DNA from: Candidatus Kaiserbacteria bacterium
Lineage (GTDB): Bacteria; Patescibacteriota; Minisyncoccia; Phycocordibacterales; Phycocordibacteraceae
Reading direction: 5' to 3'
DNA length: 64,000 bases
Assembly: GCA_026396675.1 (NCBI GenBank)
Contig: JAPLWI010000008.1
Span: 42,883 to 106,882 of the forward strand
Shown here: in pieces, positions 1 through 64,000 of the stretch
Layout: every line of letters begins with the position of its first letter
Position numbering within the stretch: position 1 is the stretch's first letter
Notes under the pieces: generated by a model
Seen by the model: the letters and a program-made list of their open reading frames with translations, nothing else
Told to the model about the DNA's origin: nothing
Databases searched by the model: none
Program-made: the position numbers and the translations under genes

Positions 1-1030
<1,030 letters not shown>

Positions 1031-1050
1031 TTAGGTTTAAGGGATAAGGT

Positions 1051-1356
1051 TTAAGCGATAAGTAAAATTTCTGACTCAGAAACTATGTAGTATTCAATGT
1101 CATTCACTTTTATCGGCTCGTCCCATGGCTTCTTAAAAAAGACCGTGCCGCCCGTCTTCACCTCAACCGGAATGCGCTTCCCTTCATCATTTCGTCGGCC
1201 TGGACCAACTGCAATGACTTCCCCTTTTAAAAGCTTCTCCTTATTTACTGCCTCGGGAATGATAATCCCGGACGCGAGTCGCTTCTCGCCTTCTTTTTCA
1301 GACGGCTGAACTACAATGCGGTCGCCAAGCGGCTGAAGTGGAAATTTCTTTGCCAT
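1051..1356 (-). CDS. groS: co-chaperonin GroES (101 aa)
   Basis: The ORF translation MAKKFPLQPLGDRIVVQPSEKEGEKRLASGIIIPEAVNKEKLLKGEVIAVGPG... matches the GroES family and sits in groES-groEL order. Confidence 0.9.
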   Translation of the reverse strand: MAKKFPLQPLGDRIVVQPSEKEGEKRLASGIIIPEAVNKEKLLKGEVIAVGPGRRNDEGKRIPVEVKTGGTVFFKKPWDEPIKVNDIEYYIVSESEILLIA

Positions 1357-1397
1357 ATACCTTTATATAAATGAATAATCGCGCACGGGTAGAAGGA

Positions 1398-1426
1398 GTA
1401 TAGAGAAACTCTTGTGGTATAGCAAC
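1398..1426 (-). promoter_or_regulatory. putative sigma70-type promoter for groES-groEL (minus strand TTGCTA-N17-TATACT)
   Basis: On the minus strand, TTGCTA (plus 1421-1426) is followed by a 17-nt spacer and TATACT (plus 1398-1403), about 40 nt upstream of the groES ATG. No CIRCE (TTAGCACTC-N9-GAGTGCTAA) is present. Confidence 0.45.
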
Positions 1427-1427
1427 T

Positions 1428-1457
1428 TGACAAAGACAGTACTGTCTTGCTATATTG
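1428..1457 (+). promoter_or_regulatory. sigma70-type promoter TTGACA-N18-TATATT with a perfect 16-bp palindrome AAGACAGTACTGTCTT in the spacer (candidate operator)
   Basis: TTGACA is at 1428-1433 and TATATT at 1452-1457. The palindrome occupies 1434-1449. It sits back to back with the groES promoter. Confidence 0.5.
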
Positions 1458-1505
1458 GTTTCAGAAGTACGAAGTTAAATAAAAGAAGAAATTGGAGGTG
1501 CTATA

Positions 1506-1882
1506 TGTTTGGTATCGTCTTGGGTTTGGTTGTTTTCTTTGTTTTTGGAGGTGCCGCGTGGTACTTCCTCGTTAGTAATGCGAAGGTTTTTGGCGCAGGC
1601 GTTGGTGTTATTGCTCTGGGTGCTCTTGCATTGACAGTCTTTAGCATTTCCCCAAACGAATTAGGGTACGGGCATGTACCCCAAAGTGCAGAAGAGTACA
1701 CGAAACGACTTGATGCAGGGGTAGTTTACAGGGCTCTTTCGTCCCACACCGTTGGAGTTGATCGTATCACCCTTATAAGTAGGACTGGTACATCAAAGTT
1801 CTACGCAATCAGGGTGAAGGATACGGGGCCGCTTCCAGAGAAATTCACTCTGGTTAACGGCAACCCTGTAGCTCTGCAGTAG
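1506..1882 (+). CDS. small membrane protein (125 aa from the ATG at 1506; the ORF track starts at 1412)
   Basis: A Shine-Dalgarno GGAGGTG is 8 nt upstream of the ATG at 1506. It has an N-terminal TM helix (IVLGLVVFFVFGGAAWYFLV) and an LGYGHVPQ motif shared with the next gene. Confidence 0.5.
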
Positions 1883-1905
1883 TAGGTCAATTGCACAAAG
1901 AACAA

Positions 1906-1931
1906 CCCCCGCGAGGAATCGCGGGGGTTTT
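1906..1931 (+). terminator. rho-independent terminator CCCCCGCGA-GGAA-TCGCGGGGG + TTTT
   Basis: A perfect 9-bp GC stem with a tetraloop and a T-run, directly after the stop codon at 1882. Confidence 0.75.
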
Positions 1932-1950
1932 GCTATCTAACTCACAACGC

Positions 1951-1979
1951 TTGACAAAAATATGGCGGTATGCTAGGAT
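1951..1979 (+). promoter_or_regulatory. sigma70-type promoter TTGACA-N17-TAGGAT
   Basis: TTGACA is at 1951-1956, followed by a 17-nt spacer and TAGGAT at 1974-1979. It lies upstream of the SD-bearing small ORF at 2035. Confidence 0.45.
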
Positions 1980-2034
1980 GGTCGAAGATGACCTTTACGG
2001 TCTTAATATAAATCAGTCGGAAAAGGGAGGAAGT

Positions 2035-2232
2035 ATGGATGGATTTGAAACATCTATTCGTTTCTTGATTGTTCTTGTTTTATTCTTTTATCTTGCTTTT
2101 GGCATCGTGCCGAGAGCGCTTGGGTATAGAAATGTACCCAACAAAATTGAAAAAATGGTTTGTGGGGAGACCACCAAAAGTACTGTTGTTTGGTACTATG
2201 GTTTTGACCCTGAAAAGGAGAAAGGTAATTAA
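2035..2232 (+). CDS. small membrane protein (65 aa), paralog of the 1506 gene
   Basis: SD AGGGAGG is upstream of the ATG at 2035. The protein MDGFETSIRFLIVLVLFFYLAFGIVPRALGYRNVPN... has one TM helix and an LGYRNVPN motif resembling LGYGHVPQ of the upstream paralog. The 113-aa track ORF from 1891 reads through the terminator and is unlikely. Confidence 0.45.
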   Translation: MDGFETSIRFLIVLVLFFYLAFGIVPRALGYRNVPNKIEKMVCGETTKSTVVWYYGFDPEKEKGN

Positions 2233-2276
2233 CCCCGCGAGGAAGCCCTGCTTCCGAGCGGGGTTTCTCTTTTTTT
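2233..2276 (+). terminator. rho-independent terminator (CCCCGCGAGGAAG ... CTTCCGAGCGGGG + TTTCTCTTTTTTT)
   Basis: An imperfect 13-bp stem followed by a long T-tract. Its 5' arm AACCCCGCGAGGAA is nearly identical to the terminator at 1906. Confidence 0.7.
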
Positions 2277-2390
2277 ACCCGCACACCCAATTCGGCATCA
2301 TTCCTCTGGAATGCCTGCGGCCATGCCGAGTTGGGTGTTCGGGTATACACAGTTGCGCTCGCTTCCCTGTTCATGGTATTCTCTCCTGTA

Positions 2391-2633
2391 CAGATGGAGG
2401 CACTCGTATCGGCATTGCCGTACGCGGAAATTATCCTCTCGATCCTCCTCATTGTCGGCATCGTGCTCCAACAGCGCGGCGCGACCTTGGGTGGGGCTTT
2501 CGGAGGTGATAATTTCGCATCGACATTCTACAAGCGCAGGGGCGCTGAAAAATTTCTATTCAATGCGACAATCGGAATCGCCGTTCTCCTCGTACTAGCG
2601 GCGGTAGCGAACTTTCTTCTGGCGAATCCATGA
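2391..2633 (+). CDS. secG: preprotein translocase subunit SecG (start uncertain: 2391 or 2331)
   Basis: MEALVSALPYAEIILSILLIVGIVLQQRGATLGGAFGGDNFASTFYKRRG...IGIAVLLVLAAV follows the SecG pattern: N-terminal TM, LQQ+G, a Gly-rich ...FGG... segment, then a second TM. Confidence 0.6.
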   Translation, partial: QMEALVSALPYAEIILSILLIVGIVLQQRGATLGGAFGGDNFASTFYKRRGAEKFLFNATIGIAVLLVLAAVANFLLANP

Positions 2634-4384
2634 ACCCCATTAGAAATCTGATTTCTAATGGGGTGAATAAAGAATTGCGGGAACGACTTACGCGTATTCA
2701 GAACATTCCAGTTCTTGAACGTTTCAACGAACGCATTCGCGCTTTTTCTCCGAGCGATCGTATTATGTTTTATATTCTCGCGACCCTAGTCGGCATCGCC
2801 TCGCTTACAGGCCTTTATGCTCTTGAACAATCTCTCCTCAAACAAGTGCCCGCATACGGCGGAACGCTCGTTGAGGGCGAAGTAGGGAGTCCGCGATTTA
2901 TAAATCCACTTCTCGCTATCAGCGACGCCGACCGTGACCTTTCGGCACTCGCCTATGCCGGACTTATGGGCCTCTCTGGTTCTGGGAACCTAGTCCCAGT
3001 ACTCGCGAGCGACTATACTGTTTCAGCTGATGGAAAAGTGTATTCGTTTACCCTGCGTCCGAACGCTAAATTTTCAGACGGAGTGCCAGTTACAGCGCAG
3101 GATGTTGTCTTCACAATACAAAAAGCGCAGGATTCTGCACTAAAGAGTCCTGAATATGCGAACTGGTCGGGAATTATTGTTGAAGCTGTTGATTCGCATG
3201 TCGTGCGCTTCACTCTCCAAAAAGCGTATGCCCCTTTCCTAGGACTCACAACTTTAGGGATCCTACCTGCACACTTATGGCAGAACATATCAAACGAAGA
3301 ATTTGCATTCTCTACGCTCGAGACAAACCCAGTTGGAGCAGGGCCCTTCCGAGTAACGAGCGTTTCGCGTAATGCATCAGGACTCATACAGAGTGTATCG
3401 CTTACACAGAACTCTTTTTATGCGCTTGGACGACCGTATCTTGACGGCATTCGTTTTGACTTCTATTCACGAACAGAAGATCTCGTCGGTGCTCTTGCTG
3501 GCGGCGGTATAGAGAGCGCGTATGACATCCATTCAAATGGAACGACAGTAACCGCTCCGTATGCACGTGTCTTCGGCGTGTTCTGGAATCCAAGCGAAAA
3601 ACAAGTGTACGCTCGCGCGGAGGTTCGTAAGGCGCTCTCGCTCGCGCTCGACCGAAAAACAATTGCCGATACGGTGCTTGGCGGTTATGCGACAGCAATT
3701 ATGGGTCCTGTGCCACCAGGAAGAAAGGTGGAGCAGGTTCCAATTCCGCAATCGAGTAATCCGACGGAAACGGCTGCGGGAATACTTAAGGCAGCCGGAT
3801 GGACATATGACAGTTCTGCGCGCATTTGGAAAAATATAGGTGCAAAACAAACAATCGATAGTATTACAATACGAACTTCAAATGTTCCTGAATTAAAAAA
3901 TGTGGCGAGTGCTGTGAAAGCGGATTGGGAAAAACTCGGTATTCCAGTTACAATCGAGCTCTACGAGCCGGGCGATCTCTCACAAAATGTAATCCGTCCG
4001 CGTAAGTATGAAGCGCTTCTCTACGGTATGGTCATCGGCCGCGATCAAGACCTGTATGCTTTCTGGGATTCACAAGAGCGCAACGACCCTGGTTTGAATA
4101 TTGCGCTTTATGCGAACAAGACAATTGATAATCTCCTCGAAGATGCACGTAGTTCTACGAGCGAACAAGAACGAACTGCAGATCTTCAGAAAATCGAGAA
4201 TCTTGTCGCCGCAGATTACCCCGCCGCATTCTTGTATGCACCGAATTTCGTCTACGCAGTGCCGAATGATCTACAGGGTGTTGAATTGCCACAAATTATA
4301 ACGCCGTCCGATCGTTTCGCTTCAGTCGCATCGTGGTATCGCGTGACCGATAAAGTGTGGCCATTTTTAGTAAATAAAAAATAA
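2630..4384 (+). CDS. ABC transporter substrate-binding protein, family 5 (oligopeptide/dipeptide/nickel-type), 584 aa
   Basis: An N-terminal TM/signal anchor is followed by a fold typical of OppA/DppA family-5 solute-binding proteins (…YTVSADGKVYSFTLRPNAKFSDGVPVTAQDVVFTIQKAQD…). Confidence 0.65.
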   Translation: MNPIRNLISNGVNKELRERLTRIQNIPVLERFNERIRAFSPSDRIMFYILATLVGIASLTGLYALEQSLLKQVPAYGGTLVEGEVGSPRFINPLLAISDADRDLSALAYAGLMGLSGSGNLVPVLASDYTVSADGKVYSFTLRPNAKFSDGVPVTAQDVVFTIQKAQDSALKSPEYANWSGIIVEAVDSHVVRFTLQKAYAPFLGLTTLGILPAHLWQNISNEEFAFSTLETNPVGAGPFRVTSVSRNASGLIQSVSLTQNSFYALGRPYLDGIRFDFYSRTEDLVGALAGGGIESAYDIHSNGTTVTAPYARVFGVFWNPSEKQVYARAEVRKALSLALDRKTIADTVLGGYATAIMGPVPPGRKVEQVPIPQSSNPTETAAGILKAAGWTYDSSARIWKNIGAKQTIDSITIRTSNVPELKNVASAVKADWEKLGIPVTIELYEPGDLSQNVIRPRKYEALLYGMVIGRDQDLYAFWDSQERNDPGLNIALYANKTIDNLLEDARSSTSEQERTADLQKIENLVAADYPAAFLYAPNFVYAVPNDLQGVELPQIITPSDRFASVASWYRVTDKVWPFLVNKK

Positions 4385-4395
4385 TTAACTTCTTT

Positions 4396-6360
4396 ATGAA
4401 TTCAGCACCAGCCCCGGCACCGAGTCCGGCAAATCCGAGTCCTTCGCGCGATGAACATTCTTTCTCTCGTCCTTCTTCTCCGCGGCGTTTTGACAAAAGA
4501 GGAAGTCGTCCACTTGGACAACGCCCGCCCGTAAGTTCGCCTCGCCGAGGATTTAGCGAGGCGAGTAGGAAGGGGCCACGCCCAGGAGGCGCAACGCGTC
4601 GAATTCAACGAATTCTTCGTCGCCCATCGGCGAACCCGACACATCGGATTAAGAGCGCCGATTACTTCCCTTCTCAGCCGAGCGCGACAACGGTTCGCAT
4701 TATTCCGCTCGGCGGAGTAGAAGAAGTGGGGCGCAACATGATTGCCGTTGAGGTCGGTGCGACCGGCGACATTCTCGTTTTCGATGCAGGTTTTCAATTC
4801 GTTTCCGAAGATGTGTCTCCGGGCGTTGATTATATTCTCCCAAACACAAAGTATCTTGAGAAGAATGCCGAGCGAGTGAAGGGGGTCATCATTACGCACG
4901 GACACCTCGATCACATCGGCGGTATTCCTTTCACATTGCCGCGTTTCGGGAACCCTCCTGTATACACTCAGAATCTCACTTCAATAATGATTCAGAAACG
5001 GCAAGAGGAATATCCAGATATCCCGAAGCCAGAATTGATAATCGTTGAAATCGGCCAAACTGTAACTATCGGTAAGACGCGCGTAAAATTTTTCCCAGTT
5101 ACGCATTCAATTCCCGACTCCATGGGCGTGTCAATTGAAACGCCGCAAGGCAACGTGGTCATCACCGGTGACTTGAAACTTGAACACGATGACGGCATTC
5201 CTTCAGAACGCGAGGTAAAGACCTGGGGCGATATCGGCAAAGACAATAATATTTTCTTTATCGCCGATTCGACGAACGCCGAAAAAGACGGGTTCTCTAT
5301 TCCCGAGAAACGCGTCATTCAAACGTTGGAAGATATTGTGAAGACGGTTTCCGGACGCCTTATTATCGGCACTTTCGCTTCGCAATTTGAGCGCATGATT
5401 CATATCATAGAGATAGCGGAAAAATTGCATAAAAAAGTCGTTACTGAAGGTCGCTCCATCAAAACCAACCTTGAAATCGCAGAAAAAGTTGGGCTTTTGA
5501 AGATTAATAAAGATACTCTCATTCCCGCACAAGATATCGGGGACTATCCGCCAGATAAAATCGTCATTCTTTCAACCGGCGCACAGGGAGAAGAATTCGC
5601 CGCCTTGATGCGTATCGCAACCAAACAGCATAAATACATCATGCTTTCTGAACGCGACACGATTGTACTTTCATCATCGGTTATTCCGGGAAATGAGCTC
5701 AATGTGCAGAAATTGAAGGATAATCTCTACCGTCATGGCGTTACGCTTATCAATTATCGTTCGTCGGATGTTCACTCGACTGGCCATGGCAACACAGGCG
5801 AACTCGTGTGGATTAATAAACAGGTTCATCCGAAATTCTTTATGCCCTCTTACGGCTACCATTCAATGCTTCGTTGCCACGCGAAGGCCGTCGAGCAATC
5901 GGGATTCCCTCGAGAAAACATCGTCATTCCTGACAATGGCTTCGTCATCGACATTGAAGATGGTGAACGGATGAATGTACACAAGCAGAAAGTACCCTCC
6001 ACACCGATGGTTGTTGACGGATTCAATATCGGTGATATACAGGAAGTCGTAATTCGTGATCGCCAGTCACTCGCGAAGGATGGTATGTTCGTCATCATCG
6101 CGAGCGTCAATCTTAAGACCGGCAAATTGCGTAAGTCGCCTGATATTATCAGCCGCGGCTTTATTTATCTGCGCGAATCGCAGAATCTTCTAAACGAAGC
6201 GCGCATTCTCATCAAAAAAACAGTTGAGGATTCAACACGCAATATGAATCCGATTGATTTGGATTATGTAAAAAATAATCTGACTGATGTAATGGCGGGC
6301 TACCTCTTCAATCGCACCAACAAAGCCCCGATGGTGATTCCTGTCCTGATTGGGATGTAA
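4396..6360 (+). CDS. rnj: ribonuclease J (metallo-beta-lactamase / beta-CASP) with a ~100-aa Arg/Pro/Ser-rich N-terminal extension
   Basis: VRIIPLGGVEEVGRNMIAVE...GVIITHGHLDHIGGIPF (HxHxDH motif), followed by beta-CASP and C-terminal RNase J domains. Confidence 0.85.
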   Translation: MNSAPAPAPSPANPSPSRDEHSFSRPSSPRRFDKRGSRPLGQRPPVSSPRRGFSEASRKGPRPGGATRRIQRILRRPSANPTHRIKSADYFPSQPSATTVRIIPLGGVEEVGRNMIAVEVGATGDILVFDAGFQFVSEDVSPGVDYILPNTKYLEKNAERVKGVIITHGHLDHIGGIPFTLPRFGNPPVYTQNLTSIMIQKRQEEYPDIPKPELIIVEIGQTVTIGKTRVKFFPVTHSIPDSMGVSIETPQGNVVITGDLKLEHDDGIPSEREVKTWGDIGKDNNIFFIADSTNAEKDGFSIPEKRVIQTLEDIVKTVSGRLIIGTFASQFERMIHIIEIAEKLHKKVVTEGRSIKTNLEIAEKVGLLKINKDTLIPAQDIGDYPPDKIVILSTGAQGEEFAALMRIATKQHKYIMLSERDTIVLSSSVIPGNELNVQKLKDNLYRHGVTLINYRSSDVHSTGHGNTGELVWINKQVHPKFFMPSYGYHSMLRCHAKAVEQSGFPRENIVIPDNGFVIDIEDGERMNVHKQKVPSTPMVVDGFNIGDIQEVVIRDRQSLAKDGMFVIIASVNLKTGKLRKSPDIISRGFIYLRESQNLLNEARILIKKTVEDSTRNMNPIDLDYVKNNLTDVMAGYLFNRTNKAPMVIPVLIGM

Positions 6361-6443
6361 AAACAAAAGGACTCTCCTCCGCTCTGCAAATTTCTTTGCA
6401 AAGTTTCAGAGAGTTCAAATGTAAAAAGATCAAAAAGAATTAG

Positions 6444-7058
6444 TCAGCGGGAGACAACCTGATTATTGATATCCCACTTGAGCAGGCTCGCGACTGAATA
6501 GGCCTCAATAAACCAACCGTCATCGTCGGAGTCGGTGTTCCAGCGCGCGTACATAACCCAGTCAGCAACATAAAAGACATACAATTTGCTCTTGCCAGCG
6601 GTCTTTAGAAATTCAAAGACATGTGCGAGAGCGATTACAGCCGTGTCGCCGAGTTCTGCGAGAATTGAAACATCGCACGACCGTTCCTTCAATTTCTGAA
6701 TACGAAGCATCGCCGGGGCGATGCTCGTTTCCATCTTAATGAGAAGATTTTTCTTGAAGTTCGAACCGAGCCAGGCGATTTTTACACCATCGGTCGTCTT
6801 CCCTTCGCGGAATTTCTCTGCAGCAATAAATAAATCGGTGCCGGTGACTCCGACGGCGGCGATGTGTTCGAGAATTGATGCCTTCTCGTTTGTTTTTCTA
6901 TCCGCAGTCGCTAAATTCACAGTAAGAGCCGCAAGATCTGCAAGGAACTTCGGGTCAAGGTTGATCCGAGCCGCTACTACGCCTGCGCTATCACCGAGTG
7001 CAGCCCAGAATTTTTTGGTTGTCTCATGGGGCATTTTTGCCCACGGTATTCTTTCCAT
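6444..7058 (-). CDS. hypothetical protein (204 aa)
   Basis: A long ORF with good coding appearance. No family was recognised by eye. Confidence 0.4.
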   Translation of the reverse strand: MERIPWAKMPHETTKKFWAALGDSAGVVAARINLDPKFLADLAALTVNLATADRKTNEKASILEHIAAVGVTGTDLFIAAEKFREGKTTDGVKIAWLGSNFKKNLLIKMETSIAPAMLRIQKLKERSCDVSILAELGDTAVIALAHVFEFLKTAGKSKLYVFYVADWVMYARWNTDSDDDGWFIEAYSVASLLKWDINNQVVSR

Positions 7059-7164
7059 GACTACCTCCTTCTTAAAGATCTTATTTTACTTTCTGCCCGC
7101 ACCTTACGGCACTTCTCGTAATTCGTCAACTAATCTGCACGAGGTCGAACCTCGTGTAAGTTAG

Positions 7165-7860
7165 TCAAGCTGCCTTCGGCCCGCCTCGCCTTGACGGGCG
7201 AGTCGAGGCGGGCCAGCGGAGGGCGGCTGGTGGCCAGAGTTTCGTGAGAGGATGATTTGTGCAGTCGTGTGAGCGCGCTGGACAAACATATCGGCCATAC
7301 AGAACAAGGCCATTGTTCACATATTTCCAGTCATTTTTTGGAATGAGCATTTCCAAATCTTTCGAGATTTTTGTCGGGTTATTGTTGTCGGTAAGGTCAA
7401 AGCGTTTTGCAAAACGCATTACATGCGTGTCAGTGGCTATTCCCTCCCAAATATTGTATAGCTCGCCGAGGACGACATGGGCGGTTTTATAGCCGATGCC
7501 GGACAGTCCAATGAGCTCCGTTTCACTACGCGGCACAATGCTGTTATATTTCTCTTTGATTATTTTTGCCGCGCCGATAATTGCCTTTGCTTTATTTCGG
7601 AAAAATGGAATGGAAGAAATCTCTTTCATAAAAATCGCTGGGTTTGCTTCCGCAAAATCTTTCACTGTTTTATATTTCTTGAAAAGTTTTGCCGTACATT
7701 CATTTACTTTTTTATCTGTACATTGTGCCGAAAGAATAACTGCAACAACAAATTGAAACGGCGTTTGATATGTGAGTTCACTTTTTGGTTTTGGATAGGT
7801 TTTCTTCAAATAAGCAACGATTTTTTTCGCTCGATGCTCCCGTTCAATACTATTCGTCAT
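7165..7860 (-). CDS. nth: endonuclease III (Nth, HhH-GPD DNA glycosylase) with a degenerate Fe-S cluster loop
   Basis: The HhH-GPD core (…LIGLSGIGYKTAHVVLGELYN…ATDTHVMRF…) is present. The C-terminal CX6CX2CX5C motif reads C-PARSHD-C-TN-H-PLTKL-W, so ligands 3 and 4 are His and Trp. The ORF then runs about 20 codons into a GC-rich hairpin. Confidence 0.75.
   Translation of the reverse strand: MTNSIEREHRAKKIVAYLKKTYPKPKSELTYQTPFQFVVAVILSAQCTDKKVNECTAKLFKKYKTVKDFAEANPAIFMKEISSIPFFRNKAKAIIGAAKIIKEKYNSIVPRSETELIGLSGIGYKTAHVVLGELYNIWEGIATDTHVMRFAKRFDLTDNNNPTKISKDLEMLIPKNDWKYVNNGLVLYGRYVCPARSHDCTNHPLTKLWPPAALRWPASTRPSRRGGPKAA
7180..7216. other. GC-rich inverted repeat GGCCCGCCTCG ... CGAGGCGGGCC (11-bp stem plus a nested CTCGCC/GGCGAG stem) inside the 3' end of the nth ORF
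   Basis: The inverted repeat was read directly from the sequence. It is terminator-like, but it is embedded in the coding tail PPAALRWPASTRPSRRGGPKAA. Confidence 0.5.
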
Positions 7861-9020
7861 AGATTAAGCGTCTGTTCTTCGTGAGGAAAAGCGAAATTGA
7901 AGAAAATAACCAGTAGCGCGCCCATAGAAAAAGTAGTGAGAAGAATCACGATGAAAAGACCGATGAATGGAATGAGCGCAATGAGAGAAAATGCGAGCAT
8001 GCCGAGAACGCCATCATGCCACAATACTGTTTCGCGATGCGCGAAACGATTCGCGAACATACCGCCGAGAAGAATACCTGCATACATAAGCGACAGAAAC
8101 ACAATAAAAGCATATGCAATGAAGGCAAGGAGTGCGATACCAATACCGACGAAAGTAAGTGCGAGAACGATGAGTAAAATCGGTGTAGCTACAAGCATAG
8201 CAAAACCGAGCAGAAGAGTTAATAAGATACTGCGTACACGCCTTCTGCTGGCACGTTCGACTACTGCTTCTGCGAGGCGTGGGAAAAGACCGGCGAGTAG
8301 ACCGGCGAGAATAAGAACGCTCAAAATGCGCACAAAGAGAAAGAATCCGACGCTCGCGAGTGCAAGTGTTCGTGAAGTCCCAGCATCCGGCAGATATGAA
8401 ATGTTCGTATATGTGGTGCCACCGACTATAGTAGCGGATACCGGAATAGATGCCGCTTCGGGTGCTTCGTAAGATAATGCCCCCATAATTTTAGTTCCAG
8501 GTGCGATAGTGACTCGACCGCTCGCGACAATGTTTACATTATTTGCGAAGTCACCAGCAAGTGACACATTGTTTCCATAAATCGTAACCGGACCTGAAGC
8601 GCCGTTTGTGAGAGTGGTGTTCAAGGCAATGATAAAAACATTTCCACCTGCCCGTCCGGAATCATTCACGGAAATACCGAGAGCAACCAGATCGCCTGCA
8701 ATTGGTTTCTCAATTGCGATACTCCCACCGACGGCTCTAAAATCGCCCATTACCGGCGCGCGCGAATCAATGGAACCAGCGAAAAGAAGTTCGTCGCCGG
8801 TTACTGGCGCGGCAGAAACAATATTGCCGCCAACTGCCGATAGATCCCCTTTCACTGGCGCGGTAATCACAACAGAAATGCCGGCAGTATACGCATTGCC
8901 TGGCGAAGAACTAGCTGTGTTAAGCGAGCGTGCCGCTGAAAAAGATGCTGGAGCATTCGCCGCGAGAGCACTCGCTGGAATGAGGAACGAGATGAATAGA
9001 AAAAGAAAAAAACGATTCAT
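7857..9020 (-). CDS. secreted/membrane protein: signal peptide, bactofilin-like beta-helical repeats, C-terminal polytopic membrane domain (387 aa)
   Basis: The N-terminus MNRFFLFLFISFLIPASALAANA is a signal peptide. Repeated GDLSAVGGNIVSAAPVTGDELLFAGSIDSRAPVMGDFRAVGGSIAIEKPIAGDLVALGISV units follow, then about six hydrophobic helices. The gene overlaps nth by 4 nt. Confidence 0.5.
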   Translation of the reverse strand: MNRFFLFLFISFLIPASALAANAPASFSAARSLNTASSSPGNAYTAGISVVITAPVKGDLSAVGGNIVSAAPVTGDELLFAGSIDSRAPVMGDFRAVGGSIAIEKPIAGDLVALGISVNDSGRAGGNVFIIALNTTLTNGASGPVTIYGNNVSLAGDFANNVNIVASGRVTIAPGTKIMGALSYEAPEAASIPVSATIVGGTTYTNISYLPDAGTSRTLALASVGFFLFVRILSVLILAGLLAGLFPRLAEAVVERASRRRVRSILLTLLLGFAMLVATPILLIVLALTFVGIGIALLAFIAYAFIVFLSLMYAGILLGGMFANRFAHRETVLWHDGVLGMLAFSLIALIPFIGLFIVILLTTFSMGALLVIFFNFAFPHEEQTLNL

Positions 9021-9028
9021 AGAAATTA

Positions 9029-9481
9029 TTATGAGGGTGGACGGTAGAGAGAACTTTTTCGTAATGGTTCAATGAGACATGCAAAAATGAAAATACCGAT
9101 TGCCACACCAGCGGAAGCCAAGCAATAGACACAAAGTGCCTTTACAACAAAAAATTCAATGAAAGTAAGATAAAACGATATGGCGATACCGACAAGCGAG
9201 ACACCTTGAAGAATGCGCCGCAAAAGTCGATCAAAGATTACGAGCTCAAGCGCGGCAACAATAAACATGAAAGCGCAAAAAATGACGCCGTACTCGGCAA
9301 GCGACACGCCAAAAAATCGCGCATACTGACTTGCGGCAACGATGTTACAACCGGAAAGATTCTCAACATTACAGAGAAGCGGAGTATTGCTCGCCTCATG
9401 CTGAGCGAGATATATCGAGTCAGAGAGGCCGCAAAAAGCGAGAATTAGTATACAGACGACACCTGCACGCTTCATACCCAC
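9029..9481 (-). CDS. vitamin K epoxide reductase (VKOR)-family membrane thiol oxidoreductase (150 aa)
   Basis: Four or five TM helices, a loop Cys pair (LLCNVENLSGCN) and a membrane CVYC (CxxC) motif match the VKOR/DsbB-like architecture. Confidence 0.5.
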   Translation of the reverse strand: MGMKRAGVVCILILAFCGLSDSIYLAQHEASNTPLLCNVENLSGCNIVAASQYARFFGVSLAEYGVIFCAFMFIVAALELVIFDRLLRRILQGVSLVGIAISFYLTFIEFFVVKALCVYCLASAGVAIGIFIFACLIEPLRKSSLYRPPS

Positions 9482-9574
9482 AGAATACGCGTCTTGTTGG
9501 CTTGGTGCAATCTGCTTAATTCAGGTGCGCCAGTTTAATAAATGGGCTCCTTTTGTTTTTGCGAATTATTTTTT

Positions 9575-10231
9575 CTACAGTATATCCTTATATTTCTCCT
9601 TTCCAGCATCTACCCTCTTTTTTTGCTCATATTCTTCTTTCCTCTTTTCCTCTTCTTCTCCCTTTTTTCTTTCTTGCATCTCTTTATATTTTGGACTTTC
9701 TTCCCATTCTTTCTTTTTCTTTTCTTCTTCTTCCTCTCTTCTCTTCTCCTCTTCTTCTGCACGAATTTCTTTATCAGCTTCCTCTTCAAAAGAATTAAAA
9801 ATACCGCCGTCCTGAAGATTTGCTACATCTCGATATTTATTAAACAACTCAATAGCAAGTTCGTCATCGATTTGTTCCCCGTCAATTTCTCCATGTGCTT
9901 TATATTTTGACCAGTCGTGTTTTGCCTGTTGATCAAGTTCGATATAAATTTGATGTTCGCCTATCTTACCTTCCAACACTCCATTATTGCCAGTTTGAAA
10001 TTCTTCATCATAAAGTCTTTGTAAATCTTTTTTTGTTATATCTTTTTTGATATTACTTGCAATTCTCAAATCAAATTTACCTTCCTTTAAATCTCTAAAT
10101 AATTCTCTCCCGATATTTTCTATCGCCTTTTCTCTCATACTAGACATTTTTTCTTCTTTTTTGTTCATCATTCCCTTGGCTTCATTTAACTCTTTCGTAG
10201 ATGGGCGATATTGTTCTGGTGATTTTGTCAT
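9575..10231 (-). CDS. hypothetical protein with an extreme Glu/Lys-rich C-terminal tail (218 aa)
   Basis: The C-terminal tail reads …EEEADKEIRAEEEEKRREEEEEKKKKEWEESPKYKEMQERKKGEEEEKRKEEYEQKKR…. The coding strand is a ~200-nt purine tract, so the plus strand shows a pyrimidine tract. Confidence 0.45.
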   Translation of the reverse strand: MTKSPEQYRPSTKELNEAKGMMNKKEEKMSSMREKAIENIGRELFRDLKEGKFDLRIASNIKKDITKKDLQRLYDEEFQTGNNGVLEGKIGEHQIYIELDQQAKHDWSKYKAHGEIDGEQIDDELAIELFNKYRDVANLQDGGIFNSFEEEADKEIRAEEEEKRREEEEEKKKKEWEESPKYKEMQERKKGEEEEKRKEEYEQKKRVDAGKEKYKDIL

Positions 10232-10279
10232 ATGCTCGCAATTCTACCCCCCCCATTTTGCTGTCAATGAATTACTTGT

Positions 10280-11164
10280 TTAAAAACCACTGTCTTCAAT
10301 ATCGCGGAGTTGCTGATAGGGACGAATATTCTTGCACAAATCGCTTTGGGTTGTTGTGGCATCTCGTTTGCTCGTCGAGGCAACTACTGCGAGTGGCGGT
10401 GGAAGCCCATTTTTAGGACCTCCACGGAAATTCCAAGGAAACACAAAGCAAGCATGAAAGGATGAACTTGTTGCTGAGGCAGAAGTGCCTGTCTGCACAG
10501 GCAATCCTACAACACGCACGATACCGCCGCGAGCAATAGTAGTTAGATCTGGATTGCGAAGATCACTTCCGTCGATTTCCCACATATGCCCAGAAAAATC
10601 ACGGAGAGTGAAGGAAGCAAGGTCTGATGCAACATTTATAACTTCCCCTCCCAAAAGCCCCTTCTCCGGCGCGAGCCACCATGATTGTTGTTGAACGAGA
10701 ACAGGACGATAAAAAGGAGGGTGATCGCCGATTGCCTCATCAATTCTGCCGCCAAAACCAATCGCATACAGACCTGTACCGAGAGTGAGTGAAGTAAGTA
10801 CTGCCCCGAGAGCGATGATAGGAAGTGAATACCGATATCCGTGATTGGTTCGACGAATATTTATATATCCAATACAAATGAAAAGGGCGAGTGTTCCTAT
10901 CCAAACGAATGGTGCGGCGGCTAGAAAGAATGAGAAAAAGGTGGTGTGCGTCGCGGCTGAGAGACGCCAATCGACATTCGCGATTTCAAAGAATGTCGCT
11001 GAACAAGCTAGCGCGCCAAATGCCACAGCAAGCGCTCCTAATAGCCAGAAAAAATAATTTTTGATTACGAATTCCCAGCGCGGGCGTGGTACGAGATGTT
11101 CATTCTTGATGTAGTCGAACACTCGCTCTGCGATATGTGCTTTGTTGTGATTATTTGTGTTCAT
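10280..11164 (-). CDS. membrane protein, probable cognate anti-sigma factor (294 aa)
   Basis: Its start overlaps the stop of the ECF sigma gene by 4 nt. It has a short cytoplasmic N-terminus, three TM helices and a ~160-aa extracytoplasmic domain. No conserved anti-sigma motif was recognised. Confidence 0.4.
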   Translation of the reverse strand: MNTNNHNKAHIAERVFDYIKNEHLVPRPRWEFVIKNYFFWLLGALAVAFGALACSATFFEIANVDWRLSAATHTTFFSFFLAAAPFVWIGTLALFICIGYINIRRTNHGYRYSLPIIALGAVLTSLTLGTGLYAIGFGGRIDEAIGDHPPFYRPVLVQQQSWWLAPEKGLLGGEVINVASDLASFTLRDFSGHMWEIDGSDLRNPDLTTIARGGIVRVVGLPVQTGTSASATSSSFHACFVFPWNFRGGPKNGLPPPLAVVASTSKRDATTTQSDLCKNIRPYQQLRDIEDSGF

Positions 11165-11781
11165 GATGAAAAAGTTTTTGGAAGTGCATCCCGTAATGCA
11201 TGCTTGGCACGGTAGAGGAGTGTCGAGACCGTTCCCACCGGTACTTGTAAAATATCAGACATCTCCGCATAAGAGCGATTCTCGAAAAATCTTAATGTGA
11301 GAGCATCGCGATAGGATTGCGAGAGTGTTTCAAGTGCTTTCGTTAATTCCTTTTGCGAGAGACGCGTCTCTGCGAGGAGAGAAGTGTCCGCTGTCTCATC
11401 CTGCAATTCTGTAATAAGTGCTTCTCCTTCTTCGTTTAGGACAACCTGCGGTCGAGCGTGTTTCGCACGGAAGAAACTCATTGCTTCGTTATGCACTATG
11501 CGATACATCCACGAAGAGAATGCTAGCGTCGGATCAAAACTATTGAGATTTTTATATGCTTTAATGAAAGCATTCTGCAAAATATCTTCCCGATCCTCTA
11601 GAAGCCCGACACCTAGCCGCTCTAAGTACCGCATTAGCTTCGCTTCGTACCGTTTAATAAGAAACACGAATGCTTCCTTATCGAGGAGCGTGCGGCGAAC
11701 AATTTCCTCATCTGATGCATCATCACCCTGTCGAGGGTGCATTTCGAGTGTCATGACTCCATATCTTACTACGCTTTCCAC
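11161..11781 (-). CDS. ECF-type RNA polymerase sigma-70 factor (206 aa)
   Basis: Region 2 (ILQNAFIKAYKNLNSFDPTLAFSSWMYRIVHNEAMSFFR) and region 4 (SYAEMSDILQVPVGTVSTLLYRAKHALRD) signatures are both present. Confidence 0.75.
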   Translation of the reverse strand: MESVVRYGVMTLEMHPRQGDDASDEEIVRRTLLDKEAFVFLIKRYEAKLMRYLERLGVGLLEDREDILQNAFIKAYKNLNSFDPTLAFSSWMYRIVHNEAMSFFRAKHARPQVVLNEEGEALITELQDETADTSLLAETRLSQKELTKALETLSQSYRDALTLRFFENRSYAEMSDILQVPVGTVSTLLYRAKHALRDALPKTFSS

Positions 11782-11811
11782 TCTACAAACATTTCATGCG
11801 CCCAAGAAATT

Positions 11812-11820
11812 TGCTAGAAT
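11812..11820 (+). promoter_or_regulatory. extended -10 element TGCTAGAAT, 12 nt upstream of the DedA ATG (near-leaderless)
   Basis: Matches TGnTAnnnT. The same TGnTAGAAT motif recurs upstream of xerC. Confidence 0.4.
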
Positions 11821-11832
11821 AAAACGACTTAC

Positions 11833-12432
11833 ATGTTTCCATCACTTTTCCTTTCCCATTTTATTGGTGGCGCGGTTGGTGGCACGGCCGTTATTCTGGC
11901 ACTCACGATTATCCTCTGTGCATTTATTCTTGAAGATGCGACAACGGTTATTGTCGGAGTGCTTGTGGCAGATGGGATTATTTCTATCCCGCTCGCAATC
12001 GTTTCAATCTATATTGGGATAATAATCGGGGATGCCGTTCTTTATTCTGTCGGTTCTCTCGCGCGAACCCATCCGCGACTTGCTCATTATATTGATCATG
12101 ATTTTACGGCGCCATTTCGTTCGTGGCTTGAGAAGCGCTACGCGCTGACGATACTTTCCGGTCATTTTGTGCCGGGGCTGCGATTCACGACTTATATCGC
12201 AAGCGGTTTTTTCCGTTCCAAGCTCTCCACATACATTCTTATGGCAATTGTCGGGAGTTTGATTTGGGAAACGATTCTTTTTTCTGCAGCATTTTGGTTT
12301 GGTAGCTTTACCTCCGAATGGATTGGTACGGCTCGCTGGGGACTTGCACTTGTGTTCCTTCTCATTCCCTTCTTCATCGGCCGGTACAACTTACGTGCGT
12401 ATCAGGCGAAGAAAAACGGTGGCGAAGAGTAG
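11833..12432 (+). CDS. DedA / SNARE-associated (VTT domain) family membrane protein (199 aa)
   Basis: FILEDATTVIVGVLVADG and the following TM pattern resemble DedA-family proteins. Confidence 0.55.
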   Translation: MFPSLFLSHFIGGAVGGTAVILALTIILCAFILEDATTVIVGVLVADGIISIPLAIVSIYIGIIIGDAVLYSVGSLARTHPRLAHYIDHDFTAPFRSWLEKRYALTILSGHFVPGLRFTTYIASGFFRSKLSTYILMAIVGSLIWETILFSAAFWFGSFTSEWIGTARWGLALVFLLIPFFIGRYNLRAYQAKKNGGEE

Positions 12433-12508
12433 TGCGAATGAGTTTGACAGAACATCCAGCTGTGATACCCTGCACTTCAGAAAAATAAACGCTCATTGGA
12501 GGTGAGAA

Positions 12509-12958
12509 ATGAAATCGAGATTGAAATCTGAGTTAAAATGGCAAGCTTTGTGGATTATTGTTATAACACTTCTTTTTCAGGTAATAACGGTGGCGGCAAT
12601 ATATCTCTTCGCAACACCAACAAATTTGGACAAGATATTGATTATCGCTATTTTTGTGGGAGTCTTAATCTCAGTTGTATGTGCTATAGGCAGAACAGTG
12701 CCTCATATCCCAGTAATTTTGTGGATGTCGGCACTTTTGGTGGGAATTTACATTATCTCGTCATTGATAAAAAATGCTGACGTCCAGAACATACCGGGGA
12801 TTCTTGCTTCAGCAATACTTTCCGCGATGATCTGTTCTGTCTTAGATGCACGCAACCTGGTAGGTTGTAGAGATATTGGCAACTTGTTGTTGTTTTTTAT
12901 CATCTTAGTAGCACCGCAGATCTGCATAGCTATTATCGCGGCAATTCTCATTTTCTGA
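12509..12958 (+). CDS. hypothetical polytopic membrane protein (149 aa)
   Basis: SD GGAGGTGA is upstream. The protein has four or five hydrophobic helices and is followed by a terminator. Confidence 0.45.
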   Translation: MKSRLKSELKWQALWIIVITLLFQVITVAAIYLFATPTNLDKILIIAIFVGVLISVVCAIGRTVPHIPVILWMSALLVGIYIISSLIKNADVQNIPGILASAILSAMICSVLDARNLVGCRDIGNLLLFFIILVAPQICIAIIAAILIF

Positions 12959-12986
12959 TCTTTCGACCGCTCTCAAATCCCCAACC

Positions 12987-13017
12987 TCCCCCGTCTAAAA
13001 CGGGGGATTTTGTTTTT
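12987..13017 (+). terminator. rho-independent terminator TCCCCCGT-CTAAA-ACGGGGGA + TTTTGTTTTT
   Basis: An 8-bp stem followed by a T-tract, directly after the gene ending at 12958. Confidence 0.75.
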
Positions 13018-13034
13018 ATGAGTATACTGAACAC

Positions 13035-13952
13035 ATGAGACAAAAAATTATTCGTGCGGGAGTTGCACTCGTGCTGGTGGGAGCTGCCGGCGCCGCTGGA
13101 TATTCTCTCGGTAACGGAAATGTATCGGCACAAACAGCTAATATCTCTATTCCTGCACAGACCGTTGCAGCACCGGCGGCAAATTCTGTTCGTGTGATTT
13201 ATAGTTTGGACCAAAAACAAAATGATAAAGAAATCATCGCTCTTATTGACGCGGCGAAAAGCCACGTCTATTTCGCGATATATACATTTACTCTTCCAAG
13301 CATCGCCGATGCTCTTATTGAAGCGAAGAAACGCGGTATTGATGTGAAAGGGATCATAGATTCAGAGCAAAGCAGTAACAGCTACGGCGCGCCAATTACT
13401 GCAAAATTGCTTGCTGCAGGCATTCCGGTCGTGACCGAGAAACACACAACTGGCAACGGCATTATGCATATCAAAGCAATCGTTACCGACTCGGCATATG
13501 CAATCGGTAGTTATAATTGGACCAGTTCAGCGACAAATTTGAATGATGAAATCCTTGAAATTGGCACTGGTTCAGAACTTCGACAGACCTATGAAAACAT
13601 TTTGAAACGTTTACTTGACGCCTATAAAGGCAACGCGGCCGCGGGAGCGGCCGCGCCCGTTTCAATCGGAACTATCGACTACACTGAGGCAGGAGCACAC
13701 ATCGGCGCGCTTGCCTCCGTGCGCGGCATGCTTGTTGACGCCTACACATCAGCGAGTGGCACGGTCTTTTTGGACTTCTGCAAGAGTTATAAAACCTGCA
13801 CATTCTCCGGAGTCATCTTCGCCGACGATGTGAAGAAATTTGGCGACCTTTCTCGCTACAACGGAACGACCGTCACTCTCACCGGCAAAATTTCATCGTA
13901 TCAAGGCAAGGCCGAAATCATTCTCTCCGACCCGAGCCAGATTTCAAAATAG
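13035..13952 (+). CDS. secreted phospholipase-D-family (single HKD motif, Nuc-like) nuclease/phosphodiesterase (305 aa)
   Basis: A signal peptide MRQKIIRAGVALVLVGAAGAAG is followed by the HKD motif MHIKAIVTDSAYAIGSYNWTSSATNLNDE (HxKx4Dx6GSxN). Confidence 0.65.
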   Translation: MRQKIIRAGVALVLVGAAGAAGYSLGNGNVSAQTANISIPAQTVAAPAANSVRVIYSLDQKQNDKEIIALIDAAKSHVYFAIYTFTLPSIADALIEAKKRGIDVKGIIDSEQSSNSYGAPITAKLLAAGIPVVTEKHTTGNGIMHIKAIVTDSAYAIGSYNWTSSATNLNDEILEIGTGSELRQTYENILKRLLDAYKGNAAAGAAAPVSIGTIDYTEAGAHIGALASVRGMLVDAYTSASGTVFLDFCKSYKTCTFSGVIFADDVKKFGDLSRYNGTTVTLTGKISSYQGKAEIILSDPSQISK

Positions 13953-14002
13953 AAATAAGTTGCGCTCTCTTACCTTTTCATGCTATACTTGCGTTACTTC
14001 CA

Positions 14003-14497
14003 GTGATTACCGATCGAATTCGCATCAATAACGAAATACGCGCACAAGAACTGCGCGTCATTGGCGCGGAAGGAGAAAACCTTGGAGTTCTTCCACTTTC
14101 AGATGCACTCACGGCAGCAAAAACCGCCGGATTAGACCTTATCGAAATTTCGCCATCGGCTGTTCCGCCTGTTGCGAAGATTGCAGATTATGGTAAATTT
14201 GAGTACGAGCGAAGCAAAAAGGAAAAAGTCGCCAAGGCGAAGGTCAAGATATCTGAGACCAAGGACGTCCAGATTAAGGTCGGCACCGGAGAAAATGACA
14301 TGCTTCTGAAGGCGAAAAAGGCCGCTGAGTGGCTCGCCGAGGGACATCGGGTGCGCGCTGAACTTTTCCTTAAGGGCCGCTATAAGGGCATGGATGAGGC
14401 ATTTCTCAAGGATCGCCTAGAGAAGTTTCTTGTGCGCATTCCGTACGCGTACAAAGTTGCTGAACCAATTACAAAAAGCCCAAAAGGTTTTGCTTGA
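14003..14497 (+). CDS. infC: translation initiation factor IF-3 (GTG start)
   Basis: (M)ITDRIRINNEIRAQELRVIGAEGENLGVLPLSDALTAAKTAGLDLIEI... is the classic IF-3 signature. It is followed by rpmI-rplT. Confidence 0.9.
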   Translation: MITDRIRINNEIRAQELRVIGAEGENLGVLPLSDALTAAKTAGLDLIEISPSAVPPVAKIADYGKFEYERSKKEKVAKAKVKISETKDVQIKVGTGENDMLLKAKKAAEWLAEGHRVRAELFLKGRYKGMDEAFLKDRLEKFLVRIPYAYKVAEPITKSPKGFA

Positions 14498-14559
14498 GTT
14501 ATTGAACGCGATCTTGCTGTTCAACAGAAGCGCGAAAAAGAAAAACAAACACTTACCAC

Positions 14560-14745
14560 ATGAAAACAAATAAATCATACTCAAAAAGAATTCGCGTAAC
14601 GCGCACGGGTAAGCTTATGGTGCGCAAGCCGGGTCAAGATCATTTCAATGCAAAGCAGAGCGGATCACAGCGAAGCGCGAAACGGCGTTCAGTTTCAATC
14701 ACACTCTCAGCGCGAACGCGCCGCCGTTTTCTTCCCGGCTCTTAG
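14560..14745 (+). CDS. rpmI: 50S ribosomal protein L35
   Basis: MKTNKSYSKRIRVTRTGKLMVRKPGQDHFNAKQSGSQRSAKRR matches L35. Confidence 0.85.
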   Translation: MKTNKSYSKRIRVTRTGKLMVRKPGQDHFNAKQSGSQRSAKRRSVSITLSARTRRRFLPGS

Positions 14746-14794
14746 TATTTGCATTTCTACTTACTACTTTCTACAAACTACTAACTAATCTTGT

Positions 14795-15142
14795 ATGGCA
14801 CGAATCAAAGGAGGCGTCACGGCACAGAAACGTCGCAAAAATATCCTTAAGCGCGCGAAGGGTTACCGCGGTCTGCGCTCGAAGAAAGAACGCTACGCAC
14901 ACGAAGCCCTCATGCGTGCGGGCAAATATTCTTTCGCACACCGAAAGGATAAGAAGACCGACTTTCGCCAACTCTGGATTGTTCGTTTGAACGCCGCCGT
15001 TCGCGATAATGGCCACAAGTCCTACTCCACCTTCATCGCAAAATTAAAGAAAAATGGTTTCGCACTGGACCGCAAAGTCCTCGCGCAGTTCGCCTCCGAC
15101 CAGCCCGAAATCTTCGCTCGCATTTCAAAATTGGTCGTCTAA
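14795..15142 (+). CDS. rplT: 50S ribosomal protein L20
   Basis: MARIKGGVTAQKRRKNILKRAKGYRGLRSKKERYAHEALMRAGKY... matches L20. Confidence 0.9.
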   Translation: MARIKGGVTAQKRRKNILKRAKGYRGLRSKKERYAHEALMRAGKYSFAHRKDKKTDFRQLWIVRLNAAVRDNGHKSYSTFIAKLKKNGFALDRKVLAQFASDQPEIFARISKLVV

Positions 15143-15144
15143 AC

Positions 15145-15168
15145 AAAAACCGCCCTCGGGCGGTTTTT
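15145..15168. terminator. bidirectional rho-independent terminator AAAAA-CCGCC-CTCG-GGCGG-TTTTT
   Basis: Flanked by an A-run and a T-run. It lies between the convergent rplT gene (+) and the MBL-fold RNase gene (-). Confidence 0.8.
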
Positions 15169-16555
15169 AAATTCTATTTACAGAATTATTTTTGATCTCC
15201 CAGGTCTGCCCTATTTCGGGAACAATGGCGCGAGTACCGAGATAGTCGTGGATGCGTTGGGCGAGGAATCGCTCGGCAGATGGCTCGCCCATCGCGGTGA
15301 AAATTGTTTTTGTATATGGGAGCGACGCCTCAGCAAATTTCAATAATTCATCTCTATCAGCGTGGGCCGACCAACCCTCTAAAAGCTCTACTTTGGCCCT
15401 TATTTTCACATCATGCCCATTGAGACGTACACTCGGTGAACCTTCGGCTATACGCCTTCCAGGGCTCCCTGGGGCCTGATAACCGACTATAAAGAGCGTC
15501 GTGGAAGGGTCGGGGAGATACTTCTCCTCCCAGCGGCCGATGCGGCCGCCATGACTCATCCCAGCGCCGGCGATGATGATTTTCGTACTGGGGACAAGTT
15601 TATCTATTTCTTCTGACTGATCACGCGAAAGTGTCTTCTTCAAAAAGGGGAACTCGAAAATGCTCCCTTCCCTTTTCATCTCATCTTCGGTCTCCGGTTT
15701 AAAATACGTCGCGCCCCATTTTTCATACACCTGTGTGACATGAATCGCGAGTGGCGAGTCCAGAAAGACGGGAATCTTCGGCAGGTCACCCGCATCAAAA
15801 AAGTTCGAGAGTTCGTAGAGCATGAGCTGAGTGCGCTCTAATGAAAATGCTGGGATGAGAATGGTGCCACCTTTCGCAATTGCACGTTTAAGTGCCTCGG
15901 CCAAGACCTCGGCACGCCCCTGCTGTGGCGGATGAACTCTATCACCATAAGTGCTTTCCATCACAATGGCATCAGCGTCAGTAATTGGCTCCCAATCTGG
16001 CAAAAGCGGTGACGGCGAGTTGCTGATATCACCAGTGAGAGCAACTGCATTTCCTTCTTCGTCTTTGATTCGCACGCTTGCCGAGCCGAGAATGTGGCCT
16101 GTGTTGCGCAAATAAATTGAGAGTCCTGGCGCGGTCTCTTTTTCTGTGTGATATTCGAGCGTTTCGAAAAGAGAAAATGCAATTTCGACGTCTTCTTCGG
16201 TGTAGAGAGGTTCACGACCATGCCGCTTTGCTTCTTCGCTCAATATCCCTACCGAATCATGCAAGATAAGTTTGGAAAGATCAGCGGTCGGAGGCGTCAT
16301 GTAGATTTTCCCGCGGAAACCATCTCTTACTAGCTTCGGAATGCGGCCGCAGTGGTCAAGATGGGCATGTGTTAGAACGAGTGCATCAATTGTCGCAGCA
16401 TCATACGGAAACGCCTCGTGCATATGCGCTTCACTGAAGTCATTCCCCTGTTCAATGCCACAGTCGATAAGTATTTTACCTTTCCTCCCTTCGACTAAAA
16501 AATTTGAACCGGTTACTTTACCAGTACCACCATAAAAACTTAATCGCAATGACAT
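15167..16555 (-). CDS. metallo-beta-lactamase / beta-CASP family RNA-processing nuclease (CPSF-like), 462 aa
   Basis: LVLTHAHLDHCGRIP (HxHxDH) plus beta-CASP motifs and a C-terminal RNA-metabolising MBL domain. Confidence 0.75.
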   Translation of the reverse strand: MSLRLSFYGGTGKVTGSNFLVEGRKGKILIDCGIEQGNDFSEAHMHEAFPYDAATIDALVLTHAHLDHCGRIPKLVRDGFRGKIYMTPPTADLSKLILHDSVGILSEEAKRHGREPLYTEEDVEIAFSLFETLEYHTEKETAPGLSIYLRNTGHILGSASVRIKDEEGNAVALTGDISNSPSPLLPDWEPITDADAIVMESTYGDRVHPPQQGRAEVLAEALKRAIAKGGTILIPAFSLERTQLMLYELSNFFDAGDLPKIPVFLDSPLAIHVTQVYEKWGATYFKPETEDEMKREGSIFEFPFLKKTLSRDQSEEIDKLVPSTKIIIAGAGMSHGGRIGRWEEKYLPDPSTTLFIVGYQAPGSPGRRIAEGSPSVRLNGHDVKIRAKVELLEGWSAHADRDELLKFAEASLPYTKTIFTAMGEPSAERFLAQRIHDYLGTRAIVPEIGQTWEIKNNSVNRI

Positions 16556-16600
16556 AGATGAACTTTAGCATGCGACACAGCCCCTCGCTTTTGCTCGGGA

Positions 16601-16638
16601 CGCGAAAAAATCGCTCCTTGCGGAGCGATTTTTTCGCG
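16601..16638. other. perfect 17-bp inverted repeat CGCGAAAAAATCGCTCC-TTGC-GGAGCGATTTTTTCGCG (terminator-like hairpin)
   Basis: Read directly. It is located 46 nt upstream of the MBL gene start and about 190 nt downstream of the ndk stop. Confidence 0.5.
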
Positions 16639-16828
16639 GAGTCATTCCCTAGAGCAACTTTATCTTGCCAAGTGGGTGCTGCAACGACGGTTATCGGATT
16701 CCCAGCTTGCAGAGGGATTCACCAAACACGCCTCAATGCTTTGCTCCCGAAAAGACGGCAAGTTGCGTAAAAAAGGAAAGACTCCACTTATTAGTATATA
16801 CCCAGTGTCAAGAGGTCTGACTTTTACA

Positions 16829-17416
16829 TTAATAATCGCAATGACGCTTGTAGCTATACACTTTTTTGTCGCCGAACCAGTGTTTGATTTCGTGCGCGGC
16901 TTCTTCTGGTGTTTCGGAAGCATGAAGAATATTTGCGACAGCTCTCTTCTCGGCATTTGCGAGTACCGGAGAATCGTTGGAGAAATCGCCGCGGATAGTA
17001 CCCATATCTGCTTGATATGGGAGCGTTGGACCACAAATCTTGCGTACCATATCGACTGCGTGCGTGCCTTCGACAACCATCTTCACGAGCGGTGCCGAAG
17101 TCATATAATCGATAACCCATTGGCGCACATTAGGACCAATTTTTTCTGGGTCAGTTGTACCAAAATCCTCCATCGCATCGAAACCATATTTTTCATAGGT
17201 GCCGAGCGTCTTTTCGCCAAGGCGTCTAATCCAGACGGGATCTTTCGGATAGTGATTGTCCATTTCTTCAAATGTTGGCTGGAACATTTCAAGCGCAACG
17301 ATTTTCAAATCGCGTTGTTCAAAACGTTTGATGATTTCACCGATAAGGCCTTTTTTTACGCCGTCGGGTTTTACCATTACATATGTTCGTTCTTCTTTCG
17401 GATTTTTATTTGCCAT
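16829..17416 (-). CDS. ndk: nucleoside diphosphate kinase (long form, 195 aa)
   Basis: ERTYVMVKPDGVKKGLIGEIIKRFEQRDLKIVALEM... and the catalytic-His region NILHASETPEEAAHEIKHWF match NDK. Confidence 0.75.
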   Translation of the reverse strand: MANKNPKEERTYVMVKPDGVKKGLIGEIIKRFEQRDLKIVALEMFQPTFEEMDNHYPKDPVWIRRLGEKTLGTYEKYGFDAMEDFGTTDPEKIGPNVRQWVIDYMTSAPLVKMVVEGTHAVDMVRKICGPTLPYQADMGTIRGDFSNDSPVLANAEKRAVANILHASETPEEAAHEIKHWFGDKKVYSYKRHCDY

Positions 17417-17429
17417 AAATTAAAAAATT

Positions 17430-17481
17430 GGATTTACGAAGTCCCTAAATTCCTACTTGCATGTCAGGACTTCGTAAATCC
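17430..17481 (-). terminator. 15-bp perfect hairpin GGATTTACGAAGTCC-(22 nt)-GGACTTCGTAAATCC, followed on the minus strand by AATTTTTTAATTT
   Basis: It lies between the map stop codon and the ndk start on the minus strand, with a T-rich tail. It is a likely map terminator. Confidence 0.6.
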
Positions 17482-17490
17482 TAATATCGA

Positions 17491-18255
17491 TTATTCGGTA
17501 ATAATACGCGCTCCATCCTTTTCTATCAAGATAGTATGTTCAAAATGTGCCGAGCGAGAGCCATCTCTAGTACGAAATGTGTATCCATCAGGTGCAAGTG
17601 TGACCGCTGCTTTTCCTGCCGATGAAATCGGTTCTAGTGCGAGTACCATTCCCTCACGAAGCTCGGGGCCTTCTCCAGCGTGACCGAAATTTGGAATAAA
17701 TGGTTCTTCATGAACTTTTTTGCCAACGCCGTGTCCGCCGAGCGATTTCACCACCCTGAAACCTGCGTTTTTAATTTCTTCTTGAATCGCATACGAAATG
17801 TCGCCTATATGATTCCCAGGAATGGCCGCTGCGATTCCTGCTACAAGTGCCTGCTCAGTCGCACGAAGAAGTTTTTTTGATTCCTCGTTTATCGTTCCGA
17901 CCGGTACGGTAACAGCTGCATCAACAATTACGCCATTATGAATAAGCCCGAAATCTAAACCGACAATATCGCCTTCTTTCAATATTTTTTCCGATTCATT
18001 CGGAATGCCATGCACGATTTCGTCATTTATGGAAACGCAGAGAGTCGCCGGATACGACCGTGCCGCTCCTTCTGGCTTATAGCCCAAAAAGGACGGAGAA
18101 TCGCCGGCATCGCGAATCATCTGCTCAGCGAGATCATCGAGTTCTTCGGCTGTCACACCCGCGCGAACTTTAGCGCGAAGCGCATCCATTACACTAGCAA
18201 GGTGCTCCCCTGCTTCGATGAGATCCTCTCGCTCTTTTTCGTTCGTGATGATCAT
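17491..18255 (-). CDS. map: methionine aminopeptidase type I
   Basis: …IVHGIPNESEKILKEGDIVGLDFGLIHNGVIVDAAVTVPVG…GGHGVGKKVHEEP… carries the MetAP metal-ligand motifs. Confidence 0.9.
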   Translation of the reverse strand: MIITNEKEREDLIEAGEHLASVMDALRAKVRAGVTAEELDDLAEQMIRDAGDSPSFLGYKPEGAARSYPATLCVSINDEIVHGIPNESEKILKEGDIVGLDFGLIHNGVIVDAAVTVPVGTINEESKKLLRATEQALVAGIAAAIPGNHIGDISYAIQEEIKNAGFRVVKSLGGHGVGKKVHEEPFIPNFGHAGEGPELREGMVLALEPISSAGKAAVTLAPDGYTFRTRDGSRSAHFEHTILIEKDGARIITE

Positions 18256-18818
18256 TCTAGCGTCAGTGCCTTACGAATATCGGCAGCAATTTCTTCTCGT
18301 GTTCGTTCACCGTCTATCTCGATCAGTACACCCGTCTTGCGAAACATTTCAACTACTGGTTCAGTGTAGGATCGGTATTCTTTCAGTCGTTCATCAACGA
18401 CACTGTCATCCGCACGGTCCTGAATCCCCTTTCGAAGCGCGAGGCGGCGAGAAATTTCTTCATCAGATACTTTCAAATACAAAACGGAAAATGGTCGTCC
18501 GATCCACGCCAGTGATTCAATAACGAGTTCTGCCTCGGGGATCTTGCGAGCGAAACCATCGAGTATAACGCTGTCGTCGTTCGAGAGTGAAAAAATATTT
18601 TTCAGAAATAAATATGTCGGAAGCCAGTTCGGCAGAAGAAGTCCTGCATTCATTTCTGATTGCATCTTCCGCCCAACAGGAGTTGTTTCTACCGACATCT
18701 CTCGAAATTCATTACCGGCCGTGAATATCTTCCAGCTGGTCTTTTCCGAAAGCAACCGCGCCTGATCACCCTTCCCGCATCCCGGCTTCCCGATGAAAAA
18801 TATCGTATGTGTTTCCAT
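18252..18818 (-). CDS. adk: adenylate kinase (short form)
   Basis: The P-loop FIGKPGCGKGDQA is present, and the gene sits after secY as in spc operons. Confidence 0.8.
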   Translation of the reverse strand: METHTIFFIGKPGCGKGDQARLLSEKTSWKIFTAGNEFREMSVETTPVGRKMQSEMNAGLLLPNWLPTYLFLKNIFSLSNDDSVILDGFARKIPEAELVIESLAWIGRPFSVLYLKVSDEEISRRLALRKGIQDRADDSVVDERLKEYRSYTEPVVEMFRKTGVLIEIDGERTREEIAADIRKALTLE

Positions 18819-18836
18819 CCTTTTACTCTAACACTT

Positions 18837-20111
18837 TTAATATTCCCTTAACGAGACCTGTGCATCAATCTTCTGTGCGAGATCGAGCGCGACCTGCACC
18901 GCGATAAGAAGCGCGGTGCCTCCGAGAACTAGAGTTGTGACACCGGTAATCCCTTGAATAATCGACGGTGCTACCGCGATGAAACCGAGAAATACTGCTC
19001 CTGGGAAAGTGATGCGGTTTACGATGCTGCCGATATATTTCTCTGTCTCACGACCCGGTCGCACACCAGGAACGAATGCTCCGGTTTTTTGAAGATTCTC
19101 GGCAACACGATGCGGCTCGAAAGTAACCGCGGTATAAAAGTAAGTAAAGAGTACAACGAGACAAAAGTAAATTGAACCGTACTTCCACGGATTAGAAAGA
19201 AAGGCCGTATACCAGAATGCCGCTCCGGAAGCGAACGATATGTGCGCTGCAGAGAGCATTGAAAGCGCCATTTGCGGCACGAGCAGGAGCGAGAGCGCGA
19301 AAATAATTGGAATGACACCTGCCTGCAGAAGACGGATTGGAAGATAAGTCGCCGCACCTTGGGACATCGCCGCTCCTCTCACGGCTCGTGCATATGCAAT
19401 CGGTATTGAACGTTCGGCGTCGGACACCACCACAACCGCATAAATCATCGCGAGCGCGAGGATGAAAAATGCGAGATAGGTCGGGATGTTCGCTGCGGTT
19501 GCAGAGAAGATGGTTTCCGAGATACTTGATGGTACACGCGCTAAAATGCCCGCGAGAATAATTAGAGAAACACCATTCCCGATACCGAATTCGGTAACGA
19601 GCTCGCCAATCCACATAAGGAGCATTGAACCGGCAGCGACCAATGCGATGTTCGTGAGAAATGCCATTGTGCCCAAATGCATGATGACATTCTGGTTTTG
19701 GAGAAGAAACAAGAAACCGATTGATTGAAGTATGGCAATCGGAATCGTGAGGATACGGCTCCATTCTATAAACTTTGCACGACCCGCTTCCCCTTCTTCG
19801 GCATATGCCTGTTTAAGTTGCGGGAAAATGATAGTTCCTAACTGCATAATAATAGAAGCGGTGATGTATGGACCGACACCGAGCATCACGATTGAAAGTT
19901 GCGAAAGTCCACCACCAGAGAACATATTAAGAAGACCGAAAAATTGGTTGCTTGAAAAGAAAGATGCGAGTGCGGCACGGTCCACTCCTGGTATTGGTAC
20001 CGATGCTAGGAGTCGGAAGATCGCTAGCGCGCCAACGAGAAACAAAATACGAAAGCGTATTTCAGAATCGCCGAGAGCAAGTTTTATCTTACGAATGAAA
20101 GAATTAAGCAT
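18837..20111 (-). CDS. secY: preprotein translocase subunit SecY (start taken at MLNSFIRKIKL; the longest ORF extends to 20204)
   Basis: …LGVGPYITASIIMQLGTIIFPQLKQAYAEEGEAGRAKFIEWSRILTIPIAILQSIGF… and ten TM helices match SecY. Confidence 0.9.
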   Translation of the reverse strand: MLNSFIRKIKLALGDSEIRFRILFLVGALAIFRLLASVPIPGVDRAALASFFSSNQFFGLLNMFSGGGLSQLSIVMLGVGPYITASIIMQLGTIIFPQLKQAYAEEGEAGRAKFIEWSRILTIPIAILQSIGFLFLLQNQNVIMHLGTMAFLTNIALVAAGSMLLMWIGELVTEFGIGNGVSLIILAGILARVPSSISETIFSATAANIPTYLAFFILALAMIYAVVVVSDAERSIPIAYARAVRGAAMSQGAATYLPIRLLQAGVIPIIFALSLLLVPQMALSMLSAAHISFASGAAFWYTAFLSNPWKYGSIYFCLVVLFTYFYTAVTFEPHRVAENLQKTGAFVPGVRPGRETEKYIGSIVNRITFPGAVFLGFIAVAPSIIQGITGVTTLVLGGTALLIAVQVALDLAQKIDAQVSLREY

Positions 20112-20556
20112 GGTATGTGCCTGCTGCTGCGAGAAGTGCCTTGTGCGCACTGACGGAAATCGTGCACCCTCTGATAACAAACGCCTTTGTAAACGGCTCA
20201 GCACCGAGAATCTTCACGGCTGGAGCGCGTCCTTTTATTCGACGCACGAGTCCTTTCGCGAGAAGCGATGCCGGAGAAACCGTCTCACCAACAGTATACG
20301 CCGCTTCAATCGCCGCGATATTAACAGGAACGATTGCTGTATGGTTCGTCCGAATCGTTCTTGAGCGATTCTTGCCATGACCTCGAAGTTTCGGGATCTT
20401 TTTGATGAGGTCACGTGCTTCAGGACGAATTTTGTGCCCGGCGCGCGATGACTGACCCTTGTGGCCACGACCGCTTGTCTTGCCACGACGACCGCCGCGT
20501 CCGACAGGCGCTACTTTCTTATTTTTTGTGCGAGGTGAGAGTGAATTGAGTTGCAT
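20104..20556 (-). CDS. rplO: 50S ribosomal protein L15
   Basis: MQLNSLSPRTKNKKVAPVGRGGRRGKTSGRGHKGQSSRAG... matches L15. Confidence 0.9.
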   Translation of the reverse strand: MQLNSLSPRTKNKKVAPVGRGGRRGKTSGRGHKGQSSRAGHKIRPEARDLIKKIPKLRGHGKNRSRTIRTNHTAIVPVNIAAIEAAYTVGETVSPASLLAKGLVRRIKGRAPAVKILGAEPFTKAFVIRGCTISVSAHKALLAAAGTYHA

Positions 20557-20565
20557 AAAAAAATA

Positions 20566-21189
20566 TTATCCGCCAAAAGTATTCTTTCCTGTTTGTGCAC
20601 GAAGTTTTTTCAAAGCCGCGACTGTTGCACGTGCTATGGTGAGCTTATTTTTTGAACGAGAATGTATCTTGGTCACAACATCTGTGATTCCTGCGAGATC
20701 AAGCACTGTGCGCACTGCAGAACCGGCGACAAGACCGCGTCCTTTTGATGGGATTATTTCAACAGTGGAAGATGCATACTTCGCCATGGCTTGATGTGGT
20801 ATTGATCCTAACGCAGTGCGAGGAACAATGAAAAGATGCTTCTTCGCGTCACGAGTCGCCTTATCAATAGCGAGTGAAGTATCGGCTCCTTTGCCAAGAC
20901 CAACCCCAACACGACCTTTCCGATCGCCAATGACCACTGCCAAACTGAAATTAAATCGTCTCCCTCCTGCCATCACGCGCGCTACACGCCGGGCATTAAT
21001 AGTTACTTGGTCAAATTCACTGTGTTCACGTGAAGAACGGTCGCCACGACCGCCGCCGCGTGGTGCCCGACCACGAATGGATCCTCGACTGCGCGCGACC
21101 GGACCGCGCATTTCTTGCTCTGCTTCTACTACAACGGCTGTTGTTCCGTTCTCATCCTGTACAATCTCTGGTTCTTTTTTTGTTGTCAT
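20566..21189 (-). CDS. rpsE: 30S ribosomal protein S5 with an N-terminal extension
   Basis: …FDQVTINARRVARVMAGGRRFNFSLAVVIGDRKGRVGVGLGKGADTSLAIDKA… matches S5. No L30 gene lies between S5 and L15. Confidence 0.9.
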   Translation of the reverse strand: MTTKKEPEIVQDENGTTAVVVEAEQEMRGPVARSRGSIRGRAPRGGGRGDRSSREHSEFDQVTINARRVARVMAGGRRFNFSLAVVIGDRKGRVGVGLGKGADTSLAIDKATRDAKKHLFIVPRTALGSIPHQAMAKYASSTVEIIPSKGRGLVAGSAVRTVLDLAGITDVVTKIHSRSKNKLTIARATVAALKKLRAQTGKNTFGG

Positions 21190-21195
21190 AATTAT

Positions 21196-21546
21196 TTAAA
21201 AAGTGAGCCCGCCTTCGCGTGCCGCGTCGGAAAGCGTTTTTACCTGCCCACCATATCGATATCCAGCACGATCAAAAACGACTGAGCCAACACCAGCGGC
21301 CTTGGCTGCCTTCGCAATTGCAGAGCCGACAGCCTTCGCCTGAAGCGACTGTGGGCCTTTGAACTCGCGGCCGTGCGCAGCAGCAATCGTCTTACCAGCC
21401 GCATCGTCAATGAGCTGTGCGGAAACGAAACGATTGCTCCGATACACCGCGAGACGCGGACGTGTTGCTGTACCTTTAATGACAGCGCGCACGCGTATAT
21501 GACGACGCTTTCGGAGTTCACGATTTGTTGTTGGTTTGTGTTGCAT
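21196..21546 (-). CDS. rplR: 50S ribosomal protein L18
   Basis: …RPRLAVYRSNRFVSAQLIDDAAGKTIAAA…VVFDRAGYRYGGQVKTLSDAAREGGLTF matches L18. Confidence 0.9.
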   Translation of the reverse strand: MQHKPTTNRELRKRRHIRVRAVIKGTATRPRLAVYRSNRFVSAQLIDDAAGKTIAAAHGREFKGPQSLQAKAVGSAIAKAAKAAGVGSVVFDRAGYRYGGQVKTLSDAAREGGLTF

Positions 21547-21569
21547 ATATTTCGTGATTCGTATTGCCT

Positions 21570-22100
21570 TTATACGGCCTTCTTACCCTGCTTGCGGCGG
21601 ACAACTTCATCATCATAGCGAATGCCCTTCCCGAGATATGGTTCCGGCGGCTTTACGCGTCGAATGTCCGCCGCAAATTGTCCGACTGATTCTTTGTTTA
21701 TGCTTTCCAATTTTATGATATTTTTTTCCACCGTTACTGACACATCCTCCGGTATTTCAAGTGGGACTGTGTGAGAGAAACCGACCGTGAGGATAACCTT
21801 ATTTCCTTTTACCTCCACACGATAGCCGACGCCATTTAGGATAAGTTTTACCAAATAGGGCGTCTCGACACCTTGTACCATATTTTTCACATGCGAAGCG
21901 AAGGTACCGGTAAGTGCTTTGGCGAGTCGTGAATTATTTTTCGGCGACACCATAACACCTTCTTCTCCAACGACGATAGAGACAGAAGGATGCACGCGCT
22001 TAGTGAGAGTACCTTTTGAGCCCTTAACTGAAAGCATCCCGCCCGCAACTGAAACGGCGGTTTCCCCTACAGATATTGGTTTTTTTGCGAGACGGCTCAT
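21570..22100 (-). CDS. rplF: 50S ribosomal protein L6
   Basis: MSRLAKKPISVGETAVSVAGGMLSVKGSKGTLTK... matches L6. Confidence 0.9.
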   Translation of the reverse strand: MSRLAKKPISVGETAVSVAGGMLSVKGSKGTLTKRVHPSVSIVVGEEGVMVSPKNNSRLAKALTGTFASHVKNMVQGVETPYLVKLILNGVGYRVEVKGNKVILTVGFSHTVPLEIPEDVSVTVEKNIIKLESINKESVGQFAADIRRVKPPEPYLGKGIRYDDEVVRRKQGKKAV

Positions 22101-22115
22101 AGTAAAATTATCAAA

Positions 22116-22520
22116 CTACCAAATTTCAAAAAGCTCTTCGCCGCCGACGTGGTTCTTCCTTGCTTCAACATCAGAAACGATACCGATGGAAGAAGAAAGA
22201 ATACGAGCACCAGTGCCGCCTTTTACACGATGTGCGGTAGTGTGCGGAGCGTAAAGTCGTCGACCTGGTTTGCTTACGCGCTTAACTCCACGCAATTTTG
22301 CTTCTCCGCGCCCATCGTATGCGAGCGTTACGACAAACGACTTTTTAACGCTATCGTTTTCTTTTGTCTTTATTTCTACAGCGGTAATGAACCCGAGTTC
22401 TTTAAGTTTTTCCGCTATGGAGACGAGGTGCGTTGAATACGGCATTATTACATCGCGCTTGCCGATGCGCGCGGCGTTCTGAAGACGGATAATAAAGTCC
22501 CCGACGCGGTCAGTTATCAT
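22116..22520 (-). CDS. rpsH: 30S ribosomal protein S8 (start taken at MITDRV; the ORF track extends to 22634)
   Basis: MITDRVGDFIIRLQNAARIGKRDVIMPYSTHLVSIAEKLKELGFI... matches S8. Confidence 0.9.
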   Translation of the reverse strand: MITDRVGDFIIRLQNAARIGKRDVIMPYSTHLVSIAEKLKELGFITAVEIKTKENDSVKKSFVVTLAYDGRGEAKLRGVKRVSKPGRRLYAPHTTAHRVKGGTGARILSSSIGIVSDVEARKNHVGGEELFEIW

Positions 22521-22539
22521 AGATAGTGAGGAAATGAAT

Positions 22540-22809
22540 CTACCATGATGCTTTTTTAACGCCCGGGATTTTTCCTTCGCGCGCAAGCTCGCGGAATTGA
22601 ATTCGCGAAAGGCCGAACGCGCGCATATAACCACGAGAGCGGCCAGTAATCGCGCAACGATTCTTCAGCCGCACCGGCGAGGAATTTCTAGGGAGCTTTT
22701 GAAGACCTTCGGAATCACCAGCCAATTTCAAAGCAGCACGCTTGACCGCGTACTTCTTCACGAGTTTCGCCTTTTTTGCGTATCTCGCCAGCTGGGATTT
22801 CTTAGCCAT
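22540..22809 (-). CDS. rpsN: 30S ribosomal protein S14 (start taken at [10 protein letters not shown])
   Basis: [28 protein letters not shown]...[43 protein letters not shown] matches S14. Confidence 0.9.
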
Positions 22810-22911
22810 GAAAAATAAATAGCCCCGAAGAGCGTGCTGACACTGTAGCAAATAGCGTCTGCGCCGTCAAACTGATTGAAAACAGGATTTTATGGGTGAC
22901 CAAAAGGAAAT

Positions 22912-22943
22912 CCCGTATTCTGCCGGAAAGGCCAGAATACGGG
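22912..22943 (-). terminator. strong hairpin CCCGTATTCTG-CCGGAAAGGC-CAGAATACGGG downstream of the inserted 72-aa ORF
   Basis: A perfect 11-bp stem, extendable, just after the stop at 22952 on the minus strand. Confidence 0.5.
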
Positions 22944-22951
22944 ATAAAATG

Positions 22952-23167
22952 TTAAAAAGATTTCTCGTACAGCTTTTCAAGACGAGGAGACAATCTGTTC
23001 CGTGCCTTAGGATGTACTGAGCTGGAAGGCAATCCTTTCTCGAGAACCTTATTCAGATGCCTGCGCCATTTCTTGCCTTCCGGATTGTCCTCAGACATTT
23101 TGAACGCAGCCCTCGCGAGTATTTCTTCACCAAGCTTCGATAACGTTGATCCTAGAATTCTTTTCAT
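22952..23167 (-). CDS. small basic hypothetical protein (72 aa) inserted between rplE and rpsN
   Basis: A strong SD GGAAGGAG lies 8 nt upstream of the ATG. MKRILGSTLSKLGEEILARAAFKMSEDNPEGKKWRRHLNKVLEKGLPSSSVHPKARNRLSPRLEKLYEKSF. No family was recognised. Confidence 0.4.
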   Translation of the reverse strand: MKRILGSTLSKLGEEILARAAFKMSEDNPEGKKWRRHLNKVLEKGLPSSSVHPKARNRLSPRLEKLYEKSF

Positions 23168-23301
23168 TTCTCTCACTCCTTCCCTTTTTATTTTAAGACC
23201 TTTCTGGTTGATAGAGTATATAAAGATGACTGTTCTGTCAACAACGAAAACAAATTGTAAACGCCGCGGGTTAGCGCGGCGTTCAGATAATGAGCGACGA
23301 T

Positions 23302-23583
23302 TTACCTCCTCCGTAAAACCTTGGCAAAAATCCGTACTTCGTCTCCTGGTTCTACTGGCATATAGTTCCTGAGAGACCCTCTCTTTTTCGAAAGTTTCCT
23401 TTCAAATTTCCCGAAAAGACTGTTCGCCTTGGTTCTGGCGGCCTCCAAGTTGGGGGATTTAAACCTCTCGAAAAGAGAAAGGGACTTCGGCCTTGTGTCT
23501 TCGACACTGTCTAAACCCATACCAGATGGACGTACAAAGATTTCACGCCACTTCACATTCGCAATAACCATATATTCTTCCAT
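23302..23583 (-). CDS. small hypothetical protein (93 aa) inserted between rplE and rpsN
   Basis: A strong SD GGAGGT is upstream of the ATG. MEEYMVIANVKWREIFVRPSGMGLDSVEDTRPKSLSLFERF...EVRIFAKVLRRR. No family was recognised. Confidence 0.4.
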   Translation of the reverse strand: MEEYMVIANVKWREIFVRPSGMGLDSVEDTRPKSLSLFERFKSPNLEAARTKANSLFGKFERKLSKKRGSLRNYMPVEPGDEVRIFAKVLRRR

Positions 23584-23619
23584 CGTTTAACCTCCAACCA
23601 TTTTTTATGCTTCTGTGAG

Positions 23620-23639
23620 CTAATTTAGCACTAAATTAG
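23620..23639. promoter_or_regulatory. near-perfect 20-bp DNA palindrome CTAATTTAG-CA-CTAAATTAG overlapping the rplE stop codon
   Basis: Read directly. The 2-nt centre makes a tight RNA hairpin unlikely, so it more plausibly serves as a protein-binding site. Confidence 0.3.
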
Positions 23640-24178
23640 TCCTTGTCAACAATCAGCGGCACGCCAATATGGCGGAGGAATGCCTCAGCTTCGGACTTCG
23701 ATTTGGCTGTGGTAACGATTGTAACTGCAAAACCGAATACATCTTTCAGGTCTTCATCGGAGGTCTCTGGGAAAATAGTGTGCTCACGGATACCGATAGT
23801 GAGATTACCCATATCATCAATTGCTTTCGCAGAGAGTCCGCGGAAGTCGCGAGTGCGTGGAAACGCGATGTGAATAAGTTTGTCCAAAAAGTCGTACATC
23901 CGTGCGCCACGCATTGTTATCTGAAGACCAACAGTGTCGCCCTCACGCACTTTGAACGACGCAATGGAAAGGCGCGCAGAACGAGGGGATGGTTTCTGTC
24001 CAGTAATTTTCGCGAGTCGATCTTCGATGGTCTCCAGTTGTTTTTTGTCGCGCTTCTTGCCAACGCCCGAAGATACAATGACTTTCTGTATACGCGGACT
24101 CTGCATCGGGCTCGTGTAGCCGAATGTTTCTGCGAGTGCGAGATACGCTGTTTGCTGTTTTTGTTTGGTGATAGACAT
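23636..24178 (-). CDS. rplE: 50S ribosomal protein L5
   Basis: MSITKQKQQTAYLALAETFGYTSPMQSPRIQKVIVSSGVGK... matches L5. Confidence 0.9.
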   Translation of the reverse strand: MSITKQKQQTAYLALAETFGYTSPMQSPRIQKVIVSSGVGKKRDKKQLETIEDRLAKITGQKPSPRSARLSIASFKVREGDTVGLQITMRGARMYDFLDKLIHIAFPRTRDFRGLSAKAIDDMGNLTIGIREHTIFPETSDEDLKDVFGFAVTIVTTAKSKSEAEAFLRHIGVPLIVDKD

Positions 24179-24182
24179 ACCT

Positions 24183-24440
24183 CTATTTTACGCTAAAGAC
24201 GGACTCTTTCTTTACCGAGTCGGCGGAATCGACGCGTTTTACATTTGAAACATCGACTGGTCGCGGGCGTTCAATAATGCGACCGACCTTCCCCGCACTT
24301 CCCTTCAGATGACGCTTATAGATAGCAACGCCTTCAATGACAACTTTATTTTCGCGCGGCAGAGCACGCATGACGTTGCCAATAGCGCCTTTGTCCTTGC
24401 CTGAAATCACTTTTACTTTATCTCCTTTTTTAATTTTCAT
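24183..24440 (-). CDS. rplX: 50S ribosomal protein L24
   Basis: MKIKKGDKVKVISGKDKGAIGNVMRALPRENKVVIEGVAIYKRHLKG... shows the KOW motif. Confidence 0.85.
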   Translation of the reverse strand: MKIKKGDKVKVISGKDKGAIGNVMRALPRENKVVIEGVAIYKRHLKGSAGKVGRIIERPRPVDVSNVKRVDSADSVKKESVFSVK

Positions 24441-24476
24441 ATAAATTTCTTAATTTATCCCGAGTGTAACGAGGGA

Positions 24477-24854
24477 TTAAACTACTTCTTGCGCTAAGGA
24501 TATAATCGAATGCCAACCACGTTCAGAGAGCTCGCGCGGAACGGGGCCGAAAATGCGATTTCCTTTCGGGCCCATTTCTTTGCCTTGCTTCTCGATGAGT
24601 ACAACAGCATTCTCATCAAAACGAATGCTTGAACCGTCCTTGCGTCCCCATGGCTTAGTTTGGCGGACGACAACTGCGCGATAAATATCTTTTTTCTTCA
24701 CCGCCTTGCGCGGCTCGGCTGTCTGTACAGAAACGACAACAGTATCACCGATGCGTGCATACCTGCGATGCGAGCCGCCGAGCACCTTGAAAATCCGAGC
24801 GACCTTACCGCCGGAATTGTCTGCAATCGTTACGATGGATTGTGTCTGTAACAT
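24477..24854 (-). CDS. rplN: 50S ribosomal protein L14
   Basis: MLQTQSIVTIADNSGGKVARIFKVLGGSHRRYARIGDTVVVSV... matches L14. Confidence 0.9.
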   Translation of the reverse strand: MLQTQSIVTIADNSGGKVARIFKVLGGSHRRYARIGDTVVVSVQTAEPRKAVKKKDIYRAVVVRQTKPWGRKDGSSIRFDENAVVLIEKQGKEMGPKGNRIFGPVPRELSERGWHSIISLAQEVV

Positions 24855-24855
24855 A

Positions 24856-25197
24856 TTATTTCGTAGGGCGAGACGAGGTGACTCCTTGCTTCAAGGTGTC
24901 ACCTCGGCCTGCAATCTTGAAATGCTTCATTTTCGAAATTGGGCGAGTTGCCACAATGGTTACTGTGTCACCAATCTGTGCGATATTGCCCTGGTCGTGC
25001 ACGAGATAATTTTTTGACCGCACGAAATACTTTTTATATTTTGCGTTCTTCACAAAGCGATTAACACGGACAACGGCAGTATCTTTCGCCGCCGTTCTAA
25101 CGACAACTCCAGTAAATGATTGTGGACGAGCCGAAGGCACTGAGCTTGCCTGCGGTGAGCTTGTCGAACTCGTCGAATGTGTAGTGTTTTGTTCCAT
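24856..25197 (-). CDS. rpsQ: 30S ribosomal protein S17 with a Ser/Thr-rich N-terminal extension (start taken at MEQNTT; the ORF track extends to 25353)
   Basis: …FTGVVVRTAAKDTAVVRVNRFVKNAKYKKYFVRSKNYLVHDQGNIAQIGDTVTIVATRPISKMKHF… matches S17. Confidence 0.85.
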   Translation of the reverse strand: MEQNTTHSTSSTSSPQASSVPSARPQSFTGVVVRTAAKDTAVVRVNRFVKNAKYKKYFVRSKNYLVHDQGNIAQIGDTVTIVATRPISKMKHFKIAGRGDTLKQGVTSSRPTK

Positions 25198-25201
25198 ACA
25201 A

Positions 25202-25420
25202 TTATGCGGAGCGGGTCGCAGATCCTGAGCTGAGCGAACGGGCGGACTGTTCAGTGAGTATGCGCGCAATTTCTGCGCGAAATTTCTTCGGGGAGTTGCT
25301 GTCCTTTGGACGTGCACCGGCCGCCGCAAATCGCTCGGTACGCAGGAGCGCACGCGTGTCAGCGAGAAGTTTAGAAAGCTCTTGTTCTGTCTTTGTCGTC
25401 ATTGATTCCCTTTTTGTCAT
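25202..25420 (-). CDS. rpmC: 50S ribosomal protein L29
   Basis: …EQELSKLLADTRALLRTERFAAAGARPKDSNSPKKFRAEIARILT… matches L29. Confidence 0.8.
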   Translation of the reverse strand: MTKRESMTTKTEQELSKLLADTRALLRTERFAAAGARPKDSNSPKKFRAEIARILTEQSARSLSSGSATRSA

Positions 25421-25440
25421 AAAAATTGTAGAAAAGCAAA

Positions 25441-25863
25441 TTATTGATGCATAACGATTGCCGTTTTAACTGGAAGTTTCATTCCGGCCTGTCGTAGATG
25501 CGCACGAGCGATTGTTTCAGGCACGCCGTCATACTCAAAGAGTATGCGCCCTGGGCGAACTTCAAAGACATAGTGCTTTGGATCGCCCTTACCTTTACCC
25601 ATGCCGACTTCCGCTGGCTTAGCAGTTACTGGACGATCTGGGAAAATGCGGATCCAGAGCTTGCCTGTCTTCGCGGTTGCGCGCGTAAGCACTTTACGTG
25701 CTGCTTCAATCTGATTGCTCGTAACTCGCGCACTCGAGAGCGCTTTCATCCCGATAGAACCGAAAACAACCGTTGTGCCGCGGGTATCTGGACGAGACAA
25801 GCGCTTCTTGCTTTTACGTCCGGTCTGCCATTTACGATGTTTTACTTTTTTGGGAAATAACAT
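25441..25863 (-). CDS. rplP: 50S ribosomal protein L16 (start taken at [11 protein letters not shown])
   Basis: [42 protein letters not shown]... matches L16. Confidence 0.9.
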
Positions 25864-25873
25864 ATGCAAAATA

Positions 25874-26572
25874 TTAGCGAGCTACAGACACGGCACTCCG
25901 TCGGCTGGTGGATTTATCCTGATACACATTACCGCGATAGATCCACACTTTTACTCCGATAACTCCGTATGGTAAATGCGCTTCTTCATTTGCAAAATTA
26001 ATATCCGCACGGAATGTTTGAAGTGGGATACGGCCTTTCTTCACTTCTTCCTTTCGGCTCATTTCTGCACCGCCAAGGCGGCCTGAGATTGTAACTCTCA
26101 CACCTTCAACTTCGCGCGACGCCATAACCTTCTCTACTGTCTGCTTCAACACGCGACGAAACGGCATTCTTTTTTCAAGCCCTTCGACAACCATATAAGC
26201 GACAACAGAGGCATCCGTTTCCGGTTGGCGCAATTCTATGATATCGAACTTTAGTGCGCGACGATCGAGAGGAGCTACCGTACGAATCACGTCAGAAAGT
26301 TCCTTGCGCAACTTTACTGCATTCTCGCCAGAACGACCTATAACGAGTCCTGGGCGCGCTGTCGCAAGGATAACGCGAAGTGTGCTCGCTGATCGTTCGA
26401 TTTCGATGCCGCTTGTGTATGTACCGCGCAAACGTTTTGTGAGAAATCGACGAATTGTTTCGTCAACTTTGATATTTTCTCGGTAACTCTTCGCGTCACG
26501 GGCGAACCAACGGCTCTTCCAATCACGGATGATGCCGAGACGATGTGCGTAAGGATGGACAGTGTGGGTCAT
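25874..26572 (-). CDS. rpsC: 30S ribosomal protein S3
   Basis: MTHTVHPYAHRLGIIRDWKSRWFARDAKSYRENIKVDETIRRFL... matches S3 (KH domain). Confidence 0.9.
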   Translation of the reverse strand: MTHTVHPYAHRLGIIRDWKSRWFARDAKSYRENIKVDETIRRFLTKRLRGTYTSGIEIERSASTLRVILATARPGLVIGRSGENAVKLRKELSDVIRTVAPLDRRALKFDIIELRQPETDASVVAYMVVEGLEKRMPFRRVLKQTVEKVMASREVEGVRVTISGRLGGAEMSRKEEVKKGRIPLQTFRADINFANEEAHLPYGVIGVKVWIYRGNVYQDKSTSRRSAVSVAR

Positions 26573-26579
26573 AAAAAGA

Positions 26580-26924
26580 TTAGGAGAGTGTTACTTTCAC
26601 ATGACTCTTCCGGTGGCGAATAGCCGACGCGCGACCGAATGCGCGAGGCATAAATCGCTTTGTCATTCCGGCGCTATCAACTGTTATATCTTTAATGATG
26701 AGCCCATCAAATTTTTCTCCCTTTTTGCCGGAGATGGATCCTCCATTGACAGACGCATTTGCCGCCGCGCTTTTGATGAGTTTCGCAATTGGTTCTGCCG
26801 CGCGTTTCGGAAGGAATTGAAGCACAGCAAGTGCATCAGGAACTGACTTCCCTTTTACGAGGTCAGTCACGAGGCGAACCTTGCGCGGTGTCTGGTTATG
26901 GGTCTTGAGTGTTGCGCTTGCCAT
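26580..26924 (-). CDS. rplV: 50S ribosomal protein L22 (start taken at MASATLK; the ORF track extends to 26942)
   Basis: MASATLKTHNQTPRKVRLVTDLVKGKSVPDALAVLQFLPKRAAEPIAKLIKSAAANA... matches L22. Confidence 0.85.
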   Translation of the reverse strand: MASATLKTHNQTPRKVRLVTDLVKGKSVPDALAVLQFLPKRAAEPIAKLIKSAAANASVNGGSISGKKGEKFDGLIIKDITVDSAGMTKRFMPRAFGRASAIRHRKSHVKVTLS

Positions 26925-26925
26925 A

Positions 26926-27267
26926 TTATTTCTTGCCGGCAACAGGCGCTTTCGCGGCCTTAGCGGAAGCGATTTCCGCTTCCTGTTTCTTCTGTTCCAT
27001 CTCTTTCTGCATCTTACCGCCGTGACGGACGAACTTCTTGGTCGGCGAAAATTCGCCGAGACGATGACCGACCATTTCTTCAGTTACTAAAACATCAATA
27101 TGCTGTCTGCCATTATGTACACCAAAAGTAAAACCAATCATATCAGGGCTTATCTGACTTCGACGCGCCCACGTCTTAATAACCCCGGCCGATGACGGTT
27201 TCTTATCAACAAGTTTCTTCAGGAGTTTTGCATCCACGAAGGGTCCTTTTTTAATTGATCTGCTCAT
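26926..27267 (-). CDS. rpsS: 30S ribosomal protein S19 with a Lys/Ala-rich C-terminal extension
   Basis: [23 protein letters not shown]...[35 protein letters not shown]... matches S19. Confidence 0.9.
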
Positions 27268-27338
27268 GCAATGAAAAATCCGCTACGCGCGGTAGTTAGA
27301 CGATACAGGAATAGTCATACGCCGTCAAATTAACGTAA

Positions 27339-28187
27339 TTATCCCTTTCGTTTCTTGCCGACCTTGCGGCGCGAGACGATGAAGACGTTAGAGTACTTCT
27401 TCGGCGTGCGCGTCTTCTGCCCCTTGCCCGACGGCTTGCCCCACGCGGTCTTCTCGCGCTTCAAACCGCGGCCTTGCTTGCCTTCGCCGCCGCCGTGCGG
27501 ATGATCAACTGGGTTCATCGCAGTACCACGAACGGTAGGACGAATGCCCATCCAACGACTCCGACCTGCCTTACCTATAACGACAAGATTATATTCCTCA
27601 TTGCCAACCGCACCGATAGACGCCCAACAGAGATCGGATACCTTGCGAATTTCGGTTGATGGAAGTTTTATCTGTGCATAGCCGGCATCATGCGCGACTA
27701 CTTCAGCAAAGTTGCCAGCGCTTCGGACAAGCACGGCGCCCGCATTCAGAGAGAGTTCAATATTGTAAACAAATGTACCGACAGGAATTTTCCCAAGCGG
27801 CATTCTATTACCGACGATAATCGACACATTTTCACCAACAACAAACGAACTCCCGACCTTCATTTCTTTCGGCAAAATTACGTAGCGTCGTTCACCATCA
27901 CGATAAAGCGCGAGCCCGATAAAGGCGCTACGAAATGGATCGTATTCAACTGTTTCAATTTTCGCGGGAATATCTTTTTTGTTATATGAGAAATCAATGG
28001 TGCGAAAGTTACGTTTATGTCCCCCGCCCTGGTGGCGAGTGGTAATGCGCCCGAACGCGTTCCGTCCGCCCTTGCTTCTGTTCGCCTTCATCAAGGGCTT
28101 GTGCGGCGCATCGCCCGAGAGAAGTTCTCGGTATGGCAGAGTGGTCATAAAACGGCGGCTCTTTGTGGTTGGTTTGTACGTTTTCAT
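27339..28187 (-). CDS. rplB: 50S ribosomal protein L2
   Basis: …GRNAFGRITTRHQGGGHKRNFRTIDF…MNPVDHPHGGGEGK… matches L2. Confidence 0.9.
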   Translation of the reverse strand: MKTYKPTTKSRRFMTTLPYRELLSGDAPHKPLMKANRSKGGRNAFGRITTRHQGGGHKRNFRTIDFSYNKKDIPAKIETVEYDPFRSAFIGLALYRDGERRYVILPKEMKVGSSFVVGENVSIIVGNRMPLGKIPVGTFVYNIELSLNAGAVLVRSAGNFAEVVAHDAGYAQIKLPSTEIRKVSDLCWASIGAVGNEEYNLVVIGKAGRSRWMGIRPTVRGTAMNPVDHPHGGGEGKQGRGLKREKTAWGKPSGKGQKTRTPKKYSNVFIVSRRKVGKKRKG

Positions 28188-28189
28188 AA

Positions 28190-28564
28190 TTATGAGAATT
28201 GTATTGAATCACCAGCATTCAAGTAAACGTACGCCTTATGGCGCGCTGCGCGTGTACCGACTCCACGCTTGGTGCGCATTGCCTTTTTCTTCCCAGGCAA
28301 GTTTACGATACGGATTTTACGTGGCTCGACTTTGTAAATCTCTTTGATTGCGCCTGCAATCTCTGCTTTCGTCGCGCGCTTCGGCACTTCAAAAGTGTAA
28401 ATGCCTTTTTCGGTCACAATAAGCGACTTCTCTGAGAACCACGGGGCGCGAATAATTTCGTGTGCGATTCCATTGGACAATTTCATAGCACGCGCATGAT
28501 GCACGCGTACGGATTTTTCCTTTTTCGCTTTTACCTCTTTCTTTTTGTCGCCGAAAATAGCCAT
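28190..28564 (-). CDS. rplW: 50S ribosomal protein L23
   Basis: …IIRAPWFSEKSLIVTEKGIYTFEVPKRATKAEIAGAIKEIYKVEPRKIRIVNLPGKKK… matches L23. Confidence 0.9.
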   Translation of the reverse strand: MAIFGDKKKEVKAKKEKSVRVHHARAMKLSNGIAHEIIRAPWFSEKSLIVTEKGIYTFEVPKRATKAEIAGAIKEIYKVEPRKIRIVNLPGKKKAMRTKRGVGTRAARHKAYVYLNAGDSIQFS

Positions 28565-28570
28565 AATGAT

Positions 28571-29353
28571 TTATTTAGAATTCACGCGAGAGAGAATCGC
28601 CGCAAACGCCGCTTCTGGCTTTTCAATGACAAGATATTTGTGCGTCATCACCTCAAGAGGATTTAGATTGCGCACTTCCTCTGTCTTCAGGTTTCCGAAA
28701 TTACTGAAACTCTTTATCGTTGATGCGTCATATGCGGATAGAGCAATAAGCGCGGCATTTTTCTTTTTAAGAAGATATTTCGCATCGGCGCCTTTCGCGA
28801 GTGCGATGATTGCCGACTTAGCTACAGCAGTTGATGGTTTCGCAAAAGAAAATGTATCGACAAAAATAATTTCGCCATCCTTCGCCTTTCTTGAAAGTAC
28901 CGCGAGCAGTGCGCTGATTCGCATCTTGTGATTAATCTTTTCGCCATAGTCGCGTTCATTTCGCGGACCGAAAGTAACACCACCATGACGCCAGATTGGA
29001 GAACGGCTGGACCCAACGCGTGCCTGTCCGGTACCTTTTTGTTTCCATGGTTTCTTTCCTCCCCCAGAAACCTCGGAACGATCTTTCGTATGAGCGCGGT
29101 TTTGGCGCGCATTTGCTTGCATCGCCGTCGTCACTTGATGCACCAAATCAGCACGCCATGGAACATTAAATATTTTCTCAGGAAGTGCAATGCTTCCGAC
29201 TTTTTCTCCATTCATTGAGAAAATCGGTGCCTCGCTCACGTTCGGCATCTGCGCTTTCGCTTCGACTTTTTTTACGGCCGCAGGCACCGAGGTCTTCCGA
29301 GGTGCCGCAGGTCCCGATTTCTTTTGAGAGATGATTTTTTTAGTTAAAGTCAT
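28571..29353 (-). CDS. rplD: 50S ribosomal protein L4 with an N-terminal extension (start taken at MTLTKK; the ORF track extends to 29449)
   Basis: …GGGKKPWKQKGTGQARVGSSRSPIWRHGGVTFGPRNERDYGEKINHKMR… matches L4. Confidence 0.9.
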   Translation of the reverse strand: MTLTKKIISQKKSGPAAPRKTSVPAAVKKVEAKAQMPNVSEAPIFSMNGEKVGSIALPEKIFNVPWRADLVHQVTTAMQANARQNRAHTKDRSEVSGGGKKPWKQKGTGQARVGSSRSPIWRHGGVTFGPRNERDYGEKINHKMRISALLAVLSRKAKDGEIIFVDTFSFAKPSTAVAKSAIIALAKGADAKYLLKKKNAALIALSAYDASTIKSFSNFGNLKTEEVRNLNPLEVMTHKYLVIEKPEAAFAAILSRVNSK

Positions 29354-29363
29354 AGTATTAAAA

Positions 29364-30029
29364 TTACTTAGATGCACCGTGCTTACGCGCAGGAACGGAC
29401 ACGACCTCAAGAAGTGTGCCGCGATGTCCCGGTACTGCACCAGAAACAATTATCTTTCCTGCCTTCACATCGACCGCAAGAATCTTCAAATTCTCGACCG
29501 TCACGCGATCGGCACCCATCCGACCGGCCATGCGAATGCCCTTGGCTACACGACCACCTGCACGGCCACCTGATCCGCCGATGGAGCCCGGCTCGCGCTC
29601 GGAGTGCTTCTGTCCGTGCGAGCGCGGACCGCCGTGGAAACCGTGACGCTTTACTCCACCGGCAAAACCTTTTCCTTTTGTGAGTCCTGAGACACGAACT
29701 ATATCGCCGACAGCGAAGATTGACGCGTCGATCGTACTCCCAACTTCGGTCGCATTGTTTCCCTCGACTGAAGTTCCAAATGGTACGGGGAATTCTCGAA
29801 TGGCTGAATAGCCCTTCCCGCCAGTGTGCCCAAGAACTGCCTTGCTGATATTTTTTGTTTTGCGTGTGCCGAAACCAATCTGAACTGCCGAGTATTTATC
29901 CTTGCCATCCTTCGTCTTCACTTGGGTAACGACGACCGGATCGGCAACGAGAATAGTCCCCGCGCGCGCGCGACCATCATCCGCGAAAACGCGGGTCATT
30001 CCTTCTTTTTTTGCGAGAATGAATTTCAT
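29364..30029 (-). CDS. rplC: 50S ribosomal protein L3
   Basis: MKFILAKKEGMTRVFADDGRARAGTILVADPVVVTQVKTKDGKDKYSAVQIGFG... matches L3. Confidence 0.9.
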   Translation of the reverse strand: MKFILAKKEGMTRVFADDGRARAGTILVADPVVVTQVKTKDGKDKYSAVQIGFGTRKTKNISKAVLGHTGGKGYSAIREFPVPFGTSVEGNNATEVGSTIDASIFAVGDIVRVSGLTKGKGFAGGVKRHGFHGGPRSHGQKHSEREPGSIGGSGGRAGGRVAKGIRMAGRMGADRVTVENLKILAVDVKAGKIIVSGAVPGHRGTLLEVVSVPARKHGASK

Positions 30030-30037
30030 TTTTTAAA

Positions 30038-30073
30038 GCAAATCGCCCCAGCAGATCGCGTGGGGCGATTTGC
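30038..30073 (-). promoter_or_regulatory. perfect 13-bp hairpin GCAAATCGCCCCA-(10 nt)-TGGGGCGATTTGC ending 8 nt upstream of the rplC start codon
   Basis: The minus-strand RNA would read hairpin-UUUAAAA-AUG(rplC). It is either a terminator for the inserted upstream gene or a leader attenuator / translational operator. Confidence 0.5.
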
Positions 30074-30141
30074 TGGAGGTCCCTCGTGGGACATAGCGAT
30101 TTAGGCACTCTACACGAAAGGATTAAAAGATGCAAGAAATT

Positions 30142-30864
30142 CTACTGGGCAAGTAATTTTTGCAAGTTTGTAATTCTTCCAACCATTCGTTCTTTGTCCG
30201 CGCCAGATAAATAGCTGGTATCAAAAGACACCAATTGGTCGCTAAGATTTTTCTTTTGATCTGAACTCATTGCGCTCACTTTCGACGATAGAGAATCAAG
30301 TGCTGTTAAGCGTACGTCAATTGCAATGGATTCATTACGTGCAATGGACATCATCTTATCCATGAACGATGCGACGTCAGTTTCTGCTTTCGCCATCACC
30401 ATAATCGCGTTCATGGCAACTGATTCCCTGCGAAAATCTTCTCCTGTTCTTTGTGTTCCTTCTGGAAGGGCTTTCGCGGCATGGATGTCGGAATCTGCGG
30501 ACTTGAGCGCTGCTTGAAAAGTCTGCTGATCTTTTATGAGTCCATACACGGTCGGAAGTATTACGAGCATCGAAACGAGAATGATTATTACCCCTGGGTT
30601 TTCTCTGCCAATTTTTCTAAGGACAGCGTGTATTATCCAACCGTAAACGAAGAACACTACAGGTAGAGTGAAGAGAGCAATTACATAAAATAGAAGTCCG
30701 TAGCTGAAAAAGTCACCAACAAACGGAATTACCCATGAGATAGGGTTCAACAGGAAGATCTTCGAACTTTCCCAAGCAGGAAAAGATACTATCCCTAAAG
30801 CAAAACCGGCCCAGCTTCCCAACATTTTAAACGGGTTGTATGATTTTTTTATTTCTTGTGGCAT
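30142..30864 (-). CDS. hypothetical polytopic membrane protein (240 aa) inserted between rpsJ and rplC
   Basis: Four TM helices are followed by a soluble C-terminal domain. No family was recognised. Confidence 0.45.
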   Translation of the reverse strand: MPQEIKKSYNPFKMLGSWAGFALGIVSFPAWESSKIFLLNPISWVIPFVGDFFSYGLLFYVIALFTLPVVFFVYGWIIHAVLRKIGRENPGVIIILVSMLVILPTVYGLIKDQQTFQAALKSADSDIHAAKALPEGTQRTGEDFRRESVAMNAIMVMAKAETDVASFMDKMMSIARNESIAIDVRLTALDSLSSKVSAMSSDQKKNLSDQLVSFDTSYLSGADKERMVGRITNLQKLLAQ

Positions 30865-30886
30865 GAATTCAAGATTAGCATGAAAA

Positions 30887-30939
30887 ATCCCGCCTTGAAG
30901 GCGGGATTTTTCGTAAGTTAGGACACTCGGTGTCCTAAC
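30887..30939. terminator. tandem hairpins: AAAA-ATCCCGCC-TTGAA-GGCGGGAT-TTTT (bidirectional terminator) then GTTAGGACAC-TCG-GTGTCCTAAC
   Basis: They lie directly downstream of rpsJ on the minus strand and separate tuf-rpsJ from the inserted membrane gene and rplC. Confidence 0.7.
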
Positions 30940-31006
30940 TTTTAAACCATTCCCTCGATTGACTCGGGATTAGTTAAAACCATAGTCGCGCGGACACTCC
31001 TTGGTT

Positions 31007-31441
31007 TTATACCATCTTTACATCAATCGTGACGCCGGAGGGGAGATTGAGGTTCGTGAGGGCTTCAACAACCTTTGACGATGGGTTCATGATGTCGATA
31101 AGGCGCTTGTGGATGCGCATCTCGAATTGCTCGCGTGCGTCCTTATGAACGAAGGTTGAGCGATTTACCGTCCAACGCTTAATCTCAGTCGGAAGCGGTA
31201 CTGGGCCAACGACCACCGCATCAAAGCGTGCAGCAGTGTCCATAATTTGCTTCACCGAAAGGTCAAGAATCTTGTGTTCATACGCACAGACGCGAATGCG
31301 CAGTTTATGTTCCGCAACGATAGTTGCAACGGCTTCTTTTTTCTTTCTCGGAGCCGCGACTTTCTTACTCTCCGTAACTTTTGAGGGAGAAGGTTTCGTT
31401 TTTGGCTTTGCTTTTGGCTTTGTGGCTGTCGCTTTAGGCAT
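31007..31441 (-). CDS. rpsJ: 30S ribosomal protein S10 with a ~40-aa Lys/Pro-rich N-terminal extension
   Basis: …HKLRIRVCAYEHKILDLSVKQIMDTAARFDAVVVGPVPLPTEIKRWTVNRSTFVHKDAREQFEMRIHKRLIDIM… matches S10. Confidence 0.9.
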   Translation of the reverse strand: MPKATATKPKAKPKTKPSPSKVTESKKVAAPRKKKEAVATIVAEHKLRIRVCAYEHKILDLSVKQIMDTAARFDAVVVGPVPLPTEIKRWTVNRSTFVHKDAREQFEMRIHKRLIDIMNPSSKVVEALTNLNLPSGVTIDVKMV

Positions 31442-31448
31442 GTTTGGA

Positions 31449-32648
31449 TTACGCAGTAATCTTCGTTACCACGCCTGCGCCGACGGTTTTGCCGCCTTCG
31501 CGAATAGCGAAGTGCTGCTGTTCCTCAAGTGCTACTGGAGCAACTAGTTTCACTTTGAAAGTGACTGTGTCGCCCGGCATAACCATTTCCTTCCCTTCCG
31601 GAAGAGTGACCTCGCCTGTTACGTCCGTTGTGCGGATGTAGAACTGTGGCTTGTAGCCGGAGAAGAACGGCGTGTGTCGGCCTCCTTCATCTTTGCCCAA
31701 GATGTAGACCTCGGCGTCAAAGTCAGTGTGTGGGGTAACCGAGCCAACCTTCGCTAGAACTTGACCGCGATGCACGTCTTCTTTCTTCGTACCGCGCAAG
31801 AGAATGCCTGCGTTGTCGCCTGCGGTCCCTTCTTGAAGCTGTTTATTGAACATTTCAATACCGGTAACAGTTGTCTTTGCAGTTGCTTTAATACCGACAA
31901 TTTCAACTTCCTCACCAACTTTTATGGTGCCGCGTTCGATGCGACCAGTAACTACTGTGCCGCGACCTTCAATAGAGAAGATGTCTTCAATAGGCATAAG
32001 GAACGGCTTCGTTGTTTCGCGTTCCGGAAGATCAAAATAAGTATCCATCGTGTCAACGAGATTTTTGATATCTGCCGCCCATTTATCCGTCAAATCCTTA
32101 GAGTCAAGCGCTTTGAGCGCTGAACCACGGATAATTGGAGTGTTTACTCCATCATAATTCTGCTTCGTGAGAAGTTCGCGGACTTCCTCTTCAACGAGAT
32201 CGATAAGATCGGCTTCCTGAACCATGTCTACCTTGTTGAGGAAGACAATGAGCTTCTTGAGACCCACCTGCTTCGCAAGAAGAATGTGCTCACGCGTCTG
32301 CGGCATCACGCCGTCAGTCGCGGCGACCACGAGAACTGCACCGTCCATCTGAGCGGCACCCGTAATCATGTTCTTGATGTAGTCAGCGTGTCCTGGTGCG
32401 TCGATGTGCGCGTAGTGACGATTCGGTGTTTCATATTCCGAATGGTGGAGAGCGATGGTAATACCACGCGCCTTTTCCTCAGGTGCGCTGTCAATTTTAT
32501 CAACTCCTTCAACACGGGCGCTATAGCCCTGATCCTTCAACATTGAAAGGATATGCAGGATACTTGCGGTCAAAGTTGTTTTCCCATGGTCAACGTGACC
32601 GATGGTGCCGACATTCATGTGCGGCTTACTGCGATTAAATTCTGCCAT
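31449..32648 (-). CDS. tuf: elongation factor Tu
   Basis: [30 protein letters not shown]...[31 protein letters not shown]... matches EF-Tu. Confidence 0.95.
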
Positions 32649-32866
32649 AATCGGATAAATTAAATTAATAATTCACGAATTAAATCCGACGCCCGCCTTG
32701 CAGAAGCAACGGCGAGGCAGGCGAGTCGGAAACAAACACTCTCCGGCTCATCAAACAGATTCGCCAGCTGGCGAAAGACAAGCCAAAGAGCGACGCCACA
32801 ATGCGTTATGGGCACTATACGAGAGCATCTGCATAAATGCAAGGTGTTCTGTCGTGGATAAACAGT

Positions 32867-32894
32867 AAAGCCCGCGATATGCATCGCGGGCTTT
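32867..32894. terminator. hairpin AAAGCCCGCGAT-ATGC-ATCGCGGGCTTT (12-bp stem)
   Basis: It lies between the small ORF ending at 32903 and the tuf upstream region. Confidence 0.5.
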
Positions 32895-32902
32895 GGTTGT
32901 GT

Positions 32903-33208
32903 TTATTTCCCTCCTTTTCTCCACACCCCCTTTAACATCACCCCGAGACCGATGAAAACGACCCCGAGTAACAATGCGGCCTTGAAGAGCGGTTCTAATG
33001 CATAGAACAACTCATTAAGTGCCGCACCGAGCTTCTGAGGAAACGCGAGCCCGTAAAAAAACGTAAATCCGCCAAGTGTCGCCAATAACCGTCTCGGTGT
33101 CCCGAGAAAAAATCTCACAAATGCTATATGACACCCCCTTATATTTTTTGAATTTTGACAGATCCAAACGTCTGCGTACAATATAGCGCACTTGTCCAAT
33201 TTTGTCAA
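32903..33208 (-). CDS. small hypothetical membrane protein (101 aa); gene model uncertain
   Basis: Two predicted TM helices. It overlaps an alternative-frame ORF (33015..33314). Confidence 0.25.
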   Translation of the reverse strand: MTKLDKCAILYADVWICQNSKNIRGCHIAFVRFFLGTPRRLLATLGGFTFFYGLAFPQKLGAALNELFYALEPLFKAALLLGVVFIGLGVMLKGVWRKGGK

Positions 33209-33285
33209 GCGCAGTTATTTTCGCGAGGCGATAATGTCCGCAGCAATATTGTTCGGGGCTGTGATAGGAAATGTAAAAACTATAG

Positions 33286-33690
33286 CTAAACAGCGTAAGT
33301 AGTTCGTGCTGCAAAAAAGTCAGACACAGAGAGTATGCTTCTCATTCTTGCTGCTTGATATGTAATGAATAACACAGGCAAAGTAAATAACATGCTTCTA
33401 ATCGGATACACGATGAAGGAAAGAGCAAGGCCTACTCCTCTTGGGTTTCTTTTAATAAAAGATTTCGCATTTTCAATTGCAAATCCATAAATCTTTTTGT
33501 TTTTTCCTATACGAACTAAAACTCCGTCTTCGACAGGAACATAGAAACTGCCCTTTGGAAAAGATTCCCCCATGAGAACCATGTCTGCCCTACGATTATA
33601 GGAAACTGACCATGCATCACTCTTAATCCGCCTATCCAAATTAGGATTAGCTAGCATTATTTCCTTTAGTTCATTTAGGTTTTGTTCCAT
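33286..33690 (-). CDS. DUF2283-like small protein (putative antitoxin-like partner), with an atypical hydrophobic C-terminal extension
   Basis: SVSYNRRADMVLMGESFPKGSFYVPVEDGVLVRIGKNKKIYGFAIENAKSF matches the DUF2283 pattern (Y-D/N-x-x-AD … D … G-[IV]-x-G-[IF]-E-I-x-x-A). It overlaps the upstream ORF by 16 nt. Confidence 0.45.
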   Translation of the reverse strand: MEQNLNELKEIMLANPNLDRRIKSDAWSVSYNRRADMVLMGESFPKGSFYVPVEDGVLVRIGKNKKIYGFAIENAKSFIKRNPRGVGLALSFIVYPIRSMLFTLPVLFITYQAARMRSILSVSDFFAARTTYAV

Positions 33691-34070
33691 ATAGTTTCTT
33701 CTCCTTCTGGGAAAAATGCCGTGAAATAAGCAGTCAACACTCTTATCTTACCATACCATGTATGTTCTAGCACAACCTTCATATGTTGATTCGAGTAATC
33801 TTTATCTCCAGAAAACCAAGCATAATAACACTTTCTTTTATCCTCATTCCTATCTTGACGCACTTCATTTGGGTTTTCAATTGCTTCCCTTACCGTCTTA
33901 AAATGTGTCTCTATTTCTAAATGTCCAGTGTGATTCTTCTTTCCATCTCTCACCGCTAAATAGTCCTCTTCAAACCATACTACTGGTTCGTGATTCATTC
34001 CCTCAACAAATCTATGCAATATCTTCCACGAAAGCATGCTTTGAAAATAGCACGCTACTACTTTTTTCAA
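33675..34070 (-). CDS. small hypothetical protein (131 aa), possible DUF4258-type toxin-like partner of the DUF2283 gene
   Basis: Its gene order and overlap with the DUF2283-like ORF are typical of such pairs. Weak His/Tyr-containing motifs (…HTGHLEIETHF…KIRVLTAYF) are present. The family assignment is tentative. Confidence 0.35.
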   Translation of the reverse strand: MKKVVACYFQSMLSWKILHRFVEGMNHEPVVWFEEDYLAVRDGKKNHTGHLEIETHFKTVREAIENPNEVRQDRNEDKRKCYYAWFSGDKDYSNQHMKVVLEHTWYGKIRVLTAYFTAFFPEGEETIWNKT

Positions 34071-34099
34071 AAGACAGTCTTGTGCTCAATTGTTTATTT

Positions 34100-36247
34100 T
34101 TACTTCCTGCTCGCGATGATATCAGTGGCAATGTTATTGGGAACCGTGTCATAGTGATCGAATTCCATCGTCATCGAGCCGCGGCCTTCGGTCATTGAAC
34201 GAAGAGTGGTTGTGTAGCCGAACATTTCGGAGAGCGGGACTTTTGCCTTCACCACCTTATTTAAGCCGCGTTCTTCCATTCCCTCAATCTGGCCGCGCTT
34301 CCCAGAGAGATTGCCTGTGATGTCGCCCATGAATTGTTCCGGTACGATAACTTCAACGCGCATAATCGGTTCCAGAATAACCGCTTTCGCTTTGCTAGCC
34401 GCTTCTTGGAACGCCATTGACGCCGCAATCTTGAATGCGATTTCGGACGAGTCCACATCGTGATATGAACCGTCATAAAGGTCTACTGAAATATCAACCA
34501 TCGGGAAGCCAGCGAGGAATCCGCGCGACATTGCTTCGCGGAGACCCTTCTCCACTGCTGGAATATATTCCTGCGGAACGACACCGCCTTTGATGTTGTT
34601 AATAAATTCAAAATGATCTTCGCGTGTGATGTTCTTCGGCATCTTCGCGCCTTCCACGAGCGGCTCCATCTTCTTCATCTTTATCTTTACGTGGCCATAC
34701 TGACCGCGACCTCCTGTTTGTTTAATGTACTTCCCTTCAGCATCTGCAGAGCCGAGAATTGTTTCGCGGTATGCCACCTGTGGCTTACCCACATCAGCGA
34801 CGACATTGAATTCGCGCTTCATTCGTTCCACAAGAATTTCCAAATGCAATTCGCCCATACCAGAAATAATGGTCTCACCGGTCTCATCGTCGGTTTTGAT
34901 TCGGAATGTCGGATCTTCATCAGAAAGTTTGCGGAGTGCGATGCCCATTTTTTCCTGATCCGCTTTCGTTTTCGGTTCAATGCGAAGTGATACAACCGGC
35001 TCAGGGAATTTAATTTGTTCAAGTATGATTGGATTTGCTTCGTCGCAGAGAGTGTGCGATGTCTTCGTATCTTTAAGACCCACAGCGGCGGCTATTTCTC
35101 CAGCAAAGACCTTTTCAACCTCTTCGCGCTTATCGGCCTGAAGTCGCACGATGCGGCCGACGCGCTCTTTCGTTCCTGTCGTTGAATTATAGACATAAGA
35201 GCCGGCTGAAAGTGTACCGGAATATACACGGAAGAAAGTTAACGCACCGACGAATGGATCTGTTTGGAGTTTGAACGCAAGTGCACAGAACGGCTCGTCG
35301 TCCGACGCGTGGCGCTCAACCGGATCGCCTGTCTTTGGATTTGTGCCAGTCGCTGGCGGTAGTTCGAATGGTGATGGTAGATAATCAACAACAGCGTCAA
35401 GAACAAGTTGTACGCCTTTATTTTTCAGAGCGCTCCCACAGTAAACCGGAAAGACCTCATTTGCGACGACCGCCTTATGTAAAATCGCTTTTAATTCTTC
35501 AAGCGGTGGTTCTTTCCCTTCCAAATACGCGTTCATTGCAGAATCGTTTTGCTCAACAATGCGTTCAATGAGTTCGGCGCGATATTTTTTCGCATCTTCA
35601 AGAAGGTTCGCTGGAATTTCTACTTCAACCACTTCTTCGCCCATATTCCCAGTAAAATGATAGGCCTTCATCGTCAGTAAATCCACAGAGCCCTCGTGTG
35701 CCGTTTCTTCACCGATAGGAATCTGCATGCGAATGGCCTTCGGCGAGAGCCGATCAAGAATACTCGCATAAGAATTTTCAAAAGACGCGCCAGTGCGGTC
35801 AAGCTTATTGATGAAACAAATGCGCGGCACCTGAGCCTCGTCTGCATAGCGCCAGTTGGTCTCGGACTGCGGTTCAACGCCGGCGACACCATCAAAAACG
35901 ACGATGGCTCCATCAAGCACGCGCATTGAACGCTTCACTTCTGCAGTGAAATCAATATGCCCCGGAGTATCAATAATATTGAAACGAGATTTTTTTGAAG
36001 TGTCCTTTTTATCCTTCTCGCTGGTCTTAGTCCAGAAACAGGTAATGGCGGCAGATGTAATCGTGATGCCACGTTCGCGTTCCTGTTCCATCCAGTCGGT
36101 CGTTGTTTCTCCCTCGTGTACTTCGCCGATTTTATGCTGACTGCCCGTATAGAAAAGAATTCGTTCGCTTACAGTCGTCTTCCCCGCGTCAATGTGAGCG
36201 ATAATGCCGAAGTTGCGCACGCGTTCTAGTGGATAATCACGATTCAT
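34100..36247 (-). CDS. fusA: elongation factor G (start taken at [25 protein letters not shown]; the longest ORF extends to 36418)
   Basis: The G-domain motifs [17 protein letters not shown] and NKLD are present, followed by domains II-V. Confidence 0.95.
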
Positions 36248-36254
36248 ACAATTC

Positions 36255-36349
36255 TTCCAATCTACTACCAAGCGAACCGAATAACAAATATATGTCGCAT
36301 ATATTTGTTTGAGGTAAGCGCATGGAGGAAGCCGTTCATACGGCTTACC
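36255..36349 (-). promoter_or_regulatory. conserved ~95-bp module, copy B: hairpin overlapping the rpsG stop, a perfect 12-3-12 palindrome AACAAATATATG-CGA-CATATATTTGTT, and a TTGTTA-N17-TAGATT promoter 11 nt upstream of the fusA ATG
   Basis: Minus-strand read: GTGGTAAGCCGTATGAACGGCTTCCTCCATGCGCTTACCTCAAACAAATATATGCGACATATATTTGTTATTCGGTTCGCTTGGTAGTAGATTGG. It is about 80% identical to copy A at 50885-50978. Confidence 0.55.
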
Positions 36350-36809
36350 ACGCAAAATGTGCGAAGGCCTTGTTTGCTTCTGCCATGCGATGCATTTCGT
36401 CTTTCTTTTTAATCGCATCGCCTTCGTTTTTGGCGGCCAACACGAGTTCGGCGGCGAGTTTTTCAGCCATCGGCTTTCCCTTTTTTGAACGAGCGGCGTT
36501 TATGAGCCAACGAAATGAAAGTGCGAGACGACGCGTCTGCGGCACCTCACGCGGAACTTGATAATTCGCCCCACCGACACGACGCGAACGCACTTCCATC
36601 AATGGCGACACATTGCGCAACGCCGCTTCAAAGGTTTCTAGAGGATTCGCGCCGTCCTTCTCTATCACCGCGAGTGCGTCATAAACAATTGCGCGCGCTG
36701 TATCCTTTTTCCCATTCCACATCACCGCATTGATAAAACGTGTGAGCGTCTCCGAACCGTATTTCAGGTCCGGGCGCCAAGTTCTTTTATGTTTTAGAGG
36801 ACGACGCAT
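36345..36809 (-). CDS. rpsG: 30S ribosomal protein S7 (start taken at MRRPLKHK)
   Basis: …[67 protein letters not shown]… matches S7. Confidence 0.9.
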
Positions 36810-36810
36810 A

Positions 36811-37218
36811 TTATTTCGGGCGTTTCGCGCCATAACGTGAACGACCGCGACGACGCTTTTCAACGCCGCTTGTGTCTAGTTTGCCGCGGACAATTGTGTA
36901 TTGCACGCCGATATCTTTTACGCGGCCACCACGAAGCAGAACGACCGAGTGCTCTTGGAGATTATGTCCCATTCCTGGGATGTAGGCGGTCACTTCCATA
37001 CCATTGGTGAGACGAACGCGGGCGATCTTACGGATGGCGGAGTTCGGTTTTCGCGGGGTCTTCGTGGTTACCTTCGTGCACACTCCTCGCTTGAAGGGAG
37101 AAGGATAATAGGTCGGACGATTTGAAAGCGTATTAAAACCGCGGGCGAGCGCAAGCACGCCTGTCTTTGACGGTTTGTTCTTGCGCCCTTTTCTGGAAAG
37201 TTGATTGATCGTTGACAT
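36811..37218 (-). CDS. rpsL: 30S ribosomal protein S12 (start taken at [13 protein letters not shown])
   Basis: …[58 protein letters not shown]… matches S12. It carries a small insertion ([12 protein letters not shown]). Confidence 0.9.
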
Positions 37219-37246
37219 TAAAATAAGACCCGCGAGGGTCAACGAC

Positions 37247-37275
37247 AATATAAAGGAATTGCGAGAAGAAAGCAA
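37247..37275 (-). promoter_or_regulatory. putative rpsL promoter TTGCTT-N17-TATATT (minus strand) with a short GACCC/GGGTC leader hairpin
   Basis: Read on the minus strand: TTGCTTtcttctcgcaattccttTATATT, followed by a 28-nt leader to the ATG. Confidence 0.4.
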
Positions 37276-37285
37276 CTGTGCACTC

Positions 37286-38110
37286 CTACTTCTCGTCAAT
37301 TGGTTCGCGATATGGGTCAACTGAATAAGGTCTTGAAGAAACAGGGGACAGCGGCTGAACGGGAGGAGTTGATTTCGGTTGAACTGTCGGGGGCAATATT
37401 ACTCCAGGAAGATTCGGTGGTGGAGGGGCAGTTCGTGCGGGGACAGAAAGTTTCGGCGTTGTGTTGAATTCGATATGTGGTTCTTCGCGGTCTTCTAGAA
37501 GTTTTTCGTTTGTTATCGGCTGTGGTGTAGATACGACAGGGCGCGGTTGCATTGAACTAGGTGGTGGCAATTTATTTTCCAAATGAAAATATTTCTTTGC
37601 CTCGCCAGAGCCCTGCGCGGAGGCGGGTGGCGTTTGCGGTGGAGTATAAGCCGGAACTGGCGCGTGTATTTGCGGTGGTCGCGGAATTGCAGTCGGCGTC
37701 GCACTCCACGAGCGCGGCGGCGCAGGAGGTAAATTAGAAGGTGGAGTTGGTATTTTGAGCGGTTGTTGTTTGAGTATTTCAGCTCCTTTACGCATTTCTT
37801 CTTGAAGAGGTATGAAAATCTGAGTGTTTACATCTTGAATTATGTTATTGATAGTTTGTTGACTTATATTCGCCTCTTCCACGAGCGCTTGAGTGAATTC
37901 TGCTGGATTCTCAATACCCATTAAGAGCAACATTATTTCTCGCTCAAGAATGCTCGCTTGATCAACATGGAGCGCATATTTAGTCATCAAGTTTTTCGCA
38001 ACTTCTGAATATTTTCCTTGCGCGAGATACTGCCGAATCGGCGGCGGCAATGTTTGCATCACCTCTTTGATGCTTTTTTCTAAATCCGGTTCTTGTTGTT
38101 GTGGTTCCAT
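37286..38110 (-). CDS. proline/glutamine-rich hypothetical protein (274 aa)
   Basis: A folded N-terminal ~100 aa is followed by a long Pro-rich low-complexity region ([42 protein letters not shown]…). Confidence 0.45.
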
Positions 38111-38116
38111 AGTGAA

Positions 38117-40309
38117 TTACTTTTTATCTCCTTCCTCTTTTGACTTTGCTTTTGCTTCTTCAACCTTCTTTTCAAAATTCTTCATGTAATCGCTCATACC
38201 GCCAGTTGCGTTTTCTTTCTTTTCCTCTTTACCTCCGGATTCCTTTTCTTCAGATTTTTCAAGAAGTTCTTGAATTTTATTAAAACCATACTTGTCAGCT
38301 TTCTTTCCTTTCCTTTTAATAATTTCCTTTGCTGCGTCTGTATTAGCTGCGAGGTTGATATATTTGTTAAAGAACGATTCTTGATCAAGACCGAGTTGTA
38401 GATTCTTTGCGTATTTTGCTTGAGCACCCACATTCGACTTCGCAATCTTCATCTCATTTTCTTTTGCTTCTTTTGCTTCTTCTGCTTTTGTCTTTACTGT
38501 CGCTTTTTCCTGAAGAGTTTTTTGTGCCTGCTGTAATTTCAGCTCTGCATCTCTAACGCCGAATTGGCTAGTGGTAAGATTTTTCCGCGCAACTTCAAGT
38601 TTTTGCCCAGTATCTCGTGTGACACCTCCAGGAGAGAATTGACGTTCTTGTTCTTCTTCCTTTTCAAGTCGACCGACCTCTGCTTCTTGTTTATGAAGTT
38701 CCTGTACAGCAGCTGTGCCTTCTTCACGCGCCGAATCCATTTGAGTTGATGCTGTATTATGTTCTTCTTGCGCTTTCTTTAGATTTTTTTCTGTCAGCGC
38801 AACACTTTCCTTCTCTTTCCCAGTAAGCCCTCGTCCTGTAAGTTCTGCTGCATAACTAGTTCTCTTCCCTATTCTTTCTTTTAGCTCAGCTCGATATCCA
38901 CCTTTTTGCGCCTGGCCTGCATTAATGCCACCGCCGGGGAAATTTTTTAGTGCTCCCGTACCACGAACATCAAAGCTTCCTTTAGCAGCACGATCAAGAC
39001 CTTTTACGACTCCTGTTCCTAGAAGGGGTATACTCGCAAACCGCGTATTGCGCAGACCTCTAGCGGCTTTATTAGCGCCCCACCCAACCGTAGAGCGCAT
39101 ACCAAAAGCAGTTGCGCCAAACGAAAGTTTTCCTGCGGTTTTTGATGCCCAGTCAGCACCGATGGCGCCCAATTTTTTTGAAAAGACAACAACAGAGAGA
39201 AGCAATCCCATTGCGACAAGGAAAGAAAGTAAGAGACCAGCAAAACCAGTGATACCTCCAGGAATAAAGATACTGTCCCATCCTGTATTTTTATCTACGC
39301 CAAATCCAGTAAGGAACTGCACATCGGTAATGACAGCGAGCGCTATATAGAGCAAAAGAAGCAAAATCGGAGCAGTAATAGTTTGTTCAATAAGCATATC
39401 TTTCCACTGCTTCGCTATGCCGGAGAGTTTAGGTATCGCATAACCAGCGAAACCGATTGGCGCGATAATAATAACGAAAATCAGTATGACGAATCGTGAA
39501 ATGAGTATGAATGAGAGCGAAAACATCACGAATGCCGTGACGAGAAAAAGTAAGATACCCATAAAACCGATAAACCACGGATTAGCGCCACTGAAAATTG
39601 CCGTATTTGTAACCGCTTTACCATAGATGGACTGAAGCCCCAACTGCCCCATAATCTTGCTCGAGATACCATTGCTCGTAGCATTTTTTATGTTATCAAA
39701 ATTTAAATCTTGTGCTCCAGCTGGATTGCCGCCGTTGATCTGCGTATAAAATTGCGTTGCAAAAAGATTCCCTGTATCAACCACCGCTTCAGAGATGAAA
39801 AGTGAAAAATTGAGAAAGACGGCGGATATGAGTAATGTTGGAAGCATCTTGGTTCCCCATCCGAATTTTTCTGTATTCAGAATAGTTGAAATACCGACGG
39901 CGAGAAAACCGAATATGAGAATAATATTGCCAATATCGCGCAATATCCTCCAAACAACACCGACAGCTGTGAGATTGTTCACATATTTCCCCATCGTAAC
40001 GACGGTGTAGTACACTGCGTTATCCAGCGTAATCGCTGCAACTCCAACGAGCCAGGCAAATAGACCCATAATCCTAACCATCACGCCGTCGTAGGCGGAA
40101 TCCATACTTTGATTGAATTGAGTTGGATTTTGCGCGCCAGCGGCTGGTGTTGCCGCAGTTTTTGGTGTTGCTGGATTTTGAGTACTAGGAGAATCGAAAG
40201 CCGCAGCATCTCCTGCCGACTCATATTGAGCGTGCGCGGCGGGTGCAACGCCCGCCGCGCCCGTAACAAGTGCGAGTGAGATGAGAGAAATGGAAAGAAA
40301 TCGTCGCAT
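38117..40309 (-). CDS. polytopic membrane protein with signal peptide, ~7 TM helices and a ~340-aa charged coiled-coil cytoplasmic tail; VirB6/TrbL-like topology
   Basis: The signal peptide MRRFLSISLISLALVTGAAGVAPAAHA-Q is followed by a TM block (…IILIFGFLAVGISTIL…FVILIFVIIIAPIGFAGYAI…LLLSFLVAMGLLLSVVVF) and a KE-rich C-terminus. The ORF track starts 57 nt further upstream, at 40366. Confidence 0.45.
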   Translation of the reverse strand: MRRFLSISLISLALVTGAAGVAPAAHAQYESAGDAAAFDSPSTQNPATPKTAATPAAGAQNPTQFNQSMDSAYDGVMVRIMGLFAWLVGVAAITLDNAVYYTVVTMGKYVNNLTAVGVVWRILRDIGNIILIFGFLAVGISTILNTEKFGWGTKMLPTLLISAVFLNFSLFISEAVVDTGNLFATQFYTQINGGNPAGAQDLNFDNIKNATSNGISSKIMGQLGLQSIYGKAVTNTAIFSGANPWFIGFMGILLFLVTAFVMFSLSFILISRFVILIFVIIIAPIGFAGYAIPKLSGIAKQWKDMLIEQTITAPILLLLLYIALAVITDVQFLTGFGVDKNTGWDSIFIPGGITGFAGLLLSFLVAMGLLLSVVVFSKKLGAIGADWASKTAGKLSFGATAFGMRSTVGWGANKAARGLRNTRFASIPLLGTGVVKGLDRAAKGSFDVRGTGALKNFPGGGINAGQAQKGGYRAELKERIGKRTSYAAELTGRGLTGKEKESVALTEKNLKKAQEEHNTASTQMDSAREEGTAAVQELHKQEAEVGRLEKEEEQERQFSPGGVTRDTGQKLEVARKNLTTSQFGVRDAELKLQQAQKTLQEKATVKTKAEEAKEAKENEMKIAKSNVGAQAKYAKNLQLGLDQESFFNKYINLAANTDAAKEIIKRKGKKADKYGFNKIQELLEKSEEKESGGKEEKKENATGGMSDYMKNFEKKVEEAKAKSKEEGDKK

Positions 40310-40314
40310 ATAAA

Positions 40315-42042
40315 TTACCAGTAAGAACCACCGGACTCGTTGGAAGGAACGACCGGAATATCGCACGATGCCTTCAGTGAATTTGCATTCGCGCTGATGA
40401 GATTCATTTTGTCTAAAAGAGAACCGCCAGAAACAGTAAGTGATCCGGAAGGATTTGCAGATGCCGTTCCGAATGCCTGCGAATCCTGCAAAACGCTCGC
40501 GATATCGGAGCCAGTCGGCGACATCGTTTGAAGCGTTTGCATATCGGCTGCATAAATGTCGCCAGACGCCGCATCAGTAATGGAATTTTGTTCACTTTGT
40601 ACTTTTTGCGCCATAGCATTAGCGGTCGCGATGGTTGCGAATGCCGCCGCTATTTGATCAAGTACTGGCTTAATCTCGGTTGTAAGTGCCGTACGCGAAG
40701 CGGTTGCTTGTGCGTTACTGGCGCTTATGAATGGCGTTAAAATTTCTCCGGCCGAAGCATTCCCAGAGTAAGTTACGTTCAATAAGTCGTGTGCGGCAAC
40801 CGCCTGCGATGAACAGTAGCTCGCGAGCGTCGCTGCGCTAGTTGATGCTGTATTGGCTGCAGTGCTGATGGTATTCCACGCCGATTGATATTGAGAAATG
40901 CGACTTGCCATATCAGAGCCAATCGGAAGTGTTGCAGCATTTTGCGCTACGACGCTAGACGGCGTAGTGCCTAAGAATCCTGATGACTGATATTGCGAAA
41001 ACAAGGAGTTCCTATTTGACGAAGAAGTATTCCCAATACCGAGAAGACCGCCAGACGTACCGCCGCCGCCGAAAACGCTAAACGTAAGACCTGCCGTTTT
41101 TATGACCGCACCGATATTTCCTAAGATGCTGTTGATTTCAGAAGCCGTGCTCCCCATCTTGACGAGCTTGTCCTGGTCGGTGCCGAGGGCTTTATCCAGA
41201 GATGATTTTATGATCGAGCCGGGCGTTTGAATCTTGCCAGGCGAACCGTCTTTGTTTGTACAAGGATCACCAGAGCTGGAAGTGGAGCTGCCGCCGCACC
41301 ATGATTCAAAGCCCTGTCCCCAATTAAGCTCTGTGATGCGAGTGGACTGCGCGCCGCTGACAACAGAAGCGAGCTCGTTCTGCGAATTTTGATAGAGAGT
41401 GTAAGGATTATTCTGATTCTGTGTAGTGAGTGCAAACCATTCTTTTACGCCGCCTTGCGACCAATCGCCAGCGAGAAACTTATTAACATTCGGCGACGAT
41501 TTGGCGAGTGTGCATTGATTGGCGGCGAAGAATCCTGCCATACTCGTATTCTGAAGATAATTTGTGGTAAGAGAGGAAGTAATTGAGGCGGCGAAAGGTG
41601 AGTTGAGACCTTTTAGTCGCGCAAAAAAAGCGAGTGCCTGCGTGTCGCCGACTGTTTGGAGTGTCCCCGGCAAATTTGTCACAAACTGTGCTTTGCCAGA
41701 GCCGTTAGTATTTCCATTTACGAATCCAACTACACTCGCGGTAATTGACTTCAGTAAATTTCCTGACAACGCGAATGCAAGCGGCTGAAGCACGTAGGAG
41801 TTGACCTGTTGTGCGACGGTCGCGGCGGCGATGACGGGAGCTGCAATGGCCGTAATGGTATTCTTAACGGCGCTGATGGTGCTCTCTAATGTGGTTTTAA
41901 TATTTGTATATAAATTTGGTCCAATTTCTTCTACTGCTTCCTGCGCACGAACTTGTTGCGGTGCAATTAGAAAAACAGAAGGTGCAACAAGTGTAATAGT
42001 GAGGAGTATTGCAAGTGCCGATATTGAAAAGTGCGATTTCAT
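40315..42042 (-). CDS. secreted low-complexity (Ser/Thr/Ala/Asn/Gly-rich) protein, 575 aa
   Basis: The signal peptide is MKSHFSISALAILLTITLVAPSVFLIAPQQVRA. The composition is biased, with no recognisable enzymatic motif. It overlaps the upstream gene by 4 nt. Confidence 0.45.
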   Translation of the reverse strand: MKSHFSISALAILLTITLVAPSVFLIAPQQVRAQEAVEEIGPNLYTNIKTTLESTISAVKNTITAIAAPVIAAATVAQQVNSYVLQPLAFALSGNLLKSITASVVGFVNGNTNGSGKAQFVTNLPGTLQTVGDTQALAFFARLKGLNSPFAASITSSLTTNYLQNTSMAGFFAANQCTLAKSSPNVNKFLAGDWSQGGVKEWFALTTQNQNNPYTLYQNSQNELASVVSGAQSTRITELNWGQGFESWCGGSSTSSSGDPCTNKDGSPGKIQTPGSIIKSSLDKALGTDQDKLVKMGSTASEINSILGNIGAVIKTAGLTFSVFGGGGTSGGLLGIGNTSSSNRNSLFSQYQSSGFLGTTPSSVVAQNAATLPIGSDMASRISQYQSAWNTISTAANTASTSAATLASYCSSQAVAAHDLLNVTYSGNASAGEILTPFISASNAQATASRTALTTEIKPVLDQIAAAFATIATANAMAQKVQSEQNSITDAASGDIYAADMQTLQTMSPTGSDIASVLQDSQAFGTASANPSGSLTVSGGSLLDKMNLISANANSLKASCDIPVVPSNESGGSYW

Positions 42043-43064
42043 GATTTTTGTTTTGCCGTCATATCACTTATGAGATTTACGAGAGAGGCGCCAGGAGTAT
42101 CTTTTGTGAGAGAAATGCCGGCATTTGCGTATATTTCTCCAATATTTATAAACGCATTTCTGAGTGCGAGTACCGCCTGCGGATACTGGTTTAGTGCGAG
42201 GATAGTTGCCAAAGGATCGTCGTTCACGCGCGTGAAGTCGGTTGTTATTTCACCAATGCGCATCATCGCATTGATAAGTGCGAGGTCGGCGGTGGCGAGT
42301 TCTTTCGGCACAGGAAGAACCGCGAGTCCGGCAGCGCTATTCCGATATGCTTTCGCTATCGAAGCGATATGAGGAAGTGTGGTGGCGTCATTATTCTGAA
42401 CTGCCGATGTAAGATAATTGATTTCACTGGTTGTCGCGTTGCTAGTATTCTTCAAAAGTACAGCTTCTGCGCTTACCGCAAACGCTTTAAGTGTGTCTGT
42501 GCCGGAACCAGAAACTGTGAGGTCTTCTACTGTTTTAAAATCGGGTGCGGCGGCAATGGCTGACGAGAAAGAGTTTAATGCTTCATTTGAAATGGCTGAG
42601 ATATCGCTCTCAGAAAGTTCCTTGCCGCCGTTGGCACTCTTTGCCGAAAGATAGAGAGTAATGAAATTTTTTGCGAAAGCGGCAGTGAGAGTATCGTCGG
42701 CTGGAGCCGGCGGAAGCGAGCTGCCTACGATCGCGGACGTGTCTGGTGAAGAAGTGGCGACTTTTATATCAGCGATTGCTTTTGGTACGATAAGCCCTTT
42801 CGTAACTGCCTCACCGTCGGTCATTCCGAGATGAAGAGAATCAGCATTGTTCGGATTCGTTCCGTATAGCGCCTCTTCCCAGTTAGGAAGACCATCGTTG
42901 TCAGAATCCTTCGTCGCGATTGCTTTTAAGAGTGCCGTTTCGGCCGAGGCCTCGGCCACAGGAGGCGATGTAATGCCGCGTGCGAGCACGAATGCGCCGA
43001 TAATAAGCGCTACCGAAAAGAGCGTTGCGGCCGGAACACGCCAATGTTCGAGAATCCTTCCCAT
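42039..43064 (-). CDS. secreted protein with a thrombospondin-type-3-like Ca-binding motif DSDNDGLPNWEE (start taken at MGRILEHW; the ORF track extends to 43205)
   Basis: It has a signal-anchor (AATLFSVALIIGAFVLARG) and a DxDxDG motif. It is the first gene of a three-gene minus-strand operon. Confidence 0.45.
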   Translation of the reverse strand: MGRILEHWRVPAATLFSVALIIGAFVLARGITSPPVAEASAETALLKAIATKDSDNDGLPNWEEALYGTNPNNADSLHLGMTDGEAVTKGLIVPKAIADIKVATSSPDTSAIVGSSLPPAPADDTLTAAFAKNFITLYLSAKSANGGKELSESDISAISNEALNSFSSAIAAAPDFKTVEDLTVSGSGTDTLKAFAVSAEAVLLKNTSNATTSEINYLTSAVQNNDATTLPHIASIAKAYRNSAAGLAVLPVPKELATADLALINAMMRIGEITTDFTRVNDDPLATILALNQYPQAVLALRNAFINIGEIYANAGISLTKDTPGASLVNLISDMTAKQKS

Positions 43065-43129
43065 GGTACTTCCATTTAGTATAACAGTCGTGGAAAGAGA
43101 GTGGGTACGGAATTGGTATAAATAGTGTA

Positions 43130-43879
43130 TTAGACCTTGCTCAAAGTAAGCCAATCGGAAAGCGGCACGTCTTCTGCACGTGCTTTTTCTGGAATATTGC
43201 CGCACGGAAGTCCAGCATCTTCTAAATTGCTTCGTACAAATTTACGCTTATGTGCAAATCCGGCGTGAATGAGCTTGAAAAATTGCTGTTCCGATTCTTG
43301 TGAATAAAAATTCATGCGTGAAATATCGCGAATAGTTAGTACAGCCGAATCAACTTTCGGCGCGGGTTTGAATGCCCCGCGTGGAACTGTGAATTCATAT
43401 TTTGGTGTGCCGTATGCTTTTACCGAAAGCGATAAAATGCTTTCCTTCTTATCTCGGGCGATTCTCTCTGCCACCTCTTTTTGCACTAGAAGTGTCATTG
43501 CGCTCGGCTGGTTTTCTGATTCAAGAAACATTCTAAAAATCTCTCCGGTGAGATAATACGGAATGTTCGCAACGAGAGTGTAACATTTGGGGAATGTAGA
43601 AATATCAAAAGTACGAATATCGCCATGAATGAGTTCTAATCGTCCTGAAGCAATTTCATTTGCAAAATCAATTTGCAGTTTTTCAAAAAGTTCTTTGTCC
43701 GCTTCAATCGCGATAACTTTGCCCGCCCGCTGCAGCAGCGGGCGGGTGAGCATTCCAGTACCAGGACCAATTTCGAGTACTGTCGCGCCCGACGCTATCT
43801 TTGCGGTGTCCGCAATGCGCTTCGCAATGTGCGCATGCATCAAGAAATTTTGCCCGAGCGATTTTTTTGCGTATGTCAT
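43130..43879 (-). CDS. rsmA: 16S rRNA (adenine1518/1519-N6)-dimethyltransferase
   Basis: KKSLGQNFLMHAHIAKRIADTAKIASGATVLEIGPGTGMLTRPLL… and the following region, which contains NIPY, match KsgA. Confidence 0.9.
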   Translation of the reverse strand: MTYAKKSLGQNFLMHAHIAKRIADTAKIASGATVLEIGPGTGMLTRPLLQRAGKVIAIEADKELFEKLQIDFANEIASGRLELIHGDIRTFDISTFPKCYTLVANIPYYLTGEIFRMFLESENQPSAMTLLVQKEVAERIARDKKESILSLSVKAYGTPKYEFTVPRGAFKPAPKVDSAVLTIRDISRMNFYSQESEQQFFKLIHAGFAHKRKFVRSNLEDAGLPCGNIPEKARAEDVPLSDWLTLSKV

Positions 43880-45837
43880 AGAATAACCGTCTCTTTTTCA
43901 TCTTCATCATAAAGCATAAGCGACGAATCAATATCAGCGAGAAAAGAAGATGGCTCTGTCAGAAAATCATTTCCATAAATTTTACGAACGCGCGCCAAGG
44001 TGAGAAAAAGTCGTTCTTTCGCGCGCGTCATCGCGACATAAAAGAGCCGCCGCTCTTCTTCTTCATCTCTATCTTTGTTTCCCATCCCACTGTGCGGGAA
44101 TAACCCCTCTTCCATACCGCTGATAAAAACCGTGTTGAATTCGAGACCCTTTGCCGCGTGCACAGTCATCAAGGTGACTCCTGCCCTCAAGGAGTCACCT
44201 CGCTGCGAGGTGTCACCTTGATGAAGATCCATCTCGTCCTGGTCGCTTGCGAGAGCGGTTTCAGCAAGAAATAAAGCAATGCTTTCTTTACCTTTAACTG
44301 CGTCATGCCGCGTAGCGACTGAGGCGAGCTCTTCAACATTTTCAAATCGTTCTCTATCCTCCTCGCTTCCTTCGTCAGAAAGCGCCAGGTGCATGCCGCT
44401 CTTTTCAATCACCATTTTTACAAATTCAGAAGGGGTGAGCGATTCGGCGGCGAGTGAAAGTTCTGTAATAACACGTTCAAACTTTTCAACTTTTTCGAGT
44501 TCGCCTGCGCGCAGTTGTGCGCGCTGCCCCGCCGCGAGTTTCCCGAGCGTTATGTGACCAATCCCGCGTGGCGGCGAAGTCACCGCGCGAATTTTATCAA
44601 CTTCGCGCGATGGATCTAGTGCGAGTCGTATCCACGCGAGCACATCTTTCACTTCTTTACGTGCGAAAAAATGCGTGCCGAGTAATCTGTATGGTACTCC
44701 TGCATTAAGAAGACCTTCTTCTAATGCCCGCGATTGGAAATTAGTTCGGAAAAGTATCGCAATCTCTTCGGGCTTAATGCCACTTTGCATTAATTCACGA
44801 ACTTTCGCAGCAATCCAGCGCGCTTCATCTTCGGCAGAACGCGTCATATGAATCACGATGGGTTCACCTGTAGGGCGTTCTGTTTTTGAAAATTTTTCTT
44901 TGCGATTTTTATTTTTCTCAATAACAGCGTTCGCCGCATTAACTAAATTTTTTGTTGAACGATAATTTTGTTCCAAAATAATTGTCTGTGCCTTTGGATA
45001 GGTCTTATCAAACTCCAGTAGATTTTCAATAGTCGCGCCGCGCCATGTATAAATTGTTTGATCTATATCGCCGACAACGAAAAGATTTTTGTGTTTTGCC
45101 GCTAGTATATTCGCGAGACGCCCTTGGAGCGCATTTGTGTCCTGATATTCGTCAATATGAATATAACGCCAGCGATTCTGCGCCAATTCGCGAACATCGG
45201 CGTGTGTTTCAAGCAACCGTACCGGAAGAGCGATAAGATCATCAAAATCAAACGCCTTTTCTTCTTTCAGAGTGTTTTCATATCTGCGCCATGCTTCTGC
45301 AGTAATGCGATTGCCGAAACCTGATCGCGCGTGCTTCTCATAAAATTCATCGACCGTTATTCCCTCCCCTTTCGCGCGTGAAATACGTCCGAGTATGGCT
45401 CGCGGAGAAAATTCTTTTGCTCCAACATCGAGCGCTTTCAATGCTTTCGCAATTGCCTTTTCCGAATCGTTGCGGTCGTACACACTGAAAAAACGCGGGA
45501 CTTTAATTACATTTCCATAATTTTCTAAAAGCTCACGACCAAGGCCATGAAAGGTTGCGATAAAAGGCAATGACGACTTTTCTTCTGTTCCAAGCATATG
45601 CTGGACTCGTTGTCGCATCTCGCGAGCGGCTTTATTGGTGAAAGTCACCGCGAGAATCTGGTCGGCCAGTACTCCCTCGCGGATAAGGTGATAAATGCGC
45701 GTCGTGAGCACACGCGTTTTCCCGCTACCGGCACCAGCGAGCACGGAAATTGGGCCATCGGTCGCCAACACCGCGCGTTTTTGTTCCTCATTTAATCCTT
45801 CAAGGTATTTCACTATCGGACTATACCGCAAAATCAC
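43876..45837 (-). CDS. pcrA: ATP-dependent DNA helicase, UvrD/PcrA family
   Basis: LNEEQKRAVLATDGPISVLAGAGSGKTRVLTTRIYHLI… and helicase motifs I-VI are present. Confidence 0.9.
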   Translation of the reverse strand: MILRYSPIVKYLEGLNEEQKRAVLATDGPISVLAGAGSGKTRVLTTRIYHLIREGVLADQILAVTFTNKAAREMRQRVQHMLGTEEKSSLPFIATFHGLGRELLENYGNVIKVPRFFSVYDRNDSEKAIAKALKALDVGAKEFSPRAILGRISRAKGEGITVDEFYEKHARSGFGNRITAEAWRRYENTLKEEKAFDFDDLIALPVRLLETHADVRELAQNRWRYIHIDEYQDTNALQGRLANILAAKHKNLFVVGDIDQTIYTWRGATIENLLEFDKTYPKAQTIILEQNYRSTKNLVNAANAVIEKNKNRKEKFSKTERPTGEPIVIHMTRSAEDEARWIAAKVRELMQSGIKPEEIAILFRTNFQSRALEEGLLNAGVPYRLLGTHFFARKEVKDVLAWIRLALDPSREVDKIRAVTSPPRGIGHITLGKLAAGQRAQLRAGELEKVEKFERVITELSLAAESLTPSEFVKMVIEKSGMHLALSDEGSEEDRERFENVEELASVATRHDAVKGKESIALFLAETALASDQDEMDLHQGDTSQRGDSLRAGVTLMTVHAAKGLEFNTVFISGMEEGLFPHSGMGNKDRDEEEERRLFYVAMTRAKERLFLTLARVRKIYGNDFLTEPSSFLADIDSSLMLYDEDEKETVIL

Positions 45838-46215
45838 TCTCCACAGACGTCTGATAAGTCGGTTGACTCACGGTTCTCACTAGTTATACTTCTGGTATCG
45901 CTGATTAGATTGTATGAAAGAAATGGCTTATGTCTTGTATATAAGCCATTTTTGTATGCGCTGACCCACCGTCTTCTCTAAGTTTCCATTAATTTCAACC
46001 AAAAAATTCTCATATTAGGATTCGCGGGTTTAACGGCCACTGCGGCATTCTTACCGAATCATGCAGACGCCTTTTGGCCTTTTTCTACGAACGCAAGTGC
46101 GGCAGCGAATGTTTTTATACCCACTTCTTCAACGCCGACGCTCCATGCCGCAATAAATTTTGACCCGAATCCGAATAAGGGTTTCGGCGACATTGTTCAA
46201 ACAAGTGACAACGCA

Positions 46216-47043
46216 ATGATTGCTTACACCGGTCCGTCGGGTACGATTGCCGATGTTGCGAGTTCTACGCCATCTGACCGTATTTCAATCTATGTCGTGC
46301 GCCCGGGCGATACTCTTTCAGATATCGCGGATATGTTCGACGTCTCGATAAATACCATTATTTGGGCTAATAATCTCTCTGGAGTAAAAGATGCTCATCC
46401 GGGCGATACACTCATAATTCTTCCGATTTCTGGCATTAAACGCACTATTGTAAAAGGTGACACATTTAAATCACTTGCAAAAAAATATGGCGCTGATGCA
46501 AAGGAAATCGCGCAATTCAATGGCCTTGATTTGTCAGAACCGCTCGCGATTGGTTCAACGATTATTATCCCTGGCGGAGAGGTCGCACCTGTGGCGCCAA
46601 AAAGTTCATCGCGTCGCGTAGCAAGTGAGCCGTATATTGGCGGAAGCGGCAGCGCACAGACCGGTTACTATAGTAATCCTGTGCCTGGTGCTCTTATCAC
46701 GCAGAGAGTTCATGGTTGGAATGCTGTAGATCTCGGGGCCGCGCGTGGCACGCCGATTCATGCTGCCGCTGATGGCACTATTATCATCGCGCGCAGTAAT
46801 GGCGGTTGGAATGGTGGTTACGGTAATTATGTCGTCATCACGCACGAGAATGGCACTCAAACACTGTATGGCCACATGACGCACGCAATTGTTTCGTCTG
46901 GGCAGTCGGTTTCATCCGGTCAGGTTATTGGCTATGTCGGGTCAACTGGCGAATCCACTGGACCGCACCTCCACTTTGAAGTCCGTGGTGCAACTAATCC
47001 ATTCCGCAATTGCCGAGTCGGCAGCGTTTGTTCTCCTCAATAG
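46216..47043 (+). CDS. LysM (x2) + M23 family metallopeptidase (cell-wall hydrolase); the true start is probably upstream and non-canonical
   Basis: Two LysM motifs (YVVRPGDTLSDIADMFDVSINTIIWANNL; VKGDTFKSLAKKYGADAKEIAQFNGL) and an M23 core (…VDLGAARGTPIHAAADGTIIIARSNGGWNGGYGNYVVITHENGTQTLYGHMTH…) are present. An in-frame upstream region encodes a signal-peptide-like segment. Confidence 0.8.
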   Translation: MIAYTGPSGTIADVASSTPSDRISIYVVRPGDTLSDIADMFDVSINTIIWANNLSGVKDAHPGDTLIILPISGIKRTIVKGDTFKSLAKKYGADAKEIAQFNGLDLSEPLAIGSTIIIPGGEVAPVAPKSSSRRVASEPYIGGSGSAQTGYYSNPVPGALITQRVHGWNAVDLGAARGTPIHAAADGTIIIARSNGGWNGGYGNYVVITHENGTQTLYGHMTHAIVSSGQSVSSGQVIGYVGSTGESTGPHLHFEVRGATNPFRNCRVGSVCSPQ

Positions 47044-47062
47044 ATTTTCGGCATAGAAACAA

Positions 47063-47095
47063 ATCCCCGCGGTGCCTTCGGCGCCCCGCGGGGAT
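47063..47095. terminator. bidirectional terminator ATCCCCGCGG-(12 nt)-CCGCGGGGAT
   Basis: A 10-bp GC stem between the convergent M23 peptidase (+) and comM (-) genes. Confidence 0.7.
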
Positions 47096-47098
47096 CTG

Positions 47099-48661
47099 TT
47101 ATTCAAACCCGAATAGGCCGCGTGGACGATACTGGAGCGCTTCGTGGACAAAAGCTGGCGTGACCACATCGACGTCGGCGAGGTCGGCAATAGTACGCGC
47201 GACGCGCATAGTGCGATGGAAACTGCGTGGTGAGAGATGTAATCGTGCGGCTGCATTCATGAGTGTTTCTTTTGCGAGTGGCGTGAAGCCGCTTTTTTCA
47301 TCAAGTTGTCTGCCAGTTAATGCCGCATTCGTAGCGCCTCGTTTCCCTGTGCGCTTTTCGGCTCGCGTGCGGGCGGCAACAACGCGCTCGCGGACTCGCG
47401 CTGATGCCTCGCCGGTTGAAAGTTTCGATAAGGTGTCGTGTGGCACAAGCGGCACTTCAATCCAAAGATCAAGACGATCAACAATAGGTCTAGAAATGCG
47501 GCGCGCTTGTTTCATCGCCGCCCGTATCGCCACGCGAGTATCGTCGGAGAGTGTGTTTGCCGGATTCATCGCCGCGACAATCATACAGTCAGCCGGAAAA
47601 GTGACGGTTGCTCGCGCCCGAGAAACAGTCACAATGCGATCCTCAAGCGGCTGTCGCAATGCTTCAAGTGTTCGTGAATCAAATTCTGGAAATTCGTCCA
47701 AAAATAGAACGCCCTTATGCGCGAGCGTTACTTCACCCGCTTTCGGAAATGTGCCACCACCTACAATCGCAACGTGCGAGATTGAGTGGTGTGGTGCGCG
47801 GAACGGCGGCCAGTAGACGGCTTCGCCATCTTGTAAAAGTCCCGCGGTCGAATGTATCGCGGTTACTTCAAGCATCTCGTCGTCGGTCAATGGTGGGAGA
47901 ATCCCCGCGAGCGCACGAGCGAGCATCGTCTTCCCAGTTCCTGGTGGACCGTAGAAAACAATATTGTGGCGACCAGCGGCAGCAATTTCAAGTGCACGTT
48001 TGGCACTTTCCTGCCCTTTCACGTCAGCGAGATCGAGCGCAGGCGGCGGCACAAGCGCGAGGCGATCGCGTACGAGGCGCGGTAATATTTTTTCTCCATT
48101 CAAATGCTGTAGAAGTTTTGCAAGTGATTCTGGTGCATACACAGCGACGCCATCGGCAAGAAGCGCTTCGCGAACATTCCCCGGTGGAACAAAAATTGTT
48201 TTAATACCGTGCCGTTTGGCGGCAAGTACTTGTGGAAGAACTCCTCGTACGCTCCTCAGTGTTCCATCGAGTGCGAGTTCTCCGATGAAAAGTATGTCCT
48301 CATGAAATGGTTCTAGATCGCCAGCGGCGATGAGATATGCGAGAGCAAGAGCGAGGTCGTAGTGTGAGCCCTCTTTTTTCAAATCCGCCGGTGAGAGCGA
48401 TAGAACAATGCGTTTATTCTGTTGCTTCGGCGGCTTGTAGCCGGAATGTCGTATCGCGGCGCTGACTCGGTCACGCGCTTCGTCAACTGCCTTATCAGCG
48501 AGACCAACGACTGAGAAATTATGTAGCCCACGTGTGAGGTCGGCTTCAACAACAATCATTTCCGCACCTGATCCGACCGGTTGTGCGGCAAGTGTCTTGG
48601 CATAACCATGCTTTGGAAGTGAAGAGGGCGTTGCAACTTGTGGTGAGCTTGTCGAATCCAT
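47099..48661 (-). CDS. comM: Mg-chelatase-like AAA+ protein YifB/ComM
   Basis: …[25 protein letters not shown]…[11 protein letters not shown]… plus the N-terminal Lon-like domain match the ComM family. Confidence 0.9.
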
Positions 48662-49008
48662 TATAAATGTTCGGTGCAGGTTGTGGCGGCAGGATCGGCC
48701 TCGAGACGTGCTTCTTCTATTTTTTCACCACACACTTCGCACTTTCCATAGGTTCCTTTTTCAATTCGTAAAAGCGCGGCGAGAATAGTATCGTAGTGTG
48801 CTTCGAGATCTGCTAGGATGGCCGCGTCGTTTTCGCGATTAACGATGATGTCCGCCTGGTCAACAATATCTGACTCAACATTTTCTTCGAGTGGTGCCGG
48901 TTCCCAATCATTTGGAACGAGAGGATTTCTGCGACCGATAGTTCCCATCGCTGACTCCAATCTTATTTTTTCTTCTTCCAATTTTTTTCTAAAATGTTCG
49001 GTTTTCAT
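48661..49008 (-). CDS. DksA/TraR-family zinc-finger protein (115 aa)
   Basis: A coiled-coil N-terminus is followed by a C-terminal [25 protein letters not shown] finger (C-C-C-H rather than C4). Confidence 0.6.
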
Positions 49009-49020
49009 GCAGGAATACTA

Positions 49021-50274
49021 TCACCGTTGCGCTTTCGCATTCGCAAGGCGATTTAAAATTTCAGTAAATGCTGACGGCGTGCGCGCGATGATGAGCGTCG
49101 CTTGATTCCAGTAGCCGTAGAGAAGGACACTCCGGCCAGCTGCATCGCGATAGATGCGCACATCATGATTACCGATGACTTCATCGCGGAAACTGGCGAT
49201 GGCTGTTGGAGTAGTTGTTGACGCAACTTTTTGCGTTGTTGTCGCGGTTGTTGCTTTCGTTTTAACTTTTGGTGTAGTTGTTGCTGTTGTCGTCGCTACT
49301 GCTGACGACGTTGTTGTGCTTACGATTGGGACAACGTATGGCGGAAAGAGCTCCGTAAGATCTCGTGGCATTGATGATTCCCATGAGAGCATTCCGGAGA
49401 ATGTCTCGCCGTATGAAGCGACAGAAAGAATAAAAAATGGGCTTTGGCCTGTCCCGAGAGTGTTTGAGGGATTGCCTCCAACATTCACGACGCCAGCCAT
49501 ACTGCCGTCAGTTTTCAGATTACGTATAAGAACATCGGGCGCTGGCGTTTGGAGCGCAGAAAAGACATTGTCTCCAGAAGTCATATAGAGAAATCGAATA
49601 GAGCCAGAAGCGATGAGACGGTTTACTGATTGTTCGATTGCTTGTATTAAAGCGGTACCGACGCCGGAGATTTCTTGGCGATCATCTACAGCAATTGGCG
49701 CTGATACTGCCGGCGTAAAAATAACCGGTGCGATTGCAGCCAAATGTTTTGTGTATGTGATATACACACCAACTCCACCAGCGACAATAAGTACAGCTCC
49801 GGCAATCGTGTACAACATATTGCTACGCGAATGCCTCACCGATTCGGGCGTTTCTATTTTCTCGGGTAGCGCGTCCTGCTCAGCTGCTAAAACTGTCACT
49901 GGTGAAGCGTGTTCTTCTTTCATCCGATCCGAGAAATCGCTCTCATAGGTCTTGATTGGTGACTCTCCATCGGCGACTTTTGGTGGAAGAGGAATCGGTT
50001 TCTCTTCTTCTGGTTCTGGTAATGGAGGAGATAACGGTTCATCTCTGGATAATGGAACGGATAGCGGAGATGCAGAAACATGTCCCTCGTTCGATGAAGG
50101 AATTGGTCCGCCGGTCGGCAGAGGTGTAACGGGCGATGCTTCAATTAATCGTTCTGGTGGAGTTGGTGGCGGTTTTGATTCTGAAAGAGGAACGAGATCG
50201 GGCATGCCGCCTTTTTTCAGCATCTCCATATCGCCAGCAAAAGTGCGAATATATTTTTTCGGTTGCGTGTCCAT
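49021..50274 (-). CDS. hypothetical bitopic membrane protein: Pro-rich cytoplasmic N-terminus, single TM, Thr-rich linker, extracellular domain (417 aa)
   Basis: The TM helix is LYTIAGAVLIVAGGVGVYITY. The Thr-rich tract is TTTSSAVATTTATTTPKVKTKATTATTTQKVASTTTPT. Confidence 0.45.
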   Translation of the reverse strand: MDTQPKKYIRTFAGDMEMLKKGGMPDLVPLSESKPPPTPPERLIEASPVTPLPTGGPIPSSNEGHVSASPLSVPLSRDEPLSPPLPEPEEEKPIPLPPKVADGESPIKTYESDFSDRMKEEHASPVTVLAAEQDALPEKIETPESVRHSRSNMLYTIAGAVLIVAGGVGVYITYTKHLAAIAPVIFTPAVSAPIAVDDRQEISGVGTALIQAIEQSVNRLIASGSIRFLYMTSGDNVFSALQTPAPDVLIRNLKTDGSMAGVVNVGGNPSNTLGTGQSPFFILSVASYGETFSGMLSWESSMPRDLTELFPPYVVPIVSTTTSSAVATTTATTTPKVKTKATTATTTQKVASTTTPTAIASFRDEVIGNHDVRIYRDAAGRSVLLYGYWNQATLIIARTPSAFTEILNRLANAKAQR

Positions 50275-50315
50275 TCACTACCTATAGTAGCGTACCTTAG
50301 ACCAGTGAAAATGAG

Positions 50316-50831
50316 TTATCCTCGTGAAGTGATTGTGAATTTCTTCGGATCATCACACATGTCTGTAAATGCGTGCGCCGCTTCTTTGAGTTTGCTCGAT
50401 GAGGATTTTCCGAAAGAGATTACCTCAACCTGACATCCCTCATTCATATCCAAATACTGGATAAGAGGAACGAAATCACCGTCGCCAGTGGCGAGCACAA
50501 CCGTGTCGAGTTTTGGAGCGAGCTTGACTGCATCAATTGCTAAGCCAACATCCCAGTCGGCCTTCTTGGCGCCATCAGCGAATACCTGAAGGTCTTTCAT
50601 CTTTGTTTCTATGCCCATTTTAGTGAGCGCTTCAAAAAAACTCTTTTCTTCGCCGCTTTCTGTTGAAATCACGTAGGCGATTGCGCGCACCAGAATACGG
50701 CCGCCAACCGCTTCTTCAAGGATTTTATTGAAATTCACGCGCGCCTTGTAGAGATGTTTAGCACTATGATAAAGATTTTGCGTGTCAATGAATACGCCCA
50801 CACGCTGGGCTGGATGTTTGATAACTGCCAT
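50316..50831 (-). CDS. NYN-domain (LabA-like, PIN-like) protein, 171 aa
   Basis: VGVFIDTQNLYHSAKHL… and the acidic cluster …VVLATGDGDFVPL… are typical of NYN/LabA nucleases. Confidence 0.65.
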   Translation of the reverse strand: MAVIKHPAQRVGVFIDTQNLYHSAKHLYKARVNFNKILEEAVGGRILVRAIAYVISTESGEEKSFFEALTKMGIETKMKDLQVFADGAKKADWDVGLAIDAVKLAPKLDTVVLATGDGDFVPLIQYLDMNEGCQVEVISFGKSSSSKLKEAAHAFTDMCDDPKKFTITSRG

Positions 50832-50884
50832 AAAAAATAAATATTATGAAAATAAAATAATAAAAAGGAACTGGTATTCCCTAC

Positions 50885-50978
50885 TCATACTACTACCAAG
50901 TGAGCCGAATAACAAAAACATTCTTATGTATTTGTTTGAGGCAAGCGCAGGTAGAAAGCTTGGCTTTGCAAGCTTACC
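50885..50978 (-). promoter_or_regulatory. conserved ~95-bp module, copy A: hairpin directly after the rpsO stop, palindrome AACAAATACAT-AAGA-ATGTTTTTGTT, and a TTGTTA-N17-TAGTAT promoter upstream of the NYN gene
   Basis: Minus-strand read: GTGGTAAGCTTGCAAAGCCAAGCTTTCTACCTGCGCTTGCCTCAAACAAATACATAAGAATGTTTTTGTTATTCGGCTCACTTGGTAGTAGTATGAG. The hairpins covary with copy B (GCCG/CGGC versus CTTG/CAAG; TATATG/CATATA versus TACAT/ATGT). Confidence 0.55.
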
Positions 50979-50991
50979 ACTTATAGAAAAA

Positions 50992-51258
50992 CTATTTCTT
51001 CAAACCAAGCTTTTTGATAACGGCGTTGTAGCGACGTTTATCATTTGATTCAAGGTAGCGAAGATGTGAACGGCGATCGGCAACCATTTGGAGAAGCCCG
51101 CGACGAGAATGGATATCTTTCGGGTTTTTCTTCAAATGCTTGGCGAGTTCGTCAATTTGTTTGGAAAGAAGCGCGACCTGAACATCCGGCGAGCCGGTGT
51201 CAGCATCGTGCCGAGCAATATTCTTAATAACTACGGCTTTTTTCTTCGTGGTAAGCAT
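50992..51258 (-). CDS. rpsO: 30S ribosomal protein S15
   Basis: …IARHDADTGSPDVQVALLSKQIDELAKHLKKNPKDIHSRRGLLQMVADRRSHLRYL… matches S15. Confidence 0.9.
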   Translation of the reverse strand: MLTTKKKAVVIKNIARHDADTGSPDVQVALLSKQIDELAKHLKKNPKDIHSRRGLLQMVADRRSHLRYLESNDKRRYNAVIKKLGLKK

Positions 51259-51275
51259 GTGCGTTTACCTTACCA

Positions 51276-51299
51276 CGGCTTGTGAAATTGTGCAAGCCG
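51276..51299 (-). promoter_or_regulatory. hairpin CGGCTTG-(10 nt)-CAAGCCG in the rpsO 5' leader (candidate S15 autoregulatory element)
   Basis: A 7-bp stem lies 17 nt upstream of the rpsO ATG on the minus strand. S15 autoregulation through 5'-UTR structure is known in other bacteria. Confidence 0.3.
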
Positions 51300-51345
51300 A
51301 AGGTGCCGACCGTATTCGGGAGGCATAATGTCGCACAATATTCGG

Positions 51346-51354
51346 TGTTAGAAT
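51346..51354 (+). promoter_or_regulatory. extended -10 element TGTTAGAAT ending 6 nt before the xerC ATG (leaderless transcript likely)
   Basis: It shares the same TGnTAGAAT form as the DedA promoter. Confidence 0.4.
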
Positions 51355-51360
51355 AGAAGA

Positions 51361-52260
51361 ATGGAAGCAGAACCTGCAAAACGACAATTTTTGGAATACA
51401 TAGAGATTGAACGCGGGCGCGCGGTGAAAACAATTGAAAATTATGACCAGTATCTTACGCGCTACTTCATGCAGATGAACATAAAGAGTGTCGGTGATAT
51501 CAGTGAGCAGAATATCCGCGAATTCCGTCTCTGGTTAAATCGCCAGCCCGGCACTGGCAACGGTTCGATGAAACGCCGCACGCAGAATTACTATATGATC
51601 GCGCTCCGCGCGTTCTTAAAGTTTCTGCGTAAACGAGGAATTGAATGTATCTCGCCAGAACGCATAGAACTAGCCAAACTCCCTGAGCGGGAGCTCGATC
51701 TTATCTCACCCGCTGAACTTCAGCGGCTTCTCGCGTCGGCAGACGGCGCCGAAGAACGCGGTCTCCGCGATAAAGCGATACTTGAACTTTTTTTCTCCAC
51801 AGGTCTTCGTGTTTCGGAACTCTGTGCGCTTGATTGTGACCTTGATCTCACCCAAGATTCTTTTTCTGTGCGCGGCAAGGGCGAAAAAGTGCGAGTCGTC
51901 TTCCTCTCCCCCGCTGCTAAGAGTGCTGTCGCCGCATATCTCAAAGCGCGAAAGGATATGGCGGAGGCGCTTTTTGTAAATATTAGAAGCGATAAAGCGA
52001 TTCCGACTCGTCTAACACCACGCTCGGTAGAGCGCATCATAAAAAAATATGCAATGAAAGCCGGCATCACAAAAAAAATGACCCCGCACGTCCTCCGCCA
52101 CGTCTTCGCCACCGATTTACTCAACAACGGCGCCGACATTCGTTCCGTCCAACAACTCCTCGGCCACGCTTCAATCAACACAACGCAGATTTACACGCAC
52201 ATAACGGACTCTCATTTGCGAGAAATCCACAAAAAATATCACAATAAAAACAGTAGTTGA
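51361..52260 (+). CDS. xerC: tyrosine recombinase XerC/XerD family
   Basis: The N-terminal SAM-like domain is followed by a catalytic domain with …HVLRHVFATDLLNNGADIRSVQQLLGHASINTTQIYTHITDSHL… (R..H..R..Y catalytic residues). Confidence 0.85.
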   Translation: MEAEPAKRQFLEYIEIERGRAVKTIENYDQYLTRYFMQMNIKSVGDISEQNIREFRLWLNRQPGTGNGSMKRRTQNYYMIALRAFLKFLRKRGIECISPERIELAKLPERELDLISPAELQRLLASADGAEERGLRDKAILELFFSTGLRVSELCALDCDLDLTQDSFSVRGKGEKVRVVFLSPAAKSAVAAYLKARKDMAEALFVNIRSDKAIPTRLTPRSVERIIKKYAMKAGITKKMTPHVLRHVFATDLLNNGADIRSVQQLLGHASINTTQIYTHITDSHLREIHKKYHNKNSS

Positions 52261-52262
52261 TT

Positions 52263-53291
52263 CTATTTTCCGACCCTTTCAACCATAAACTTTACCGCAT
52301 CATCCATATTTATCGGTTGAATTTCTATGTGCGGATATTTTTCTTTAAACACTCTAAATATTTCATCAGAAAAAGCTTGCCCGATCATGGGCACATTATC
52401 AAAATCCAAAATTATGGAGTCAAATTTATCCAAACCATCAAGAATTCTTCGAGCTTGAGAACGGGATATATGTACACCATCTCCAGAAGTATAGAGTTTT
52501 ACCTTAATTTCAGTTTTGTTGAATGCAAAATCTGTGCCCACGCTGAATTCCCTGAAGAGGGCACTCAAGTGCCTGTTAGATTTTACATCGATTGTAAATA
52601 CGACTCTTGTTCCTCTTTTTAATGCAGGACGTTTTTTGTAGAACAGTTCGCGAGTTTTGTTATTAATCACTAGGATATATCCATAACTCTCAAGAGTGAA
52701 AACATCCCCTGCTTTGGATGTAAAGAAGATTCCTTGGCCGGAATGTGATTTTGGCATTGTTGTCGTCTTACCTTTCAGGAGATCCTGCATGGCTTCAATC
52801 TCTGTCCTCAACTTTTTTTCGCGCATAACATTTCTAAACACACCGATTCCAAAATCGTTAACAATAAAATTTAACTTGCGATTTTGAACCGACATCTCCA
52901 CTTCAATGTATTTAGACTTAGAGTGTTCAATAGCGTTATTCACCATTTCAGAGAATGAGTAGTTCAAGATGCTTTTGATGTTTTCTGGAAGCAGTCCAAT
53001 GGGAGGATATTGCGCCAGAATATCTGCATAGATTTCATGTTCCTGCAATTTATAATTCTTGATTCGCTTGCTTATTTTTGTAGGAAAAGATCCATTTTCA
53101 TTTACCGATTCGGACAAAAGATAGTAAGCCGCACTTGTCGATCCAACTTTAATAAGCTTGCCTTTCGCAACAAGATCGTTGATCAGCACTACTGCGTATT
53201 GCCTAGAAACCCTAAATAAAGCAACAACATCGCTACTTCTGAGCTTCTTTTTGATTCTTGCTATTTTTACTATCTCCAGTTCTCTATCCAT
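52263..53291 (-). CDS. wHTH + GHKL (HATPase_c) ATPase + C-terminal STAS-like (DUF4325-type) domain protein, 342 aa
   Basis: The N-terminal winged helix is …VVALFRVSRQYAVVLINDLVAKGKLIKVG…. The N-box is EMVNNAIEHS, the G1 box NDFGIGV and the G2 box SGQGIF. The C-terminal …SIILDFDNVPMIGQAFSDEIFRVF… is DUF4325/STAS-like. Confidence 0.5.
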   Translation of the reverse strand: MDRELEIVKIARIKKKLRSSDVVALFRVSRQYAVVLINDLVAKGKLIKVGSTSAAYYLLSESVNENGSFPTKISKRIKNYKLQEHEIYADILAQYPPIGLLPENIKSILNYSFSEMVNNAIEHSKSKYIEVEMSVQNRKLNFIVNDFGIGVFRNVMREKKLRTEIEAMQDLLKGKTTTMPKSHSGQGIFFTSKAGDVFTLESYGYILVINNKTRELFYKKRPALKRGTRVVFTIDVKSNRHLSALFREFSVGTDFAFNKTEIKVKLYTSGDGVHISRSQARRILDGLDKFDSIILDFDNVPMIGQAFSDEIFRVFKEKYPHIEIQPINMDDAVKFMVERVGK

Positions 53292-53347
53292 ACCACTATG
53301 ATATTCCAGTGTTTATTGGTTGTCAACCACTTTTAAATTCATTGTAA

Positions 53348-53434
53348 ACTGATTGTAAACAACTCTACACTCACATCACCGACGCGCACCTGCGCGAGGT
53401 GCATAAGAAATATCACTCAAACGGGAGTCAGTAA
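53348..53434 (+). pseudogene. relic of a tyrosine-recombinase 3' end (last ~24 codons, including the catalytic Tyr) from a second, diverged Xer-like gene
   Basis: Frame-2 translation reads TDCKQLYTHITDAHLREVHKKYHSNGSQ*, against the XerC C-terminus …TQIYTHITDSHLREIHKKYHNKNSS*. It is preceded by an in-frame stop at 53345 and the tandem repeat ATTGTAAAC-TG-ATTGTAAAC (53341-53360). No upstream remainder of the gene is present. Confidence 0.55.
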
Positions 53435-54369
53435 TGTTTTAAAGCCAATTTAATTTTCGGATTGTTATACCAGTCTTTATCTTCAAAATACGCATCTGGC
53501 CCATCCTTTATAATTTTTTCCGTTGCTTTCCTCCCATCCTCAATTCCACTTGAAAAAAGACTGTAGGCCATAAAGCGATTTTTTCTAACAATTGCCTCTA
53601 CCACATCTTTATCTTCCGCAAGATTTGAACGCTCTGCCAGATTTCTTAAGTAGCTATATCCACCAGAATCGTGATCATATTCGTCATTAATTGGCATAGA
53701 ATTTATTATTTCAAGCACTATGTTTTTAGAATAAACCTTGCCTCTATCATATGCCAACAGAGGAGATAAGGCACCAGGATTGCCCATTCCTTTCACATAG
53801 CGCAAAATCATTGCGTCATTATTCAGAAAATCAATTGCCTTATCATCACGCATAGTTTGAAACATAAGGTTATAATCCCCTGCCTTTCCTCCTAATTTTT
53901 TAAACCGAGCAATATAATCATCCATCTTCTCTTCCGGAGACTTTTCGCCTTGTTCCTTGTTTTCTGCTACTACTGGTTCTTCCTTATCAACCGTCATTGA
54001 CTCAGTTTTTTCCATTGCTGGAGGTTGCACATTCCCACCCTTAAGCTTTTCCAAAATTTCTGCTGCTTCTTTTTGGGACTTTTCTGCGTCCAATTTCGCC
54101 TGCTCGGCAAGTGCCGCTTCCCTGCCTGCTTTTTCTTCTGCGGCTTTTGCTTCGTCAATCCCTTTATTGATTTCCAATGCTTCTTCTTGAGCATTGCCCA
54201 TCATTTCAACTTTTGCCGTTTCCATACTTTTTGCCTCTTGTGCTAGTTCTGCAACCTTTCCATAATCCCCTGCCGCAACAGCATCGGTAAGTTCCTGTTT
54301 CTTTTGTGCAATACCTGCTTCATTTTCATCAAAGACCTCTCGCGAGCTTGTTGGATTTTCGTTGGACAT
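53428..54369 (-). CDS. hypothetical protein: N-terminal Ala/Glu/Lys-rich coiled coil plus a C-terminal globular domain (314 aa from MSNENPTSS)
   Basis: No recognisable family. The ORF track starts 63 nt upstream, at 54432. Confidence 0.4.
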   Translation of the reverse strand: MSNENPTSSREVFDENEAGIAQKKQELTDAVAAGDYGKVAELAQEAKSMETAKVEMMGNAQEEALEINKGIDEAKAAEEKAGREAALAEQAKLDAEKSQKEAAEILEKLKGGNVQPPAMEKTESMTVDKEEPVVAENKEQGEKSPEEKMDDYIARFKKLGGKAGDYNLMFQTMRDDKAIDFLNNDAMILRYVKGMGNPGALSPLLAYDRGKVYSKNIVLEIINSMPINDEYDHDSGGYSYLRNLAERSNLAEDKDVVEAIVRKNRFMAYSLFSSGIEDGRKATEKIIKDGPDAYFEDKDWYNNPKIKLALKHY

Positions 54370-54450
54370 AAGTTTGTTATTTAATCCCTTGAGAATACCA
54401 ATGGGGGGGCAAAACGCAATGTGGTTCTGCACTGCCGATCAAATTGGGTT

Positions 54451-54735
54451 TTATTCGCCGAACAGTTCTGGGTGCGTACCAATTTCAGAGATAGTAACAA
54501 TCCCCGCTTCATCATTGCGTTTGTATATCAATAACAAGTTAAATCCCAAGTGACACTCTCTAAAACTCGCGAATTCCCCATGAAGTTGGTGGTCTTTAAA
54601 CCTCTCTGGAAGCGGATTCCCTTGCTCAAGACAATTAAGGACTGAATTGAAAACAGAAGAATTGAATGTGCCAGAATACCTTAATTTCTTTAAACGCCTT
54701 CGCGCCGAGATAGAAAGCGATACAGAATAGATCAT
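54451..54735 (-). CDS. yafQ: type II toxin, RelE/YafQ family mRNA interferase
   Basis: …KDHQLHGEFASFRECHLGFNLLLIYKRNDEAGIVTISEIGTHPELF follows the YafQ pattern (H.L.G…rEcHi…LLiY…vtl.ri.gtHselF). It overlaps the upstream dinJ-like gene by 4 nt. Confidence 0.75.
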   Translation of the reverse strand: MIYSVSLSISARRRLKKLRYSGTFNSSVFNSVLNCLEQGNPLPERFKDHQLHGEFASFRECHLGFNLLLIYKRNDEAGIVTISEIGTHPELFGE

Positions 54736-55016
54736 TGGAAGAATTCTTTCATTATCTCCTTCGCGGTATATCGTTTACCATGCTTCTCCGCGTATTCCGT
54801 TTCGCGAATAACGCGTGCTTCAAACTCGGGCGTGAAGCCATTTATTGTGCGTGGCGTAAACGGCATCGCCTTGTCTTGGACAACGCGAGAAAGGTACATA
54901 TTGATACCGGTCGAGAGATCGAATCCCATCTGCTTGAATACGCGCTGTGCGGCGAGTTTCGTCGCTTTGTCGGTCCGCACGTTCACCACTGCTTTTGCGA
55001 TTGTTTTGGTAGCCAT
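54732..55016 (-). CDS. dinJ: type II antitoxin, RelB/DinJ family, with a C-terminal extension (start taken at MATKTIAK)
   Basis: MATKTIAKAVVNVRTDKATKLAAQRVFKQMGFDLSTGINMYLSRVVQDKAMPF matches DinJ-family antitoxins. An extra ~40 aa follows. Confidence 0.7.
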   Translation of the reverse strand: MATKTIAKAVVNVRTDKATKLAAQRVFKQMGFDLSTGINMYLSRVVQDKAMPFTPRTINGFTPEFEARVIRETEYAEKHGKRYTAKEIMKEFFQ

Positions 55017-55024
55017 ACGGATAG

Positions 55025-55090
55025 TATACACATTGTATATACAAATGCAATCATACCTGTGCATAAGAAATAAAATGATTAAGGTATACA
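55025..55090. promoter_or_regulatory. operator-like TATACA / TGTATA half-site cluster in the dinJ-yafQ / xth divergent promoter region
   Basis: TATACA-CAT-TGTATA lies at 55025-55039, with a further TATACA at 55085-55090. The arrangement is typical of an autoregulated TA operator. Confidence 0.45.
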
Positions 55091-55099
55091 ATAGTTTCT

Positions 55100-55867
55100 A
55101 TGAAAATCGTCTCGTGGAATGTGAATGGATTGCGCTCGCTCGCAAAAAATGGCTATTGGGAAGCATTTTTGAAAGGCACGAAGCCGGACATATTCTGCCT
55201 TCAAGAGACGAAAGCGAGTCCTGAACAAGTGCCGGATGAGTTGCGCGAAGTTGCCGGATTTTCTTCTTTCTTCTCATCTTCGCAAACAAAAAAGGGTTAT
55301 AGCGGCGTCGCGCTTTATTCAAAAATCGAACCATTGTCCGTTATTTACGGTATGGGAATAAAAGAATTTGATCATGAAGGTCGGATTATCGGCGCAGAAT
55401 ACGAAGATTTTTGGCTCTTGAACGTCTACTTCCCTAATGGCGGAATGGGTCCTCATCGTCTCGACTACAAAATGCGTTTTTACGATGCCTTTCTTTCATT
55501 TGCAGAAAAATTACGGAAGAAAAAGCCAGTTATTTTTTGCGGCGATATCAATACCGCTCATGAAGAAATCGACCTTGCGAGACCAAAAGAAAATGAGGGG
55601 AATACTGGCTTTTTGCCTCAAGAACGTGCCTGGATCGATGAGGTTGTGAACGCCGGATATGTTGATTCATTTCGACATTCCAACCCACATCGGACAGGGG
55701 CATACACATGGTGGGATATGAAGTTTCGCGCTCGCGATAGAAATGCCGGATGGCGTTTTGATTACTTTTTTGTTGCAAATGAATTTTTAAAACGAATTAA
55801 AAAAGCGGAAATTCATAGCGAGATTTACGGCTCAGACCACTGCCCTATTTCCATCACTGTGTCATAA
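55100..55867 (+). CDS. xth: exodeoxyribonuclease III (AP endonuclease, EEP family)
   Basis: MKIVSWNVNGLRS…IFCLQETK…FCGDINTAHEEIDL…WWDMKFRARDRNAGWRFDYFFV…SDHCPISI matches ExoIII. Confidence 0.9.
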   Translation: MKIVSWNVNGLRSLAKNGYWEAFLKGTKPDIFCLQETKASPEQVPDELREVAGFSSFFSSSQTKKGYSGVALYSKIEPLSVIYGMGIKEFDHEGRIIGAEYEDFWLLNVYFPNGGMGPHRLDYKMRFYDAFLSFAEKLRKKKPVIFCGDINTAHEEIDLARPKENEGNTGFLPQERAWIDEVVNAGYVDSFRHSNPHRTGAYTWWDMKFRARDRNAGWRFDYFFVANEFLKRIKKAEIHSEIYGSDHCPISITVS

Positions 55868-56100
55868 AGGACATTTGTAAAAGTTATCCACAGGGTGTCC
55901 TTTACATTGTCCTTTATCGTCGCTATTCTTCACAAAGGAAGGAGAAGGTGGTTCATTACTTCGGTAAGGTGTCGCCTTCGCAGTTGATCTTTTATAGCTC
56001 TTTCGCTGTCCGTGTTTTCTTTCTGGCTCCTGCCTACGCTCGCGACGATTCGCACATACAAGCCCTTCGGCACGGTGTTCCACATGGAACGCATGGCTAG

Positions 56101-56134
56101 CACAAAACAAAGCCGCCCGACCCTTTTCTCGGGC
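56101..56134 (-). terminator. rho-independent terminator GCCCGA-CCCTTTTC-TCGGGC followed by GGCTTTGTTTTGTG on the minus strand
   Basis: It lies about 100 nt downstream of the cca stop on the minus strand. Confidence 0.55.
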
Positions 56135-56234
56135 TGGAAGCACCATTCACTTACGCCCCTGCTCCTTTTTTGCTTCTGGCCACCTTCTTGGTTAGGCGGT
56201 TTTTTGTTTCGCGTGAGACAGATTTCACACTTAA

Positions 56235-57698
56235 CTAGCTCACTCCATGCTTTTTCATTATATGCTTTATTTCCTCATTTTCTTCAGCTTCCTTACGCTC
56301 TTCCCCTGCCTTTCCGAGCCTTTGTAACTCATTTTCAGGCATTTCAAGTAGTTCGTCAGTTCGCTTATCGAGATATTCCTCTGTATTTAAATCGGCGTTA
56401 TCAAGAACTTCTTCGAGAAGGGCATTTAATAAATAGCCGATCTTCGGCCCCGGTTTCTCGTGGAACTTTTCCATTATGCGATTTCCATCCGTTTTGAGCC
56501 TAGAAACAGAAATTGGATCATGGAGGGCTTGTTCTACCAATGCCTTATACTTACGAAACCGAAATGGTTGCTCTTTTGGTCGACCCATCCCGATACGGTC
56601 GCACATTCTAAGATTAAGCAGATCCCAGATATTCTCCTCGCCGACGTTGGTTATCATACGACGCACTGCTGATAGAGTAATTTGATCGGGATCCGAAAAA
56701 AACATGTGCCAGCGGACCAATTTTACGACCTTATCAATTGTTTCGCGTGGGAAGCGTAGATTTTCAAGGATTTTCTTTGTTTCGCGTGAACCAACAACTT
56801 CATGGCCATGGAAGCTCCAATCATCTTTTTCATCTGAATGACGGCGCGTTTCTGTCTTTGATATATCATGGAATAGGGCAGCGAGACGAATTTCCAAATT
56901 AAAATTTTTATCCGCCGCATGCTGTAAGGAACGAACAAGATGTTCAAAAACATCGTAACTATGTGCTTGATTCTGTCCTATACCAAAAGAATCGGCTAGT
57001 TTCGGAATTATGAATTCAAGGATACCAAGCCGTTGCGCCAGAATAAGAGCATTCATCGGCTGACTTGATTCTAATATTCTTACAAATTCGTCTCGAATCC
57101 TTTCACATGAAACATGGCCTAAATGCTTGCTATTTTCGCTTATCGCCATTGCTGTATCACCATCTATTCCAAAATTTAACTCGGCAACAAAGCGAACGGC
57201 GCGTAAGAGACGCAAAGCATCCTCTTCAAAACGTTCACTCGGATTCCCGACTGCGCGAACTATTTTGTCCTTTATGTCCTTTTGACCTTCATAGGGATCT
57301 ATAATTTGTCCTTTTGATTCATCGAGGGCGATGGCGTTGATCGTGAAGTCCCTCCGAGCGAGATCTTCAAGAAGGGAAGTGCCGAATTCAACTTTATCCG
57401 GCCTACGTTTATCGGAATATTTGGATTCAATACGGTAAGGAGTGACTTCAACAATAGCCAGTCGTTCGTCTTCAGAATTCGTCTTTACTCCAACCGTCCC
57501 GTAGTCATTTTCATAAAAGGAGTCGGGGAATACTGCCTGGATTTGTTCTGGCGTTGCGTTGGTAGTAATATCCCAGTCCTTTGGTTCCTTTCCGACAAGG
57601 AGATCGCGAACGCACCCGCCAACAAGATATGCCTCGAATCCGGCATTTCGCAGTTTCGCGGAGACGGTCGAAATTTCTTTTGGGATGCGATACGACAT
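56235..57698 (-). CDS. cca: CCA-adding enzyme / tRNA nucleotidyltransferase with HD domain
   Basis: GGCVRDLLVGKEPKDWDITT… is the polymerase-beta nucleotidyltransferase head. The C-terminal HD domain reads …RLAALFHDISK…. Confidence 0.85.
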   Translation of the reverse strand: MSYRIPKEISTVSAKLRNAGFEAYLVGGCVRDLLVGKEPKDWDITTNATPEQIQAVFPDSFYENDYGTVGVKTNSEDERLAIVEVTPYRIESKYSDKRRPDKVEFGTSLLEDLARRDFTINAIALDESKGQIIDPYEGQKDIKDKIVRAVGNPSERFEEDALRLLRAVRFVAELNFGIDGDTAMAISENSKHLGHVSCERIRDEFVRILESSQPMNALILAQRLGILEFIIPKLADSFGIGQNQAHSYDVFEHLVRSLQHAADKNFNLEIRLAALFHDISKTETRRHSDEKDDWSFHGHEVVGSRETKKILENLRFPRETIDKVVKLVRWHMFFSDPDQITLSAVRRMITNVGEENIWDLLNLRMCDRIGMGRPKEQPFRFRKYKALVEQALHDPISVSRLKTDGNRIMEKFHEKPGPKIGYLLNALLEEVLDNADLNTEEYLDKRTDELLEMPENELQRLGKAGEERKEAEENEEIKHIMKKHGVS

Positions 57699-57758
57699 AA
57701 ATGCATCGTAGCATAACGCATCTGGTTTTTTACTGCCCGTGCCGTAGTATGGAGATAC

Positions 57759-57830
57759 GCCCCGATGGTGAAATGGATATCACGACTGACTTCGGATCAG
57801 TTATTCTGGGTTCGAATCCTGGTCGGGGCA
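57759..57830 (+). tRNA. tRNA-Arg (anticodon TCG)
   Basis: The acceptor stem is GCCCCGA/TCGGGGC and the D-stem GTGA/TCAC. The anticodon arm ACTGA-CTTCGGA-TCAGT gives anticodon UCG. The T-arm is CTGGG-TTCGAAT-CCTGG, with discriminator A and no encoded CCA. Confidence 0.8.
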
Positions 57831-57876
57831 CAAACTGGTAAACAGATGGAAGTGCGTGGTACTATGTCGCCTAGAA

Positions 57877-57950
57877 GCGGGCATGGTTCAGTGGTAGAAC
57901 GCGTCCTTGCCAAGGACGAGACGGGAGTCCGATTCTCCCTGCCCGCACCA
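57877..57950 (+). tRNA. tRNA-Gly (anticodon GCC), CCA encoded
   Basis: Read as GCGGGCA-TG-GTTC-AGTGGTA-GAAC-G-CGTCC-TTGCCAA-GGACG-AGAC-GGGAG-TCCGATT-CTCCC-TGCCCGC-A-CCA. The T-loop has C at position 55. Confidence 0.75.
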
Positions 57951-58117
57951 CTTCGTCACTAGGAAACTCGGGACTACGCGGTGCACAGCACTAGAAAATG
58001 TGATTTCAAAACGACTTTTGCTCTGTGTATAACATGGGGGATACTGGGGATAAAGGACAGGGGACTTTTGGAGAAGTCCGTGAAATAATAAGCAAGTAAG
58101 CCGTATCTATAAAAGGC

Positions 58118-58513
58118 ATGAATATTTCTTCTTTCACACGAAAAGAGGTTGGGAATCTGGGCGAGAGTGTTGCCTGCGAGTATCTTAGACGACATGGTTT
58201 TAAGATCTTGGATCGCAATATCGCACGAAAAACAGGGGAGCTAGATGTCGTCGCGAAGAAAGAAGATACGCTTCATTTCGTTGAAGTGAAGACGATTCTT
58301 GCTGACGAATTTCCTCAAACAGAGAAGGTGAAAGATGATTACGATCCTTCATTAAACTTACACGAAGCGAAAGTGCGGAAAGTTGCAAGAACTGGCGAGT
58401 GGTATGTCCTTGAGAAAAAATGGGAGGGGGAGTGGCAGGTGGATGGCTGTCTCGTGTGGCTTCGCCGGAGAGACGGAATGGCGAGGGTTTCGTATTTGCC
58501 GCAAATCGTTTAA
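58118..58513 (+). CDS. yraN: YraN / UPF0102 family endonuclease
   Basis: …LGESVACEYLRRHGFKILDRNIARKTGELDVVAKKEDTLHFVEVKT… matches the UPF0102 signature. Confidence 0.75.
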   Translation: MNISSFTRKEVGNLGESVACEYLRRHGFKILDRNIARKTGELDVVAKKEDTLHFVEVKTILADEFPQTEKVKDDYDPSLNLHEAKVRKVARTGEWYVLEKKWEGEWQVDGCLVWLRRRDGMARVSYLPQIV

Positions 58514-58571
58514 GAATGGTAATGTGAAGCGAAGCGAAAACGGGCTGTGCCCGCCGTAGCTTTAGCGAAGG

Positions 58572-58642
58572 CGGGGCGTAGTATACCGGTAGTACGCTTG
58601 CTTTGGGAGCAAGAAGACCGAGTCCAATTCTCGGCGCCCCGA
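58572..58642 (+). tRNA. tRNA-Pro (anticodon TGG), slightly atypical T-loop
   Basis: The acceptor stem is CGGGGCG/CGCCCCG and the D-stem GTA/TAC. The anticodon arm CTTGC-TTTGGGA-GCAAG gives anticodon UGG. The T-arm is CCGAG-TCCAATT-CTCGG (C at position 55), with discriminator A. Confidence 0.6.
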
Positions 58643-58645
58643 CAA

Positions 58646-59758
58646 CTAAGGTAAATTCGCAGTTATGATCGATTCGAGTTCGGAAATTCGTGGAGCGAAG
58701 TCGGCGACAGCGGTTGCAGGTGATTCGGCGAGAAGAAGATCGAGTGCTTGGCCGGTCTCGCTCGCGTATTCGCCTCGGATATAAGAGGCAGTAATAGCAT
58801 CAAGAGAACGCGTGTCGGTCGTTCCGGTGATTGTGCTCGTTGTGATGGTTCCTACAAGATTCCTAAAAACGTCAGCGACGCCGCCGCCCGAGGAACCCTC
58901 TTGCGCTGCGGCGGAGCCACCGAGCGCAAGAACGTCAATTGTGTTCGTTCCGAAAGTGAGAACATCTTTCACCGAACCGAACACGATCGTAGGGAAGAGT
59001 CCATTCGTTATCTGGCTTGCTTCAAGAAATTGTGAGCCATACGAAGCGATAACAACAGGTGTGTCTTTGGGTGGCGTCGTTGAAAGCGTCATATACGGAA
59101 ATATGGAAGGAAGTTTGCTGTCGGTAGCGGATTTCGTAATAGCGAGAAAAGCGAAATCATATTCTCCGGTTCCGCTCGGCGTCGTTTTTGTTAAAACGGT
59201 CGGATTCGCCTTGAGCCACGCTGGCGAGATGTATGCAAGTGCAGCATTGTAACTATCGGTGGCTGGACTGCCAGAACGGATAGTGCAAGAAACGTCGCGA
59301 TCCGCGAGAAGAAAATATTGCGCGACATGCGCGTTGGTAAGGATGATTCCTTTTGGATCAATTATAACGCCGCTGCCTGAAATGGAGTGAATACCGCTTC
59401 TTGCAGGGGCGTAGCAGATGATGTTTACAAGTGCAGACCGTAATATCAACGCGGAAGTATCTAACGCCGCATTCAGAGCGGCAATCGATTCAGCAGTTGG
59501 CGGTGTTACGGCAACCGCCGCGGGAGTGGATGACGCCGGTATCTTTTTTGAAACGGAAGAATGTGTTTGCACTGAAGTGGTTGCTCCGACGCTTTTGGTC
59601 GAAGCCACGACCACTTCTGGCGTCGTTGGTGAAGCGATGGGAATAATGATAGGAATGCGCGAGACAGTTGTACTGCCTGAAAAGACAGAAATAAAAATGC
59701 CGAGCGCGAGAGCGGCTACAATGCCGAGATATGGCGAAAAGCGGGACACTATATACAC
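58646..59758 (-). CDS. membrane-anchored trypsin-like (S1 family) serine protease, 370 aa
   Basis: An N-terminal TM and a Thr/Ser/Pro/Ala linker precede …SGSGVIIDPKGIILTNAHV (His), the Asp region and …EGSSGGGVAD (Ser, GDSGG-like). Confidence 0.6.
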   Translation of the reverse strand: MYIVSRFSPYLGIVAALALGIFISVFSGSTTVSRIPIIIPIASPTTPEVVVASTKSVGATTSVQTHSSVSKKIPASSTPAAVAVTPPTAESIAALNAALDTSALILRSALVNIICYAPARSGIHSISGSGVIIDPKGIILTNAHVAQYFLLADRDVSCTIRSGSPATDSYNAALAYISPAWLKANPTVLTKTTPSGTGEYDFAFLAITKSATDSKLPSIFPYMTLSTTPPKDTPVVIASYGSQFLEASQITNGLFPTIVFGSVKDVLTFGTNTIDVLALGGSAAAQEGSSGGGVADVFRNLVGTITTSTITGTTDTRSLDAITASYIRGEYASETGQALDLLLAESPATAVADFAPRISELESIITANLP

Positions 59759-59840
59759 GTTAACTTAAAAAGTGCCCGAAATACAGCAACAGTGGATATC
59801 GAACTGGCGTATATATACTGTACAGATATATAATCTAAAG

Positions 59841-60524
59841 ATGCATACTCTGTCTATCCGAGAGAGAGCTCTGGCGTTAAGAAAGAGCGGTTTTTCTTAT
59901 ACATACATTTCATCTAAAACGGGGCTCTCAAAAAGTACTTTGAGTGGATGGCTCACGGAAATACCCTATACTCCCAACAAAGAAACAATAGCCGCATTCG
60001 GCAAAGCAAGAGCCGCAGCCAGTGCTCGTCGAGCTGAGTTGCGGCAAAAATCAATCCAAGAAATCAGAAAAACGGCGACCAAAGACATCGGGGAAGTAAG
60101 CAAAAGAGATCTTTTTGTGTTTGGGCTAGGTCTCTATTTGGGAGAAGGGTGCAAGTCAAATGGACAGGTTCGTGTAGTAAATTCAGATCCGAGTATCATC
60201 CAAGCTGCTATTACATGGTTCAAGATGCTCGGTGTAAGAAAAGACCAAATTAAGATTCGCTTGCATTTATATCCGGATAACAACATCCGGCAATGTTTGC
60301 AATTTTGGTCTCGTACTACTAGCATTCCATTATCCCAATTCCAAAAGCCCCAGATCGACAATCGTGTCGGTAAAAAAGCGAAAAAAATGCGTAAACTTCC
60401 TTTTGGTACCGTACAACTGGTTGTTCTGAGCAGGGGACGAAAGGAATATGGGGTTCTCTTCTTCCGGAAAATTCAACTCTGGAATGAAGTGGTTCTGTCG
60501 GAAATTAGAGCGGGCGTGGTCTAA
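59841..60524 (+). CDS. HTH + LAGLIDADG-like homing-endonuclease-family protein (start taken at MHTLSIRE; the ORF track starts at 59772)
   Basis: The N-terminal HTH is SGFSYTYISSKTGLSKSTLSGWL. A single LAGLIDADG-type motif LFVFGLGLYLGEG is present. The 3' end overlaps the tRNA-Gly(TCC) gene by 15 nt. Confidence 0.45.
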   Translation: MHTLSIRERALALRKSGFSYTYISSKTGLSKSTLSGWLTEIPYTPNKETIAAFGKARAAASARRAELRQKSIQEIRKTATKDIGEVSKRDLFVFGLGLYLGEGCKSNGQVRVVNSDPSIIQAAITWFKMLGVRKDQIKIRLHLYPDNNIRQCLQFWSRTTSIPLSQFQKPQIDNRVGKKAKKMRKLPFGTVQLVVLSRGRKEYGVLFFRKIQLWNEVVLSEIRAGVV

Positions 60525-60581
60525 CGGCTATGACGGCTGCCTTCCAAGCAGTCAGCGCGGGTTCGACTCCCGCCGCCCGCA
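60510..60581 (+). tRNA. tRNA-Gly (anticodon TCC)
   Basis: The acceptor stem is GCGGGCG/CGCCCGC and the D-stem GTC/GAC. The anticodon arm GCTGC-CTTCCAA-GCAGT gives anticodon UCC. The T-arm is GCGGG-TTCGACT-CCCGC, with discriminator A. Confidence 0.75.
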
Positions 60582-60652
60582 CAAATTGATTTTTTATAAA
60601 GAAAGAGTATTCTTCCGCCAGAAGTTCAAATTGAAAGAAAGGAGGCAACAAA

Positions 60653-60904
60653 ATGGACGATGATAGAATCATAGAAATGAAGGTGGTTAAAGTTAAAGAC
60701 GGCGATTTTGCTGGTTCAGAAATGCTTATTAAGCCTATTGCCGTAGGAAAGGTGGTTCGTGACTTATCTAACGTATTCTATAGCAATAGTATCCCTCCGC
60801 CGCCGAAGGAGGAATTAGTTAAATTGGTAGAAATGGCAGTCGATCAACAGAATCGGTGTTCCGATGATGTAGCAACATTCTGCGGTATGAAAAAAGATGG
60901 ATAG
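60653..60904 (+). CDS. small hypothetical protein (83 aa)
   Basis: A strong SD GGAGG is upstream. MDDDRIIEMKVVKVKDGDFAGSEMLIKPIAVGKVVRDLSNVFYSNSIPPPPKEELVKLVEMAVDQQNRCSDDVATFCGMKKDG. Confidence 0.4.
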   Translation: MDDDRIIEMKVVKVKDGDFAGSEMLIKPIAVGKVVRDLSNVFYSNSIPPPPKEELVKLVEMAVDQQNRCSDDVATFCGMKKDG

Positions 60905-60977
60905 ATTCTGACTGATTGTCGGATGAGGCGCGGGATCCAATCCTGCGCCTTTTTTGATTCGGGAGTACCATATCCTT

Positions 60978-62123
60978 ATGGAGCCACTTGCCGCACAAAT
61001 ACGACCCGTAAAGATAGAAGATGTCGTTGGTCAGGAACACCTTGTGGGAGAAGGAAAGCCCTTGCGCGTTGCGGTAGAGAAGAAACACAAATTTTCTTTT
61101 ATTCTCTGGGGACCGCCCGGGACAGGAAAGACGACCATCGCGCGCATTTACGCGCGCGCGCTTGATGCGGAACTTTTTGAACTCTCAGCGGTCTCTGCCG
61201 GGAAGGACGACATTCGTAAAATCATAGAGAAAAAAGTTGAGAGACAAAAAGTTTTATTTTTGGATGAGATTCATCGATTTAATAAAGCGCAACAGGATTT
61301 TCTTTTGCCCTATGTTGAAAGCGGAGAATTAACGCTTGTCGGCGCGACGACCGAAAATCCATCGTTTGAAATTATTGCGCCGCTTCTCTCGCGTTGCCGC
61401 GTCTTCGTGCTTGAACCACTCTCTGAAGAAGCTCTGCGAATAATAGTGAAGAGTACGAAATTAAAAATAAACAAAGACGCCTTCGACTGGCTCTTGGGCT
61501 ACGCGAGCGGAGACGCGCGCAAGGCGCTTGGAATGATAGAGGGCGCGCAGAGTTTATATGGGAAAATAACAGCCGATACGTTAAACAGGGCGCTAGAATC
61601 GCCGCACCTGCGCTACGACAAAAAAGGCGAAGAACATTACGACACCATTAGTGCATTTATTAAAAGCATGCGCGCTTCGCAACCAGATGCCGCGCTGTAT
61701 TATCTCGCACGAATGGTTGAGGCAGGAGAGGACCCGCTTTTTATTGCACGGCGAATGGTTATATTTGCTTCAGAAGATGTAGGCCTCGCGCAACCGACAG
61801 CGTTAGTTGTCGCAAATGCAGTTTTCCGTGCATGCGAAACCATTGGCTATCCAGAATGTTCCATCAATCTCGCACATGGCGTCGCCTATCTCGCGCAAGC
61901 GAAGAAAAATCGCTCTGCTTATGATGCGTTACGAGCCGCGCAAAAAGATGTTCGCGATTATGGCAATCTACCTATACCGAAAAAGATTCGAAATCCGGAG
62001 ACAAAATTGATGAAAGAACTTGATTATGGGAAAGGGTACGAAAAGTACGATACTGAAAGTTATTTACCAGATAAATTGAAGAAAAAGAAATATCTGATAC
62101 CATCTACAAATGAGAAAGTGTGA
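60978..62123 (+). CDS. rarA: replication-associated recombination protein A (AAA+ ATPase, MgsA/RarA/WRNIP family)
   Basis: …[46 protein letters not shown]…VLFLDEIHRFNKAQQD… matches RarA. Confidence 0.9.
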   Translation: MEPLAAQIRPVKIEDVVGQEHLVGEGKPLRVAVEKKHKFSFILWGPPGTGKTTIARIYARALDAELFELSAVSAGKDDIRKIIEKKVERQKVLFLDEIHRFNKAQQDFLLPYVESGELTLVGATTENPSFEIIAPLLSRCRVFVLEPLSEEALRIIVKSTKLKINKDAFDWLLGYASGDARKALGMIEGAQSLYGKITADTLNRALESPHLRYDKKGEEHYDTISAFIKSMRASQPDAALYYLARMVEAGEDPLFIARRMVIFASEDVGLAQPTALVVANAVFRACETIGYPECSINLAHGVAYLAQAKKNRSAYDALRAAQKDVRDYGNLPIPKKIRNPETKLMKELDYGKGYEKYDTESYLPDKLKKKKYLIPSTNEKV

Positions 62124-63612
62124 TGACTTTTTTGAGCATTTGAAGAAACAGGACCTTGCTGTGACCTACGATGAGGTGCGGCTGAAAACAGGGCTTTCAA
62201 AGGTAATGCCAAGTGACGTGTCGCTCGGTAGCTTTTTTTCGCGAAATGTCCCGCTTAAAATCCCAATTGTGAGCGCCGCGATGGACACAGTGACCGAGAG
62301 CAAAATGGCGATTGCTCTGGCAAAACTCGGCGGCATTGGTGTCATTCATAGGAATCTCACGCCAAAACAACAGAGTGAAGAAGCTCAACGAGTGAAATTT
62401 CATTTGTCGGGTATTATCGCAAAACCAATAACTGTTCTTGAGCGTATGACAATGGGTGAAGTGGAAACAATGCGTAAGGAACGCAATTTTTCTTTTTACA
62501 GTTTCCCTGTCATTAATTCGAATGGGAAGTTGGTCGGATTATTGACTGAAAACGATTTTGATTTTTGCGGGGACTTCTCTCAACCAGTGTCGAAAATTAT
62601 GACGCGTGCGCTTACTGTCGCTTCTCCAAGCATTTCTATGAATGGCGCATATGACAGGATGAAGAAGGAAAAGAAGAAAGTGCTCCCGCTTATAAATAGT
62701 GATGGAACACTTGCAGGACTTTACCTCTTTACCGACTTGAAGCGAATACTTTTGGGACAGTCAAAAATGTATAATGTGGACAAAAATGGACGGCTACGAG
62801 TCGCTGCGGCGATCGGCACCGGCGAAGAAGAAATGGAACGACTGCAGGAAATCGCAGATTATGTAGATGCTGTGGTTATTGATACAGCACACGGTGATTC
62901 TGATCCTGTTTTCCGAATGTTGAAAGCCATCAAGAAAAAATATGACTTAGACGTCGTAGCTGGGAATATCTCTGAGGGCGATTCGGCCAGGCGGCTCGTG
63001 AAGGCCGGTGTGGACGGAATCAAGGTAGGCCAAGGCCCTGGATCAATTTGTACGACGCGTATTGTCGCTGGTATTGGCTGCCCGCAAGTAACGGCAATCT
63101 ATTCAGTATCAAAAGCAATTGAGGGTACTAACATTCCTGTTTGTGCTGACGGTGGTATCGAAAACTCAGGCAGTATCCCGATCGCAATCGGTGCCGGAGC
63201 TCATTCTGTTATGTTGGGGAAATTATTAGCTGGTACGACAGAAGCACCGGGAGAAGTTGATTTCCAATTTGGTAGTCCGATGAAATATTATCGCGGGATG
63301 GGGTCATTGTCTGCGCTAGAATCAAGCCGCGCTTCACGCGAACGTTATCGGCAAAGTGATGGAGGAGGGAACACGCTTGTACCAGAAGGAGTTGAAGCGG
63401 CCGTTCCGTATACCGGAGATCTTTCAACAATAATGCATCAATATATCGGAGGGCTTCAGAAGGGAATGGGATATGTGGGAGCGGCGACTATCCCAGAGCT
63501 CCGGAAGAAAGCTGATTTCTGGCGTATTACAAGCACTGGTATGAAAGAATCGCACCCTCATGGCGTACGTATTATGCGTGACGCGCCAAATTATAAAAGG
63601 GATAGTGATTAA
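62110..63612 (+). CDS. guaB: inosine-5'-monophosphate dehydrogenase with CBS pair
   Basis: …GGIGVIHRNL…, the CBS tandem, …GIKVGQGPGSICTTRIVAGIGCPQVTAI… (catalytic Cys) and …GGNTLVPEGVEAAV… are present. Confidence 0.9.
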   Translation: MRKCDDFFEHLKKQDLAVTYDEVRLKTGLSKVMPSDVSLGSFFSRNVPLKIPIVSAAMDTVTESKMAIALAKLGGIGVIHRNLTPKQQSEEAQRVKFHLSGIIAKPITVLERMTMGEVETMRKERNFSFYSFPVINSNGKLVGLLTENDFDFCGDFSQPVSKIMTRALTVASPSISMNGAYDRMKKEKKKVLPLINSDGTLAGLYLFTDLKRILLGQSKMYNVDKNGRLRVAAAIGTGEEEMERLQEIADYVDAVVIDTAHGDSDPVFRMLKAIKKKYDLDVVAGNISEGDSARRLVKAGVDGIKVGQGPGSICTTRIVAGIGCPQVTAIYSVSKAIEGTNIPVCADGGIENSGSIPIAIGAGAHSVMLGKLLAGTTEAPGEVDFQFGSPMKYYRGMGSLSALESSRASRERYRQSDGGGNTLVPEGVEAAVPYTGDLSTIMHQYIGGLQKGMGYVGAATIPELRKKADFWRITSTGMKESHPHGVRIMRDAPNYKRDSD

Positions 63613-63615
63613 AAA

Positions 63616-63647
63616 ACGCGAGCCGCCAGAGGCGGCTCGCGTTTTTT
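63616..63647. terminator. bidirectional rho-independent terminator ACGCGAGCCGCC-AGA-GGCGGCTCGCGT flanked by AAAAAA / TTTTTT
   Basis: A perfect 12-bp stem between the convergent guaB (+) and hup (-) genes. Confidence 0.85.
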
Positions 63648-63656
63648 ATTTCTCTC

Positions 63657-63929
63657 TTATTTCACCGCATCCTTAAGCGCCTTTGCAGGGCGGAACTTCG
63701 CTGTGCGGGATGCCGCGATGCGAATCGTCTCGCCAGTGCGAGGATTGCGACCCTCGCGTGCTGGACGTGCCTTCGTCGCGAAGATGCCAAGACCTGCGAT
63801 TGACACTTCGTCGCCTGCCTTAAGGCCGGAAACGATAGAACTAATGACGGTCTCAACCGCGCGTTCAGCATCGGCTTTTGTAGATCCGAGAACTCCGTGC
63901 ACCTTGTCAATGATATCTGCTTTATTCAT
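63657..63929 (-). CDS. hup: DNA-binding protein HU
   Basis: MNKADIIDKVHGVLGSTKADAERAVETVISSIVSGLKAGDEVSIAGLGIFATKARPAREGRNPRTGETIRI… matches HU/IHF-family. Confidence 0.9.
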   Translation of the reverse strand: MNKADIIDKVHGVLGSTKADAERAVETVISSIVSGLKAGDEVSIAGLGIFATKARPAREGRNPRTGETIRIAASRTAKFRPAKALKDAVK

Positions 63930-64000
63930 GAGTATCTGCTAATTGCTAATCCCACGGCCTAAGCAGGGTGGGCATAGGGGGAAGTATAGGAAATGCGCCA

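Follow-up and report, generated by a model that had tools for sequence, protein, structure and literature searches.

Ultra-small Patescibacteria are thought to use chromosomal type IV secretion systems (T4SS) on their hosts. The 64-kb stretch of a Candidatus Kaiserbacteria genome analysed here, referred to below as the window, raises the question of whether a VirB6/TrbL-like membrane protein, encoded together with exported proteins and with no T4SS ATPase gene in the window, belongs to a system of this kind or constitutes an orphan surface module, as had been proposed in an earlier note on this DNA.

Gene organisation and conservation

The minus-strand open reading frames A (42039-43064), B (40315-42042) and C (38117-40309), whose coordinates were confirmed, are all co-directional, and the 575-aa and 730-aa products of B and C are also used by the NCBI annotation of the same Candidatus Kaiserbacteria MAG. 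The locus had been described as a three-gene operon coupled throughout by ATGA overlaps. The conserved co-directional operon stands; it is, however, a unit of four genes, with gene D (37286-38110) starting 6 nt past C, as it follows C in nearly all related loci, and the 4-nt ATGA overlap is confined to the A/B junction, while a 5-nt spacer separates B and C. The same pattern is seen across species, where the A/B junction measures -4 nt in 58 of 67 loci and the B/C and C/D junctions are mostly +1 to +8 nt and +2 to +20 nt, respectively.

The order A>B>C>D on one strand was kept in all 82 related loci, as far as each contig extended, with gene A always opening the unit; this arrangement is far beyond chance. 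The gene triad that the earlier note had wished to see compared across related genomes is therefore conserved, and the outcome that it had named as contrary to its reading, scattered homologs with no VirB6/TrbL kinship, was not observed. In 66 loci the unit is adjoined by rpsL-rpsG-fusA. The proteins A-D diverge much faster than VirB4, with identities of 30-65% against 86-90%, and this fits surface exposure, although looser functional coupling would fit too.

The VirB6/TrbL relationship of gene C

Gene C encodes a putative extended VirB6/TrbL-like polytopic membrane protein. An N-terminal signal-peptide-like segment with the site AHA/Q is followed by about seven hydrophobic helices at aa ~73-377, seen both in hydropathy and in the AlphaFold model (pLDDT 82, pTM 0.64), where the criterion for VirB6 is at least five TM segments. 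A conserved Gly-rich juxtamembrane segment then extends to aa ~480 and precedes a variable coiled-coil tail. The tail comprises 353 aa, is charged (69 K+R, 52 D+E) and was modelled as long helices at residues 497-558 and 565-624; the presence of seven K/R among the 41 residues past TM7 argues for its being cytoplasmic. The topology described earlier, with about seven TM helices and a charged coiled-coil tail, was thus reproduced.

When the gene C model was compared with the PDB using Foldseek, TrwI/VirB6 of R388 occupied ranks 1, 2, 4 and 7, matching over the full target with E values of 0.035-0.5 and target-length-normalised TM scores of 0.47-0.49, which lie below conventional significance. 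The Pfam TrbL family (PF04610) matched 10 of 34 gene C relatives at 24.8-25.7 bits, against a cut-off of 25.9 bits, and the matches spanned profile positions 24-214 of 215. These scores are bracketed by those of PrgH (29.2 bits) and Tn916 Orf15 (17.9 bits), accepted VirB6 analogues of monoderms that were used for calibration, and the gene C ortholog of locus L078 passed TrbL_4 (PF19597) at 29 bits against a 27-bit cut-off. The protein of the window itself gave no Pfam TrbL match at E<=1, and in NCBIfam it matched only the ICE transmembrane family NF045889, where it scored 22 bits and the cut-off is 70 bits; NCBIfam matches of the gene C family as a whole are weak and exclusively to transmembrane proteins of conjugative elements. 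Searches with the protein and the family profile against sequences of solved structures yielded only coiled-coil noise from the tail, and PHROGs yielded nothing. Since hhalign comparisons of the family profile with the single sequences of PrgH, TrwI and Orf15 were not significant, the VirB6 assignment leans on the Pfam calibration, the fold search and the gene context. On the basis of its orthologs and the top-ranked, if weak, structural match, we classify gene C as a predicted VirB6/TrbL-type protein, in agreement with the initial suggestion. Its layout agrees with the "extended VirB6" class of PMC12857230, and the gene deserves to be annotated as a VirB6/TrbL-family T4SS protein rather than as "hypothetical".

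The predicted exported proteins A and B and the candidate partner D

All three proteins A, B and C had been said to carry signal peptides. Signal-peptide-like or hydrophobic segments are present at each of the three N-termini, and they were called solely on the strength of sequence features and of AxA-type sites that are conserved, so that the claim holds at the level of prediction.

Gene A encodes a protein of 341 aa, predicted to be extracytoplasmic, that starts with a hydrophobic anchor or signal peptide carrying a conserved A-Q-A/S site. Its residues 53-74 match positions 1-22 of the bacterial TSP3 Ca-binding repeat profile PF18884 (28.4 bits against a 25-bit cut-off), and D53, D57, G58, L59 and W62 of the DxDxDGLxxW motif are invariant in 46 orthologs; the Ca-binding motif noticed previously is therefore upheld as a predicted one. 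A variable linker and a conserved helical domain of about 230 aa complete the protein. In the alignment of the 46 orthologs, which range in length from 327 to 351 aa, mean column identity was 61%, and the profile found no relative among solved structures.

The product of gene B is a helical, disulfide-containing secreted protein. The earlier note had correctly described it as rich in Ser, Thr, Ala, Asn and Gly with a hydrophobic N-terminal segment, but its likeness to adhesins or pilins was not borne out: neither beta-rich adhesin domains nor a globular head joined to a pilin-like N-terminal helix were found. The protein is instead mainly alpha-helical; four of its cysteines (249/261 and 410/560) are conserved, and its C-terminal bundle of long helices (aa ~370-565) is very confident. 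The family comprises about 2,800 sequence clusters; it showed neither sequence nor fold similarity to the VirB5 proteins TrwJ and TraC, and its profile matched no solved structure.

Gene D encodes a Pro-rich protein of 274 aa that carries neither a signal peptide nor a TM segment and is predicted, from these features and from synteny, to be a cytoplasmic partner. A conserved N-terminal domain of about 105 aa is followed by a variable Pro-rich linker and by two conserved motifs, LLEDHEEPHI and the C-terminal DPYREP, in the latter of which D265, P266, Y267, R268 and E269 do not vary among 42 orthologs. No match was found for it in Pfam, NCBIfam, PHROGs or the PDB.

When the 214 ORFs of R388, pCF10 and Tn916 were all searched with the HMM profiles of the four families A-D, no meaningful matches emerged. 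As A, B and D show no detectable similarity to known T4SS subunits, it is their gene order that argues for their participation in such a system.

Predicted promoter and downstream boundary

A predicted extended -10 promoter element, TGTTATACT (43078-43086, minus strand), was recognised from its consensus and conservation. It ends 13 nt 5' of the gene A start codon and, we infer, opens the A-D transcription unit. In 52 of 67 loci, the general form TGnTATAMT occurs between -60 and +40 relative to the start of gene A, ending usually 13 nt before the ATG, against a background of 0.006 per 100 nt, and is not present before B, C or D. The rare form cTGsTATACT precedes only gene A and, in the related loci, prgI. 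For the region as a whole, the counts from a generic scan for promoters and terminators did not exceed those of shuffled sequence.

The downstream boundary of the unit (37219-37275, minus strand) contains a predicted str-operon promoter (-35 TTGCTT, 37275-37270; -10 TATATT, 37252-37247), a hairpin GACCC-N4-GGGTC with an invariant stem (37240-37227) and a U-rich tract that continues up to the rpsL ATG (37218). Promoter and hairpin are kept in 30 of 67 loci as well as in the window, and 30 of 39 occurrences of the combined motif in 1.3 Mb are at the D-rpsL position; Rfam gave no family match for the hairpin region. The terminator scan picked up this hairpin, and we considered whether it is purely a terminator of A-D. 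This was rejected because the conserved promoter sits just upstream, such that the hairpin must at least also be the 5' end of the str transcript, although it may additionally terminate read-through from A-D.

Linkage to a PrgI-TrsD-VirB4 block

The reported absence of VirB4 and VirD4 ATPases from the window was confirmed for the whole 64 kb by ORF sizes, Pfam scans and tblastn with TrwK, PrgJ, Orf16, TrwB and PcfC. The related genomes place this absence in context. In three divergent loci (L077, L078 and L080), gene D lies directly between the VirB6 gene and PrgI, which begins 14-20 nt after D and is followed by a TrsD-like protein that resembles the N-terminus of VirB4 and then by VirB4 itself. 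PrgI matches PF12666 at 42.6 bits, and VirB4 matches the CD1110 family at 375 bits against a 325-bit cut-off. Four further genes, one of them pilin-like, follow VirB4 before the cluster ends at yidC-rnpA-dnaA, and each of the three loci thus constitutes one contiguous 11-gene T4SS cluster.

In the split genomes, which are arranged like the window, a PrgI-TrsD-VirB4-x-x-pilin-x block lies beside dnaA on the same contig as the A-D module, about 48-68 kb away. It encodes PrgI/VirB3, TrsD, VirB4, a 3-TM protein, a secreted protein, a VirB2-like pilin and an anchored protein, and is directly adjoined by dnaA and dnaN; among the related loci generally, VirB4 is accompanied by PrgI (PF12666), a TraC-like/TrsD protein and T4SS_pilin (PF18895). 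The two blocks are divergently oriented in the single case where both loci derive from the same record, and the split arrangement is compatible with a single inversion with its breakpoint exactly between the two units. A second VirB6 inside the VirB4 block was considered and ruled out: no protein of the block in split genomes matches the gene C profile or has at least five TM segments, and this leaves gene C as the sole VirB6 candidate. Coupling proteins, sought by tblastn with TrwB and PcfC, were found neither in the window nor in the 82 module loci (L001-L082), and no coupling protein or relaxase family is listed in the gene tables for L090-L092, which are VirB4 loci. Six module-carrying genomes could be matched by name, and Table S1 of PMC12102498 gives all six as VirB4-positive. 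The genome of the window itself presumably carries the VirB4 block too, and in relatives with the same arrangement VirB4 shares the contig.

These results bear directly on the proposal of an orphan surface module, in which a VirB6-like channel and two secreted proteins would act alone, independently of VirB4, in host attachment or exchange. A window free of VirB4 and VirD4, a promoter of its own and, in the majority of genomes sampled, a location physically apart from the ATPase block are all what such a module would show. Against this, the module is contiguous with PrgI-TrsD-VirB4 in three relatives, the split genomes retain the VirB4 block on the same contig, the promoter element is common to both units and the named carriers are VirB4-positive. 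Moreover, no protein of the VirB6 family is known to function in the absence of VirB4 (reviewed in PMC12857230), and we regard the orphan reading as very unlikely.

A second alternative is that a protein with the VirB6 fold was recruited to some housekeeping task in the envelope, for instance organising the membrane or wall in connection with growth, and that the meaningful association would be its place directly upstream of the ribosomal str operon. The universally conserved position in the core genome, beside rpsL-rpsG-fusA in the 66 loci, accords with this, as do a cytoplasmic coiled-coil tail and a Pro-rich partner D that are without T4SS precedent. Nevertheless, a separate conserved promoter for str lies in the D-rpsL spacer, which makes A-D and str distinct units; relatives of the contiguous type lack the rpsL adjacency and have prgI after D instead; and the A-D promoter signature is common with the prgI unit and not with str. 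We judge this explanation to be quite improbable.

The possibility that A-D is what remains of the transfer region of a plasmid or of an integrated conjugative element (ICE), suggested by the best family matches of gene C to transmembrane proteins of ICEs and conjugative plasmids and by a tyrosine recombinase about 8 kb away in the window, can be considered very remote given the same gene order and housekeeping flanks in 82 species-level genomes, the lack of any relaxase or coupling protein detected at the loci by tblastn with TrwB and PcfC or in the gene tables, a GC content like that of the surroundings, tblastn of gene C against 72,556 plasmids with nothing relevant, and the same conclusion reached phylum-wide in a published survey (PMC12102498).

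A proposed T4SS sub-module and its significance

We consider it likely, with a probability of about 0.8, that A-D form one transcription unit encoding the membrane/envelope part of a chromosomal, non-conjugative T4SS of the Gram-positive (MPF-FATA-like) type in this Kaiserbacteria lineage. In such a system, gene C would be the VirB6 equivalent, forming a translocon platform with PrgI/VirB3 and the VirB4 ATPase, while A and B would be exported partners that probably build or decorate an extracellular, wall-spanning or host-contacting part, and D, as a cytoplasmic partner, may link the gene C tail to the ATPase block. The second unit, from PrgI/VirB3 to the anchored protein, beside yidC-rnpA-dnaA and with the same promoter signature, would supply the remaining parts of the system; the VirB6 half would have parted from the ATPase half in the lineage of the window, and hence only look like an orphan. 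By analogy with Southlakia, the function would be host-dependent growth and not conjugation.

More tentatively, A, B and D could be previously unrecognised, lineage-conserved structural T4SS subunits that, joined by the extended VirB6, make up an envelope sub-module with a transcript of its own. The elongated, disulfide-stapled B might then be a counterpart of the VirB5 tip, or a translocator contacting the host envelope, and D might couple the VirB6 coiled-coil tail to the TrsD/VirB4 motor; we hold this fuller version to be possible but doubtful.

A T4SS belongs to the small number of machines that have been demonstrated to be indispensable when a cultivated patescibacterium grows epibiotically (Wang et al. 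2023, PMC10633639). For the parts of this system that span the envelope or contact the host and are still missing, A, B and D offer concrete candidates. Across a large clade of Paceibacteria, the VirB6 gene is accompanied by these three proteins, which are conserved and evolve fast; two are predicted to be exported and one to be cytoplasmic, and none was matched by a profile tested as a system component. Surveys of +/-20 genes around virB4 would miss the VirB6 half in split genomes, and the promoter signature common to the two separated halves offers a simple handle for finding more co-regulated components.

Comparison with known systems

PF18884 TSP3 repeats resemble gene A in that aa 53-74 cover the full 22-residue profile with invariant acidic positions, but gene A has a single repeat, just past the export signal and followed by a helical domain, and no multi-repeat adhesin architecture.

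TrwI/VirB6 of R388 (PDB 8rt9, 8rtd, 7o3v) is the best, though weak, structural match of gene C, over about 300 columns, and is likewise a polytopic membrane protein of the Pfam TrbL family. It differs in scoring 170 bits on TrbL, against at most 25.7 for the gene C family, and in being a protein of 342 aa with neither the signal peptide nor the long tail of gene C. Moreover, TrwI works with VirB5 in a diderm stalk, whereas a VirB5-like protein was not detected at the A-D loci.

PrgH of pCF10 and Orf15 of Tn916, the VirB6 equivalents in conjugation systems of Gram-positive bacteria, share with the gene C family a similarly weak relationship to TrbL, and their systems show the same neighbourhood logic, with PrgI/VirB3 and a CD1110-type VirB4. 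Orf15 (725 aa), too, is of the extended VirB6 kind and has a large hydrophilic part at its C-terminus. Direct profile-sequence comparisons with the gene C family were nevertheless not significant, and the PrgH and Orf15 systems are mobile, relaxase-dependent DNA transfer machines, while A-D is a core chromosomal locus.

The closest parallel is the chromosomal T4SS of Patescibacteria (Quinonero-Coronel et al. 2025, PMC12102498), represented by SEML1_0006-0019 of Southlakia epibionticum (Wang et al. 2023, PMC10633639). In the 2025 survey, KsgA (RsmA) and dnaA/rnpA/rpmH are typical neighbours of virB4, relaxases are absent and the phylum-wide system is judged to be no remnant of ICE or plasmid transfer. 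The loci related to the window agree in having a CD1110/MPF-FATA-type VirB4, TrsD, PrgI/VirB3, a VirB6-like protein and a VirB2-like pilin, no relaxase or coupling protein nearby, and a chromosomal, origin-proximal position beside dnaA, rnpA and yidC with ksgA/rsmA as a neighbour. They differ in that the VirB6 gene shares a separate four-gene unit with A, B and D, and in the lineage of the window this unit is 48-68 kb from virB4, outside the +/-20-CDS neighbourhood that the survey considered. The system itself has thus been described before; what is new is this member, with A, B and D as unrecognised candidate subunits.

The gene A-D module and its conservation

The three open reading frames described in the earlier note, gene A (42039-43064), gene B (40315-42042) and gene C (38117-40309), are present on the minus strand of the window, which derives from a 132-kb contig of a Candidatus Kaiserbacteria metagenome-assembled genome (MAG), and genes C and B are identical to NCBI entries NTU85_00955 and NTU85_00960, respectively. 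They belong to a genuine and conserved operon which contains, however, four genes rather than three, because gene D (37286-38110, minus strand, 274 aa) follows C and is part of the unit. Of the ATGA overlaps proposed for the junctions, only that between A and B was found, the B/C and C/D junctions being gaps of 5 and 6 nt, respectively. The module lies between rsmA/ksgA and uvrD upstream and rpsL, rpsG, fusA and tuf downstream.

Conservation was examined in 82 related loci, 80 of which came from searching a single genome per species and two from long metagenome contigs. All 82 have the A-B-C-D order on a single strand, wherever the contig reaches, and the synteny of the original triad is therefore clearly conserved and not scattered. 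Upstream, the module is usually flanked by comM, a LysM-M23 peptidase gene, uvrD and rsmA, and downstream by rpsL-rpsG-fusA. Of 67 loci, 58 retain the 4-nt A/B overlap; the B/C and C/D junctions span a few nucleotides. Between species, the products of A to D are 30-65% identical, compared with 75-92% for the flanking housekeeping genes. Rates also differ sharply within what we consider below to be one machine, with VirB4 being 86-90% identical across the clade, like a ribosomal protein. In many relatives, the rsmA-A gap spans about 1 kb and holds an additional opposite-strand gene of about 324 aa (e.g., L002:6183-7157), which is absent from the window.

Gene C encodes a VirB6-like protein

The 730-aa product of gene C carries a signal peptide, about seven transmembrane (TM) helices, a conserved Gly-rich segment extending to about aa 480 and a coiled-coil tail of variable sequence and length, which is considered cytoplasmic because basic residues stand after TM7. 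Across relatives the protein ranges from 565 to 946 aa, and the tail varies widely.

The window's own protein yielded no match to Pfam, and the TrbL profile matches 10 of 34 close relatives. The relatives scanned align to nearly the whole TrbL profile with 24.8-25.7 bits, just under the cut-off of 25.9 bits, and thus fall between PrgH of pCF10 (29.2 bits) and Orf15 of Tn916 (17.9 bits), the accepted Gram-positive VirB6 equivalents. The ortholog in L078, one of the related loci, exceeds the TrbL_4 cut-off. For the confident AlphaFold model (pLDDT 82), the top-ranked matches among solved structures, although below conventional significance, were the TrwI/VirB6 chains of the R388 type IV secretion system (T4SS), the remainder being coiled-coil noise from the tail, and NCBIfam matches were exclusively to transmembrane proteins of conjugative elements. 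The relationship is remote, since the family profile gave no significant match to the single PrgH, TrwI or Orf15 sequences. Nevertheless, ortholog scores, structure, NCBIfam matches and layout agree, and the VirB6/TrbL-like assignment made in the earlier note is correct.

Products of genes A, B and D

Gene A encodes a protein of 341 aa with an N-terminal hydrophobic segment and a conserved A-Q-A|S site. The calcium-binding motif noticed earlier is of the TSP3 type, scores above the Pfam cut-off, is invariant in 46 orthologs and is followed by a conserved helical domain. The product of gene D lacks an export signal; its N-terminal domain is conserved, a Pro-rich linker follows, and the DPYREP motif at the C-terminus is invariant.

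Gene B encodes a 575-aa protein with an export signal and four cysteines, each of which is retained in 96-98 of 98 homologs; the products of A, C and D contain no cysteine, and this distribution points to two disulfides in protein B, formed outside the cell. A search of 1.84 billion representatives returned 2,771 clusters at E <= 1e-3, so the family is large. The suggestion that B resembles an adhesin or pilin found no support. Its AlphaFold model is almost all-helical, with a very confident C-terminal bundle (aa ~370-565) and an N-terminal half of modest confidence.

No relatives of A, B or D were detected among solved structures, nor in R388, pCF10 or Tn916. They are assigned to the T4SS because their order around VirB6 does not vary among the loci and because they adjoin PrgI-VirB4 in three of these (see below); their particular roles can only be inferred.

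Linkage to VirB4

Neither the window nor 79 of the loci gave a tblastn match to reference VirB4 proteins. In the other three, L077, L078 and L080, PrgJ matched about 1.2 kb downstream of D (E = 4e-38 to 2e-36), and these are exactly the loci lacking rpsL after D. There, D is followed by genes for PrgI/VirB3 (PF12666, 42.6 bits), a TrsD-like protein similar to the N-terminal part of VirB4 and a CD1110-family VirB4 (375 bits against a cut-off of 325), then by those for a protein with three TM segments and for a secreted, a pilin-like and an anchored protein, beyond which lie yidC, rnpA and dnaA. This contiguous arrangement constitutes a single cluster that comprises 11 genes and spans about 12.5 kb.

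Homologs of the L078 VirB4 were also located on the same contigs as several module loci, in every case within a block PrgI-TrsD-VirB4-x-x-pilin-x (x, other gene) beside yidC-rnpA-(rpmH)-dnaA-dnaN. In the complete 993-kb chromosome OY969413.1, gene C lies at ~704-706 kb and VirB4 at 774.5 kb, about 68 kb apart; in JACPGH010000005.1 gene C (52-54 kb, minus strand) and VirB4 (114.8 kb, plus strand) are 60.6 kb apart; and in a 159-kb contig they lie at ~62-64 kb and 112 kb, about 48 kb apart. The divergent orientation is certain for JACPGH010000005.1, where both loci come from one NCBI record, and holds for the other two, where they come from different record copies, only if those copies are equally oriented. 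The DNA between the two blocks is the upstream flank of A, and the arrangement is consistent with one inversion that has a breakpoint exactly at the D-prgI junction. Within the VirB4 block, no protein is similar to C and none has as many as five TM segments, which leaves C as the only candidate for the VirB6 of the system. Moreover, all six module-carrying genomes that could be matched by name are VirB4-positive in Table S1 of a published survey (PMC12102498).

The module had been read earlier as a possible orphan surface unit. This is not supported, given that in related genomes the same genes are either contiguous with PrgI-VirB4, in L077, L078 and L080, or on the same contig 48-68 kb away. 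For the window's genome, the model predicts that a VirB4 block lies outside the window, beyond its right end and at about 48-68 kb from gene C.

A LysM and Peptidase_M23 gene (46216-47043, plus strand) retains its position and opposite orientation in most related loci (comM, M23, uvrD, rsmA). As M23/LysM proteins are named among VirB1-like hydrolase candidates (PMC12102498), its product could be the wall-opening enzyme of the T4SS.

Promoters and transcription units

A rare extended -10 element, cTGsTATACT, occurs about 13 nt before the start of gene A in 52 of 67 loci, against a background of 0.006 per 100 nt (window 43078-43086), and is absent before B, C and D. It recurs upstream of prgI, ending 7 nt before the start codon, in split as well as contiguous loci (L090:8921-8929, L091:8899-8907, L092:8035-8043, L077:13026-13034 and L078:13062-13070), which implies that the mRNA of the VirB4 unit is leaderless, or nearly so. 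The T4SS cluster thus comprises two units with a common promoter signature, implying their co-regulation, and the rearrangement parts them cleanly.

The D-rpsL spacer carries a set of elements (37219-37275, minus strand) that 30 of 67 related loci have in the same place. These include the str operon's own conserved sigma-70-type promoter (TTGCAT, 17 nt, TATATT), so that the adjacency of A-D to ribosomal genes is positional and does not reflect co-transcription. About 6 nt past this promoter lies a hairpin with an invariant stem, GACCC-N4-6-GGGTC, followed by a U-rich tract that runs to the rpsL ATG; this start codon lies 10-14 nt from the hairpin. Of only 39 occurrences of the hairpin motif in 1.3 Mb of loci, 30 are at this spot, and no Rfam family matched. 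The hairpin is probably a stem-loop at the 5' end of the rpsL mRNA, and possibly it also terminates transcription of the unit upstream.

Other features of the window

Two ribosomal operons are interrupted. A 240-aa membrane protein without a Pfam match (30142-30864, minus strand) is encoded between rpsJ and rplC inside the S10 operon, where locus L001 has an unannotated ORF, and two ORFs of 134 and 131 aa (33286-34070, minus strand) lie between tuf and fusA in the str operon. A tyrosine recombinase gene (51361-52260) adjoins the window's lowest-GC patch (52-54 kb, GC 0.39), which encodes a histidine-kinase-like ATPase with a DUF4325 (STAS-like) domain and a 334-aa ORF without a Pfam match; together (51361-54432) they may constitute a small integrated island. 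The cumulative GC skew has its minimum near 58 kb (~56-60.6 kb), coinciding with a gene-strand switch and a cluster of four tRNA genes (Arg, Gly, Pro, Gly). Since dnaA is absent from the window, this minimum probably reflects gene orientation and not a replication origin.

Comparison with known type IV secretion systems

Genes A-D are a member of the recently described Patescibacteria T4SS, here in a split arrangement. That system is experimentally essential (PMC10633639). What is new here is modest, namely three conserved proteins that are candidate subunits and are recognised by no tested profile, a two-unit organisation with a common promoter, and a putative inversion because of which surveys centred on virB4 would miss the VirB6 half. 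The layout of protein C fits the "extended VirB6" class, defined by five or more TM helices and a large C-proximal hydrophilic domain (PMC12857230). The published Patescibacteria systems are MPF-FATA-like, with VirB4, TrsD, PrgI, VirB6 and VirB2-like pilins, lack a relaxase and neighbour dnaA, rnpA, rpmH and KsgA (PMC12102498), a description that the contiguous 11-gene cluster fits.

Follow-up and report, generated by a model that had tools for sequence, protein, structure and literature searches.

A probable displaced xerC 3' end beside a regulator-like gene in Candidatus Kaiserbacteria

A short relic lying 1.1 kb downstream of the intact recombinase gene xerC is, judged by its sequence, an orthologous Candidatus Kaiserbacteria xerC tail; it does not derive from xerD or from another integrase. 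On balance, we favor the view that the resident xerC originally ended in this stretch and that a C-terminal displacement event moved it to its present place, and our best reading of the route is a combination of one-sided homologous and illegitimate recombination. No site-specific integration was detected. The region between xerC and xth is a hotspot for slotting in new genes, with the same kind of scar found in related genomes. In what follows, the window denotes the whole 64-kb stretch of DNA that was analyzed.

The two xerC ends and the gene between them

The intact gene (51361..52260, plus strand; a 299-aa ORF) encodes a Xer-type tyrosine recombinase with matches to Pfam Phage_integrase (PF00589, E = 7e-41) and to the N-terminal SAM-like domain (PF02899, E = 1e-13), and its product is 100% identical to a Ca. 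Kaiserbacteria protein. Because this product passed the NCBIfam XerA-type model NF040815 (245 bits vs a cut-off of 220) and fell below the equivalog cut-offs for both XerC (240 vs 335) and XerD (247 vs 330), 'xerC' is used here as a convenience name. No dif-like palindrome was seen by eye in the xerC tail; a GC-skew maximum local to the gene vanishes at the 2-kb scale, and the skew of the window has only a weak sign change, near 58 kb. The idea of a replication terminus or dif site at xerC was set aside.

The working 3' end of xerC (52186..52260, plus strand; QIYTHITDSHLREIHKKYHNKNSS and a stop) is contiguous with the gene body and aligns codon by codon with the relic (53360..53434, plus strand), whose 75 bases encode QLYTHITDAHLREVHKKYHSNGSQ and a stop. 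A tblastn search with the XerC tail against the surrounding 20 kb returned the relic at E = 4e-11, and it is the sole significant second XerC match in the 64-kb window. The preliminary description had placed an in-frame recombinase C-terminus at 53348-53434, with an in-frame stop just upstream; the C-terminus is real and the stop is present (TAA, 53345-53347), but the homology was begun too early. Translation of 53300-53437 (plus strand) ends in NSL, a stop, TDCKQLYTHITDAHLREVHKKYHSNGSQ and a further stop, but similarity to xerC is seen only from the Gln codon at 53360 onward and not already from 53348; the four codons in front of the relic, TDCK, form part of the operator of the neighboring GHKL gene. 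Through the stop codon the two tails agree at 48 of 75 bases, in line with the roughly 65% DNA identity given earlier. Within the relic core, 16 of 19 residues and 41 of 57 bases (72%) are identical; the remaining three residues are conservative replacements (I/L, S/A, I/V), third codon positions hold 12 of the 16 base differences, and the longest identical run is 9 nt (AAATATCAC).

Both tails abut convergent genes: the stop codon of the working xerC lies 2 nt from that of the GHKL gene, and the relic stop overlaps that of p334 (53428..54432, minus strand), a gene of low G+C and unassigned function that was the original downstream neighbor of the xerC tail. Independent assemblies from other samples (L001-L006) show the arrangement with the GHKL gene, and L004 the relic as well, and the relic arrangement also occurs in two further species-level lineages, L167 and L088; it is therefore not an assembly artifact. 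Base composition was considered as a test of which tail is native and set aside: working tails average 7 points lower G+C than gene bodies and both copies in the window lie within the normal range (z = -0.7 and +1.5), so that G+C is uninformative on this point.

The insert between the two ends (52261-53359, ~1.1-1.17 kb) carries the GHKL gene alone (52263..53291, minus strand; 342 aa), as had been described, and contains no integrase. A wHTH domain, a SpoIIAB/RsbW-like GHKL ATPase and a STAS-like DUF4325 make up its product, an assignment borne out by Pfam (DUF4325, E = 2e-14; HATPase_c_2 just below cut-off), by an AlphaFold model (pLDDT 81) and by Foldseek, with target-normalized TM scores of 0.64-0.82 to SpoIIAB, 0.66-0.82 to chains of the RsbV/RsbW complex and 0.53 to RsbS. 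On these predicted folds, the protein would be a partner-switching-like regulator. PADLOC returned no defense match for the GHKL gene, for p334 or for the cargo of L088, and Pfam and NCBIfam likewise gave no family for p334. DUF4325 is mentioned in three papers, in none of them in the title or abstract. Distant GHKL-DUF4325 relatives occur on 51 viral contigs, and the operator repeat has no match in viral contigs.

Upstream of the GHKL gene, a predicted promoter (53298..53326, minus strand; TTGACA-17 nt-TATCAT, an 11/12 consensus match) places the ATG 6 nt past the -10 hexamer, and its -35 element and 17-nt spacing are shared by nine unit copies from different loci. It overlaps a conserved 5' module (53311..53360), probably an operator, which includes the tandem repeat ATTGTAAAC-TG-ATTGTAAAC at 53341-53360 (copies at 53341-53349 and 53352-53360). 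This repeat had rightly been noted ahead of the relic. It is not an att site but the conserved operator/promoter end of the GHKL unit, and it moves with that unit to other loci. The module is identical at 52/53 positions to L088 and at 45/45 to L167, precedes GHKL homologs at clpP, xth, HIT/RecJ, sigma-factor and rpsO-xerC loci, always ends at the second ATTGTAAAC repeat with diverging flanks beyond, and was found only with GHKL units. Recent horizontal spread was considered as a source of the near-identical 53-bp module in L088 and rejected: the GHKL gene is 13% diverged between the window and L167 while the module is conserved at other loci, so that the module is better regarded as constrained regulatory sequence.

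GHKL homologs of 77-91% identity occupy at least seven different loci in close relatives, the unit being located at the tail of xerC, at the 3' end of clpP, in the gap between xth and cca, beside xth, and at the HIT/RecJ, sigma-factor and rpsO-xerC loci. Flank alignment of nine copies showed that each starts at the operator and ends at the stop codon, with unrelated flanks and no shared terminal repeat among them. An integron-like attC/attI cassette platform was accordingly discarded, given the lack of a shared terminal repeat and the restriction of the module to GHKL units. At the clpP locus, no clpP-tail relic lies beside the unit.

Ancestry and recurrence of the relic

The relic core is closer to the working tails of several other lineages (51/57 nt for L091; 49/57 nt each for L088, L007 and L090) than to the working tail of its own genome (41/57). 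Its identity to ortholog working tails as a whole (43-51/57 nt) falls in the range that working tails show among themselves (41-53/57), and its tail type, AHLREVHKKYHS.GSQ, is found in close XerC orthologs. The earlier attribution of the relic to a separate and older paralog (xerD or an integrase, for example) is thereby overturned, and no second recombinase gene was found at the ~150 related loci with downstream sequence. The suggestion that the locus is the scar of a deleted xerD-like partner fares no better, since the closest of these loci have xth or a p334-like gene next.

Synteny supports the same picture. The order rpsO-xerC-[gap]-xth-cca is kept in most of ~160 related loci, with xth (exonuclease III; 55100..55867, plus strand, in the window) as the conserved right border, and the gap ranges from 5 to 5418 bp across the 74 species genomes with both genes, with cargo that varies among relatives; the proposal of a recombination hotspot is upheld. 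Relatives lacking the GHKL gene were also found: xth directly follows xerC in L087 (XerC 92%) and L176 (XerC 91%), and contig P0006 (XerC 89%) reads xerC, 6 nt, a 383-aa gene, YafQ, RelB and xth. The 383-aa gene is p334-like, and the order matches the state predicted before the insertion. Homologs of p334 occupy the same position in L088 (69% over 135 aa) and, more weakly, in L091.

Farther into the gap lie a YafQ toxin gene (54451-54735, minus strand; Pfam YafQ_toxin, E = 1.5e-20) and a RelB antitoxin gene (54732-55091, minus strand, with a likely true start near 55016; Pfam RelB, E = 4.6e-10). This pair (54451..55091) is an older cargo cassette of the xerC-xth gap, and it recurs there in L008, L089, L091, L110, L116, L122, L123 and L125. 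At 55059..55072 (plus strand), 27 nt upstream of xth, the sequence GTGCATAAGAAATA (VHKKY) is an exact 14-mer in common with the first relic, with two copies in the window vs 0.02 expected, and in L091 the equivalent position is occupied by a 56-nt relic that matches the xerC tail of L091 itself at 98% identity. The 14-mer is thus a probable second, nearly erased xerC-tail relic, and its presence beside xth indicates serial insertions.

The junction ATTGTAAAC|AAC... is identical in the window, L167 and L088. Both of these lineages are the closest by flanking genes, and dksA is 86% identical in them as compared with at most 74% in other relatives; the three form a clade, and one ancestral event is therefore sufficient. 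The event is older than the split of at least three sampled lineages. Comparable scars recur in other related genomes. In L170, a GHKL unit has the working xth tail on one side and a relic of the xth tail (IHPSIFGSDHCPVSIML, E = 6e-8) on the other. Further xerC-tail relics are present in L051, L109 (two), L150 (two), L091 (two), L082 and L009, and further xth-tail relics in L110 (three), L115 (two) and L060, giving xerC relics at eight or more loci from at least six independent events and xth relics at four loci. Nested copies occur in L150, L109, L110, L115 and the window. Control segments from mid-xerC yielded no relics except one chance 15-mer. In xerC no relic starts outside the final 38 codons, and in xth none outside the final 18; such clustering may stem from the instability of longer repeats, or from a preferred site.

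Displacement and the competing explanations

We envisage that related Kaiserbacteria DNA, carrying a xerC end and, immediately behind it, the compact unit of operator, promoter and wHTH-GHKL-STAS coding sequence, would have entered a cell of this organism, which we assume to be naturally competent. On the left side, the incoming DNA would have recombined homologously inside the highly conserved xerC; on the right, an illegitimate join would have been made at the Gln codon that precedes the catalytic tyrosine by two codons. With a homologous left and an illegitimate right join, xerC would stay intact with the incoming tail, and the old tail would come to lie 1.1 kb downstream, still joined to convergent p334. 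We infer this direction of events, this donor structure and, as the route, DNA uptake with one-sided homologous recombination; the retention of the old tail together with its former downstream neighbor p334 is an observation. Sliding identity against nine relatives revealed no breakpoint for the left crossover within xerC. For the illegitimate side, L109 offers a parallel, in which a microhomology of 6-8 nt, CG(C/T)TCC, marks the join between the relic and the opening 13 codons of a foreign xth allele; at the junction in the window, microhomology is at most 1-3 nt.

The geometry had previously been likened to the duplicated target 3' end left by site-specific integration into a gene terminus. 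That the tail is duplicated around one inserted gene, with xerC left intact, stands; the mechanism is not supported, as there is no integrase, no identical core longer than 9 nt and no fixed relic start from event to event. An integrase-less form of this idea is unlikely in our judgment, though it accounts for several observations. Here the GHKL unit and the replacement tail would be a small cassette that inserts site-specifically at the xerC tail near the tyrosine codon TACAC, catalyzed by host XerC or another recombinase, with the displaced tail serving as attR and as a spare end after excision. In its favor is the state of the relic. Between the window and L167, the relic core has five changes, all synonymous and at third positions, and 0/38 changes at positions 1 and 2, where roughly 10-12 would be expected neutrally; it evolves like coding DNA under purifying selection, which would not be expected of a dead scar of that age. 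The Leu codon CTC beside the junction is common to the window and L167 and absent from all 120 working tails examined. The identical junction in three lineages, the clustering of relic starts near the gene end, the nested arrays, which resemble tandem integrations, and a hotspot that adjoins the sole recombinase gene can be counted on the same side.

Against the cassette stand the short identity between the tail copies (9 nt at most, with no longer shared att core), relic starts in xerC that range from -17 to +13 codons around the tyrosine depending on the event, and the L109 junction, which is a microhomology join to xth. The GHKL unit is also found at clpP and other loci without xerC-like sequence and without a relic, and the shared junction needs only the one ancestral event in a single clade. 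Finally, an exact look-up of the predicted excision products (four chimeras of XerC body and relic tail) among 15 billion proteins returned none. We hold it more doubtful still that the displaced tail is kept under purifying selection as part of a reversible, integrase-less mini-cassette that docks at a fixed position in the xerC tail, and similarly at the xth tail, possibly via Xer. No start codon for expression of the relic was found, the in-frame TAA ahead of it sits inside the conserved operator, and the ORF upstream of it is not conserved in L167 or L088; an antisense ORF does not fit the substitution pattern. Most likely, the relic is a scar without a function of its own, with its unusually good preservation leaving room for a role it may have as a homology arm or spare tail.

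Very little probability remains for a homing-type endonuclease that cuts xerC near the tyrosine codon, after which repair from an allele bearing the cargo would copy it in together with a cut-resistant replacement tail. L051 fits this scheme: its xerC is followed directly by an 84-aa GIY-YIG gene (Pfam E = 2.6e-15), and this in turn by a relic that begins at the tyrosine codon. GIY-YIG genes flank xerC in L079 and L057, and the breakpoints of the window and L051 are two codons apart. However, no nuclease gene lies in or beside the insert in the window, L167 or L088, such genes occur at only 3 of the 86 loci examined, and the xth relics and other xerC relics have different breakpoints. Slighter again is the chance of a local tandem duplication of the xerC tail with later insertion of the GHKL unit between the copies. 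L009 does have a tail duplicate ~20 nt past xerC with no cargo between the copies, but the substitution pattern in the window strongly disfavors this origin: the differences between the copies (72% identical) are nearly all synonymous, and the copies must therefore have diverged as working tails in different lineages, consistent with the relic being closer to other lineages' working tails than to the adjacent one. That the relic is what remains of a second recombinase (xerD or a mobile-element integrase) that lost its 5' part to a deletion is scarcely credible, as only its similarity to a tyrosine recombinase C-terminus speaks for this, against up to 51/57 nt of identity to orthologous xerC tails, no second recombinase at this position in any related locus with downstream sequence, and no other recombinase-like sequence in the window.

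CPR bacteria have tiny genomes with few recognizable mobile elements, and little is known of how they gain accessory genes. The xerC-xth locus provides a readable record of gene gain, in which small self-contained units (the regulator-like GHKL gene, toxin-antitoxin pairs, a GIY-YIG gene) were added where two highly conserved genes end, and every event left the prior gene end as a marker. Duplicated gene tails thus offer a simple genome-wide search signature for insertion hotspots and for the order of events in uncultured lineages. Should the relic have kept its frame because it is reused, this would point to an as yet undescribed form of gene mobilization that does without a dedicated integrase; if the reversible cassette were true, the xerC-xth region would be an integron-like gene-capture platform with gene tails as 'att' sites.

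Comparison with known systems

Mobile endonuclease ORFs are said to duplicate the 3' end of an organelle gene, reportedly in the work of Paquin and colleagues (1994) on Allomyces atp6. Such ORFs would share with our locus an insertion in the 3' region, a foreign C-terminus on the target and the resident C-terminus downstream, and L051 with its GIY-YIG gene is arranged exactly so, whereas the insert in the window carries no endonuclease.

Prophage e14/phage 21 integrates into E. coli icd and leaves the icdC pseudo-3' end (Hill et al. 1989, as presented in PMC13626634). As that account has it, a surrogate 3' end borne by the insert keeps the target intact, the original becomes a short pseudogene on the far side, the two copies differ mainly by synonymous changes, and excision would give a chimeric but working gene, all of which has a counterpart here. 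The e14 element, at 15 kb, brings its own integrase and a defined att core; in contrast, the insert described here is 1.17 kb long with one regulator-like gene, no integrase and no shared core longer than 9 nt.

Homology-facilitated illegitimate recombination in natural transformation (de Vries & Wackernagel 2002 and Prudhomme et al. 2002, as cited in PMC5361080) has, in that description, one homologous anchor and a second end at a nearby short microhomology, as in L109 (6-8 nt). It is known from experiment only in a few culturable competent species, whereas here it is read from sequence scars.

A close parallel to the displacement we favor is the C-terminal displacement known in Rhs, CDI and T6SS effector-immunity arrays (Jackson et al. 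2009, PMC2935791; Kirchberger et al. 2017, PMC5361080), where the proposed routes are homology-facilitated illegitimate recombination and a circular intermediate (PMC5361080, PMC2935791). In both settings, a conserved 5' part of the gene acts as the homology anchor, the incoming DNA supplies a new 3' end and extra genes, the old 3' end and its neighbor are moved downstream and kept as orphans, and repeated events build nested arrays. Unlike in those arrays, a housekeeping recombinase (and exonuclease III) takes the place of a polymorphic toxin as the target, and the host is a reduced CPR genome. Moreover, the function encoded is the same in the old tail and the new, which makes the tail swap a by-product, and the payload is a separate gene.

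The xerC-xth interval and the displaced gene end

In the window, which comes from a Candidatus Kaiserbacteria bacterium, rpsO (50992-51258, minus strand) and xerC (51361-52260, plus) are followed by the 342-aa GHKL gene (52263-53291, minus), a short plus-strand stretch at 53345-53434 that translates as TDCKQLYTHITDAHLREVHKKYHSNGSQ between two stop codons, an uncharacterised 334-aa gene (p334; 53428-54432, minus), YafQ and RelB (54451-55091, minus), xth (55100-55867, plus) and cca (56235-57698, minus). The recombinase at 51361-52260 scored above the curated cut-off for the archaeal-type XerA model only, falling below the XerC and XerD equivalog cut-offs. Besides the relic, no other XerC-like sequence was found across the 64-kb window, and this sole recombinase suggests a Xer system with a single enzyme. 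The entire xerC-xth stretch (52200-55090) has a G+C content of ~0.35-0.42 versus ~0.47 for the window, consistent with acquired DNA.

The relic is a genuine displaced gene end. A recombinase C-terminal fragment had previously been placed downstream of xerC at 53348-53434, and its presence was confirmed by codon alignment, tblastn (E = 4e-11 in a 20-kb search) and independent assemblies of other samples, in which the arrangement is repeated (related loci L001-L006; relic seen in L004). Aligned codon by codon, the relic core (53360-53416) and the end of xerC (52186-52242) share 16 of 19 residues and 41 of 57 bases, with 12 of the 16 base differences at third codon positions; identity across the full 75 bases of the relic was 64%, close to the ~65% first estimated. 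The fragment's recombinase identity thus stands but its start does not, as homology begins at 53360 and the preceding 12 bases are the neighbouring gene's operator. The stop codons of the relic and p334 overlap, and the old xerC-tail/p334 junction is therefore preserved.

The preliminary description assigned the fragment to a distinct paralog (xerD or an integrase), which proved to be wrong. Among the 120 closest XerC orthologs, tail cores vary (AHLREV versus SHLREI), as do the last five residues, and the tail type of the relic, AHLREVHKKYHS.GSQ, is present among the closest of them. The relic core DNA matches the working tail of L091 at 51/57 positions and those of L088, L007 and L090 at 49/57, leaving its own genome's tail further away. 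Because working tails of different lineages match each other at 41-53/57, a range that includes the relic core, the relic is an orthologous xerC tail; it and the current tail diverged as functional gene ends in separate lineages. Lying within this DNA variation, it rules out a xerD or integrase paralog as its source. The proposed scar of a deleted xerD-like partner was likewise mistaken, since no second recombinase gene was found at the locus among ~160 related loci.

Recurrent tail scars and mobile cargo in relatives

Both species genomes and metagenomes contributed to these loci, which have the order p520-dksA-p417-NYN-rpsO-xerC-gap-xth-cca in common, with a xerC-xth gap of 5 to 5418 bp (median 438 bp in 74 species genomes). 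In L087 (XerC 92%) and L176 (XerC 91%), xth directly follows xerC. On the contig of the close ortholog P0006 (XerC 89%), xerC is followed after 6 nt by a convergent 383-aa gene, YafQ, RelB and xth; the window would show this state if it lacked the GHKL gene and the relic were the working tail. The YafQ/RelB toxin-antitoxin cassette (window 54451-55091) recurs in the gap of L008, L089, L091, L110, L116, L122, L123 and L125, with a conserved palindromic stretch (TAGTATACACATTGTATA.ACAA) upstream of relB. The earlier view of the locus as a recombination hotspot was right.

L167 (XerC 90%, GHKL 91%) shares the window's arrangement and junction (...ATTGTAAACTGATTGTAAAC/AACTCTAC...). L088 (XerC 90%), the closest metagenomic relative, has the same junction and relic, with a RelE-like toxin and SocA/Panacea-domain antitoxin pair (L088:6891-7833) in place of the GHKL gene; only the -35/operator part of the GHKL promoter is stranded there (52/53 identical to the window). 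For dksA, identity to the window is 86% in L167 as well as in L088 and at most 74% in other relatives. Judged by flanking genes, the three carriers are each other's closest relatives, so that one ancestral event suffices.

We searched each locus downstream of xerC with its own XerC tail. In L051 (JBPOJJ010000002.1, 6947-7286), an 84-aa GIY-YIG nuclease gene directly follows xerC and precedes a relic whose first codon is that of the catalytic tyrosine; this has the classic appearance of a free-standing homing endonuclease inserted with duplication of the 3' end. In L079 and L057, too, xerC is flanked by GIY-YIG genes. L109 has a 107-nt relic, 98% identical to its own working tail, and a 27-nt relic; its chimeric ORF (L109:9283-9438, Ga0082335_1000054) opens with 13 codons from the start of a foreign xth allele (MKLVSWNVNGLRS), fused in frame to the last 38 xerC codons at 6-8 nt of microhomology, CG(C/T)TCC, 2.4 kb downstream of the working tail. 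Part of the L109 cargo is common to L122. Two relics were found in L150 and two in L091 (one of 56 nt, 98% identical, reaching into the YafQ 3' end), one of 37 nt in L082, and one ~20 nt past the xerC stop codon in L009. Two mid-xerC control segments returned nothing beyond one chance 15-mer. In the window, the 14-mer GTGCATAAGAAATA at 55059-55072, 27 nt ahead of the xth start, matches the relic exactly (2 copies versus 0.02 expected). Homologous to the L091 relic, it probably represents what remains of an older xerC tail that the YafQ-RelB cassette displaced.

The other conserved gene here, xth (exonuclease III), bears the same displacement scars. Relics of its 3' end, sometimes nested, lie downstream of xth in L110 (9553-9579, 10729-10779 and 11214-11240), L115 (4233-4262 and 5542-5595), L060 (one) and L170, where the GHKL unit sits between the working xth tail and relic IHPSIFGSDHCPVSIML (2062-2112); in L170 and L110 one such relic directly follows a GHKL-DUF4325 unit.

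The GHKL gene is accessory. Homologs at 77-84% identity lie at other loci of other close relatives: at the clpP 3' end (L168, L169, L171), between xth and cca (L110, L170), divergent from xth (L172), near HIT/RecJ (L173), after a sigma-factor gene (L174) and between rpsO and the xerC start (L175:1-2056, JAHFMH010000095.1). Across close relatives the unit hops among at least seven loci. The L175 copy also illustrates that the otherwise constant rpsO-xerC junction can accept cargo. Aligning nine copies delimited a conserved block running from GTTTACAAT-N2-TTTACAAT...TTGACA-17 nt-TAnnnT to the stop codon, with unrelated flanks. Because conservation starts at the repeats, the tandem repeat noted before the relic belongs to the operator and promoter end of the GHKL unit. 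This element, a pair of TTTACAAT repeats ahead of TTGACA-17-TAnnnT, is constant upstream of the gene (window 53311-53360; L110, L168, L170, L172-L175). The window promoter scored 11/12 by consensus scan, and the ATG lies 6-10 nt past the -10 hexamer, suggesting that the gene is almost leaderless and probably autoregulated. In the model of the protein (pLDDT 81), a winged helix at the N terminus is followed by a SpoIIAB/RsbW-like GHKL domain and a STAS domain resembling RsbV/RsbS. Distant relatives were found on 51 viral contigs, and no defence family matched the gene.

Conservation of the relic core and the proposed route of displacement

Between the window and L167, the 57-nt relic core has five differences, all at synonymous third positions, and none at the 38 first and second positions, where neutral expectation is ~10-12 changes (P about 1e-5 or less). 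Third-position difference for this pair is 0.32 in GHKL and 0.35-0.47 in host genes, and past the core the sequence is scrambled, both in the next 18 nt and in the neighbouring non-coding DNA. By this comparison the core behaves as if under protein-level purifying selection. The L088 core has 4 changes at positions 1/2, concentrated in two junction-side codons, versus 8 at third positions. No translation route is visible at the window locus. The relic may periodically serve again as a working tail, making this a reversible cassette; homologous recombination with the working tails of relatives that lack GHKL may overwrite it; or it may have some function of its own; the finding would be more interesting if conservation reflects reuse.

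This coding-like conservation is the main reason for retaining a site-specific or reversible cassette, which we nevertheless regard as unlikely: the insert has no integrase, the longest identical core between the two tail copies is 9 nt, relic start points differ from event to event, the L109 junction is a microhomology join, and no xerC-like sequence accompanies the GHKL units at other loci. Predicted excision products were absent from the protein collection, and nothing found here supported a dedicated site-specific system.

Relic recurrence, synteny and cargo data instead fit C-terminal displacement, and the duplicated-target-3'-end geometry recognised earlier was correct. DNA from a related lineage, carrying other cargo behind the same conserved gene, would recombine homologously within that gene, its other end being joined illegitimately; the gene would take the incoming tail, the old tail and cargo would shift distally, and repeated rounds could build nested arrays. 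The same logic has been proposed for Rhs tips (PMC2935791) and T6SS effector-immunity arrays (PMC5361080), by homology-facilitated illegitimate recombination or a circular intermediate (PMC2935791; PMC5361080). Prophage e14 in icd has the same surrogate-3'-end geometry, with icdC as the displaced tail (as cited in PMC13626634). Gene-end displacement is an already known type of event, of which this locus is a fresh variant.

Follow-up and report, generated by a model that had tools for sequence, protein, structure and literature searches.

In a Candidatus Kaiserbacteria contig, a cassette has entered the chromosomal xerC gene at its 3′ end; the last ~23 codons there now stem from a copy that the insert introduced, and the native copy has been displaced to the far side of the cassette. 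Within the stretch of DNA analysed (64,000 nucleotides, here called the window) the cassette covers 52263-53360 on the minus strand and consists of phased repeats, a promoter and one ORF. The 342-aa product joins a winged HTH (wHTH), a GHKL ATPase/kinase domain of the SpoIIAB/RsbW class and a STAS-like domain in one polypeptide. Our best reading, which we hold as a whole with moderate confidence, is that this is a horizontally mobile single-gene cassette of selfish character, and that its product is an autoregulated, ATP-driven single-chain partner-switch protein. More than 6000 homologs of the protein were found. The family is uncharacterised, fixed in length and common in CPR bacteria, with hosts that are mostly Patescibacteria, and members also occur on prophages; identity across CPR lineages is 50-57%, and the DNA-reading residues are invariant. 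A preliminary description of the region recognised the domain architecture but missed both the mobile-cassette nature of the gene and its conserved phased-repeat operator.

Insertion of the cassette into xerC

The layout of the locus is given in Table 1. The integrase-family XerC/D gene and the dinJ-yafQ pair named in the preliminary description are both present, and what it called a recombinase relic is indeed a plus-strand copy of the XerC C-terminus.

Table 1. Features of the cassette and its surroundings (window coordinates)
Feature	Position	Strand	Remarks
342-aa ORF, wHTH - GHKL ATPase/kinase - STAS-like (DUF4325)	52263..53291	-	sole cassette gene
wHTH, N-terminal, residues 1-62	53106..53291	-	recognition helix start S29-R30-Q31-Y32 invariant; wing K48, G50, T52
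GHKL (Bergerat-fold), SpoIIAB/RsbW class, residues ~73-250	52542..53075	-	motifs invariant
STAS-like DUF4325, residues ~259-342	52266..52517	-	beta-beta-alpha-beta-alpha-beta-alpha topology
Sigma-70-type promoter TTGACA-17-TATCAT	53298..53326	-	11/12 matches; the cassette's own
Three phased 9-nt direct repeats	53319..53360	-	putative wHTH operator and left end of the mobile unit
Repeat copies	53360-53352; 53349-53341; 53327-53319	-	GTTTACAAT; GTTTACAAT; GTTGACAAC (holds the -35 element)
Native xerC 3′-end relic, ~23 codons and stop	53366..53434	+	copy of the XerC C-terminus; reading QLYTHITDAHLREVHKKYHSNGSQ* at 53360-53434
Present xerC 3′ end, second copy of the 69-nt duplication	52192..52260	+	AT-rich foreign allele from ~52203 on
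XerC/D-type tyrosine recombinase, 299 aa	51361..52260	+	insertion target gene, outside the cassette
313-aa hypothetical protein	53428..54369	-	AEK-rich coiled-coil N-terminus, variable C-terminus; native neighbour
dinJ	54732-55016	-	type II toxin-antitoxin pair with yafQ; native synteny, outside the cassette
yafQ	54451-54735	-	type II toxin-antitoxin pair with dinJ; native synteny, outside the cassette

A same-genus genome (L084) provides the empty site: relB-yafQ is present there, the homolog of the 313-aa gene is directly convergent with xerC, and the cassette is absent. In the window the insert is ~1.16 kb long, low in GC and flanked by a diverged 69-nt duplication of the xerC 3′ end, the copies of which lie 1174 nt apart and match by DNA over 51 nt at 75% identity. 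When both copies are aligned with the empty site, the relic, an in-frame, GC-rich XerC C-terminus nearly identical to the empty-site allele, proves to be native and the in-gene copy foreign, with the crossover between the two alleles at about 52186-52202. Over the first 19 codons the copies differ by 10 synonymous-only and 3 conservative replacement codons, which fits divergence in two functional xerC genes and not decay in place. [quoted passage not shown] The repeat was judged not to be an assembly artefact because the copies are just 75-84% identical and the junction recurs in independent assemblies (L083, L112). XerC itself was rejected as a part of the element, since three genomes, among them the empty-site genome, keep xerC in synteny with rpsO/NYN.

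The limits of the unit are sharp: in alignment, homology among copies from three insertion sites (xerC, clpP and a third locus, L001) starts exactly at the first repeat (53360) and ends exactly at the stop codon (52263). The core genes of the genomes concerned are 83-96% identical, yet the cassette sits at different loci; the contig with the empty site carries its own copy ~15 kb away, adjoining clpP. No relic of the clpP 3′ end was found at the second Kaiserbacteria site (L081), and the clpP-site copy is without flanking duplication. Across the family, long flanking repeats occur at 13/71 loci, compared with 3/193 control genes (Fisher p = 4e-6; about 11-fold enriched), so that detectable duplications mark just ~18% of loci. 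Tail-to-tail junctions of 2 nt with a convergent gene proved to be no family feature (9/32 loci, 29/110 controls). Two further loci also bear on mobility. At one (L013), two cassettes are set apart by three diverged copies of a single target 3′ end; at the other (L112), the same xerC relic and an operator remnant are retained, but a SocA/Panacea and RelE-like pair replaces the ORF. Relatives are also carried, at moron-like positions, by 27 viral contigs, and Fic/DOC genes recur near family loci and behave as cassettes themselves. The cassette encodes no recombinase. Metagenome contigs were also searched by exact match for the junction that a circular or tandem form would leave, a cassette end followed after 60-90 nt by a cassette start; none was found, which is a weak negative.

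Restriction-modification (R-M) gene units are known to insert with long target duplication (Furuta, Abe & Kobayashi, NAR 2010, PMC2853133), as defined by an insert of <20 kb without mobility genes, a duplication of >30 bp and a single copy in a relative that lacks the insert. The ~1.16-kb insert described here carries one non-mobility gene and a 69-nt repeat, and L084 aligns across both copies. The resemblance extends to a small selfish unit without a mobility gene, long (>30 bp) locus-specific repeats that are single at the empty site, frequent overlap with the 3′ end of a neighbouring gene, deviant GC and hosts that are likely to be naturally transformable. The present case differs in its cargo (a single regulator/kinase-like gene), in its more diverged repeats (75-97%) with evidence that one copy is foreign, and in cassette boundaries that run precisely from the first operator repeat to the stop codon. 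We infer selfish behaviour, like that of an addiction or defence module.

The preliminary description had paired the 342-aa gene with the coiled-coil gene, which it placed downstream; on the minus strand the 313-aa gene in fact lies upstream (5′). The two genes are adjacent, co-oriented and both low in GC, with a toxin-antitoxin pair next door, and could be pictured as a functional two-gene regulatory or defence module between the integrase and that pair. We consider this exceedingly improbable. The empty site has xerC and the homolog of the 313-aa protein without the cassette, while the cassette on the same contig is found by clpP. Between the two genes lie the xerC relic with the insertion junction, a hairpin and a separate strong promoter (11/12 matches). 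The 313-aa protein has only 17 homologs, compared with the more than 6000 of the 342-aa protein; just the N-terminal ~115 residues are common to the 17 in alignment, and the 313-aa gene neighbours the cassette at 0 of 80 other loci. The 313-aa gene is a native neighbour with no functional link to the cassette. The earlier idea of a self-contained DNA-binding and partner-switching module is supported, and the pairing is refuted by the empty site and the lack of co-occurrence.

Nor does the family as a whole share a context. No conserved neighbour gene was found at 80 genome loci, and none downstream at 27 viral loci; the 144 immediate neighbours, mostly housekeeping genes, spread over 103 Pfam families, none of which has more than 4 members. 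The defence or regulatory context suggested for this locus is therefore not a general feature of the family, and no ordinary sigma-factor operon, the setting that would have spoken against the earlier idea, was seen among these neighbours.

Domain architecture and known partner-switching systems

The single-chain architecture first read from the letters holds. The N-box SEMVNNAIEHS (residues 114-124), the G1 box VNDFGIGV (144-151), the G2 box HSGQGIFFTS (183-192) and the STAS-like segment SIILDFDNVPMIGQAFSDEIF (291-311) are all present and invariant or nearly so in 26 homologs, and HMM comparison detects both the GHKL and the STAS-like domain. DUF4325 (PF14213) matches residues 279-334 over its full length (HMM 1-64 of 64) with 53.5 bits against a cut-off of 23 (E 2e-14). 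HATPase Pfam scores fall slightly under the curated cut-offs; the invariant residues E115 and N119 of the N-box, D146-x-G-x-G of G1 and G185-x-G187 of G2 place the protein among the GHKL proteins, and its best structural matches are SpoIIAB, RsbW, UsfX and Rv1364c. An ATP-binding or kinase activity is predicted for this domain. In the STAS-like domain the invariant residues are S276-R-S-Q-A-R-R at the N-terminus of alpha1 and G304-Q-A-F-x-D-E at that of alpha2; a stand-alone 91-aa prophage protein (L111) has the motifs SRSQARR and GQAFADEIFRVF.

STAS proteins carry a phospho-Ser at the N-terminus of alpha2. In the AF2 model of the 342-aa protein this helix begins at residue 305, and residues 304-305 are an invariant Gly-Gln; no conserved Ser/Thr was found within 297-312 (the beta3-alpha2 loop and helix start) among close and distant members. 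Since hhalign gave no significant alignment of the C-terminal domain with SpoIIAA/RsbV, the register of the phospho-site rests on the predicted topology and the lack of a conserved Ser/Thr nearby. With Gly-Gln at the canonical acceptor position, a classical phospho-switch is not supported.

Other searches added little. No effector domain was found in the 342-aa protein and no conserved target gene beside the family; no PADLOC-DB v2 defence HMM matched it or the 313-aa protein at E <= 1. A PDB sequence-profile search gave nothing informative except a weak wHTH match to 3lmm, and the solved CapS/VapS chains showed no sequence-level match. PHROGs returned solely an unknown-function family over the GHKL part, a BFVD fold search gave domain-level matches only, and tblastn against plasmids and phages gave no informative match.

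The closest characterised systems are CapK/CapS and VapK/VapS/VapC (Chambers et al., EMBO J 2026, PMC13373217), which are built from the same wHTH/HTH, anti-sigma-type GHKL kinase and STAS blocks and whose loci are mobile or immune-associated. CapK has HTH, STAS and GHKL in one chain in that order, and ssDNA activates it by binding between the latter two; capK is always directly followed by capS (STAS-wHTH), an autoregulating repressor of its own promoter, and usually then by an immune operon, while the VapK-VapS-VapC system, in which VapS is an antitoxin-like partner that restrains VapC, was shown to defend against phage (PMC13373217). In contrast, the order here is wHTH, GHKL, STAS-like, and a single gene stands in place of the capK-capS pair: no immune operon or vapC follows, and no conserved downstream gene was seen at the 80 genome and 27 viral loci. 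The STAS alpha2 serine that is conserved in those systems is here the invariant Gly-Gln, the operator consists of 3-7 direct repeats phased at ~11 nt instead of palindromes, and Patescibacteria make up most of the hosts.

Classical partner switches include fused forms, such as Rv1364c of M. tuberculosis, an RsbU-RsbW-RsbV protein. Compared with Rv1364c, SpoIIAB-SpoIIAA and RsbW-RsbV, the present protein has no nearby sigma factor or operon, no PP2C phosphatase and no alpha2 acceptor Ser; it has in addition a wHTH together with an operator for it, and it resides on a mobile cassette. Its C-terminal domain matches stand-alone DUF4325 (PF14213) proteins but is here fused to wHTH and GHKL; for DUF4325 itself, no demonstrated function was found in the searchable literature.

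Operator repeats, a proposed switch and its alternatives

Upstream of the 342-aa gene, three phased copies of the consensus GTTKACAAY, the first starting at 53360, form the only such cluster in the window. In nearly all family members the gene's own promoter is overlaid by 3-7 direct repeats in helical phase, with spacing maxima of 11-12, 21-22 and 32-34 nt at family loci, and at least three upstream TTKACAW copies occur at 48/78 family loci compared with 1/582 other genes. The motif variant follows the recognition helix (40/43 versus 13/35, p = 1e-7, counts unadjusted for phylogeny), and TTKAC-type repeats also lie upstream of distant prophage-borne members. This pattern points to the array as a putative auto-operator for the wHTH. 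The -10 element stops 6 nt before the ATG, and the transcript is therefore probably leaderless.

In the mechanism that we propose, the wHTH would line up head-to-tail on the GTTKACAAY repeats, along one face of the DNA, and repress its own leaderless transcript. The GHKL domain would bind ATP and engage the STAS-like domain, in cis or between adjacent protomers, via the SpoIIAB-SpoIIAA surface. With an invariant Gly-Gln in place of the canonical phospho-serine, the switch would not use the classical serine and may instead consist of ATP-dependent docking or of phosphorylation elsewhere, for example at the invariant S276/S278. Some trigger, possibly an infection or damage signal by analogy with CapK and ssDNA, would move the equilibrium, freeing the DNA and/or releasing the kinase or anti-sigma-like domain onto a host or invader target.

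A more specific form of this explanation gives the switch a defined output by casting the single chain as a toxin-antitoxin or abortive-infection sensor. Growth would be arrested by the GHKL domain, a kinase or anti-sigma-like 'toxin' that the STAS-like domain keeps restrained; the wHTH would autorepress in the manner of an antitoxin, and a phage or DNA-damage cue would release the kinase. The fused system CapRel is a model for such in-chain restraint of a toxin. The selfish behaviour of the cassette, its interchange with a Panacea/RelE-like toxin-antitoxin cassette at the same xerC site, the prophage moron positions, the cassette-like Fic/DOC genes nearby and the AbiEi-type wHTH match in some homologs (PF13338 in P0099) all suit this view, as do the coupling of DUF4325 genes to PIN.4/VapC-like toxin genes (PMC5499597) and the anti-phage activity of VapK-VapS-VapC (PMC13373217). 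The lack of a PADLOC match, the mostly housekeeping neighbours and the STAS site without a phospho-acceptor speak against it, and we regard it as possible but with clearly less than an even chance. Housekeeping neighbours would instead suit an ordinary CPR transcription factor, a one-component ATP- or energy-sensing repressor with a host regulon elsewhere; its apparent mobility would then be a side effect of recombination, the genomes being compact and naturally transformable. The strong conservation, fixed length and invariant DNA-reading residues agree with this, as do motif copies 5′ of the next gene in a few loci (L010, L074, L046). We nevertheless think it unlikely, given that the sole motif cluster in the window is the gene's own, that same-genus genomes differ in the presence and location of the cassette, that its GC is foreign to the surrounding DNA, and that there are relatives on viral contigs and an enrichment of flanking duplications over control genes.

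A classical RsbW/RsbV-type regulator, in which the GHKL anti-sigma domain phosphorylates the fused STAS antagonist and controls an alternative sigma factor, is suggested by the best structural matches and by the JGI label 'anti-sigma regulatory factor (Ser/Thr protein kinase)' on several homologs. It is very unlikely: no sigma-factor family recurs among the 144 immediate neighbours, Gly-Gln occupies the phospho-serine position with no conserved Ser/Thr in the adjoining loop or helix start, and the wHTH and operator array have no counterpart in RsbW systems. We give similarly scant weight to the notion of a minimal autonomous mobile element, whose protein on iteron-like repeats would direct excision, integration or replication, with the wHTH recognising the end and the GHKL ATPase acting as a DNA-handling motor. 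This would explain the precise repeat-to-stop boundaries and the long, allele-carrying target duplications and, if true, would represent a new class of mobility protein without a recombinase or transposase fold.

Significance for Patescibacteria and the family

Control of bacterial immune operons, and of a VapC toxin, by kinase/STAS pairs was demonstrated only recently (CapK/CapS, VapKSC; PMC13373217). The autoregulated partner-switch protein favoured here would be a one-polypeptide, one-gene form of that logic, spread over 848 clusters (50% identity) in the poorly understood Patescibacteria/CPR and in prophages. Because promoter, operator and protein make up a single 1.1-kb unit with precise limits, the system is unusually tractable. 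From the insertion pattern, the 3′ end of a housekeeping gene emerges as a hot spot of cassette exchange, with 3′-end replacement, tandem accretion with Fic cassettes and a swap with a toxin-antitoxin cassette. The pattern also broadens 'insertion with long target duplication', earlier known for R-M systems, to selfish cargo of other kinds in CPR genomes.

Domain architecture and gene neighbourhood

The cassette encodes a single 342-aa protein, read by the preliminary description as a winged helix-turn-helix (wHTH), a GHKL ATPase and a STAS-like domain on one chain. This architecture is correct: the motifs cited there are all found, invariant or near-invariant across 26 homologs, Pfam DUF4325 is passed at 53.5 bits (cut-off 23) and an AF2 model (pLDDT 80, pTM 0.70) gives the C-terminal domain STAS topology, beta-beta-alpha-beta-alpha-beta-alpha. 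Pfam HATPase_c_2 and HATPase_c score slightly under their respective cut-offs. The phospho-serine of STAS proteins lies at the N-terminus of helix alpha2. In this family that position is occupied by an invariant G304-Q305, with no conserved Ser/Thr in the loop or helix around it in close homologs or 30–45% identical relatives, so a classical serine phospho-switch is unsupported. Also invariant is S276-R-S-Q-A-[KR]-R, which starts alpha1 on what we take, from the SpoIIAA-SpoIIAB complex, to be the kinase-contacting face.

Features at and around the cassette locus (window coordinates)
Feature	Position	Strand or note
dinJ	55016-54732	-
yafQ	54735-54451	-
313-aa hypothetical	54369-53428	-
Hairpin GCACCT-CGCGC-AGGTGC	53384-53403	-
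Spacer, 136 nt		between 313-aa gene and 342-aa ORF
342-aa ORF	53291-52263	-
XerC/D-type recombinase gene (xerC)	51361-52260	convergent with 342-aa ORF
tRNA genes Arg-TCG, Gly-GCC, Pro-TGG, Gly-TCC	57759-58643 and 60510-60582	+
Low-GC gene	9575-10231	-
Low-GC gene	33286-34070	-
Low-GC gene	12509-12958	+

The gene pair proposed in the same description, 342-aa plus 313-aa, does not exist as a unit: the neighbour is alongside at 0 of 80 other loci. Decisive against it is an empty site, L084, in a genome of the same genus (core proteins 83–94% identical), which reads exoIII, relB, yafQ, 313-aa homolog, xerC, with nothing separating the last two; an 82%-identical cassette copy lies on that contig about 15 kb off, beside clpP (L081). 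No conserved neighbour of the family gene occurs among the 80 loci. Their 144 immediate neighbours belong to 103 different Pfam families, with Fic the commonest (four members), the remainder for the most part housekeeping genes and no recurrent sigma factor.

The 313-aa protein has 17 homologs that share only the N-terminal ~115 residues (MSNENPT and an AEK-rich coiled coil); beyond these the sequences are unrelated and vary greatly, and the C-terminus of the 313-aa protein itself is found in one homolog only (P0122). An exact match to this protein places the DNA in a Candidatus Kaiserbacteria MAG. Pfam, NCBIfam, PADLOC and PHROG searches of the protein gave zero matches, and its gene adjoins relB-yafQ in three genomes of the genus. 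Just 3' of its stop codon, inside the xerC relic, lies a GC-rich hairpin that may be its present terminator, with no T-run behind it.

Insertion, boundaries and hot spots

The convergent 342-aa ORF and xerC end 2 nt apart. Read on the plus strand, the spacer 5' of the 342-aa gene encodes QLYTHITDAHLREVHKKYHSNGSQ and a stop codon, which repeats the XerC C-terminus at a distance of 1174 nt. When both copies are aligned with the empty site, the one in the spacer proves to be the native xerC allele, with 3 mismatches in 41 nt to that site; the xerC-fused copy has 9 differences in the 41 nt, shares the AT-richness of the insert and goes back to the native sequence at ~52186-52202. In their first 19 codons the copies have 10 synonymous-only codon differences and 3 conservative replacements, so both diverged within working xerC genes and the cassette therefore came with the xerC 3' end of another lineage. 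GC drops from ~0.50 to 0.36–0.39 across the insert, and no gene of the window has a higher flanking-repeat score than the 342-aa gene, which is also one of the three lowest in GC there. The four tRNA genes a few kb away have no part in the insertion. Further markedly low-GC genes (0.34–0.39 vs ~0.47–0.50 for the window; Table) could be additional acquired cassettes; no flanking repeats were detected at these three.

In an alignment of cassette copies from three sites (xerC, clpP and one in locus L001), homology starts precisely with the first upstream repeat (53360) and ends with the stop codon (52263), and beyond these limits identity drops to noise. At 13 of 71 testable family loci the gene lies between long, locus-specific direct repeats, as do only 3 of 193 control genes (Fisher p = 4e-6). 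These repeats (25–160 nt, 75–97% identical, spaced 1117–1370 nt) match the 'insertion with long target duplication' published for restriction-modification units (PMC2853133). Target duplication is undetectable at the clpP-site copy, the mobile cassette encodes no recombinase, and exact-match searches of metagenome contigs found no circular or tandem junction.

Two other loci show that target sites are cassette hot spots. At L013 (5729-8530), three diverged (78–84% identical) 3'-end copies of a NAD-dependent dehydratase-like gene lie between a family cassette and a Fic/DOC cassette, a sign that two single-gene cassettes have accreted in tandem at this target. At L112 (JGI contig Ga0181520_10004889, 4440-5613) the xerC relic and first ~65 nt of the operator array are retained at the same xerC 3'-end site and the place of the ORF is taken by genes for a SocA/Panacea-domain protein (181 aa, E 7e-15) and a weak RelE-like protein (127 aa), making this site one of cassette exchange. 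Fic/DOC genes lie near the family gene at 7 of 80 loci; those at L004, L015, L046 and L079 have their own short repeat arrays over promoters (3x TTGCGCGATT in L079, 3x CTTTACAA in L046) and may constitute a further class of cassettes under autoregulation.

Promoter repeats and family distribution

Upstream of family genes, a direct 9-nt motif, GTT(T/G)ACAA(T/C) in most lineages, occurs in 3–7 copies within 75–150 nt, with spacing peaks at 11–12, 21–22 and 32–34 nt that place successive copies on one helix face. At least three TTKACAW copies precede 48 of 78 family loci vs 1 of 582 other genes, and the only motif cluster in the 64-kb window (53319-53360) overlaps a promoter, TTGACA-17-TATCAT (11/12 match), whose -10 element stops 6 nt short of the ATG. 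Loci whose recognition helix starts S-R-Q-[YF] have at least two TTKACAA copies in 40 of 43 cases vs 13 of 35 without this start (p = 1e-7, loci counted without phylogeny correction); other helix starts go, by lineage, with other repeats (ACATAG, GTCATA, CCTTACAA, TAACACTA, TTTACAGT), and distant prophage-borne members also have TTKAC-type repeats. There is strong indirect evidence, from sequence, that the wHTH binds its own promoter array.

A word-indexed search found >6000 relatives, essentially all of 335–360 aa and identical architecture, most annotated only as 'DUF4325 domain-containing protein'; the searchable literature holds few mentions and no functional study of 'DUF4325'. Clustered at 50% identity, the hits of an exhaustive profile search (E <= 1e-30) form 848 clusters. 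Among GTDB species genomes, at least 559 carry a relative; the majority are Patescibacteria, and some belong to Omnitrophota, Planctomycetota, Ignavibacteria and others. Full-length relatives (30–43% identical) on 27 IMG/VR viral contigs have moron-like positions, within tail modules or adjoining integrases or lysins. Distant members (35% identity) on L090, L091 and L094 lie between tape-measure/baseplate-hub genes and downstream tail genes, those on L095 and L096 beside a phage integrase and that on L107 beside a chitinase-like lysin. Locus L111 (5308-6273) encodes a stand-alone 91-aa DUF4325 protein with the SRSQARR and GQAFADEIFRVF motifs, directly 3' of two small ORFs that by eye resemble a HigB/HigA-type pair.

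Known systems and putative role

The closest characterised systems are CapK with CapS, and the phage-defence system VapK/VapS/VapC; CapK (HTH-STAS-GHKL) is activated by ssDNA held between its STAS and GHKL domains and CapS is a STAS-wHTH autorepressor (PMC13373217). All three module types recur in the 342-aa protein, there on a single chain, but its domain order differs, it has neither partner gene nor conserved serine, and its operator repeats are direct rather than palindromic; hence it would resemble these systems in working and is not a member. The wHTH would bind the repeats cooperatively and repress its own gene, and the GHKL domain would bind ATP and contact the STAS-like domain, either in cis or from one protomer to another, by way of the SRSQ/GQAFADE surface. 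Some cue would shift this GHKL-STAS equilibrium, altering DNA binding and/or releasing the GHKL domain, which could then phosphorylate a target or sequester it.

A role in addiction or defence is a tentative reading, less likely than not, suggested by the selfish-cassette behaviour, the swap for a toxin-antitoxin cassette, prophage carriage and Fic co-cassettes; PADLOC gave no match, and the 144 immediate neighbours offer no defence-island context. The 342-aa gene is a variant on the kinase/STAS partner-switching kind, packed as a precisely bounded mobile single-gene cassette, a system small enough for its putative function to be tested directly.
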